64,000 bases of DNA from Scyliorhinus canicula (GCF_902713615.1 NC_052151.1:75984375-76048374); one strand, 5' to 3'; shown: positions 1 through 64,000, numbered from the stretch's first letter. Notes: generated by a model from the letters alone, not told the origin. A program made the numbers and translations.

Positions 1-13130: not shown

Positions 13131-15872
13131 CCGTGGCCTATTGAGGGCCGCAAGGTGCCGGCTCTTCATATAGAGTATGGCTGTCATGGCACCCACAGCA
13201 ATGTGGCTGCCCCATTCACACGGATTGAACAGGGACCAATATGTGCAACCAAACAGAGTAGTCAGAGCACCAAGGGCAAACTTTAGCACACAACACATTG
13301 CAAAGCATGGCTGAACAAATTGCTACCACACCCTGGGAACGTGAGAAGTCAATTCCAACCCCAGTTGACCCCGAGTCCCAATACAATTGAAATTAGCAAA
13401 TAATTCTTAGAAAATACCCAAAGTCTTTGGTCCTCAGCCACCCAATAACTACAGTCACCAGGTTTGTAAATTTAAACACAATTATTTTTTATTAAATACA
13501 ATAAATATAATTAGATATTCAGCAATACAACTGGTTAACTATTATCTAATTCCTCACTCCCCCTTTTAAACTCGCCCCCGTCCCCACACATGCAACACAG
13601 ACAAACACAGAGGGAAAAGAAGAGTGTAAAATAAGGATGAAAGTAAAAGGATAAGAGTCTTTGTTTCAGATGGACATCTTCCAGTACACCTGGCCTCAAT
13701 CTAGGCCTTCAGTGCAGGTTTTTGTTTTAAATCTGTACTGTTTTCACTGTAGATTAATCCCAATCTCAAGACGTCTATGCAGGTTCAGAAAAACAGCAAC
13801 GAGGCAGTAGTTCTGGACAGACAGAGAGAGAAAGAGAGGCAGGCACTCACATATGCTCTTCTCAGGATCCAGGATCCAATGATGGTCACTTCCTGCGTCC
13901 TCTAAAAACCATACCACTTGGGTAAGACCTAATCACTGCCTGTCACCAGGCAGGCTACTGCCTTTTCCCAATTCATAAGCTACCAGCCAGCTAATTGAAC
14001 CAAATCCCTCTGATCTCTTGGATGCCAAACAGTCTGAGTTCCACCTGCCTCTCTTCCTGACTCATCATCCTGTGAACACTGTCCCCATCCCAGGTCGCTG
14101 GCATCTGTGGCCATTTTAAAGGTCTGGATAAACCCCATCCACCAACAAGGCCCTCAATCCTCGAAACTCTACTTGATGTTCTGCGGACCACACCATTTCC
14201 ACTTGTTTCGCAACATATTCACATGCACTGGATTTCAGACTCTAACTGAGCGAGTCTCCGTGGGTTTATTGAGATGGATGTTGCACTATTGGTTTAGAGT
14301 TTCCTATGTCTAAATCATGATTAGTTATTGAAGTGCACCCTGGTGCATCATTACAAAACTGCCTATATTTTCCGAGTATCTTTATGCGATCTTTTCTCTT
14401 TTCTTCTTCTACATGGACAAACTTGGCTTCTCGGGCTACCTGACAAGGTCCTGTGAGTCATTCCAGACATGTGGACATGTAATCCAGCATTGAGGACTTA
14501 TCCTGTTGTTTTAGAAACTTCTCTTTCATCAATGTTAATGGACCCCATATTTCTTGGCCATAAACTGATTCAAATACATGTGCTAAATCCACTAAATTCA
14601 TTCGGAGAATCTCTGGTGGCAAATAATAAAAAATCCAATCCCTGTGCCAATCGCTTGGACGTTCATGGCACAAGGCCTTAATCATAGTTTTTGAGCCTGA
14701 TGATATCTCTCCAAAGCTGTCTCTCCCTGATTTTGTGGATAAGAAGCGATTGATTTTAATAGTTTGTTTCCTAAACTATAAATCATATGCTGGAAAATTT
14801 TAAAACCCTGGTCAGATTGTACTTCTAAGGGTAGGCCATAGCATGTAAAAAAATACATCAACGTTTCCACTACTACTTTAGTTGTAATTGTTCTCACAAG
14901 TATAGCTTCTGGAAATTGGGTAGTCATATCCATGATTGTAGGAATGTTCTGATGCCTCGCCTTTGTTTTTGTAAACAGTCCTGCGCAATCTACTAATACC
15001 CAACTAAATGGTTCTTCAAACACTGGTATGGGTATTAAAGGTGAAGGTTTAATCATATGTTGTGGTTTACCTATTACCTGACATGTATGACAGGTTCTAC
15101 AGAGTCACCCTACATCTTGATGCAGTCCTGGCCAGGAGAAATGCTTGTTGACTTATGCCTGCGTTTTCTGAATTCACACATGTCCTGCCACTGGTATCTC
15201 ATGTACTTTCCGCAGTACTTCCCTACAAGATTTGGGTGGTGCCACTATCTGATGAACAACTGTTCATTCCTCGCCCGGAGATCTATGAGGATGTCTACAC
15301 TTGCTCATCAAAATTCCGTTCCTAATGTCATAGCACTCTGGAAGTCTTGAATCGCCTCAGTTGCAATGCTTGTGAGAGCTGACTGTACTAATCTATGCAT
15401 CTCTGGGCCTCAATTAATGAAGTCTTACCAAACACCTCCTCAGAAATATCCTCATTCTCAAGGATAGTTTTGGCTACTCTACCATGTCATTGTGGTGTGA
15501 CTTTAATCTTTGGTGGCGAACTTTGATTAGCCATTGCCCTGGTCACAGCACATGATGGAACAGTGTCTGGAAATTGTTGCTGTAACTGCTCTGTCTCCTT
15601 ATCTTTCCTCAGATTACCTCTGTAATCACGGGTGAATCTCCAAGCTTCACCCATCAAATCATTCTCCAAAAGCAGGTCTACTCCGTCCACTTGTAACTTC
15701 TTAACCACTCCGACAACTACTGGACCTGACAATAAATCATACTCCAATTGTATTTCATACAATTGAACTGAGATATAATCTCCACTTATCCCATTCATTA
15801 ATACCTTAGCTTTCATTGAACTCTCTGGAGGGAAGACCAAATCCCTCTCCAGTGAGAGAGTTTGCGTAGATT

Positions 15873-16155
15873 TCATAGAATCCCTACAGTGCAGAAGGGT
15901 GCCATTTTCCACATTGATTCTGCATCGATTCTCCAAAAGAGCACCCCACCTAAGCCCATAGCCCTGCCCTATTGCCGTAACCCCACCTAACATTTGGACA
16001 CCTAACCTACGCATCTTTGGACTGTGAGAGGAAACCAGAGCACCCAGAGGAAACACATGCAGACATGGGGAGAATGTACAAACTCCACATGGTCACCCAA
16101 CGGCAGAATGGAACCCAGGTCCCTGGAGCTGTGCTGCCATGCCACTCTGTGCCCC
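15873..16155 (-). mobile_element. V-SINE (HE1-like) with CR1 tail, inserted in the Gmr1-like element
   Basis: V-domain tctttggactgtgagaggaaaccagagcacccagaggaaac; tail catagaatccctacagtgcagaagg. Confidence 0.8.
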
Positions 16156-17007
16156 TTAAAATAGTTACGGGTTTGGCTACATCAGTTGATGAAAATGGGG
16201 TGACTATTTCCTTTTACAAAAACGCTGCATATCTCTGACCTACCTCATTCATCACACCTGCTCAACATTTACCTCAGGTTTCTTAAGTCCAGTTAGAACT
16301 ACAGTCTTCCCTTTACGTTTGTTCCCTTTTCAGAATCGTCCTTATGAACTCCAGTGTGGCCCATGGGCTTTCCCCACAATTTCCAACATAAATAACAAAT
16401 GTGTCCCAGTTTATTGAAATGGTAACACCTTGGCCTTCACCCTCAGTACTTTCCTTTGCGGTCTGAGGAGGGGATTCCGGAGCATTCCCAGCTATCCATT
16501 CCTCACCTTGGTTACCTGCCCTCCTTTCACTCTCCCACTTCCTATCCTTTTCAACATTATGAGGGCGATAAAACAAAGTTTTACATTTATGGATCAGCTC
16601 ATAATCGTCAGCCCTTATTGCTGCTTGTCCAGCGGTCATCAACCTTTGGTGTTCAAAATGGGTTGTATCACAGGGGGTAGGGAACTCTTAAATTCTTCTC
16701 AGAGAATGTCATAGCTCAGAGCCTCATAGGTAGTTTCAACTCCCAATGCTCATACCCAACTATTAAAATTGTGCTTCTTATCCCCTTCATATTCAGCATA
16801 AGTCAGTCTGGAACTAATTTGTGTGCACTGAATATCATTTTTTACCTCGTCATATCACTTAGATACCTCCACTTTTCTTTCGGTCACTCAGTTTGAGTTG
16901 CTATTTTCACAAATGCCCTAAAAAATGTTTCTACTTCCTTTTCTTCAAATTTTGTGAGGGCCTATATAAACTTAAACATATCACCTCTGGGTTCCATTCT
17001 AGGGTTA

Positions 17008-17347
17008 AACATAGAAACATAGAAAATAGGAGCAGGAGGAGGACATTTGTCCCTTTGAGCCTCCTCCGCCATTCATTATGATCATGGTTGATCATCCAAC
17101 TCAATTGCCTAATCCCATTTTTGCCCATATCCTTTGATCCCCTTCACCCTAAGTGCTATATGTAACTGTTTTTTGAAAACAAAATGGTTTGGCCTCAACT
17201 GCTTCCTGTGGCAATGAATTCCACAGGCTGACCACCCTCCAGGTGAAGACATTTCTCCTCATCCCTGCCCTGAATTGGTCTACCCCGTATCCTCAGACTG
17301 TGACCCTGGTTCTGGACAAACCCACCACCGGGAACATCCTTCCTGCA
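17008..17347 (-). mobile_element. CR1 3' fragment
   Basis: (catagaaa)2 tail followed by sequence collinear with 57252-57600. Confidence 0.8.
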
Positions 17348-18531
17348 GCTCCCCTCTGTCTTCTGCAGATCTCTTTTAATTTCCAGTGCCTTAAGCTGGA
17401 ACTCTCTCTCTGACTCCAACTTCCTCATTTCAATTTCATTTGAAAATCTTTATCTCTTTCTTTATGCTGCATTTCCATTCCTTTTCCCATTTAAAAAAAC
17501 TCCCTCTCATGCTCAAACTCAACCAAATTCTCTCTGGCTCAAATTCCCTACCAGAAAATGACTTTGATTATACACCACTCTTGGGCTCTCCTGCTCAAGC
17601 ATTCAACCAACATATCATATACCTCTGCCCTCCTAGCTTTAGCTGGGACCTCTATTTTTAATTTACCTGCCAATTTGATTAGCTTGTTTTTTTGCAGCTC
17701 TTGTAAATAAACGAAAGGTAAGTTGTCTACCTGAAGACGAACCATAGCAGCCTCCAGAGCCACCCTATTATTCTACTGCAAACCTGGTGCCTTTTAAAAA
17801 TTTACACTGTCAGCCAAACATCGCTGTCTACCATTCCAAAGAACATGGAACCAAGCCCCCAAATTATGTTACAATACCCTGGCCTAGTGCACGGTCAATT
17901 CCAGCCCCACATGACCCAGAGTCACAAGACAATTGAAATTAATAACTAATTCTTAGAAAATAGCCAAAGTCTTTGGTCTATGGCTGCACAATAACTGTAG
18001 TCACCAAGTTAATAAATGTAAACACAATTAATTGTTATTAATAGCAATAACAATAATTGAATATGCAGCAGATTAACTATTATCTAATTCCTAACCCCCT
18101 CACTTTAACTCGCCCCGCTTTCTACACAAACATAAAAAAGACAAACACAGAGAGGAAAGAAGGGTGTAAAATAAAGATGAAAGTAAAGGGATAATAGTCT
18201 TTGTTTCAGATAGATATCTTCCATTGCCTTTTTTCAATCTAGACCTTCAGTTGGAGGTTTTTATTTCAGTCTGTAATGGTTTTCACTGTAGATGCATCTC
18301 AAAATGTTTCTGCAGGTTCAGAAAAACAGCAGATAGGCAGTATTTCTGGAGAGAGAGAGTGAGAGACAGACAACCATTCACAGCTGCTCCACGCAGCATC
18401 CAGGATCCTTTGACGGTCACTTCCTGCATTCTCTGAAAACCATCCCATTGGGTAGGATCCAATCACTGCTCGTTTATGGGCAGAATACAACCTTTGTCCA
18501 ATTCATTGGCCACCAGCCAGCTAATCGAACC

Positions 18532-18878
18532 AGAGAACAGCAAGTAACCCTGATTACTAACTTTATTTGTGAGTTGATTTTGAACTGTATTGGGTTACTC
18601 TGTTGAAATATATATAGTGGCAAGTGCAGATAGTGAGTTAAAATGTTTCCTTTTATTTAAGAATCGTTTACTGTAAAGCTATTTCTTTGATGTTAATGTG
18701 ATTAATTCTGTGTTTAAATTAAAGTTTGTTTTAACTTAACTTAAAAGATATGTATTGGTCAGAGTCATCACTCCTGGGTGAAGTATCCTTTCCTCACACT
18801 TTTATCAATTGCAAATTGTTTGGGCTTTATCTCGGGGTTTCCTAACAAATAATTGGGGTCTGATCCGGTATACTAACA
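18532..18878 (+). mobile_element. 3' half of an LTR (opposite orientation)
   Basis: AT-rich U5-like sequence with ATTAAA, ending ggggtctgatccggtatactaACA. Confidence 0.45.
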
Positions 18879-20011
18879 ATAGATTAAAAAGTTGTGCCGC
18901 ACACTCTCTTTGTGTTGTTGGAAATTATAAATCACAATTCAAAAAAGTGGAGACAGTGTGGTGGTAGAGTGTACTTTCCTGCTGTGATAATGCAGATGGA
19001 GGAGGAGGCGATAGAGAGGGCATGCTGGCTGTGGAGCCCAGAGAGAGTAAGAGATGCAATGATAGTAGACACAAATCCTTTTCCTTTGTCATTTTGGTGC
19101 TGCCTCTGTGATCAGTGATGATCATTTGAAGCTCTTGTCACATACACCCAGGAAAAAAGGCTGCATTGGGCTGTTGTAAATTGCTTTCGCTTCAGGCAAA
19201 AGCGGCGTACAATGTTTGAGGAAGGGGAGGATCAGAATTTAGATGACAAAGCAAAATAGAGGGAAAGAATCAAAGTATTTGGGCAAATTAGTACTGAAGC
19301 ACAAGTTAACCTAAAGGAGGCACAGGTTGGGAGATATCGCCATACATGGAACCATCACACGCCATTCCAGAAAACATGCACAACACCCAGGAAGGAGTTA
19401 CAAGAGAGGAAATATATGTTTTGAGAGCCTGAGCTAATTTTAAAATATAGCAAGAGATAAGAATACATTGAGGGAAGCCACAGGCGTGGCTTTAACTACT
19501 TAATCTATATTGCACGGCCGCATGATGACATTGTTTTATTGTATCATAGCATTCAACAGGCTTGAGCACAGTTGGTAAAATAAAAATCACTCAATAGTAG
19601 ATATGTTGACCTTGTCCATCTGCTACCAAGCACTTCTCTCTGTGCAGATCAGGAATGCAACCAGTCTGAGTCCTCTGGAGGAAAAAGCAAAAGACTAGAC
19701 ATTAAAAATTCTGGATCAAAAAGTACAAATGAAAAATGCTGGAGAAACTCTATAGGTTAGAAAATTGAGAATGATTAGCAGGTGTGAAGGTGGGATCAGG
19801 AAATGAAAAGGACCAGTGATAAGTATAAGTGGTAAAATAAGACATGCTAAGATGAATTAAAAATCAAAGGCATAAATCTGAAACTGAAGACAGATTTTTA
19901 AGCCTCCTGGGTTGGAAGGTGGGCAGAGCGAATAAAACTGAGTATACTGTCATGGGTGGCATTCCTGCCCACACCCACGATTGACAGAATTTTGTGTTGG
20001 CTGGGGAGATA

Positions 20012-20178
20012 TGAAATGAAATGAAATGAAAATCGCTTATTGTCACAAGTAGGCTTCAATGAAGTTACTGTGAAAAGCCCCTAGTCGCCACATTCCGGCG
20101 CCTGTTCGGGGAGGCTGGTACAGGAATTGAACCGTGCTGCAGGCCTGCTTTGTCTGCTTTAAAAGCCAGCGATTTATC
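20012..20178 (-). mobile_element. tRNA-derived SINE with Rex1-like tail
   Basis: (TGAAA)4 tail; core gaagttactgtgaaaagcccctagtcgccacattccggcg shared with 62365, 23043 and 63432; B-box GGTTCAATTCC on the minus strand. Confidence 0.75.
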
Positions 20179-20289
20179 TGACAGCCTGCTCACCCATGAC
20201 CCACCAAAGTCCAAAAGTGACCAATTAATGGCCACCTTGACACCCCTTTGTGCTACCGAAGTGCGGGATAATAACTATCTCCAACAAGA

Positions 20290-20362
20290 GATAATCTAAC
20301 CACCCCTTGACAATTAATGGCATAATCATTGCTGAGTCCCTCACTATCAAAATCCTGTATGT

Positions 20363-20399
<37 letters not shown>

Positions 20400-21284
20400 C
20401 CATTAACCAGAAACTGAATTGCACTGGCCATTTAAATATTATAGGTACACCAGCAGGCCAGAGCCTGGGAATCCTAAGGTGAGTAACTTGCCTCCTGGCT
20501 CATATGACCATACAAATTTGGCACAGGAGTACTCCATTCTGCATGTTGAGTCTGCTTCGGCACTCAATAAGATCATGACTGATCTGATTGTGGCCTTAAC
20601 TTCACTTTCCTTCTTAAACCTTTGACTCCCTTGTCAATCAAGAATCCATCTAATTCAGCTTTAAAAATATTCAGTGCATCCACTGTTCTCTGGGGAAGAG
20701 AATTCCACAGATTTATGATGCTCTGAAAGAATTTCTCCTCCTCTCTGTCTTAAAATGGGAGGCCTCTTATTTTTTAAACTGTGTCTGCAGGTTCTAGTTT
20801 TTCCCACAAGGGAAAAACATCCTTTTTGCTTCCACCCTTTCAAAGTCCCCTTATGAGCTTATAGGTTTCAATAAGATCACCATTCTTCCAAACTCCAATG
20901 GGTACAGATCCAAGCTTTACTCATAGGATAGCCCCTCATCTGAGGAATCAGAAGTTATTTTTATTATTCCGATGGGTATTGATGTCGTTGGCTAGGCCAG
21001 CATTTTTATTGCCTATCCCGAGTTACTCTGCAGAAGCTGGTGAGTTGGTGAGCTGGTGGTGGCGGTACATTCACAGTGCTGATCGGGAGGGAGTTCCAGG
21101 ATTTTTACCTGACAACAGTGAAGGAACGGTGATATATTTCCAAGTCAAGATGGTGAGTGCCTGGGAATGGAACTTACAGGCGATGGTGTTCCCATGCATC
21201 TGCTGTCCGAGGTAGTAGAGGTCGGAGGTTTGGAAAATGCTGATGAAGGAGCATTGCTTCAGTGCTCTTGAAGATGGTGTACAC
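20290..21284. mobile_element. Adjacent LINE fragments: L2 (+, 20290-20500), CR1 3' end (-, 20501-20950), L2 3' end (-, 20958-21284)
   Basis: Similarity to the L2 at 45684-46908 and the CR1 at 57252-57700 within this window. Confidence 0.65.
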
Positions 21285-21946
<662 letters not shown>

Positions 21947-22150
21947 GGGCGAAATTCTCTCCTACCCGGCGGGGTTGGGGGTCCCGGCGTAGCGGAGTGG
22001 CACCAACCACTCCGACGTCGGGCTTCCCCAAAGGTGTGGAATTCTCCGCACCTTTAGGGGCTAGGCCCGCGCCGGAGTGGCTCCCGCTCCGCCAACTGGC
22101 GGCAACGGCCTTTGGCGCTACGCTGATCGGGGCAGAAATGTTGCCGAGTC
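21947..22150 (+). mobile_element. Truncated Harbinger MITE (left end)
   Basis: TIR GGGCGAAATTCTC, GC-rich interior. Confidence 0.6.
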
Positions 22151-22556
22151 ACTTAATGGCCCGCGAGAACATGCGCCGACTTGTCCGTGAAATGTATGGT
22201 GGGTGGTGGGGACCCTGGTACAATGTGGTACTACCCTGAGAGTGTGCCACTAGCAAAAAGGAGATAGGCAAGTAGAATGGCAAGAATGAAATACTGAAAG
22301 ATTGGGTCAGGCTCCAGGGGTCTAGGAGACTGGTGGAGGAAAGAAAATAGATGGAGGTCACCTTTCCAGTCCAATGTTCTGGCAACCCTTAAATTCACCT
22401 CACTTACCAGCTTATTCCCTGAAGTCCTCTTTTGAGTTGGTTTAGTCAATTTGGCAGTATTAAAGGTACTTTTTTGAAGAACCACTTGACCGTGGAACTG
22501 AGTCTGTGAAAATGTCTTCAAATTCCATTTTACTGAAATACTGCTTATACTGTTAC

Positions 22557-23044
22557 TGTGGATTTGGTTTTATTGTCACGTGTACCAAGGTACAGTGAAA
22601 AGTTCTGTTCAGCGTACAATGCAGACACATCGTTCCATGCATAAGAATTATTAGGACATACGATAGATACACAACGTTATACTGTCAATACACAGACACA
22701 GTCATCAGGTGAAGCATACAGGAATGCAGTACTATTCAGTCGTGATGTGTGGAGAGATAGGTTCAGTCCAGTGGGGAAAAAGCTGTTTTTCAATCTGTTA
22801 GTGCGTGTTCTCAGGATTTTATATCTCCTTCCAATCTAAATAGATTGGAAGAGAGAATAATCGTGTGGGAGGGGTCTTTGATTATGCTGTCCAATTTCCC
22901 AAGGCAGCGGGAAGTGTAGACAGAGTCAATGGGTGGGAGGAGAGTTTGCTTGATGGACTGGGCTGTGTTCATGATTCTCTGTAGTTTCTTATGGTCTTGG
23001 GTCGAGCAGTTGCCATACTAAGCTGTGATGAAGCCAGCTAGGAT
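22557..23044 (-). mobile_element. Rex1/Babar LINE 3' fragment
   Basis: Minus strand encodes ILAGFITA*YGNCSTQDHKKLQRIMNTAQSI...YTSRC...IIKDPSH...RLKNSFFP; 3' end gtacacgtgacaataaa. Confidence 0.8.
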
Positions 23045-23356
23045 AATAATAGTAATCTTTGTTATCATCACAAGTAGGCTTACAGTAACAGTGCAATGAA
23101 GTTGCTGTGAAAATTCCCTTGTCGCCACATTCTGGCACCTGTTCGGGCACACTGAGGGAGAATTCAGAATGTCCAAATGACCTAACAGCACGTCTTTCAG
23201 GACTTGTGGGAGGAAACTGGAGCACCTGGAGGAAATCCACGCAGACACAGGGAGAACATAGAGACTCCATACAGACAGTGACCCAAGCCGGCAACCGAAC
23301 CTTGGAGCTTGGAGCTGTGAAGCAACAGTGCTATCCACTGTGCTACCGTGCCGCCC
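23043..23356 (-). mobile_element. V-SINE with Rex1-like tail
   Basis: tRNA-like head gggcggcacggtagcacagtgg, V-domain, then tail cagaatgtggcgac...tacttgtgatgataac. Confidence 0.8.
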
Positions 23357-23359
23357 ACA

Positions 23360-23960
23360 GCCACATGGATTATGAACGGGCGGACAGGCAGGAACTAGGT
23401 TTGTCCCTTGGAATGGGTTCACAAGATCCAGGGTCGACCTGTGCGCGTTTGCCCCCCCCCCCCCCCCCCCACCCCACCCAGCCCAGCAGAGACCCCCTGG
23501 ATACTCCCACCCCCAATGGCAGCCAACCCCAACTGAGGCTGGACCTCCCCCCCCCCCCCCCCCCCCCCCCGCCCCTGCACCTAGCCCCTCCCACCCCCAC
23601 CCTCCCACAGGCACAGCAAGCCCAGTGTCTCTGGGCACTTTGCCTGTGAGCAAAGATGGCAGCAGCTCTTCAAACATGTTCACGTTTTTAAAAAGGAGTG
23701 CTAATCGGCATCAGCTTGACCACTTGCTGGGGAGGTTGTTGGATCACGGGAGGCTGTTGGATATGGGTGGCTTCCATTAAATGTATGGAATTAGGGCTAA
23801 ATTGGTAATTATTGATTTCTCACCACGTTACGATGGTATCCCAATATCATCTACGGGAGCGGGCCGGTTATGTCTCGAACGGTTTGGCGCATGGCGCGGT
23901 CCTTTTTTTAGGTCTCATCGCCCTCTCGCTCGAGCATAACGAGGCCACTGAATCGTGCCC
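23360..23960. mobile_element. Harbinger-type non-autonomous element, right part
   Basis: Ends tgaatcgtgccc|tta (TIR GGGCACGATTCA, TTA target-like). Confidence 0.5.
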
Positions 23961-24246
23961 TTAGATTGATGAATTTCTGGACTCTCGGGGAATCAAGAGA
24001 CATGGGGTTTGATAGGAAAATGGAACTGAGGTTGGCATTAATCTTATTGACTGGCAGAGCCAGGGTGAGGGGTCATCAGTCGTTTCTTCCTCCTATTTCT
24101 TATGCTCTTATATTCCTTTGCCAAGAAGGGAGGTCCCACGACATCATGGTGGCAGGGCGCACTCTAAATGAGCTAGCCCCACTAGCAACCTCAGCTCTTG
24201 ACAGATGGGGGCCCCATTTTTAAAGTCCACTTGGGGCAGAATATAT

Positions 24247-24854
24247 GGGAGGGGATTCTCCATTGCCCGACACCAATATCATAATCAGCAATCGGGCGGA
24301 GAGTCCCTTTTTACAACACAATCGGGGGCGGCGCTTTTTTGGATGCTCTGCCCCCTCCAAAATGGCATCATAGGGGAGTACGCCGCACGCCATTAGAACG
24401 GCCTCATGCCACCTGAAGGTCCTCCCCCGATGTTCCACTCTTGATGGGCTGAACCTCACGTGGTGGCTGCGAACTGTGTCCTGCGTCGCCATAGTCAGGG
24501 GGGAGCCATGCCACTGGCTGGGGGTGGCTTCAGCAAGGGCTTGGGGGACCGGTGGGGGGGTGGTCCAGGGGTGGCGAGGGGGGCTCCAGGAAGCACTATC
24601 TGGCAGGGCGGGTCTGCACACGGCTGCCGTAATGTTGTACGCCGCGTCCGCTGAGGTCATCTCCATGCGCATGCATGGCCACGGACCCGGCCACTCTCTG
24701 GCCAGTTTTGAGCCGGGAGTTTTACCCGGCGCCGCTGCTAGCCCCTGACCAGTCCCGGAATCGGTGAGGATTCGGCGTCGACTTAGGCATCGTAAAACGC
24801 CACAGTTCCTGTTCCGGCATCGGCACTTAGCCACAAAATCAGAGAATCCAGCTC
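24247..24854. mobile_element. Harbinger MITE
   Basis: Imperfect TIRs ggaggggattctc ... gagaatccagctc; GC-rich non-coding interior similar in organisation to 28175-28824. Confidence 0.7.
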
Positions 24855-25168
24855 ATCATATTAATTAATAATAATCTATGAAGAGCTCAATGTTCTGAAC
24901 TTTATTCTGCATTCGTTGACTTACTGCCAATTATTTATGTTGCTATTTCCTAATGAATATGTTTTATAATGATGAAATACTTTTTTGCTTGACATGGTCT
25001 TTGAAAGGATAAATCAGGGATTCATCAGGCATGTGTCACAGAGACCTCACACAGAAAAGTTAGAAATCCACTGCTCAAAAGTAGTGACGCCTGTGAGTTC
25101 AAATGTTGTCCATCAGAATGAAACCCCCATCCAGTTTTGTGGTCCACAGCTTTACCACTTCCTTCTCA

Positions 25169-25383
25169 TGATGTGGAGATGCCGGCGTTGGACTGGGGTG
25201 AGCACAGTAAGAAGTCTTACAACACCAGGTTAAAGTCCAACATGTTTGTTTCAAACACTAGCTTTAGGAGCACTGCTCCTTCCTCAGGTGAATGATTTAC
25301 CTGAGGAAGGAGCAGTGCTCTGAAAGCTAGTGTTTGAAACAAACATGTTGGACTTTAACCTGGTGTTGTAAGACTTCTTACTG
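25169..25383. mobile_element. Penelope-like pseudo-LTR inverted repeat with minimal hammerhead motif
   Basis: 89-bp arms (25205-25293, 25295-25383). 13-bp TSD CACTTCCTT(C/T)TCA at 25156-25168 and 25384-25396. CTGAGGA-stem-GAAA at 25301-25325. Confidence 0.75.
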
Positions 25384-26379
25384 CACTTCCTTTTCAGTAT
25401 GTGAAGAGACGCAAGTATTACACAATGAGAATAATTAATTCCTCACCAACCATTGTTTGGCTCCTCTTTGTAGCTAATATAAATAAGTTCCCAGTTATTT
25501 ATATTTTGAGCATTGCACTTTTCTTTCAAAGAGATACGAATCATGAAATATCTGTGGGGATTTTCCTGACATGTTGTAACTTCAACAGGAGATTACAGAG
25601 CCCCTTGGAAATAACGTGCATGGTTTAAAATTGCCACTTCTTCTGGGATATCTCTAATCCCTTGGTTGAAGTTATGACAGAAGATCAGGAGGATGTCAGG
25701 GACAGAGTGATTTTATAAGTAATTCTAAAGGATACAAGTTATAGACAAAGCTGTTAATATGAAAAGTACACTTTTAAGGCCAATCAAATCCATGAATATG
25801 TTATGACTTTCCATCTATATTGGTTGATATCCCATGGCATTGCACAGGGAGTCAAGATCAAGCATACTCTTCAGGTGAAGTGGGGTTAGGCAGCAATGGA
25901 TAATTGGATCAAGGTATGAATAATTCAGTACCCATTTTAAAGTTGTACATTCTGTCCTTATTTTCATATTTCTCCCCTGTGAATTCCTCGGTCCACACTG
26001 CCTCTATGAATTTGTCATTACACTCTCCTGCCAGTGCTAACTTCTGCACTTGGAGGAGGGTGTAAGAATGCATTTTATACTGACAGTTAGCATTAATAAG
26101 TGTGGACATATGAATTTATAATGTAAAAAGTGATATGAGCTTTTCTATATATTCTATATGTTTGTGACACTGCAGTTCCTGTTTTGAACCTCAGTCATCA
26201 TCCAGTTCAATGTGGCAGCACAGTGGTCTGCAGTCAGGAGGGAGTTGCCCAGGGAGTCCTGAACATGCACTCCAAACCCCATGAAGTCTCACAGAATCAG
26301 GTCAACCATGAGTAAGAGAACTGCCTTGTGATAACCACCTACCACTTCCCACTCCATGCTCCCATTCCCCTGCCCCACT

Positions 26380-27462
26380 TCCTGCTCAGCTGATGAATCA
26401 GTACTGCTCCATTTTGAACACCAATTGGAAGAAGCACTGAGGGTGGAAAGGGCACAGAATGTACTGTGAGTGGGGGACTTCAATGTGCATCACCAAGAGT
26501 GACTCAGTAGAACCACCACTGACTGAAATAGCTGAGTCTTGAAAGACATAGCTGCTAGACAGAACCAATAAAGGGGAGAGACCTACTTTACCTCATCCTC
26601 GGCAATCTACCTGTCCGGCATATCCATCACTGTACTATTACAATCAAACCGGAGAATCAGCCCTGGTTCAATGACAATGGGGGGGGGGGGGGGGGGGGGG
26701 GGGGATGCCAGAGGAACACTAGGCACACCTAAAACTGTGATGTTAACCTGGGAAAGCTATAACACAGGACCACTTTCACGCCGAACAGTTGAAGCAACAT
26801 GTGATGGGCAGAGCTTAGCAACTCCACAACCAATAGATCAGATCCAAGGTCTGTAGTCCTGCCACATCCAGTTGTGAATGGTGGTGGACAATTAAACAAC
26901 CAGAGGCTCCACAAATATCCTCAGTGATGGGGCAGCTCAGCACATCAGTGCAAAAGACAAGGCCGAAGCATTTGCACCCAGCTTTAGCTAGAAGTGCAGA
27001 GTGGATGGCCCACCTTAGCCACCTCCTGAAGCCCCCAGCATCACAAATGCCAGTGCTCAGCCAATTCAATCACGTTACTTCAGAACGAGTTGATTACCTA
27101 GCTATCGTCCCAGATGAGTATAGGCTGCTTTTCGCTTTGAGGGGTAGAGCTGACTGGTGGTGATTTAACCTGAGGATCACCTCACCTCAAGCGAGGGGCA
27201 AAGTTGAGAAGGCGGGGTCTTCATGAATAACCTCAGCTGGTACAGGACATTAGCCTCACTGTGCATCACAAACCAGCTGTCCAGCCAACCGAGTTAAACT
27301 TGTAATATACTCCCTAAGAGCACTGTGGGTGTACCTTCACCACATGTACTGCAGCTGTTCAAGGAGGCAGCTCACCACCACCTTCTCAATGGCAGTTAAG
27401 GGTGGATAGTAAATGCTAACTTAACTAGAAAGACCTCCATCCCATGAAAGAATAACAAAAAA
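26380..27462 (+). mobile_element. Fragmented L2 LINE with an internal SINE (27085-27298, -)
   Basis: APE-like VGDFNVHH at ~26472; L2 3' end catcccatgaaagaataacaaaaa at 27462. Confidence 0.7.
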
Positions 27463-28174
27463 TGTAAGCTTTCCGAAAAGTTGGTTCATTCCCATGTATG
27501 AGGAAGGAGGAAGGTGGTCAACAAACACATCTTGCTCAAAATTCATCAAGAAAGCAACTTCTGCAATAATATCCCATGAGGTTCATTTGACGGGAAAGGA
27601 GAAGAAATCACAGTCTTGCTATCTTCGTTAGAGGCACCAGTCAAATAGGAGGACTGGTAATGTGCAAGTGATCTAATGATTTCTTTGTATTGACTGTAAT
27701 CAACTGCACATCCAACAAGGTCACTGATATTGATGCAATAGCCCTGACACACATTTAAATGGCTATTGACAGAATGTCCCTGTAGAATTATTGTGATATA
27801 TGACCCCATGTTATGTATAATCCGAACCCAAAATAATAAAATTTGCACCAGCGGCAGAAGAGATGTTTTTATCAATAGGCAGAGAAAGTGAAACCTTTCA
27901 CTTTTTAGGTAAACCCATCTGTTCTGTGCAATCTATTTTCACTCTATTGTTTAGTGTTACTTTGAGTTATTTTATCATTTTGGCTCATTCTGAATCTTGC
28001 TGGAGTACAGTTCAAAGAGTCTGCCCAATTTTGTATTCTTTTAAATTGCTAAAAGTAACATTGAGCAGGGACCATAAAGATAAAAGTAAACTATTGCAAA
28101 TACTGAAATCTGAGAGAAAAACATTAAATACTAGACAATCTCAGCAGGTCTGACAGCAGCTGTGGAGAGAGCTA

Positions 28175-28824
28175 GGGCGGGATTGTCTCAGCCCACGGCA
28201 GGCCGGAGAATCGCTGGGCCCGGCGTGAACCGTGTGACGTCGCCCTGACGCCGGTCTGCTGCGTGACGCCGCCCGCCGGTCTGCTGATTCTCCGGAGAGC
28301 GGCGAATCGGCGCTGGTAGTGGCCTCCTGGTGATTCTCCGCCCGGGATGGGCCGAGCGGCGGCATAAAAAATCTGAGTCCCGCCGGCGCCGTCCACATGT
28401 GATCTTCCTCGGCAGGAACTCGACGTGCATCCATCCGGGGGCGGCCTGGTTGGGGGGGGAGGAGTGGTCTGACCCGGGGGAGGGGGCCTCCGCTGTGGCC
28501 TGGCCCGCGATCGGGGCCTACCGATCGGCGGGCTGGCCTCTCGGGCTGGGGGCCTCATTTGCTCCGTGCCGGACCCTGTAGCCCTACGCCATGTTGCGCG
28601 GGACCGTCACGGAGAAGGGAGCCACCGCGCATGTGCGCAATTGCGCCGGTCGCACTGCGCATACGCAGACCCGCGGTGCCCATTTGATGCCGGTATCGGC
28701 AGCTGGAGCAGCGTGGGTTGCTCCAGTGCCATTCTGGCCCTGGGGGCATGTTGACGCCGTCGTGAAACGCGACGGCGTTTACGACGGCGTCACCACTTGC
28801 CCTCAGGATCAGAGAATCCCGCCC
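28175..28824. mobile_element. Complete 650-bp Harbinger MITE
   Basis: TIRs GGGCGGGATT(G/C)TC at both ends; 3-bp TSD CTA (28172-28174, 28825-28827). Confidence 0.9.
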
Positions 28825-28929
28825 CTAATGTTTCTTTTCTGGATGACTATTAGTCAAAGCCCAGCTGAGACTGCTTCCCAGATTTACATAGATTTTTACC
28901 TTCACACCTTCGATTCACCCTAACTCTAT

Positions 28930-30126
28930 TTGGACAACCTTGTGATATTTCCGTAGCAACGTTTGGAAAACCCCATCGGTGATACTAAATATTTCTAACC
29001 AATTCAATTTGATTTTCTTCAGCATGTCACGCCCCATGAGGCTTGACCTCTTTCCTTCTGCAACGACCAATGGCAGCTGGGCTGACTGACATTGGTCTGA
29101 TACTGGTATGGATGCTGTCCCCCAATATCTTCAGTGCCTCTCTTGTATAACGGGGCTAAGGTGACTGCAGTACTGCTGAGATTCACAGGCTGCAGCCCTC
29201 CTGCAGGTACTTAAATGTTTGCTCAAGCACGACTGTGGCAGCCACCCCTGTATCGACCTCCATTTTAAGTGGATTGCCATCAATGGCGAGGGTGATCTCA
29301 ATGGAGGATCTCACTGTATTAAGCTAGCATACTTCTGATGTCTCTTCAAGGCTTTTCACAAGCTTATTGACTGGAGTCACCATCATTTTTGGGGAGGAAA
29401 TGTGTAGTAGACTGTCTGCCTGTACATCTGGCTTACAAATGAGATTTCTTCTTACATCTGTAATAGCTGAACTCTTTATAGATGCATCTGTCCTTGGGAG
29501 TGTTCTGGCACAATAGTAGCAAACATCCAAGCCTCGTGACTGCCTGTCACTTTTCTTCTTCTCTGGCTCCGCTGCTCCCTTGCTTCAGGAACCTCAAACA
29601 GCTGCCGTTTCCCGCCATACTGGTTCACCTCAGTCTGCACGCTTTGCCATTCAAAAGCGCTTTGTTCAGCGCTTTCAGTCGCTTGAGCCAACTCAACCGC
29701 CTTTTCCAAGAATATTGTGGTTTCTGCCAGCAACTTCTGAATATTTAAGTTGTTTATCTCGCAGACCAACCGGTCACACAGCATGTTGCTGAGAGAACTT
29801 CCAAATTCACAACGTCCCGACATTTGTCAAAGTCTGGCTATGAAAGCAGAAACCGTTTCACTGGACCTCTGATGGCAGAATGAAATTTGTATCGCTGCAT
29901 AATAATGGAGGGTCAGGGGTTATAATGGCCCCTCACTACTTGCACCAATTGATCAAACGACTTGGAGTTCGGAGGCTCTGGAGATGTTAAACTACGCACA
30001 AGATTGTCTGTTTGTGGGGCACAAACAATTAGTCATATTATTTTTTTGTTTCTCTTCAGCTCTTATTTCATTGGCAGCGATAAAGTATCAAAATGTTTCA
30101 ACATATTGGCTCCAATTGTCAACTTC
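28930..30126 (-). pseudogene. Gypsy gag-protease remnant
   Basis: RCEFGSSLSNMLCDRLVCEIN...LEKAVELAQATE (gag), CYYC knuckle relic, LKMEVDTG (protease), LMGRD. Confidence 0.8.
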
Positions 30127-32414
30127 AGGGCCTCAGGGGTTAGCTCCCCTTGCACCCCCGTGGATGAGCCCAGGGGCCATCAGGCACCCGAGGGATGTGG
30201 AGGCGATGGGGCCCGTGCCGGCGACTCCCGCAGGGGAAGTGCCAGAACACCGTAGCAACTTTAAAAAAAACAATTTCCAATTAAGGGGCAATTTAGCACG
30301 ACCAATCCATGTACCCTGCACATCTTTGGATTGTAGGGGGAAAACCCACGCAAACATGGAGAGAATGTACAAACTCCACATAGACAGTGACCCAGAGCTG
30401 GGATCGAACCTGTGACATCGGCGTCGTGAGACGGCAGTGCTAACCACAGCGCCACCGTGCTGCCGCAACGATAGCAACTTGGACTCCCCCCGCCACCCGC
30501 CTCCGGTCCCTGGTGCATCTAGTGGGCACTATGCCACCCGGGACACTTGAGCAGCAGCAGGATCCATCCAGGCCCGGTTGCCCAGAAGACGCCCGGCAAT
30601 GGGGACACAGGGCAGGAATCACAGCAGGCTGCCTCGATTCCTGCTGTACCATCTGGGGAATCGCCTAGATGTAGCGTTAGGGCCCGGAGGTTGGATACTA
30701 GTTAAGTTTATACCGGTGCAGGGCACAGTTTAGTTATAGGAGCTGGGGCACAAATCTGTAAATATTTGTTCACATTAAACACCTGTTGCCACCGTTACAA
30801 CCTGCCTCGGTGCTCTGTCTGATGGGTGCAAGGGGTGGGCTGGTCTGGGCTGGCTGGGAGAGGGGGGGAATGGGAATGCGCGGACGTTGTGGGTGGCATG
30901 TATTCTACACACATCCCTCTGCCCCCCCACCATCCCCACCACTGCCTCTCCCAGTGATTCGAAGGCACCGTGTGATGGAACGGCCAGCTCGCATGCAGGG
31001 ATCACCCAGGTGGACGGTGGAAAGTGCTACCATGGGCAGGAGTCAGACGTTGTCGTACGATGTGGAGCAGAAGAGCTGATCGCTGCACAGGTTGTCATCA
31101 TCCTCCATCCCATTGACCAGACCTGCTGTTTCTGCCAAACCAGGGTCCCCACCCCACAGTGCAACAGGTGTGCACCATGGAGGGAGTTGCAGGTGGGGTG
31201 TGGCAGAGGGGGGATGGGGAAGTGAGGAGGTATGGGGATGGGATGCGGTGTATGTGCTCCTGGCTAGTCCCCGCCTCCACCCTTTCAAGTTGTTGAGCCG
31301 GGAGGTGGTCAGGGTGTCTCATGCGTGTTGGCCCTGGCACACACGTCGTGTGGTCTCCCGTGCCTTCCTGGGCACCATGTCCTGCCACCCTTGCCCTCCT
31401 CCGTATCCTCCTCATCAGACGAGGCCTTGCGTTTCTCCTCCTCCTCCAGCACATTGCCCCTCTGTTGTACGATGTTGTCGAGGACACAGCAGACTGCCAC
31501 AATGCGGGCGACCCTCCAAGCGTTATACTGGAAGGCCCCTCCAGAGCGGCCCAGGCAGCAGAATCGCATATTCAGGAGATGGAAGCATCATTCAATCATG
31601 GACTCGGTCGCTTCATGGGTGTCGTTGTCGCTTGTTTCTGCATCGGTCTATGGGCTCTGAATAGGTTTCATCAGCCACGATTGCAATGGATCACCCCTGT
31701 CGTCCAGGAGCCAACACTCCCAGCTGGGGAGGCTTCTCGAACATCTCAGGAATCGTTGGGTATGCCAGGTTGAAGGCGTTGTGAACACCATCCGGGACAC
31801 ACGAGGACTCATGTAGCGCCTCCTTGGCACCTCCTCGTCCTCGGCCTCTTGGGCAGCCACCTCCCCAACCTGGGCGGCTGCCACTTGTCCCACTGCTGCA
31901 CACTCTGCTGCGGCAGCTTCGTCCTCCTCGAGTAGCGCCCCCTCGTACAGCCACAGGGCATCCCCCAGAGCTGCGGCGACTAGGAGGAAGGCCACCATTG
32001 CTGGTTGTATTCCAACATCCATTGTCTGCAGGGGGTGAAAGGCAGACATGTTAGCATGGTGCGTACCCCAAGCCCAACCAGATCCAATGGGGTACATGGT
32101 GGCCCCAGTAAGCACTGTGGCCTCTGCCCCACATCCCCCCCCCCGCACCCTTGGCCCCGTTGCTGGAAGACAGTGTGGGTACCGTCGGCCAGCACTGCCC
32201 TCACCTGGGGTATGCACCGCGGCCCCTGTAGGTTGGGCCGTTGGTGGGTGGTGGCCAGGGGTGGGGGGGGGATGGGGGGGGGGAGGGGAAGGGTGGGGGG
32301 GTGGGGGGGAGGGGAAGAGGGGATGGGGGGGAGGGGAAGGGGGGGATGGGAGCACCCCACATCCGGTGTCACTCTGCAGAAGCAGGGGCCAAGGTGGGTC
32401 AGTGGACAGTCAAG
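30127..32414. mobile_element. Harbinger copy A: 3' end of accessory gene (+, to ~30705) and internally deleted transposase (-, ~32021-31309)
   Basis: Transposase motifs WLLDDRGDPLQSWLMKP and RFCCLGRSGGAFQY...IVAVCCVLDN. The accessory C-terminus QQAASIPAVPSGESPRCSVRAR is homologous to 35200-35098. Confidence 0.85.
30262..30471 (-). mobile_element. Short-tail V-SINE with 9-bp TSD
   Basis: TSD TAGCAACTT at 30253-30261 and 30472-30480. Confidence 0.85.
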
Positions 32415-34080
32415 TCGGACTGTGTACTAAAGAAGACAATACAGTGTTCCCCAATCAGAAACCCTGGCTCAACCCAAGGGTTCACTCCCTGCTGAAGTCC
32501 CGGATGAAGGCGTTCAAGTCTGACAACCCTGACCTATATAAGAAATCCAGGTACAACATACGGGAAGCCATCAGGGTTACCAAAAGACAATTGCATCAAA
32601 CTAGAGTCCCAGGCCAACGGCACTAACCTACAACGCTTATGGTAGGGCTTACACAAGATCACAGGCTACAAAGCGAGGCCAAGCGGAATATCTGGGGCTG
32701 GAGCATCCCTCCCCGATGATCTGAACAAGTTCTGTACCCGCTTTGAACAGTCAGCCAATGTATCAGTGCCACCTGCCCCAACAGCCCTGGACACACCCAT
32801 ACCCACTATTACAGCCTTAGGTAGGAGCTGTCCTCTTGAAAGTTAATCCGCAGAATGCGACGACGGGCCCCGACGGAGTTCCTGGGTGAGCACTCGGAGC
32901 CTGCGCAGACCAGTGGCGAGTGTATTCACAGACACCTTGCCTCCGCTCCGAGGTCCCCACCACCTTCAAGAAGACCACCATAATACCAGTACCAAAGAAG
33001 AACAAAATAGCCTGCCTCAACGACTACTGACCAGTGGCCCTGACATCTGTTATCATGAAATACCTCGAGAGCCTAGTCATGAGACGGATCACTGCCAGCC
33101 TCCCAGACGGTCTCGATCCACTGCAGTTTGCCTCTCACTGCAACCGGTCCACAGCAGACGCTATCTCCCTGGCTCTACAATCAACACTCGAACACCTCGA
33201 CAACAAGGACACCTACGTCAGACTGCTGTTCATAGACTACAGCTCTGCCTTCAACACCATTATCCCGCCAAGACGAATAACCAACCTCTGCAACCTTGGA
33301 CTTGATCCCTCCCTGTGCAGCTGGATCCTTAACTTCCTCACCAACAGACTACAATCTGTCAGGATAGGCAACAGCACCTCCTCCACAATAGTCCTCAACA
33401 CCGGGGCCCTGCAAGGATGTGTGCTCAGTCCTCTATTGTACTCTTTATACGCACATGACTGTGTGGCAAGATTTAACTCCAACTCAATCTGTAAGTTTGC
33501 GGATGATCCGACTGTGGTGGGCCGTATCTCAAACAACGACGAATCAGACTACAGGAGTGAGATAGAACATAGACATAGAACATACAGTAGTAGGAAACAT
33601 GCAGAAGGAGGCTATTCGGCCCATCAAGTCTGCACAGACCAACTTATGCCCTCACTTCCACCCTATCCCATAACCCAATAACCCCTCCGAACCTTTTTGG
33701 ACACTAAGGGCAATTTAGCATGGCCAATCCACCTAACGTGCACATCTTTGGACTGTGGGAGGAAACTGAAGCACCCCGAGGAAACCCACTCAGACACAGG
33801 GAGAAAGTGCAGACTCCGCACAGACAGTGACCCAGTGGGGAATCAAACCTGGGACCCTGGTGCTGTGAAGCTACAGTGCTATCCACTTGTGCTACTGTGC
33901 TGCCCTCTGTGCTACCGTGCCACCCACAGATAGATCACTTGGTTTCATGGTCTACCAAAAACCTCTCTCTAGATGTTGGAAAGATCAAGAAACTGATCAT
34001 TGACTTCAGGAAGCGTAGCACGACCCCCCTCCCCCTCCCGCACCCTCCCCTCCCCCATTTACATCATTGGCTCCGAAGTA
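32415..34080 (+). mobile_element. Rex1/Babar LINE (5'-truncated RT region); its 3' UTR resumes at 37589-37823
   Basis: FPNQKPW; [10 protein letters not shown]...LDPLQFA...[13 protein letters not shown]...[13 protein letters not shown]...KFADD. The 3' end has a (TCAA)n tail at 37804-37823. Confidence 0.9.
33567..33927 (-). mobile_element. V-SINE with CR1 tail inserted in the Rex1 RT
   Basis: TSD AGATAGA at 33560-33566 and 33928-33934. Confidence 0.85.
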
Positions 34081-34081
34081 A

Positions 34082-34549
34082 GGCGACAGGAGTTATCCGC
34101 TGAGGTCTTGGCTGATGACGCCTATACGGAAGCCTCAGACCAATGCGGAAACATGATACAACGAGGCCCATGCAGCAACCAGGGGTGTGGTGGAGCGCTG
34201 CCTTGGGCTCCTGAAGATGAGATTCAGGTGCCTGGACCGCTCCGGAGGGGCCCTGCAGTACCAGGCCGACAGGGTCGCTCGCATTGTAGTGGTCTGCTGT
34301 GCGCTGCACAACATCGCGATGCAGAGGGGAGATGACCTGCTGCAGGAGGCGGAGAGAGAAGCCAGTGGCAGTGGTGCCAGCACAGAGGAGGAGGAGGAGG
34401 AGGAGGAGGAGAAGGCTGGCAGAGTGGCGGGCGCAGCCCGCAGACATGACCCAGGTGCTGGTGATGTCCAGGAGGCGGCACGACAGACCCGGCGAGGACG
34501 GCGGGCACGCGACGCCTTGGTGGCAGCACGGTTCACGCATCGCATGTGA
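34082..34549 (+). pseudogene. Harbinger (HARBI1-like) DDE transposase, C-terminal part
   Basis: GDRSYPLRSWLMTP...*YNEAHAATRGVVERCLGLLKMRFRCLDRSGGALQY...CCALHN; one in-frame TGA at ~34155. Confidence 0.9.
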
Positions 34550-35097
34550 CGTCCCCGCTGAACACCAAACCACCACCTGCATTGCTAGTCGTGCAGAGGG
34601 TCACCACACAACTGCCACCACCACAAACCCCCCACCCCCTCTCAGTGTACACTGCTCCACTTCGACATCACCCTTATCACTGGGTCCAGACGGTATGGCA
34701 CAACATTGATGGCTGTGCCAGCGGGTGTGATCAGTGCCATGTGGAATGATGACAGCCCGCTCTGCGAAGAGCTGTGAGCTCAGATTCGTTAGAGAGAGTC
34801 TGACCCATGGCATTAGCTGAATCATCCATCTTGGTGGCCGCTGAGATCGTCACTGACACTCCATCACGTGCCCGCGTGGGCTAGCTGTGGGAGGGGGTAG
34901 GGGCAGGGACTGCACACCCGGCACCGAGGTTTCACCACTCGTCAACCCCAGCGACACTCGGTCACCATCACGATTCCTGTGGCTGTGGAACAATCACACA
35001 GTATTACAAGTAAGGTGGAACAGTGCGTTTAATGTTAGCAATTATTTACAGGTGCCCTAGCCCCTACAACTAAACTGTGCCCTTCACCCGTGCCAAC

Positions 35098-37358
35098 TTA
35101 CTCAGTGTCTATCTTTGTTGCCTTACGGGCCCTAACACTACGTCGAAGTGACTCCCCAGATGATACAGCAGGAGTGGAGGAGGATTGCTGCGAATCGCCC
35201 CCCCTCGACTCGCTTCTCCTTGGCTAAGCGTTTCCTGGGGCGACCCGGCCTTGATGGGCCAGGCTGCTCTGCGGGCGTCTCGGGTGACATTGTGCCACCC
35301 TGCTCTGCCTGCTGCCCACCCGATGCACCAGGGATGGGACGGGGGGAGGCCGAGAATTCCGGGACGTCCCGTGATGGCCTTAATGGGACGGACCCCGAAA
35401 CCTCCTCCTCCCTCGGGGAGCCCGGTGGCCCCCGGGCCTCACTTTGGGACAGAGGTGCGAGCGGGGAGGTGCCCCGTCGCACCACCGACACCTGGCGCTG
35501 CCAGTCCTGGAGGCCTGCAACGGTATCCACCAGGATCCGAAGGCTTGCAGAGACAAAGTCCAGGGAGTTAGACATTCCCGCCAGGGACTGTGCGATCTCA
35601 ACCAGTGTGTGCACGACGCCATCCAGAACATGTGTCAGGCGGTTGATGCTCTCGGCGACTGACTGCTGCGACTGGCCAATGACCTGCTGAGACTCGGCCA
35701 AGGCCCGCAGGGCGCCGGCAATGTCGTTTTGGCTCTGGCACATTGCTGCCTGTGAGAGGGCAACCCTGTCCAGGGCCGAGGATGACGCGTGCATATTAAC
35801 CCCAATGCCTTGCATAACCTGACCCATTGCCTCCACCGCGGATGCCATCCGTGCGGTGTCGGACTGGGTCTCTGCCATGAGCGGCACCACTCCCTGCTCT
35901 TGGACGCGGTTCGACTCCTCTAACAGCGTCTGCAGAGCCAGGAAGGCAGCCCTCTTCCCGTCATTGTTTCCCTGGGTTTCTTGAGGCATCGGCTGTGCGG
36001 GTGGGTTGAGAAACTCCAGGAACTCAGAAAACGTCTGGGAGCCAGCTGCATCCTGGGCCTGGTCTGGCCTCCGCGAGTCCGGGCCCTCGGTTGCTCCGAC
36101 CTCCACCTGCTGTACCTGCTCAGCTGTGATGTGCCAACCAGACTGTGACCCAGGAGACTCAACACTAAATGGGCCCGCCGGGGTGTGTGTCTCTGCGATG
36201 ATGGATGTTGTGGGAGATAGCAGTGCCGCAAGCCCGAGGTTTTCAGTGTTTAGGCCCTCCTCCAGGGTGTGGGGCTGCTCAGCGTCCGGAGGGTTGTCCC
36301 TGGCCATTTCCGGGGGTTGTGGTCTCGCAACCCTCTGGGCGTCCTGGTCCGCAGATTGGGTTGAGGAGGATGGGGCTGCCCGCTGATCGGGCACCCTCTG
36401 TTGTGCAGCCCCGGGTGAGGTGGCGGCAGATTCCTGTCTCCGTCTGGAGCCAGACGGCCCTGGTCATTCGGCATCACGTCCTAGGGAAGAGAATGAGACG
36501 GGTTATTTAGATTTGCTCGGCAGGCCGCTGGACGGTCCCAGTGGGCAGGGTGTGAAGGGACAGAGGATGGGGGAGGTGTCCCAGTGGGCAGGGTGTGTGA
36601 AGGGACAGAGTAGGGGGGAGGTGTCCAAGTGGGCAGGGTGTGTGAAGGGACAGGGGATGGGGGAGGGGGGTGTTTGTCATGCAGGGTTGTCTCACTTGCT
36701 GCAGATCCGCCAACCTCGCATAGCGCGATATCCCGGGTAGCAGACCCCCCAACAAGGTCCAGGGCCCTCTGCTCAAAGGTGGTGAGGGGGTACAGGTTGG
36801 GCGAACGCCCTCCAGTCTTGTGCCGCTCACGGTGGTTGTGAGCGGACTTGGCCTGTTGGGGGCGGGAACATAGGTAGATCATTACAAAACGGCAGGTATC
36901 AGCAGGCCGTTCAGATACTGGCACAGTTTGGGGGGTCAAGTTGTCATAAGACGATTGCATCTCTCCTCGGGGCCAGAGCGCTGGGTCTGTGACAACTTTG
37001 TGAACCATCCTCAAATAACTCTGCCCCAATCCCCCTCCACCCCCCCGTGCCGGGGGGAGGTGGGTGATTAAGTTAAGGGGGATGGATGGTTTTGACCAGG
37101 GGGCACCTTCTTGGCACTTACCCTGGCAGCCCTGGTGAGGTCGTGTAGCTTCTTCCGGCACTGCTCAGCTGAGCGAGGGGCCTGCCCCACAGCACTAACG
37201 GCAGCACCCACCTCACGCCAGGCCTGGCGTACCGCACTGGCAGGTTGGCGATGCCCTCTCCGCGGGCGGATGATGCCCCTCCTCTGCTCAACGGCATCGA
37301 GCAGCGCCTCTACGTCAGCCTCCACAAACCGAGGAGCAGCTCTCCTCGCCTCTGACAT
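35098..37358 (-). CDS. Harbinger accessory protein: Myb/SANT-like domain plus long coiled coil, 3 exons (37358-37122, 36852-36696, 36480-35098), two lesions
   Basis: Exon 1 is a Myb/SANT-like domain (PRFVEADVEALL...AWREV...QCRKKLHDL). GT-AG junctions are phase-compatible. One TGA (36466-36464, likely from CGA) and one extra base in the homopolymer at 35198-35204. Confidence 0.8.
36537..36668. repeat. ~45-bp tandem repeat (about 3 copies) in intron 2 of the Harbinger accessory gene
   Basis: gtgggcagggtgtg(tg)aagggacagagga/gggggaggtgtcc repeated. Confidence 0.8.
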
Positions 37359-37842
37359 CCTGACCGACAGATCCTGTGGTCCCCCGCGTCGTTTTACGGC
37401 GTCACGTGGGCGTGATCGTGTCGTCGCCGCGTTCCGTCGTCATCACGCACGTGATTGACGCGGCCGCGTTACTAGCCCATTTCCCGGAAGTGAATACGTC
37501 GGGAAATGGAGCCTTCGCGACCGTCGTAAAACGCGCCCGATTTTTACGACGGTTTTACGATTTTCCGCGGGTGCGGAGAATCTCGCCCACTATTCATGAT
37601 GCGCTATGCTGTTCTTGCTCATTCGTATTTGCTTTGTTTGGCCCTTGTTCCGCACTGTAATCAATCACTATTTGTTGATGTACCATTTGTCGATGTACTC
37701 TATTGACTATTCTTTTTGTTTACTATGTACGCACTGTGTACGTTCCCTTGGCCGCAGAAAAATACATTTCACTGTACTTCAGTACATGTGACAGTAAAAA
37801 ATATCAATCAATCAATCAATCAAAACCATCTCTCCAACTGAC

Positions 37843-38195
37843 CAGCATGGTAGCATTGTGGATAGCACAATTGCTTCACAGCTCCAGGGTCCCAGGTTCG
37901 ATTCCGGCTTGGGTCACCGTCTGTGCGGAGTCTGCACATCCTCCCCGTGTGTGCGTGGGTTTCCTCCGGGTGCTCCGGTTTCCTCCCACAGTCCAAAGAT
38001 GTGCAGATTAGGTGGATTGGCCATGATAAATTGCCCTTAGTGTCCAAAATTGCCCTTAGTGTTGGGTGGGGTTACTGGGTTATGGGGATAGGGTGGAGGT
38101 GTTGACCTTGGGTCGGGTGCTCTTTCCAAGAGCCGATGCAGACTCGATGGGTCGAATGGCCTCCTTCTGCACTGTAAATTCTATGAAAATCTATG
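37843..38195 (+). mobile_element. V-SINE (HE1-like) with CR1 tail
   Basis: B-box GGTTCGATTCC, V-domain, tail gaatggcctccttctgcactgtaaattctatg. Confidence 0.9.
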
Positions 38196-38213
38196 ATGTC
38201 CATTCTCCCGCAG

Positions 38214-39372
38214 GATCTGCAGCTGACAGAGCAGGCCCATCCGGGGAGGCCCCATCCCTCCCCTCAAGAGAGCACCTCAGAGTAGAGCTCTAAAGATGCC
38301 AACGTTACCGCGGCACAGCTGTCACCCCACTCTCCATCAGTGCAGAGACACACACCTCATTAGGTGACACTAGTGGCCAGGTGCGCCATACAGTTCAGAT
38401 GCACATCAGATGGAGGCAGGAATGCCCAGGTAAGACAGCAGTCAGAGGTCCACTAGGTCCCAGTCAGATTTTGAGCCTCTGAAATAGGTTTACCCGGAGG
38501 TGGTGCAGACGATAGGGTGAGGCCATGAGATTCAGAGGGGGTGTCAACAACACTCCAGCAGGTCCATAGCCAATTGGAGGAGTTCCAGATTCTACGGACG
38601 CAGGAGATGGTGGTGGCAATGCGTGGCACCGAGGTCAACACTGCTAGGCTAGCGACCGCAGTGGAAAGCCTTGTGCATGACGTTGGAGGTGTCCAAGGTA
38701 TGGTGCAGTCGGTGACAGCCAAGGCTGAGCGCCTCAATAGAATTTCCCAGTTGCTGGGGGACATCACCCAGTACCAGGTAGACCTCGTTGAGGCACTGCG
38801 GAACATTTTCCAGTCTTCGGTAGATGGAGCCGAGATGCCGCAGAGCATATCCTTGTCACTGGGGGACTTGACCCAGTCACACGTGGGAATTGCCAGGGTC
38901 CTCCAGAGCATGTCCCAGTCACTGAGGAGCATCGCCGAGGGTGTTAACAGCATGCTGCAGTCATTGGAGAGCCGCCAGGGCTGGCAGACCCAGATAGCTC
39001 GGGGGCAGCCGGGGCTCGATCCAGCTACTCCTCTGCCCCAGGGTAAATCTCAGGGCCATATGGGCACTGACTGGAAGAGTTGGCTTTGGTGTCAACCTGG
39101 AGTCATCCTATGGAGTGGTGGCGGGAGCCACCAGCTCCCTCGAGTTCCATCCCTCTGACAATGCCATGTCCCGCAGTCAGAACCCCGTACAGTGTGGCAT
39201 GGCGGGGCATGTGCCGCAGGAAAGTGTACCGGGGCCCTCCGGCCCCAGAGGACGGCCGCAATTTACAGGATACAGTAATCAGAAGGCTGCCTCCACTGGT
39301 GATGTGCACCCTGGGGACACACCAAGACACAGCAGTAGAGCACAGAAGGCTAAGCACGCCGAGGATCACTGA
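38214..39372 (+). pseudogene. Harbinger copy C: last exon of accessory gene (coiled-coil region), decayed
   Basis: Acceptor ttctcccgcag at 38213. LEEFQILRTQEMVVAMRGTEVNTARLATAVESL aligns with LEESNRVQEQGVVPLMAETQSDTARMASAVEAM of copy B. Confidence 0.8.
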
Positions 39373-41079
39373 AAGGGCACTTGGGGGGAGGGCGGGCGGA
39401 GGGGTAAGGGGGGTGAGGATAAAGGGTGGGGCAAGGGTCTGGAAGGGGTGGGGAGAGTGGGGCGGCACCATTGGGAGAGTGGGACAGTTGGGGAAATTTA
39501 TGTATATCCTTAAAGTCTGTTGCCCTCAACCAATATGATGCCTCTGGCACTTTCTTCCGCAATGCAGGCTGAGCACCAATCCCATGCCTCATCTCCCTGA
39601 TCATTGTGGTCCTGGGCTCCTCTCCCATCACCTCCTGGCCTTCATTAAATCTAAAATTTAGATTTTAGTGGGGGGGGGGGGGGGGGGGGGTCTGTAATCC
39701 TTTACTGTTCCACAGTTCCACCCACAAGGTCTCCACTGGGTGCTTCCCCTCATTTTATCCTCTCTCACCAATGAATTGATTGTGTTTCTAATCAGTAAGG
39801 CTAGTTTCCTTCACAAGGAATTCTAATTCTGCACTTCTGAAGCTCTGGCCTCGGAAATCCCTCGGAGCCGCTCCGACTCAGACTGCCTCAATAACTGATC
39901 ACTTCTTGGTAGCCTAATCACTTTTCCCGAGTGCACATTCCCCAGGGTTCCAGAGATTGCTCGGAAGCATCTAATTACCGGCGTTTCAGCTTTTAACCAA
40001 GCAGCTAGCTTCACCGAGCTGGCACTGCGCTGAATTTCTCTGAGCTCATCTTTCTCAGCTGCCCCAAGTAAATACTGCTGGTGGGCTTTCTTGACCCCAC
40101 TCTCAGTTGCAGTGAACTATCGGTGGCTCCCAGAGTTTCTTATCACCGGGAGCCACCAAACAGCTCCTGGGCCTTCCCCTGAGCCTCAACTGCACAGCCT
40201 GTTCACAGAATGACTGCTGCCTGCTTACACTTCTCTGAGTGACTCCACTGACCCTTGAACCGCTCTTCACCGACCCTTGAACTGATCTGGGAAACCTATC
40301 AAAGCACTCACACTGCGTCCTAACCTTGTTACTAGGCAAGAACCATTGTAGCAGCATTGGAACATTCTGTCCCTTAACTGTTACCGTGTCACAGGGGGAC
40401 ATAGATCAATGGATTTCTTAACACAGGTAAGAGTTTGTTAGAATTTGCCTGAGTCCTATAATTAATCAAATCTCAATGTGTTTAGCAGAATTTGAATTTG
40501 TGTCAACATCAGTTATTGGCCAAATCAATGGCAACGCAAAGCATAGGAGACAGTTGGCTAAATCCCACATCAGGTGTCAGTATCGGCTATTGGACGGAAC
40601 ATTGAAAATACTCAATCAGTATCACTTAACTATTTGAGATTGTCTGGCTCAAGCTTTTCCCTTTGTAATGGTTACTGCTTAACATTAAGCTATCAAGACA
40701 GCCATGATGCAAGTCTGGAGGCTGATCGAGAAGGAATTCACTTCAATGTACATTCTGGGTGTTATGCAGATTATAACTCAACCTCTGAGGTCAGACCTCA
40801 TGGGACAATTGAAAATTTGACATCAGTAGAATCCAGGTTTTCTCATTGTGTGCCTGGAAGAAGCCGAGTTACATGAAGCTGTTGTAGAACTGTAACCGTT
40901 ATTACATTATTGTTGTCTGAGTAATAACATTTCATTTGGAAACAGACCCAAGACTGAATTGTTTAACTGTGTTTTTAAAAAATTCTAACCAGTTTGATGC
41001 TTGAACCAACTTTCAAAAGAAAAAATCCGTATTTACAAAGCCCTTTTCGTAACCTTGATGACTTTTTCATGACCTTTGT

Positions 41080-41315
41080 CTGGCCCCTCAAACAGCAAAA
41101 TGAAAAATGACCAGTTTGGTTTTGGTGATGTTGGTTGGGGGATGTATAGAAGGAGAAATTCACACAGGGTCTTGTTTTAACCTCTGCTGAAACATGGTAC
41201 CCTTGGACAATGCAGCATTTCCCCGTACTGTACTGTAGTGTCAGTTGTCTGCTCAAGTCTCTCTGTTGGGGCTTGGACACACACCCTTCTGATTCTGCAC
41301 TGAGAGCTCAACCAT
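41080..41315 (-). mobile_element. DeuSINE-like relic
   Basis: Minus strand gagacttgagcag...ctgacactacagtacagtacggggaaatgctgcattgtc resembles the Deu domain. Confidence 0.55.
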
Positions 41316-42450
41316 GAGGAAAAACAAGTGTGATGACATTAATAGGCTTGTTATTGTACATAACCTGTCTAGGTGTGAAGTGGACAGGTGAAGTTGCTTA
41401 ATATGAAGTCACCTCGAGGAGATCAACTTACACATCAGTTTTGCACTCCTTACAGTATATTTGCAACAGGGAGCAAGCAAGCTTCCTAAACTTCATTTCT
41501 AATTTCCTGAACAGAGATCGACTCTTTGATGTTAAAATATGTCTGGTTTCCTGTTTTTCCTGATCAGACAGTGACATGGATTTCTAGTATAACTTTTGTC
41601 TGCAAGGTACTGGCTGCAAATTCGGGTCTGCAGGAACTACCTCTTGAGTCAGTCACACCCGAGGAAGTTCTGAGTATCTGAATGTTATGGGAGTTGATTC
41701 ATGCAGCCATGTATCTACTTGCATGATGGTATAGCTCATGGAACCAACAATAGTGCTCCCTTGTGACTTGAACAAGATACTCCTGCTTCTTGCACAAGCT
41801 TTTCTTCAATATCACAAATGGAAGACGGAGTTTTTGTTGGACAGTGTCTGATATGAATCAATTCGTTTCTTTGTTTTGCAGTAATGTAAACATGCAAAAT
41901 CCCCGTAATGATTAGATGCAGTTCAATCAGCACAACCTGTTTACATGCAGTAATATGAAATAAATAATTGTCTATACCTCACTGCATCCGTAAGCTTCAC
42001 TACTTGACCCAAACAAGGGGACTTCTAACTGTCATCCTGTATTTCTAACCCTTTTGTGTCTGGAAGCCTACACAGCTTTCTTATTGAAAAACCTAACTTC
42101 CTTTGGAGCTTTAACTCAGGTAACCCCCTGCCCACAGGTCACACGTGCGTCCCGAGCCCCTCCACAGCAGGCAGTGTGAAGGTGAGTGGCTTCTCCTCTG
42201 TTTTCACAGCATACACTCTCTCGCACCCTTCTGAGCAGGAGCTGGCCCCTAAAGGGTCAAAATGGTGCAGAGGTCACCAGGATCAGCAGAGTTACAGCAA
42301 CAACGCCTGTCTGACCTTCTCTGCCTGGGGCAACACGAGGCTCCAACAGAGTGGCGTGAGGAAGTGTGACCTGGTACCATCACAGACATTACACTTCTTT
42401 CAAGTCTGGTTGTTTAAGTTTGGCTCCTTTTGGGCAATCTATCAACATAC

Positions 42451-45178
42451 TGTGGTAAACACCACTGGTCACACACTATGTGTATTACGGTACTGCCACT
42501 GTACTACAGTTAACACAGTAAATCCCAGCCTGCTGACTCCTCCCAGCAGGCGCTGTATAAAAGTGGATGCTCCCCTGCCCTGGTTCCAGCTGCAGGAGGC
42601 TCAACATCTTGTGCAATAAAGCCTCAATAGTTTCACTATTTTCGTCTCGTGGTCATTGATGGTACATCAATTTATTGCACTAGAATTTTAGAGATGAACA
42701 TCTTAATCAAGCCTGATCGCCTGGAGCTGAACCCTGGCTAGCCTGCTTTGAAGGATACCTCGGAGCATCCAGAGAAGACCTCTCAGACCCGTGGAAGCTC
42801 CAGATCCCCTACTCGAGGGTGAGCCCACAGGTTTTCTCCCTCATTCGGGATGCACCCATCTACACGGAAGGAGTCTCAGGACGATTTCTTGCGTGCTCTG
42901 CGGATACTTGGTAGGAACTGTAATTGCCAGGCAGTGTCGGCAGTCCAACACACAGAACTGCTGATCAGAGACGCCTATGTCACAGGCATTAAGTCCAATT
43001 ACGTTCGCCAGTGGTTATTGAAAGGGGGTATGCTCGACCTTACAGAGACTGTGCAGTTTACTAACTCCCTAGAAGTGGCCTCCTGCAATCTAGAGTCCTA
43101 TACCTCCGACCGCGCGGCACCCTCGTGGGCATAATGGGCACCACCGTCTTCCGACCCAGGTACGCCGCAAGCCTGCGCTGCGCGGCAGCCAGCCAACTCC
43201 AGAAGCCCCAAATGCTATTTTTGTGGCCAGAACAAGCACCCCAGACAACACTGCCCAGCGCGGAGCGTGACCTGCAGCAGATGTGGCAAGAAGGGCCACT
43301 TTGTCTCTGTTTGCCAGGCCCAATCGGCTGCTGCCGCTTCTAGGCCCAGCATCGCTACACCCACCACGTGCAATCCAGGGGTGCCGCCATCTTCGCCGCT
43401 GCCCGCCACGTATGGCGCGTGAGCACCACCATCTTAGATGTCGTCCGCCATGGGCACCCCGTGGGCGCCGCCATCTTTGACGCCATCTTTGACCGCGCCT
43501 CAGGACCCCTGCTCGCCTGGCCGTTCGCGGCCCACCGATACCTCCACCAACGCCGATCAGCCCAACAGCTCCCAACATCTTCCGCAGCTCGCCTCCATCA
43601 CCCTCGATCAGTCTCGGCCCCGCAACCTCGCTACGACGACTGTGAGGATCAACGGGCATGAGACGACCTGCCTCTTCGACTCCGGGAGCACAGAGAGTTT
43701 CATCCACCCTGCTACGGTAAGGCGCTGCTTCCTCCCGATACTCCCCGTCACCCAGTAAGTCTCTCTGGCTTCTGGATCCCATTCCGTACAAATCCGGGGG
43801 TACTGCGTCGTGACTCTCTCTGTAGGGCATAGAGTACAGCAACTTCAGACTCTACGTCCTGTCCCATCTCTGTGCTGCCCTGTTACTAGGTCTTGATTTT
43901 CAATGCCACCTCCAAAGCCTTACTCTGAAGTTCAGCAGACCCCTGCCCCCCCTCACCGTCTGTGGTCTCACGACCCTTAAGTGCGATCCATCCTCACATT
44001 TTGCAAAACTCACCCCAGACTGTAAGCCCATCGCCACGAGGAGCAGACGGTATAGTGCCTAGGACATGACCTTTATCAGGTCGGAAGTCCAACGGCTTCT
44101 GCGGGAGGGGATCATTGAGGCCAGGTCGGCCCCTGGAGAGCTCAAGTGATGGTAGTTAAGACTGGGGAGAAACCGGATGATCATTGATTACAGTCAGACC
44201 ATCAACCAGTACACGCAGCTCAACGCGTACCCCCTCCCACGCATATCTGACATGGTCAATCAGATTGCGCAATATCGAGTCTTCTCCAGAGTTGACTTGA
44301 AGTCCGCCTATCACCAGCTCCCCATCCGCCTGGAGGACCGCCAATACACTGCATTCGAAGCAGATGGCTGCCTCTAGCACTTCCTTAGAGTTCCCTTCAG
44401 CGTCACCAATGGGGTCTCGGTCTTCCAGCGAGAGATGGACCGAATGGTTGACTAGTACGGGCTGTGGGCCACGTTCCCGTACCTAGATAATGTTACCATC
44501 TGCGGCCACGATGAGCAGGGCCACGACTTGAATCTCCAGACATTCTTCCATACCGCCAAACTCCTTAACCTCGCCTACAATAAGGAGAAATGCGTTTTCC
44601 GCACCACCCGCATAATCATTCTTGGCTACGTTGTGAAAAATGGAGTCCTAGGGCCCGACCCTGACTGCATGCGCCCTCTCCAGGAACTCCCCCTCTCCCA
44701 CTGCCCCACAGCCCTGAAACAATGCCTGGGATTCTTCTCATATTATGCCCAGTGGGTCTCTAATTATGCGGACAAGACCCGCCCACTCATCAAGTTCACA
44801 GTTTTTCCCCTGATGGCTGAGGCCCGCCAGGCCTTCAACCAACATTGCCAAAGCCACAACGCACGCGGTCGACGAGACCCTCCCCTTTCAGGTGGAGAGC
44901 GATGCATCGGACGTGGCTCTGGCCGCCACCCTCAACCAGGCGGGCAGACCCGTAGCTTTCTTCTCCTGCACCCTTCATGCCTCTGAAATGCGGCATTCCT
45001 CTGTTGAAAAGGAGGCCCAAGCCATTGTGGAAGCTCTGCGGCATGACCTGGCCGGCAGGAGATTAACTCTCCTCACTGACCAATGGTCAGTTGTCTTCAT
45101 GTTTAGCAATACAGTAGGACAAGGTCAAGAACAACAAGATCTTGAGGTGGAGGATGGAGCTCTCCACCTTTAACTACC
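42451..45178 (+). mobile_element. Decayed Gypsy element: 5' LTR (42451-42669), gag, protease, RT, RNase H; integrase and 3' LTR missing
   Basis: LTR TG...CA with TATAAAA and AATAAA. gag MNILIKPDRLEL at 42694; CLFDSGS; VDLKSAYHQ; YLDN; ESDASD. Multiple stops and frameshifts. Confidence 0.9.
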
Positions 45179-45683
45179 AGCCAGCCCACAGCTGAATAGG
45201 CTCCTCTTGCCCATGTCTCTCTCTTCATTGTTTGCTTATTTAATCATTTACCACTATTTGTAAAAAAAACTAAAATGAAATGTCAAAATCAGCAGACAAA
45301 TGGACACTGAGCTGGCTGAGAACATGAGATGAAATCATGCTGCTTCTTGATGGTGCTGATCAGCTGACCGCTCTGCAGACCTTCCCCAGCAAGGAAAGCA
45401 AGCAAGGGCTCAGAAAAGGGATGGGGAAAAGGGTGGCAAGCAGAAAACAACAAGTCTTTGGCAATCAGGAGGGTGTTGGGAAAGCCCACAAACGGGAAGC
45501 CGAGACAGGATCCATGGGCAGATGGAGGCCGGAAAGGCACACTGAATAGGAGGAAGCCCCACCTGCTATCTCCTCATGGATTTCTACTGAGGTAACGTGC
45601 CCAAACTTTGCAGACCCAGGTGGAGAGTCAATCTGAGTGTCTGAGTGTGAGATAGTGTCTGTGTCTGCGTGTGAGAGTGAGTT

Positions 45684-46908
45684 TTAAAAAATTCATTCAT
45701 GGGATGTGGCCATTGCTGATAAGGCTAACAATTATTATCCATTCTTAATTGCCCTTGAGAAACAGATGGTGAACTGCCTTCTTGAACTGCTGCAGCTCAC
45801 ATGTTTAGGTGCACCCACTGTGCTGTCAGGGAGGGAGTTTCAGGATTTTGACCCAGCGACAATGAACGAACGCTGATATATTTCCAAATCAGGATAGTGA
45901 GTGATTTGAAGTGAAACTTCCAGGTGGCGTTGTCCCCATGTATCTTCTCCCTTGTCCTTCTAGGTCATAGTGGTTATGGATTTGTAAGGTGCTGTCTAAG
46001 GAGCCTTGTTGAGTTTCTGCAGTGCATCTTGGGGATTGTACACATGGCTGGCATTGTCTGTTGGTGGTGGAGGGAGCAAATCTAAGTGGATGGGCTGCTT
46101 TGTCCTGGATGGTGTCAAGCTTTTTGAGTGTTGTTGGAGCTGCACTCATCCAAGCAAGTGGAGCATATTTTATCACATTCCTAACTTGTACCTTGTAGTA
46201 GGTGGAAGACAGGCTTCTGGGAGTCAGGATGTGAGTTACTCATCGCAGGATTCTTAGCCTCTGACCTACTCTTGTAGCTACAGTATTTATATGGCTAGTC
46301 CAGTTCAGTTTCTGGTCAATGGTAACCCCACAGGATGGTGACAGTGGGGGATCCAGCGATGGTAATGCCATTGAATGTCAAGAAGCAATGGTTAGATTCT
46401 CTCTTGTTGGAGATGGTCATTGGCTGCACTTGTGTGGTGTGAATGTAACTTGCCACCTTTCAGCCCTGGATATTGTCCAGGTCTTGCTGCATTTGGACAA
46501 GGACTGACTCAGTATCTGAGGAGTTGCGAACGATTCTGAATGTTGTGCAATCATCAATGAACATCGCCGCTTCTGACATTATGATGGAGGAAAGGCAATT
46601 GATGAAACATCAGAAGATGGTTGGGCCTAGGACATTACCATGAGTAACTCCTGCAGTGATGTTCTGGAGCTGAGATGATTGACCTCCAATCACGAGATCC
46701 CATGATTACCATTGACTCCAGTATTGCAAGACTCCTTGATGCCACACTTGGTCAAGTGCTGCCTTTTCACTTCACATCTGGAGTTCAACTCTTTTGTTCA
46801 TGTTTGAACAAAGGCTGTAATGAGGTCAGGAGCTGAGTGACCCTGGTGGAACCCAAACTGAGCGTCAGTGAGCAGATTATTGCTGAGCAAGTGCCACTTG
46901 ATAGCATG
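45684..46908 (-). mobile_element. L2 LINE 3' fragment
   Basis: YAPLAWMSAAPTTLKKLDTIQDKAA; tail cacatcccatgaatgaattttt. Confidence 0.85.
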
Positions 46909-47220
46909 GCTGTGTGAGTGAGTGGGTGAGTTTGTGTTGGTAAGTGAGTCTGTCTGCAGGGGTGAGTCTGTTTGAGAGTGTTGGGGAGTCTGTGAGTGTG
47001 TTGGGGAATCTGCGTGAGTGAGTGAGTCTGTGTTAGTGAGTTGGGGATTCTCTGTAAGTGAGGGAGTCTGTATGAGTGAGTCTGTGTGAGTGAGTGAGTC
47101 AGTGAGTGAATGGGGGAATCTCTAAGTGAGAGAGTGAATTTTTGTGAATGAGTAAGTGAGTGGGTAAATAAGCGAGTCTGTGTGAGTGGGTGAGTCTGTG
47201 TGAGTGAGTTAGAGTGAGAC
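46909..47220. repeat. Degenerate (GTGA)n simple repeat
   Basis: Direct inspection. Confidence 0.85.
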
Positions 47221-47707
47221 CCCAGAGTCCGGGAATGAGCTGGATACATAAATACACTTCCTCTCCTCCTCCCTCCCCAAAAGCCTTTATATGAAGCAGG
47301 CTGGTGTAATATTACTTGGGTGAAATATCTGTTACTCATTTCTTATGCCGAGTTAAACTTAACTTTGATGATGAACACTTAAAGTCTTCCAGTGATAACA
47401 AATTATTTATTGAGTAACAAATTAATATACTTGAGAGTTCTTTTCTGAAATACATTTACTAGTAAACAAATTAACTAAGATTGAATTAAATTAACAATGA
47501 ATATGTCATAATATACACTCATGTTCATAATGAGATACAGACAGGCAGTGAGGGGCACACACAGGAACCAATCACCACACAGAACAACCAATTACCAGGC
47601 AGGACACTACTGGGTACATTACCAGTATAAAACACACGAGGAAGACTTGGCCTCTTTGTACTGGTGATAGCTGTAGCAACAGTCAGGGTGCAATGTACAG
47701 TCAGCAC

Positions 47708-50700
47708 TGTGGTGATCCTCGCCTGAGTCACCAGGGGGCAGCGCGGGGACACCCATAAAAGGAACGCCGAAGGCCCGCCTCCGCCACTGGAAGCCGGAGG
47801 GGTTGGAGTGGCACGAGGTGCAAGAAACTGAAGGGTGCTAGTCTGTTTGGGGCCTAGTTGCAGAACATTGAAGAGCAGCCTTTTCTCAAGTATAATCTGT
47901 AATTTATTGTGGGACACAATAAATCATCCTTAACCTAAAGACGACTTCGAGCATTCTTTCAAGAAGCATAACATGGTACCAGGAGTGGATTCTCTGAACA
48001 GAGGGAACCAGCGCTACCAGCAAGACAAAGAAAGAAAAAGACAGCAGACAAAGAAGAAACACCAGCAACAGGCAGGCCACCAGACTTTGCAGCCTCTCAA
48101 CTTCAGACGACTTTCTGCAACAATGGAACACACGGTACTTCCAGCGCCAATGAGAGCTACAGGTAATTTAAATTATAATTGGAAAATGTTCAAACAACAA
48201 TTTGAAATGTACTTGTTAGCTCAGGACTTACATACAGCCACCGATGGAAAGAAAATTGCACTTTTAATCACATCGTGTGGCCAGCAACTGGTAGACACAT
48301 ATAACTCGTTCACATATGCGGATACTGAAGACAAAACTAAGTTTCAAGTGATAATGGCAAAATTGGATGAACACTATAAGTCTCAATCCAATGAAATCAT
48401 TGAAAGATTCACCCTCCGTCACAGACTCCAAAAACAAGGGGAGACTATCACCCACTTGGTCACAGAGTTACGCTTGCTGGCACAAGGCTGCAACTTTGGT
48501 GATTTAACAAACTCACTCATCAGAGATCAGCTAATCTATGGTCTTGCTGACAAAAAACTAAGAGACTCACTATTACTGCAAAACGATTTAACACTAAAAA
48601 CTACCATAGAAAAATGCTTGTTACAGGAGCAGAAAATGCAGCAGGTACAGGAGCTATTTGAAAAACATTCCTTACAAAACATCCACCACGAGGACGATAT
48701 AAAGATGGTGAATTTCCCTCACAGGTCGTCTCTTCCGTTTTCCAGGCCGTCTCTTCCGTTCTCTGGCCCGTCTGCGCATGCGCACCGTCCTGAAAGACGC
48801 GATCCCGGAAGTGATCGGTCCGCGCATGCGCACTACTCGCAATACCGGCCCTGGTCTGAAAACCGCAATGCGCATGCGCCAACGCAGCATACGCATGACG
48901 TCATGACGTGTCATTACTGCGGCTCCTCCCACTTAAAAGGGCAATGTCCTGCCCAAGGAAAAAGGTGCAGAAAGTGTTCAAAAATGAATCACTTCGCCTC
49001 CCAATGTCAATCCACAGCTAAATTTCACTCGTCCACTCAACGGCATGGCAACCTGAAAGTCCGCACAGTTGATGTCACGAACACTCAGGCTCCCGACGAC
49101 AATTTTTCCGACCATGAAGAATTCAACTCCTGGGAGCACACGTACAGCATTGGCATTATTAATGCCACAGCGGGACCACAGGCGCTGACGACACAACCTC
49201 GACACGTGCATGCCATCAACTCTGCAAGTGAATGGACTGCCACGGTGCATGTACAGGACTTCCCCATCACGTTCAAACTGGACACGGGAGCCTCAGCAAA
49301 CTTGCTAACGAGCAAAGATCTTGCATCGGTCCCAGGGACGCACGAGGTGTTACCTGCAGCATGCAAGCTCACTGACTACAACGGCAACCCGATCATCTCC
49401 AAGGGATCCTGCCACCTACAAGTTGCCAACAAAACTGTCGTAACAGGCCTACGCTTTGAGATTGTGGAAGACAACAGGTCCTCGCTGCTCGGCGCTCAAG
49501 CCTGCAAGGATTTGCAGCTCATTCAGCGGATTTTCATGCACACGGCTGCATCATCACGCATTTACGAGGACATACAGCTGCTACTCACCGACTACCCCGA
49601 CGTTTTCTCGGGCATGGGTACACTGCCCTACACGTACAGAATCTTGCTCAAAGAGACAGCCATACCGGTTGTTCATGCCCCACGGAGGGTCCCGGCTCCA
49701 TTGCGGGACAAGCTAAAAGCCGAACTTCAGCGTCTCCAGACTCAAGGCGTCATCTCAAGAGTCACACAGCCGACCGACTGGGTCAGCTCGCTGGTGTGCG
49801 TCAAGAAGCCGTCTGGTGAACTTCGGATCTGTCTAGATCCCAAAGACCTGAATAAGAACATTCGCAGGGAACACTACCCGATCCCCAAGCGCGAGGAAAT
49901 CACGAGCGAAATGGCAAAAGCTCGCATCTTCACCAAGCTTGATGCCTCACAGGGTTTCTGGCAAATGCAGCTCGATGAGTCCAGCCGCCTGCTATGCACC
50001 TTCAACACGCCGTTTGGAAGGTACTGCTGTAATCGGATGCCCTTCGGCATTATATCTGCATCCGAAATATTCCACAGAATCATGGAGCAGATGGTAGAAG
50101 GCATCGAAGGCGTATGTGTCTATGTGGATGACATCATCATATGGTCGGCGACGGAGAAAGACCATATTGCGAGGGTGAAGCAAGTCTTCCAGAGGATACA
50201 CCACTTTGGACTCAAGCTCAACCGGGCCAAGTGCACTTTCGCACAGTCCTCTCTGACATTCCTGGGCGACACAATCTCAGAGCACGGGGTGAAGCCGGAC
50301 GCTGAGAAGATCGCTGCAATTCAGAGCATGCAGCGACCACAGGACAAGAAAGCGGTTCTAAGGTTCCTGGGATTCGTCAACTTCCTTGGTAAATTCATAC
50401 CCAACCTGGCAGCACGGACAAAGGCGTTGAGGAACGTGACAAGGAAGGACACGGAGTTTGCCTGGACCCAGGCTCACCAGGCTGAATGGGATGATCTAAG
50501 ATACCAGCTGATGGCAGCTCCAACGCTTGCATTTTTTGACCCGGTGAAACCTACCAAGATCTCCACTGACGCCAGTCAACATGGGATTGGTGCTGTGCTA
50601 CTGCAACAGGATGACCAGTTGGACTGGGTTCCAGTGGCTTACGCTTCACGGGCGATGACCGCCACAGAGTGCAGGTATGCACAGATAGAAAAGGAGTGCC

Positions 50701-52687
50701 TAGGGCTAATAACAGGAGTGACCAAATTCCACCACTATGTGTACGGTCTCCCCACTTTCATCGTGGAAACGGATCATAGGCCGCTGGTCAATATCATTGA
50801 CAAGGACCTCAATGATATGACGCCGCGCCTACAGCGCATGATGATGAAGTTGCGCAGGTACGACTTCACGCTGGTCTACACCCCTGGCAAGGACCTTGTG
50901 ATAGCTGACACGTTATCACGAGCCATGGACGCTGACAACCCGCCACTGGCGTCCATCAATGATGTGGAAGCTCATGCACAGTGGTGCAAGGAGACGCTCC
51001 CGGCAACGGACGAGAAGCTGCAGCAAATTCGTCAGGCGACACAGGAGGACGCCACCCTCCTTCAAGTCCTACACAACCTGCAGCATGGCTGGCCAAAGGG
51101 GCGGTGCCCACAGTTCCAGAATGTCAAGACTGAACTATCCGTGGTCGATGGCATTATACTGCGGAACGACAGGATCGTCATTCCAATGGCTCTCCGGGCG
51201 GACATCCTCCACAGGATTCACGAAGGGCACCTTGGTGCCGAAAAAATGCAAAAGGAGAGCGCGCCAATCTGTTTACTGGCCAGGGATTAACGAGGACATC
51301 ACCAACATGGTGCTCTCCTGTGACACGTGCCAAAGACATCGACCGGCACAATGCAAGGAGCCACTGCAGCAGCATGAGATGGCCACGTCACCATGGGACA
51401 AAGTGGGCATTGATTTGTTCCACTCCATGGGCCGCAACTATGTCCTGATCATTGACTACTTCTCCAACTTCCCGGAAGTCCTGCAACTCCCGGATCTCAC
51501 AGCAGCAGCCGTCATCAAGGCCTGCAAAGAAACTTTCTCCAGGCATGGCATCCCACGGACGGTCATGTCCGACAATGGTCCTTGTTTTGCCAGCTGGGAG
51601 TGGACGGACTTCGCCAAGATTTACAATTTCCAGCACATAACGTCGAGTCCCCACTTTCCGCAATCGAATGGCAGGGTGGAGAAAGGTGTCCACATAGTCA
51701 AGCAACTCATCAGCAAGGCTGCGGACTCAAAATCTGACGTACACTTGGCCCTCCTATCGTACCGTTCGTCACCTTTGAGCTCGGGACTGTCACCAGCTCA
51801 GATGCTTTTCAACAGGGATGTGCGGACAACTTTACCAGCGCTACACTTCACCAATCCTGATCACTCGCCTGTCCTGGATCAAATGCGTCAACAGCGCCAA
51901 GCGCAAAAGCAGCACTATGACAAGCAGGCCAAGGTACTGCCACCGTTGGCCATCGGCGACACAGTGAGGCTGCGAAACCCAGCTGGGGGTTGGTCCAAAA
52001 TGGCGGTGGTCCTCCGCCTAACATCGCCACGGTCCTACGTCGTGCAGTCGGATGATGGAACAATGGTTCGACGAAATCGGCGAGACCTTCTGAAGGTCAC
52101 ACCTCGTCCACGGGTCCTTCCGATACTCGATCTGCAGGACACACTGGATCCACAGGACACGGTCATACATCTTCCTGACACCCCAGCAGCAGATGTCCGC
52201 ACGGACACAAACGACCCTGGATCTCCAAGCCCACTCAGGAGGTCTACACGGATCAGACGTGCACCTGACCGTCTGAACCTGTGAACATGGACTGACAAAT
52301 GCATCGCCCTGCCCTGTTCTGTGTATATATATATATAAACCTAACTCTTTACCTTTGTGTTTTACTTTACAGCTCTGCAACTACGAAAAAAAAAAAAAAA
52401 AAAAAAAGTGAAGAAGGGGGATGTGGTGATCCTCGCCTGAGTCACCAGGGGGCAGCGCGGGGACACCCATAAAAGGAACGCCGAAGGCCCGCCTCCGCCA
52501 CTGGAAGCCGGAGGGGTTGGAGTGGCACGAGGTGCAAGAAACTGAAGGGTGCTAGTCTGTTTGGGGCCTAGTTGCAGAACATTGAAGAGCAGCCTTTTCT
52601 CAAGTATAATCTGTAATTTATTGTGGGACACAATAAATCATCCTTAACCTAAAGACGACTTCGAGCATTCTTTCAAGAAGCATAACA
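47708..52687 (+). mobile_element. Full-length young Ty3/Gypsy (Mag-like) LTR retrotransposon
   Basis: 266-bp LTRs at 47708-47973 and 52422-52687, identical by eye. TSD AGCAC. PBS TGGTACCAGGAGTGG (complement of the tRNA-Leu(UAA) 3' end). PPT gaagaaggggga at 52410-52421. Confidence 0.97.
48123..52284 (+). CDS. gag-pol: Gag-Pol polyprotein (two Zn knuckles, protease, RT, RNase H, integrase) with one +1 frameshift at 51241-51246
   Basis: CHYC/CRKC knuckles, LDTGA, YVDD (50121), TDAS/ETDH/IADTLSR, HEGH...CDTC, IDLF/SDNG/VEK. The two ORFs join if A6 is read as A5. Confidence 0.93.
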
Positions 52688-54068
52688 AGCACCTACTACA
52701 CATGGCACAGGGCAAGTTTGGGCAAGCCAGACCAAGGTTAGCAAGCTTAGATTGACAGAGTGTCGACTCACAGTGAACTGTGTAGATTACTCGGCAAGTT
52801 CAATAAAACAGTGTTGAACCATCTACAGCGTTGGTAGCCTGTTTTCAAGTGATACTGCATCAAGTTGCAGCCCGTGTTAATCCAACACAGAGAACACATC
52901 AGAATATAACATTCTACACTCTAAGCTTGCTACACTTCTATCCTCTAGCTGCAACACACACAAAGAGAGCGGGAGAACAGCTTGAGCTTGCTTATATACT
53001 CCCAGTTAGTGTTGCCCTCTCATGATCATTACTGCACATTAACCAATCATGTATTTACATATACAGAGATCACTACAGCTGGGAGATGAGAAAATCCTAG
53101 GTTGAAATGAAACCCATTTCCAATCCCCACTTTTGTAGGAATTCTGCCAAGACCAGCTTGCCACCAAGGGAAAACACAAGTTCAGTGTTACTAAAACGCA
53201 AACCCTAGGCTCGGCCCTGGTCCCCATTCCTTCCCTGGAGACCAGGATTGGGGCCTTTTCCCTCTCTCCAGCTCTCTTTTTAAACTGAAAAGGTTTGCAG
53301 GTTTTATTGGCTAGCTCTGCTGCCTGGCATTTTTAATGGCCCTTTTAAATTCTGAGAATAGTGTACAACAATGGCAGGAATTGCAGGCTGTTAAACAGCC
53401 TGAAAGGTTGCATGTGGCCTCTTCTTCCATTGTCATCATTAGCTGATAGGGTGGTTAATCCCCTATGCTTTTGCAACCTACACAATGAATTGGATGGCAA
53501 TTTGTACCCACTAAATGCCAAGCAAGAAGTTAGAGCCACAGCTTTGGCCATCACTCATGGGACTGTTTGGAACCAGACTTGAACATTGCACGTCCCAACC
53601 TTGAGGCAAGTCAGAGGCTGACTCTAATACAATGGATAGGAGACTTTTATTGACGACTGAGAGAGGCTAACAAATTGGTTATTGCTTCCTGTCTTTGGGG
53701 AAAACAACTGCCATTAACTCAATAAGTCAACACTTAACGTTTTAACTTGGGTGAGAATATATTATGCCTTGCGTAATGTTATTTAAAGTAACACTCAGAA
53801 TTATTTTGTGGAACAATGGTCAAAATTCCAAACGTTACTGTGTTTCAGAGGAGTGTAAGAGAAATTTTATTGAGAATTGATGCTTTTTCATTGTAAACTG
53901 CGTCTTCTTTGCGTCTGAAATATGTTATTTGTGATACTTATACCTCATACTTCAGCTCCATGCCGGTATTTCGTGACCATGGACTTATAGTTTACAGTGG
54001 AAAACTAAAGAATTCTCTTAATCATCTGCTGTAACTTTGGCAGATAATCTGTGACCTGCACACGCAGT

Positions 54069-56060
54069 GGGCGGAATTTGCTGATATTTTGGCAAACGTC
54101 AAGTCAGTTGGGAAAACTGGGGTGTTGCCCATGGGCAGCAGTTACGGTTTTTCCCATTGTATCTTTAACCACTTAGACAGGGGTACATTTTTCTCGGGAT
54201 TGACGCCACCTCGGTGACGGACTGAATCTGATTCACTCAGCCCACCTTCAGGCTGGGTGCTCCAATTATTGGGGATCTCCACTTAAACATCTCCCAGCAC
54301 CTGTTCCAAGTCCGAAGCAGAGAATGGCTGCCAGGAAGGATGTGCCAAAGTTTTCAGACTGAGACGTGACCAGAATGTTGGACGTGATGGAGGCAAGTGT
54401 CTGGATCTTTTATTCTCTGGCAGGGAGGAGACCCTCCAGCAAGGTTACCAACCCTGCATGGGTAGCAGTGGCAGCGCTGGGTTAGCGCCCACTCCCCATA
54501 CAGGAGGCCTGGAGTAAAGTGCAGGAGAGAATGAATAACATCCTTCGTTCAGCCAGGGTGAACCACTATTCTCATCAATGTCTGCTCACCCACTCACGCA
54601 TGCACACCTGCCTCACGGACTGCTTACACCCCCCCCCCCCCCCCCCCCATCTGTACCCTTGCAGGACCGGCTCCCCCACAATTGCTGTGTGAGAGCAAAG
54701 ATGGGCAGATGAATGGTCGTGTTAAGCTGCTCTGCTTTCTGCGGGGGGACGCGGGGGGGGGGGGGGGGGGTGCAGGACTGCTCCTGTGCTGAGGGGAGGT
54801 GGGAGCAAGAATTAAAACTGAGGACCCAGGACCTGATCGTCCATCTAACGAAACTCACGTGAGTTCTATCTCTTATATCCTTATACCGCATCCATGCACA
54901 CATCCCTCTTCGTTTGAAGGCAAGGGAGCAGCCACCTTCAGGCAGGGCGGAAGGGAGCAACCCGGACAGCAGCTCCGAGGAATTCTCAAAAGTGCACAGC
55001 TTTCGGCCGCACCCTCCACCAGCGCTGAGACACACACACCTCAGTGGCGCTTAGTAGTAGAGGGGCTTCAGGGTTGCAAACCCATGAGCACCTCACTTTA
55101 TCTGATCCACAGCAGGTGGAGGCAGGTACGTCCCAGAGGTCCTGCATTCAGAGGACTGCTGGACACCAGGACTCTATTGAGCTCCAGTCAGGTGACGTCC
55201 TTCTGGGGTCAGCCAGTTGCTGGAGTTCCAAAAGCAGCAGAACATCAGGAAGGGAGATCCACATCACTCCTCAGATTACAAGGCTGACTGGATGAGTCCC
55301 AATGCCGGACTTCTGCCCTGCGCTGATGCAGGGCCAGATTACAACGGGGCTTCTGCACCTCACTCCTCTGTATCCCAAGGTGGAAGCCAGGGGCCCTCGG
55401 GCACCTTTCATAGAATTTACAGTGAAGGAGGCCATTTGGCCAATTGAGTCTGCATTGGCCCTTGTAATGAGAACCCTACTCAGGCCCATGCCTACACCCT
55501 ATCCCCGTAACCCAGTAACCCCACATACCCTTTTTGGACACTAAGGGCAATTTAGCATGGCCAATCCACCTAACTTGCAAATCTTTGGACTGTGGGAGGA
55601 AACCGGAGCACCAGGAGGAAACCCACGCACACACGGGGAGAACGTGCAGACTCCGCACAGACAGTGACCCAAGCCGGGAATCGAACCTGGGATCCTGGTG
55701 CTGTGAAGCATCTGTACTAACCACTATGCTACCTTAGGGAGGAGGACAGGCTAGTCCATTGCCTGGGGCCTTCCAACCGGTAGGATCTAGGAGTGCATGA
55801 TCCACCTGACTCCCTCCCTTCAACTCCAACTTTGCACACCGAGGAAGGTGACGCTGCCACACCACAGCACCCCTAAAGCATGTTGAGGCCTTCTAGGCCT
55901 CAGCACTAGACCGCCCACCAAAGTCATCACACAAAACCGGTTGCTGTAGACAGAAGGCTGCCTTCACCTCTGCTGTGAATCCTGGGCAGACACCGAGACA
56001 TAGAGGTGGGTTTAGGAAGGTGAAGTAACTTTAGTTACACCGAATGGGCACTGGTGATGT
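54069..56060 (+). mobile_element. Harbinger copy D, decayed accessory gene with left TIR-like end
   Basis: gggcggaattt at 54069. Myb exon from ATG 54324 (MAARKDVPKFSD*DV...AWVAVA...KCR); C-terminal QKAAFTSAVNPGQTPRH at ~55951. Confidence 0.65.
55409..55733 (-). mobile_element. V-SINE with CR1 tail
   Basis: Near reverse complement of 37843-38195. Confidence 0.9.
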
Positions 56061-56137
56061 TCAGCAAGTGTAGATAGCGAGCACTTGTGTAAGGATTAAA
56101 CCACCTTTGTCACTGTATTAATCCTCAGTTTTTGCAT

Positions 56138-56402
56138 CGTTCGTGAGGACCACGAAGAATCCAGCATGAGTTTGTAGAATCAAAAAGAATTAACTTTATT
56201 TACAATTGCATATATACAGCAGCAGTACTCCCTTACTGCTCACTCCTCTCTCCTGTTTCCACACTGGCCATCTCTATTTATGCAGGTGACTCTGCTACTG
56301 ATTTCTCCACCCCCACATTTGGGAAGCTTATACTCACTGAGGATTGTGGGATTGCCATTAGTCCCCAGTCCCCAGCCAGTAGCAAAGAGACAGGTTATAA
56401 CA
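56138..56402 (-). mobile_element. Solo LTR
   Basis: Termini (c/t)gtt...aaca, 4-bp TSD GCAT, AATAAA on the minus strand (~56195). Confidence 0.6.
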
Positions 56403-56706
56403 GCATCCTATTTATGCCTGCCTACTGTCATTAGATCTGTCCCTGGATGCACTGCCTGAGCTCCCTGGCCCACTTACCTCTAAACTTCCCTTCGGAGGCT
56501 ACGCGATAAAAGACTCAAAATCTATCAACTGGATCTGGTTAAGCAACAGTATTGGAGTTGGTTTCCAAGTTAGGGTGTGGGCACCAATAAACAGCAGCCA
56601 GGTTCCTGTTGTAAAACTCTCTGGCTTGACTTTGCGATGCTGGGCGGCAGATTGTCGACATCAGGGTACAGCGGTACGGCCTGTTCATGATATAATAATG
56701 AATTCA

Positions 56707-56935
56707 GGGCAGCACATGGTGCAGTGGGTTAGCCCTGCTGCCTCACGACGCCGAGGTCCCAGGTTCGACCCTGCCTCTGGGTCACTGTCCGTATGGAGTT
56801 TGCACATTCTCCCCGTGTTTGCATGGATTTCGTCCCCACAAGCCAAAGATATGCATGGTAGATGGATTGGCCATGCTAACTTGCCCTTTAATTGGAAAAA
56901 AATAATAATTGGGTACGCTAAATTTATTTAAAATA
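56707..56935 (+). mobile_element. Short-tail V-SINE with 13-bp TSD
   Basis: TSD AATAATGAATTCA at 56694-56706 and 56936-56948. Confidence 0.85.
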
Positions 56936-57343
56936 AATAATGAATTCAAACGGGTTCTCCCCCCCCCCCCCCCCCCCCACCTTTCTCAGCGGAACTGTAT
57001 CGCACCAATGTAGGGGACTGCGGACATTCGCTGTAGGAAATTTTGCCATCATAAATCCCCTTTTTTTTTGCTGCCGTGATATTTTCTTCCGACTCCATTG
57101 CCGCCCATTGCAACAACAGTGCAAATTCAGCCTATAGGTCCAGAATTTTCTTTGAGTGGAGCATCTCATGGCATATCCTGTTGGTTAGACTTTGTTACTT
57201 CAACCTTCAAGTCAAAATAAATTTTTCCCACAAAGTTTCTGGAAGATTACGTAAGAACATAAGAACTAGGAGCAGGAGTAGGCCATCTGGCCCCTCGAGC
57301 CTGCTCCGCCATTCAATTAGATCATGGCTGATCTTTTGTGGAC

Positions 57344-60300
57344 TCAGCTCCACTTTCCGGCCCGAACACCATAACCCTTAATCCCTTTATTCTTCAAAAA
57401 ACTATCTATCTTTACCTTAAAAACATGTAATGAAGGAACCTCAACTGCTTCACTGGGCAAGGAATTCCATAGATTCACAACCCTTTGGGTGAAGAAGTTC
57501 CTCCTAAACTCAGTCCTACATCTACTTTCCCTTATTTTGAAGCTATGTCCCCTAGTTCTGCTGTCACCCGCCAGTGGAAACAACCTGCCCGCATCTATCC
57601 TATCTATTCCCTTCATAATTTTAAATGTTTCTATAAGATCCCCCCTCATCCTTCTAAATTCCAACGAGTACAGTCCCAGTCTACTCAACCTCTCCTCATA
57701 ATCCAACCCCTTCAGCTCTGGGATTAACCTAGTGAATCTCCTCTGCACACCCTCCAGCGCCAGTACGTCCTTTCTCAAGTAAGGAGACCAAAACTGAACA
57801 CAATACTCCAGGTGTGGCCGCACTAACACCTTATACAATTGCAACATAACCTCCCTAGTCTTAAACTCCATCCCTCTAGCAATGAAGGACAAAATTCCAT
57901 TTGCCTTCTTAATCACCTGTTGCACTTGTAAACCAACCTTCTGTGACTCATGCACTAGCACACCCAAGTCTCTCTGAACAGCGGCATGCTTTAATATTTT
58001 ATTGTTTAAATAATAATCCCGTTTGCTGTTATTCCTACCAAAATGGATAACCTCACATTTGTCAACATTGTATTCCATCTGCCAGACCCTAGCCCATTCA
58101 CTTAACCTATCCAAATCCCTCTGCAGACTTCCAGTATCCTATGCACTTTTCGCTTTACCACTCATCTTAGTGTCATCTGCAAACTTGGACACATTGCCCT
58201 TGGTCCCCAACTCCAAATCATCTATTTAAATTGTGAACAATTGTGGGCCCAACACGGATCCCTGAGGGACACCACTAGCTACTGATTGCCAACCAGAGAA
58301 ACACCCATTTATCCCAACTCTTTGCTTTCTATTATTTAACCAATCCTCTATCCATGCTACTACTTTACCCTTAATGCCATGCATCTTTATCTTATGCAGC
58401 AACCTTTTGTGTGGCACCTTGTCAAAGGCTTTCTGGAAATCCAGATATACCACATCCATCGGCTCCCCGTTATCTACCGCACTGGTAATGTCCTCAAAAA
58501 ATTCCACTAAATTAGTTAGGCATGACCTGCCCTTTACGAACCCATGCTGCGTCTGCCCAATCGGACAATTTCTATCCAGATGCCTCGCAATTTCTTCCTT
58601 GATGATAGATTCCAGCATCTTCCCTACTACCGAAGTTAAGCTCACTGGCCTATAATTTCCTGCTTTCTGCCTACCTCCTTTTTTAAACAGTGGTGTCACG
58701 TTTGCTAATTTCCAATCCACCGGGACCACCCCAGAGTCTAGTGAATTTCGGTAAATTATCACTAGTGCATCTGCAATTTCCCTAGCCATCTCTTTTAGCA
58801 CTCTGGGATGCATTCCATCAGGGCCAGGAGACTTGTCTACCTTTAGCCCCATTAGCTTGCCCATCACTCCCTCCTTAGTGATAACAATCCTCTCAAGGTC
58901 CTCACCTGTCATAGCCTCGTTTCTATCAGTCGCTGGCATGTTATTTGTGTCTTCCACTGTGAAGACCGACCCAAAAAACCTGTTCAGTTCCTCAGCCATT
59001 TCCTCATTTCCCATTATTAAAACTCCCTTCCCATCCTCTAAAGGACCAATATTTACCTTAGCCACTCTTTTTGTCTTATATATTTGTAAAAACTTTTACT
59101 GTCTGTTTTTATATTCTGAGCACGTTTACTCTCATACTCTATATCACTCTTTATAGCTTTTTTTAGTAGCTTTCTGTTGCCCCCTAAAGATTTCCCAGTC
59201 CTCTAATCTCCCAGCAATCTTTGCCACTTTATATGCTTTTTCCTTCAATTTGATACTCTCCCTTATTTCCTTAGATATCCACGGTCGATTTTCCCTCTTT
59301 CTTCCGTCCTTCCTTTTTGTTGGTATAAACCTTTGCTGAGCACTGTGAAAAATCGCTTGGAAGGTTCTCCACTGTTCCTCAACTGTTCCACCATAAAGTC
59401 TTAGCTCCCAGTCTACCTTAGCTAGTTCTTCTCTCATCCCCTTGTAATCTCCTTTGTTTAAACACAAAACACTAGTATTTGATTTTACTTTCTCACCCTC
59501 CATCTGTATTTTAAATTCCACCATATTGTGATCGCTCCTTCCGAGAGGATCCCTAACTATGAGATCATGAATCAATCCTGTCTCATTACACAGGACAAGA
59601 TCTAGGACTGCTTGTTCCCTCGTAGGTTCCATTACATACTGTTCTAGGAAACTATCGCGGATACATTCTATAAACTCCTCCTCAAGGTTGCCTTGACCGA
59701 CCTGGTTAAACCAATCGACATGTAGATTAAAATCCCCCATGATAACTGCTGTACCATTTCTACATGCATCAGTTATTTCTTTGTTTATTGCCTGCCCCAC
59801 CATAATGTTACTATTTGGTGGCCGATAGACTACTCCTATCAGTGACTTTTTCGCTTTACTATTCCTGATTTCCACCCAAATGGATTCAACCTTATCCTCC
59901 ATAGCACCTATGTCATCCCTTACTATGGCCCGGATGTCATCCTTAAATAACAGAGCAACACCACCTCCCTTACCATCCACTCTGTCCTTCCGAATAGTTT
60001 GATACCCTCGGATATTTAACTCCCAGTCGTGACCATCCTTTAACCATGTTTCAGTAATGGCCACTAAATCATAGTCATTTACGATGATTTGTGCCATCAA
60101 CTCATTTACTTTATTCCGAATACTACGAGCATTCAGGTAAAGTACACTTATGTTGGTTTTTTTACCTCTGTTCTGAATCTTAACATCTCCAGTTTTATTC
60201 CTTTTGTTATTACTGGGCCTATTCACTGAGCTCCCCTCAGTCACTGTACCTTGTACTGTCGCCCTTTTAGATTTTTGACTATGTCTTCTCTGCCTTGCAC

Positions 60301-60382
60301 TTTTCCCCTTACTTCCTTTTGCTTCTGTCCCTGTTTTACTACCTTCCAACTTCCTGCATCGGTTCCCATCCCCCTGCCACAT
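57344..60382 (-). pseudogene. CR1 ORF2 (AP endonuclease + reverse transcriptase), three lesions
   Basis: YLNARS, ITETW, GDFN, SDH; YRPVSL, LDFQKAFD, PQGS, FADD. Frameshift in the T7 run at 59158-59164; in-frame stops at 58226-58228 and 58139-58141. Confidence 0.93.
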
Positions 60383-60386
60383 TAGT

Positions 60387-61328
60387 TTAAACCCTCCCCA
60401 ACAGCTCTAGAATACACCCCCCCAGGACATCGGTTCCAGTCCTGCCCAGGTGCAGACCGTCCGGTTTGTACTGGTCCCACCTCCCCCAGAACCGGTCCCA
60501 ATGCCCCAGGAATTTGAATCCCTCCCTCTTGCACCATCTCTCGAGCCACGCATTCATCCTATCTAACCTGACATTCCTACTCTGACTAGCTCGTGGCACT
60601 GGTAGCAATCCTGGGATTACTACCTTTGAGGTCCTACTTTTTAGTTTAACTCCTAACTCCCTGAATTCCGCTTGTAGGACCTCATCCTGTTTTTTACCTA
60701 TATCGTTGGTGCCTATGTGCACCACGACAGCTAGCTGTTCACCCTCCCCCCCCAGAATGTCCTGCAGCCGCTCCGAGACATCCTTGACCCTTGCACCAGG
60801 GAGGCAACATACCATCCTGGAGTCTCGATTGCGTCCACAGAACTGCCTGTCTATTCCCCTTACGATTGAGTCCCCTATCACTATAGCCCTGCCATTTTTC
60901 TTCTTGCCCTGCTGTGCAGCAGAGCCAGCCACGGTGCCATGAACCTGGCTGCTGCTGCCTTCCCCTGGTGAGCCATCTCCCTCAACAGTATCCAAAGCGG
61001 TATATCTGTTTTGCAGGGAGATGACCGCAGGGGACACCTGCACTGCCTTCCTACTCTTGCTCTTTCTTTTGGTCACCCATTTTCTATCTCCCTCATTAAT
61101 TTTCACCTGCGGTGTGACCAACTCGCTAAACGTGCTATCCACGACCTCCTCAGCATCGCGGATGCTCCAAAGTGAGTCCATCCGCAGCTCCAGAGCCGTC
61201 AAGCGGTCTAACAAGAGCTGCAACTGAACACACTTCTTGCACGTGAAGGAGCCAGGGACAGTAGACGTGTCCCTGAGCTCCCACATCGCACACGAGGAGC
61301 ATGACACGGGTCTGGGATCTCCTGCCAT
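60387..61328 (-). CDS. CR1 ORF1: CxxC/CxxC zinc finger-leucine zipper plus SGNH esterase
   Basis: CSSC...CKKC, heptad leucines, GDS, GTND and DGLH motifs intact. Confidence 0.92.
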   Translation of the reverse strand: MAGDPRPVSCSSCAMWELRDTSTVPGSFTCKKCVQLQLLLDRLTALELRMDSLWSIRDAEEVVDSTFSELVTPQVKINEGDRKWVTKRKSKSRKAVQVSPAVISLQNRYTALDTVEGDGSPGEGSSSQVHGTVAGSAAQQGKKKNGRAIVIGDSIVRGIDRQFCGRNRDSRMVCCLPGARVKDVSERLQDILGGEGEQLAVVVHIGTNDIGKKQDEVLQAEFRELGVKLKSRTSKVVIPGLLPVPRASQSRNVRLDRMNAWLERWCKREGFKFLGHWDRFWGRWDQYKPDGLHLGRTGTDVLGGCILELLGRV

Positions 61329-61541
61329 GTCTTAACCTTAGGTAAACTTATACAACTAGAATTTCAAAATAAAAATAAATAAATTAGACAATGAAAAGAA
61401 AAAGAGAGACTACTTACCAGTCACTTACCAGGGTAAAAAAGCACCTCCTTACACTCTGCACCAAATTACCTCACTGCACCAAATTACCAAGTTTCAATCC
61501 CCCACTCTGGATGAGTCTCCTGGAAAAGTGCTAGCTTACTG

Positions 61542-61871
61542 GGGTCACGGTAGCATGGTGGTTAGCATCAATGCTTCACAGCTCCAGGGTCCCAGGTTCG
61601 ATTCCCGGCTGGGTCACTGTCTGTGTGGAGTCTGCACGTCTTCCCCGTGTGTGCGTGGGTTTCCTCCGGGTGCTCCGGTTTCCTCCCACAGTCCAAAGAT
61701 GTGCGGGTTAGGTGGATTGGTCATGCTAAATTGCCCGTAGTGTAAGGTTAATGGGGGGATTGTTGGGTTAAGGGTATACGGGTTACGTGGGTTTAAGTAG
61801 GGTGATCATTGCTCGGCACAACATCGAGGGCCGAAGGGCCTGTTCTGTGCTGTACTGTTCTATGTTCTATG
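61542..61871 (+). mobile_element. V-SINE with CR1 tail inserted in the CR1 5' UTR
   Basis: TSD TACTG (61537-61541, 61872-61876); (TGTTCTA)2 tail. Confidence 0.9.
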
Positions 61872-62219
61872 TACTGTGTGCGCTGTCTGTCTGTCTTTTA
61901 TACAGACCTCAGCTAACCGATGACTCAAAAAATACCTTAACTTCAAAGAGAAGAATACAATGTGCCCCTAAACAGGCCTCAGGTGATTGACAGATAACTG
62001 CCTCTCAGCAATTAGGGTGGGGGCAGCTTCAACCAATCAGACACTAAGCTCCACACTGCACTTTTAACTGAAAAACAGCAGAATTAGATTTTCCACTTAC
62101 CTTTGCTGATTTACCTCACTGCACCAAATTACCAAGTTTCAATCCCCCACTCTGGATGAGTCTCACTCCGGATGTGTCTCCTGGAAAAGTGCTAGCTTGC
62201 AAAAGATTTCTGATTCAGC

Positions 62220-62347
62220 ACGCCGGTGGGATGCTCCACTTCGCCGGCCGGTCAATGGGGTTTCCCATTGTGGGGCAGCCCCACGCCGTCAGGAAACCCC
62301 CGGGCTGCCGGCAAAATAGAGCATCCCGATGGCGGAGAATCCAGCCC
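62220..62347. mobile_element. Harbinger MITE right end
   Basis: Ends ggagaatccagccc (TIR GGGCTGGATTCTCC). Confidence 0.65.
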
Positions 62348-62364
62348 TGGACATCTGGAAAGTT

Positions 62365-62470
62365 AATGAACAATGAAAATTGCTTATTGTCATGAGTAGG
62401 CTTCAAATTAAGTTACTGTGAAAAGCCCCTAGTCGCCACATTCCGGCACCTGTTCAGGGAGGCTGGTATG
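62365..62470 (-). mobile_element. Truncated SINE with Rex1-like tail
   Basis: Collinear with 20012-20125. Confidence 0.75.
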
Positions 62471-62919
62471 GGACAATGAGCCAAACATGAGATTAACTAA
62501 TGAGCTTTAAGATTGAAAAATTAAATTAGGCAGTATTGAGAGGGAGGATAAACTGGAGTGGGGGAATTCAAAATCAAATCAGATACAGAAAGAGAAATAA
62601 AGGCTGGGAAAGATAGATTAGATTAAGAGAGAATGAAGAAAGATAAATTCTCCAACAATAATTTGCTACCTATAACAATGAGACTCCACACTCTAATTGA
62701 CTGCTGACTATTTGAACAAAAGAGGTTAATTGGCAGTCATTCCATTACCACAATGATAAAAGGATGCATATACTATTAATTGCTAGACTTAGCTTTCAGG
62801 CGCAAGTTTAATGCACAATTAATGTGCAAACACAACAATTTCATGAAAATCACAGGGTGGTTAAGGGCAAGAACCATTTTCACGAATGACACAGTTGGGC
62901 AAATCAGCCAGCAAATTGT

Positions 62920-63292
62920 TGTCATAATATACACCCGTATCATGGTGTAGACACACACTGATGGACACACACAGGGACCAATCAACATGTACAAACACCG
63001 CAGCCAATCACCAGTTAGAACACACACTATAAAGGCAGTGGGCATCATGGTTCCCGCTCATTCTGGGTGCTGCCTCTCAGTGTAACAAGAACTCATCCAG
63101 CCCAGCACAGACTCACACCACGTACTGAATCAACTGGTTCGGACAAGGCTTAGGTCTCTAGTTTAAGTTAGCATCATTTAGACCCGCAGTCATCGTGTGT
63201 TAGTTAGAAGTTAGTTAATAAAATTGAGTTGAACCTTCATCAGTGTTGGTAGTGTCTGTTCATCTTTCAAGTCTACACTAGCCAACACTTCA
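62920..63292 (+). mobile_element. Solo LTR (same family as 47504)
   Basis: TGTCATAATATACAC start, CCAAT boxes, TATAAA, AATAAA, ...CTTCA end; TSD not clean. Confidence 0.8.
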
Positions 63293-63431
63293 CAAGTGAT
63301 TTGCAATTCATGGCGTAGCACTTCCTGCTAACAATTTGCTGCCACATTTGAGCATTAATAACCACAAGACCATAAGATGTAGGACCAGAATTAGGCCATT
63401 CAGCTGATCGAGTCTGTTCTGCCTTTCAATC

Positions 63432-63729
63432 TTAATAATCTTTATCTTTATTGTCATGAATAGGCTTACATTAACACTGCAATGAAGTTACTGTGAAAAG
63501 CCCCTATTCGCCACATTCCGGCGCCTGTTACAGTATACAGAATGTTCAATTCACCTAACAGCATGTCTTTCAGGACTTGTAAGAGGAAACTGGAGCACCC
63601 AGAGGAAACCCACGCAGATACAGGGAGAACGCGCAGACTTCACACAGACAGTGACCCGAGCTGGGTATTGAACCTCGCAAAGTGCCGTGGTGAAGCAAAA
63701 GTGCTAACCACTGTGCTACCGTGCCGCCC
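63432..63729 (-). mobile_element. V-SINE with Rex1-like tail
   Basis: Same structure as 23043-23356. Confidence 0.85.
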
Positions 63730-64000
63730 ATGGCTGATAACGCATGCATCATTCAGATATCATTGTTTTTTTCGTCACATTCTTGGCCAGTGTAAACATA
63801 TTTGTATTATTTCTCCTGGGATTCCATGATTCCTGCATTTAAATTGTAGTGGGCCATTGGGAGAACCTTTGTAAAACACTGACGACCTAAGTATTTGGTA
63901 AGGCAGAAATAAATTTAAGATCTTTTTAAAAATTACTCATCATTTGGGGGCATTATGAATAGTTCAACGTCGGCAACAGAGATTCAAACAACTGCAGTAA

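What the first reader, a model, noticed from the sequence alone, without database searches (positions are those of the whole stretch)
35098..37358. Unusually large Harbinger accessory protein: Myb/SANT domain fused to a ~150-aa heptad coiled coil and conserved basic tail
Seen: three phase-compatible exons give ~590 aa after repairing one probable CGA>TGA and one homopolymer base. The Myb domain is followed by a disordered linker, then a long proline-free heptad array (TARMASAVEAMGQVM...SQNDIAGALRALAESQQVIGQSQQSVAESINRL...LQDWQ). A Pro-rich segment, RPGRPRKR and a C-terminal SxPxVxxGxxxRxSxRA motif follow. The coil is kept in diverged copy C (38541-39010), the tail motif in A, C and D, and Myb exons recur at 12918 and 54324, so the architecture is lineage-wide rather than accidental. 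Established: the characterised zebrafish Harbinger Myb-like partner is much shorter, binds subterminal DNA and helps import the transposase into the nucleus; plant Harbinger-derived proteins act in chromatin complexes. Inference: an undescribed oligomerisation/scaffold (end-synapsis or anti-silencing) module in a two-component transposon system.
Basis: partly seen in the sequence, partly recalled or inferred. Interest (0 to 1): 0.75.

Follow-up and report, generated by a model that had tools for sequence, protein, structure and literature searches.

The report
Shark Harbinger partner gene with long coil
This is a dead copy of the helper gene of a shark "Harbinger" jumping gene, whose protein carries, besides the usual DNA-binding head, an unusually long 22-turn-repeat helical rod that is kept in every relative found (only catsharks and a houndshark) and probably lets the helper pair with itself or with the cutting enzyme.

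Summary
On the minus strand, 37358-35098, three phase-compatible exons with GT..AG borders encode about 590 aa. They comprise a Myb_DNA-bind_5 head, a disordered linker, 22 uninterrupted heptads (154 aa, 35950-35489), and a Pro-rich, basic tail. The copy is broken by one in-frame TGA and one frameshift in a G run; reads from other copies carry one G fewer there.

A DDE_Tnp_4 (Harbinger) transposase remnant lies tail-to-tail beside it, and the same layout recurs in two other loci.

The rod has no Pfam or solved natural relative. An exhaustive profile search of 1.84 billion proteins found it only in Scyliorhinus canicula, S. torazame and Mustelus asterias. One of these is an intact 623-aa RefSeq "uncharacterized protein".

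Heptad phase, helix prediction and intron positions and phases are conserved down to about 30% identity. Indels are mostly multiples of seven residues.

RNA reads gave no splice junction. Selection on the rod is moderate (dN/dS about 0.5).

The function is inferred, not shown: self-association and/or transposase binding, plus nuclear import by the basic tail. This extends the known role of the C-terminal half of Harbinger Myb partners. It is a new variant of a known kind. Other windows of this genome carry similar first-reader notes (s1-198252, s1-262449).

The parts
37122..37358 (-). Exon 1: ATG plus Myb/SANT-like trihelix domain, ending ...RAAR in phase 0 with a gtaagt donor
   Evidence: Pfam PF13873 E=2.8e-11. 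It is 59-67% identical to the N-termini of the catshark proteins P0002 and P0001.
36853..37121 (-). Intron 1 (GT..AG)
   Evidence: Sequence read. Same position and phase as in L001, L002 and L003.
36696..36852 (-). Exon 2: 52 codons plus 1 base. It supplies a fourth helix of the DNA-binding domain.
   Evidence: 63% identical to P0001 residues 103-150. The AF2 model of the intact relative P0002 places helix 107-117 here.
36481..36695 (-). Intron 2 (GT..AG, phase 1), holding a 45-bp x3 tandem repeat at 36535-36666
36464..36466 (-). In-frame TGA stop, five codons into exon 3 (break 1)
35951..36463 (-). Linker of about 170 aa rich in Pro, Ala, Gln and Ser, with the conserved block LSPT...QQVEVG (36223-36095)
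   Evidence: Alignment, composition. AF2 pLDDT is below 40 for the equivalent part of P0002.
35489..35950 (-). Heptad array: 22 uninterrupted heptads (154 aa). The most conserved motif, T-A-R-x-A-S-A-V-E, lies at 35857-35825. The array ends in LQDWQRQV.
   Evidence: periodicity; family alignment; AF2: two helices, 57 and 109 residues, pLDDT 83; profile hits only coiled-coil designs.
35210..35488 (-). Pro-rich C-terminal region with conserved motifs (EARGPPGSPREEEV, PGASGGQ) and the basic cluster PSRPGRPRKR at 35263-35228
35198..35206 (-). G run with the frameshift (break 2)
   Evidence: Other copies lack one base at 35198 in all four runs.
35098..35196 (-). Tail frame: Ser-rich S-T-P-A-V...R-R-S-V-R-A-R-K motif plus stop
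   Evidence: The tail is conserved in P0002, in L003 15537-16745 and in window copy D.
34082..34549 (+). C-terminal remnant of the Harbinger transposase, convergent with the Myb gene
   Evidence: Pfam DDE_Tnp_4 E=4.8e-9. 72% identical to the L003 transposase.
38063..39357 (+). Copy C: exon 2-3 of a diverged subfamily (closest to S. canicula P0004), decayed. Its coil is at 38529-39068.
30525..30798 (+). Copy D: tail and 3' flank only
31309..32355 (-). Transposase remnant convergent with copy D
12937..13155 (+). Solitary Myb exon, 39% identical to exon 1, with no coil nearby
54330..54557 (+). Myb exon of a further copy. A trace of the linker (QQVEAGTS) lies at about 55044-55295, followed by a LINE-tail repeat. 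No coil.

Best explanation
Window 37358-35098 (minus strand) is a decayed copy of the Myb-like accessory gene of a two-gene PIF/Harbinger DNA transposon family found in carcharhiniform sharks (catsharks and a houndshark).

The intact protein is about 570-620 aa and has four parts:
- A trihelix Myb_DNA-bind_5 domain from exons 1-2. By analogy with zebrafish Harbinger3_DR it binds subterminal transposon DNA.
- A disordered linker of about 200 aa.
- About 22 heptads of alpha-helix.
- A Pro-rich tail with basic clusters.

I take the heptad rod to be a coiled-coil protein-protein interaction module. It makes the partner protein self-associate, so that two DNA-binding heads, and hence two transposon ends, are held together. 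It may also dock the N-terminal part of the transposase. The basic clusters (RPGRPRKR and the R/K-rich end) would act as the nuclear import signal that carries the transposase into the nucleus.

Shown here: the architecture, its conservation, the heptad periodicity, the helix prediction, the transposase neighbour and the narrow taxonomic range.

Inferred: oligomerisation, transposase binding and the nuclear import role.
For: - Myb domain.
- Convergent DDE_Tnp_4 remnants in three loci (window A, window D, L003).
- Multi-copy family.
- Heptads: best period 3.50-3.52 in all six members, z 7-17, and 22 unbroken heptads in copy A. Indels are mostly multiples of 7 (7, 14, 42), with a few of 4 that may be alignment artefacts. 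There are 0-3 Pro in the coil, against 8-18% Pro in the flanks.
- AF2 predicts helices 4-60 and 64-172 at pLDDT 83.
- The PDB profile search hits only coiled-coil designs and coiled-coil proteins.
- Periodicity is retained in members that are only 25-35% identical with saturated synonymous sites. dN/dS of the coil is 0.2-0.8.
- Intact ORFs exist in S. canicula (P0002, 623 aa; L003 exon 3) and in M. asterias (P0003).
- Intron positions and phases are conserved in five copies from three species.
- Literature: the Myb partner binds subterminal DNA and imports the transposase (PMC9392472, PMC9710019). The C-terminal parts of ALP2, HDP2, NAIF1 and Ping Myb bind the nuclease, and ALP2 has a predicted C-terminal coiled coil (PMC7282668).
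Against: - No RNA junction reads support the splicing. Introns are covered as deeply as exons and exon 1 is almost uncovered.
- dN/dS of the coil is only moderately below 1. The linker block and the C-terminal region are near 1.
- No TIRs or target-site duplication were found around this copy.
- No intact transposase was available, so a matching interaction surface could not be examined.
- AF2 was run on a monomer only.
- The coil can grow by 42-bp tandem duplication, so part of the 'multiples of 7' pattern may be mutational rather than selected.
Confidence: 0.65

Rival explanations
1. The heptad array has no specific function. It is a repeat of 7 or 14 codons, born as a minisatellite, that expanded inside a disordered tail and is tolerated. 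Its periodicity reflects its origin by tandem duplication, not selection for a coiled coil.
For: - A 42-bp x3.9 tandem repeat lies inside the coil of the Mustelus copy.
- Short 7-aa repeats occur in P0006 and P0008.
- Earlier scan notes report large heptad expansions elsewhere in this genome.
- dN/dS is about 0.5, and near 1 in the flanks.
Against: - Copy A's coil has no DNA-level repeat, yet keeps 22 in-phase heptads.
- The N-terminal third of the coil (TARVASAVE block) is the best conserved part of exon 3 and is not repetitive.
- Members at 25-35% identity all keep period 3.50-3.52 with z 7-17. Neutral drift at saturated dS would erase that.
Confidence: 0.15
2. The family is a domesticated host gene (like MSANTD or NAIF1) rather than a transposon gene, and the window holds a pseudogene copy of it.
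For: - RefSeq annotates intact members as genes with isoforms (LOC119953007).
- The Mustelus gene L002 has no transposase within 8 kb.
- Vertebrates have repeatedly domesticated Harbinger Myb genes (PMC9392472).
Against: - Many diverged, decayed copies exist, several within this window alone.
- Read and contig pile-ups include many records at 90-95% likeness.
- Transposase remnants sit in the same convergent layout in three loci.
- Gene models such as P0001 and P0004 are chimeras stitched across separate copies.
- No relatives were found outside three closely related shark genera.
Confidence: 0.08
3. Exon 3 is not part of the Myb gene. It is a separate ORF of the element, or the Myb exons end in a short protein.
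For: No splice junction reads were found. Contigs span the exon-intron borders unspliced.
Against: - Exon 3 has no start codon context of its own.
- Intron positions, phases and GT..AG borders are conserved between subfamilies and genera.
- Independent gene models in three species join the same three exons.
- This copy is dead and its family is barely expressed in the runs read, so absence of junctions is weak evidence.
Confidence: 0.05

Closest known systems
Myb-like accessory protein of zebrafish Harbinger3_DR, and its domesticated relative NAIF1
   Same: Both are the second gene of a two-gene Harbinger element, with an N-terminal SANT/Myb/trihelix domain. The known roles are binding subterminal repeats, binding the transposase and importing it into the nucleus (as summarised in PMC9392472 and PMC9710019).
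   Different: The typical partner is ~300-400 aa (PMC9710019), whereas the shark protein is 570-623 aa. The 22-heptad rod and the tail motifs have no detectable counterpart outside three shark genera.
Arabidopsis ALP2, HDP2 and rice Ping ORF1 (Harbinger Myb partners and their derivatives)
   Same: In these proteins the C-terminal part mediates binding to the nuclease partner. ALP2 has a predicted coiled coil in its C-terminus, residues 235-261 (PMC7282668).
   Different: The ALP2 coil is about 27 residues and lies outside the blocks conserved with transposon proteins. Here the coil is 154 residues and is the conserved core of exon 3. There is no sequence similarity between the two.
MSANTD1-4 (vertebrate genes domesticated from Harbinger Myb-like genes)
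   Same: They share the Myb_DNA-bind_5-type domain. MSANTD1, 3 and 4 are three-exon genes, and MSANTD2 reaches 559 aa (PMC9392472). From memory only, the official name of MSANTD4 includes 'with coiled-coils'.
   Different: The MSANTD genes are single-copy and syntenic across jawed vertebrates. This family is multi-copy, decaying, next to transposase remnants, and restricted to a few sharks. I could not fetch MSANTD4 to compare the coils.
De novo designed coiled-coil bundles and barrels (sc-apCC-6, CC-Hex, CC-Type2)
   Same: These are the best sequence-profile matches in the PDB (E down to 2e-19). They share the L/I/V core with small Ala/Ser flanks (for example I-A-Q-S-L).
   Different: The match is convergent heptad composition, not homology. 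It says only that the sequence looks like a coiled coil with a broadened hydrophobic seam.

Membership tests
PIF/Harbinger two-gene transposon: Myb-like accessory gene | N-terminal SANT/Myb/trihelix DNA-binding domain | tested here: met
   PF13873 at E=2.8e-11 on exon 1. The domain is also found in P0002, P0003 and P0004. AF2 gives an ordered helical domain at residues 9-119 of P0002.
PIF/Harbinger two-gene transposon: Myb-like accessory gene | Encoded in the same element as a DDE_Tnp_4 transposase | tested here: met
   Convergent DDE_Tnp_4 remnants lie 550-700 bp from the stop codon in window copy A, window copy D and L003. All three transposases are truncated, two of them by LINE insertions.
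PIF/Harbinger two-gene transposon: Myb-like accessory gene | Terminal inverted repeats and a 3-bp (TWA) target-site duplication | tested here: inconclusive
   The inverted-repeat search around copy A and around L002 gave no credible TIR pair. The element is truncated on the transposase side.
PIF/Harbinger two-gene transposon: Myb-like accessory gene | Dispersed, multi-copy, with decayed copies | tested here: met
   There are at least five partial copies in this window and several in L001 and L003. Read and contig pile-ups are mostly 90-99% alike.
PIF/Harbinger two-gene transposon: Myb-like accessory gene | Binds the transposase and subterminal DNA, and imports the transposase | not testable with these tools
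   Needs biochemistry or cell assays.
Coiled coil | Sustained heptad periodicity of hydrophobic residues at the a and d positions | tested here: met
   Period 3.50-3.52, z 7-17 in six members. Copy A has 22 in-phase heptads with 64% and 82% core occupancy.
Coiled coil | Long uninterrupted alpha-helix | tested here: met
   AF2 predicts helices of 57 and 109 residues at pLDDT 83, above 90 over the second helix. The same layout is seen in P0002.
Coiled coil | Oligomerisation (state and orientation) | not testable with these tools
   Only monomer prediction was available.
Domesticated Myb-like host gene (MSANTD/NAIF1 type) | Single copy at a conserved syntenic position under strong purifying selection | tested here: not met
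   The family is multi-copy with decayed copies next to transposase remnants. dN/dS of exon 3 is 0.5-0.9 overall.
AT-hook | R-G-R-P core flanked by basic residues | tested here: inconclusive
   By eye only. Copy A has P-G-R-P-R-K-R, P0002 has P-C-R-P-R-K-R, and the Mustelus protein has S-R-G-R-P-P-R. No model was run.

The most novel reading that the evidence does not exclude
The 22-heptad rod is a shark-lineage invention that turns the Harbinger Myb partner into a long dimeric or higher-order tether. It would bring both transposon ends, or a chromatin partner, together. The same kind of Myb-partner coiled-coil tail would have been reused by the shark zinc-finger gene family noted elsewhere in this genome. 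In that case it would be a transposon-born oligomerisation module comparable in role to SCAN or BTB domains of host transcription factors.
Probability: 0.12. Interest if true: 0.75.

Novelty: new variant of a known kind. Interest (0 to 1): 0.4.

Why it matters
How the two Harbinger proteins assemble on the two transposon ends is still poorly understood. [quoted passage not shown]

A family in which that half has grown into a conserved rod about 23 nm long, flanked by disordered arms, is a natural experiment on that question. Intact copies are available in the small-spotted catshark, a laboratory model. The coil can be expressed, sized and deleted with ordinary methods.

The rod also shows how heptad codons behave as an expandable repeat within a coding sequence (42-bp units in Mustelus). 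Beyond transposon biology the finding is of modest interest.

Tried and rejected
- **Pfam on exon 3.** Only sub-threshold coiled-coil-type hits (TMP_2, Mce4_CUP1, HAUS1, Arfaptin). No family could be assigned.
- **Word-based protein searches.** They gave only 1 and 3 close catshark hits and say nothing about distant relatives. The exhaustive profile search was needed.
- **Foldseek against the PDB with the coil model.** No match, as expected for bare long helices.
- **RNA support for the introns.** No junctions were found, and coverage is low and as deep in the introns as in the exons. The reads tools are capped at one call each, so no second attempt on an intact copy was possible.
- **TIR search.** Nothing credible.
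- **dN/dS for exon 1 as a control.** It gave 0.1-0.3, with much higher dS than exon 3 in the same loci. The L001 and L003 gene models are chimeras of separate copies (exons 7-12 kb apart), so those exon-1 comparisons are probably across subfamilies. I do not build on the dS contrast.
- **Link to zinc-finger chimeric genes from earlier scan notes.** None of the 21 profile hits carries zinc fingers, so no link is shown.
- **Sinzelle et al. 2008.** It could not be read. Its content is cited only through PMC9392472 and PMC9710019.
- **Joined model.** I did not build, search or fold a joined or repaired model of the window copy. Exons were searched one by one by reference. The full-length fold used the naturally intact relative P0002.

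Full report
**What is there**

On the minus strand an ATG at 37358 opens a 79-codon exon. It matches Pfam Myb_DNA-bind_5 (E=2.8e-11) and ends in phase 0 at a gtaagt donor. After a 269-bp intron comes a 157-base exon (36852-36696). After a 215-bp intron with a pyrimidine tract and AG, a long third exon starts at 36480.

The third exon has an in-frame TGA at 36466-36464, then an open frame to 35141. A run of G at 35206-35198 shifts the frame. The neighbouring frame, 35196-35101, encodes a Ser-rich, basic tail that ends at the stop 35100-35098.

In all four runs laid on the stretch, contigs or reads from other copies lack one base at 35198. So this copy's frameshift is private to it. I could not verify how the TGA arose.

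Exons were handled one by one by reference. The naturally intact relative P0002 served for the full-length analyses.

**It is a transposon gene**

Directly beside the gene, tail-to-tail, 34082-34549 (+) is the C-terminal end of a DDE_Tnp_4 (PIF/Harbinger) transposase. Its upstream part is replaced by a LINE fragment.

The same convergent layout, with 550-700 bp between the two stop codons, recurs twice:
- In window copy D, with the tail at 30525-30690 (+) and the transposase at 32355-31309 (-).
- In a Scyliorhinus canicula locus, with L003 exon 3 at 15537-16745 (+) and the transposase at 18268-17358 (-), DDE_Tnp_4 E=5e-12.

The window holds further partial copies. Copy C (38063-39357, +) belongs to a diverged subfamily, and Myb exons lie at 12937-13155 and 54330-54557.

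The reads and contigs that lie on the stretch are mostly 90-99% alike, which indicates many paralogous copies. I found no TIRs.

**Relatives**

Exon 3 has no Pfam family. A profile of the coil plus tail was scored against all 1.84 billion representative proteins. It gave 21 hits, of which the credible ones with a source name all come from S. canicula and Mustelus asterias. The word-based search added Scyliorhinus torazame.

- XP_038632691.1 (S. canicula, 623 aa, 'uncharacterized protein') is intact. It shows the full architecture down to the tail motif.
- XP_078075436.1 (M. asterias, 572 aa) is a compact three-exon gene of 2065 bp (L002).
- The gene models behind P0001 (56 kb) and P0004 (13 kb) are stitched across separate transposon copies.

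Both intron positions and phases are identical in window copy A, L001, L002 and L003: phase 0 after the R-A-A-R/G end of exon 1, and phase 1 inside a Gly/Arg codon. All have GT..AG borders. Exon 3 is only about 30% identical between the most distant of these. This is my main evidence that the three exons form one gene.

**RNA**

Two oligo-dT RNA runs gave only 36 and 196 reads at 90% likeness or more. Coverage was as deep in the introns as in the exons, exon 1 was almost uncovered, and no joint appeared at either intron.

This neither supports nor excludes splicing. The copy is dead and the family is barely expressed in those samples.

**The rod**

Residues 172-325 of the exon-3 frame (35950-35489) can be written as 22 consecutive heptads without a single skip. 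Large hydrophobic residues occupy 64% and 82% of the two core positions, and Ala occupies 32% of the flanking position.

The hydrophobicity spectrum peaks at period 3.50-3.52 in all six family members analysed, with z = 7-17 against shuffles.

Most insertions and deletions between members are 7, 14 or 42 residues. A few 4-residue gaps may be alignment artefacts. The array has 0-3 prolines, against 8-18% proline in the flanks.

AlphaFold2 with the 16-sequence family alignment predicts two helices of 57 and 109 residues, at mean pLDDT 83 and above 90 along the second helix.

For the intact P0002 the model gives:
- an ordered Myb domain at residues 9-119, in which exon 2 contributes a fourth helix;
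- disorder at 120-335;
- helices at 336-407 and 414-500;
- a disordered tail.

A family profile against all PDB sequences hits designed coiled-coil bundles and barrels first (E down to 2e-19), then chemoreceptor and other coiled coils. That reflects shared composition and rhythm, not ancestry. Foldseek found nothing.

**Selection**

Pairwise Nei-Gojobori dN/dS values were:

| Region | dN/dS |
|---|---|
| Coil | 0.21-0.82, mostly about 0.5 |
| Linker block (LSPT...QQVEVG) | 0.63-1.15 |
| C-terminal region | 0.56-1.15 |
| Myb exon | 0.1-0.3 |

The Myb exon comparisons are partly across chimeric gene models, so I do not lean on them.

Comparisons between decaying tips overestimate dN/dS. The stronger argument is that the heptad phase survives in members that share only 25-35% of residues and have saturated synonymous sites.

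Copy A's coil has no DNA-level tandem repeat. The Mustelus coil contains a 42-bp unit repeated 3.9 times. So the array can also grow by slippage, and part of the 'multiples of seven' pattern may be mutational.

**How it most likely works**

Established knowledge (PMC9392472, PMC9710019):
- Harbinger needs both proteins.
- The Myb partner binds subterminal DNA, binds the N-terminal part of the transposase, and carries it into the nucleus.

Per PMC7282668, the region that binds the nuclease is the C-terminal part in ALP2, HDP2, NAIF1 and Ping Myb. ALP2 has a short predicted coiled coil in its C-terminus.

On that basis I read the shark rod as an enlarged version of this C-terminal interaction region. 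It would be a coiled coil that makes the partner self-associate and/or dock the transposase. The basic clusters (P-G-R-P-R-K-R and the R/K-rich end) would act as the import signal. These steps are inference; nothing here measures them. A role in synapsis of the two ends is attractive but untested.

**Novelty**

I found no paper combining Harbinger, Myb-like, transposase and coiled coil. The partner is usually ~300-400 aa (PMC9710019), though MSANTD2 reaches 559 aa (PMC9392472).

The finding is therefore a new variant of a known kind. It is a family-specific long coiled-coil module in a known class of transposon protein, restricted, as far as current protein sets show, to three carcharhiniform genera. 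Repbase and Dfam could not be consulted.

**Earlier notes of this scan (unchecked AI notes)**

- The genome is named there as small-spotted catshark.
- Other windows carry a '17-heptad coiled coil' in a Harbinger Myb partner, and large heptad expansions.
- There is also a note of zinc-finger genes carrying a Myb-partner coiled-coil tail.

The first two agree with what I see. For the third, my profile search found no zinc-finger protein with this coil, so no link is shown.

Noticed in passing
window 33034-33900, 37843-38188, 55406-55733, 61546-61774, 23137-23356, 56706-56898, 63539-63729, 15999-16133, 30274-30464: A LINE reverse-transcriptase fragment (33034-33681, +) is followed by a ~200-330-bp 3' tail. 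The tail recurs about nine times in the window at 70-91% identity. Copies of it truncate both Harbinger transposase remnants and the Myb copy at 54330.
   Followed up: partly
window 36535-36666: A 45-bp x3 tandem repeat (91% matches) lies inside intron 2. This bin has the highest contig depth of the whole stretch in run X15, so the unit is probably repeated widely in the genome.
   Followed up: no
window 36223-35951 (linker block LSPT...QQVEVG) compared with L001, L002 and L003: This block has dN/dS of about 1 but clearly lower synonymous divergence (pS 0.26-0.46) than the adjacent coil (pS 0.35-0.66) in the same pairs. It looks conserved as DNA rather than as protein. Unexplained.
   Followed up: no
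L001 10001-66269; L003 10001-23313: The public gene models for P0001 (S. torazame, 56 kb) and P0004 (S. canicula, 13 kb) join exons from different transposon copies. Exon 1 lies 7-12 kb from the next exon of the model, and in P0001 a last exon lies 45 kb away.
   Followed up: partly
L002 11542-11704: A 42-bp unit (14 codons, two heptads) is repeated 3.9 times at 81% identity inside the coil of the Mustelus asterias gene. The rod therefore grows in two-heptad steps.
   Followed up: partly
window 37358 versus 38063: Copies A (-) and C (+) of two diverged subfamilies sit head-to-head about 700 bp apart, with a LINE-tail repeat between them. Copies D and A, with their transposase remnants, form a mirror-image arrangement around the LINE fragment at 32400-33900.
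   Followed up: no
window 34400-34460 (+) and 31400-31450 (-): Both transposase remnants end in an acidic run (poly-Glu). This feature of the family's transposase C-terminus was not looked into.
   Followed up: no
L002 1007-1260 (-): The compact, intact Mustelus Myb-partner gene has no transposase within 8 kb. Only a short DDE_Tnp_4-like fragment lies 9 kb upstream. It may be a Myb-only element, as an earlier scan note also describes for this genome.
   Followed up: no
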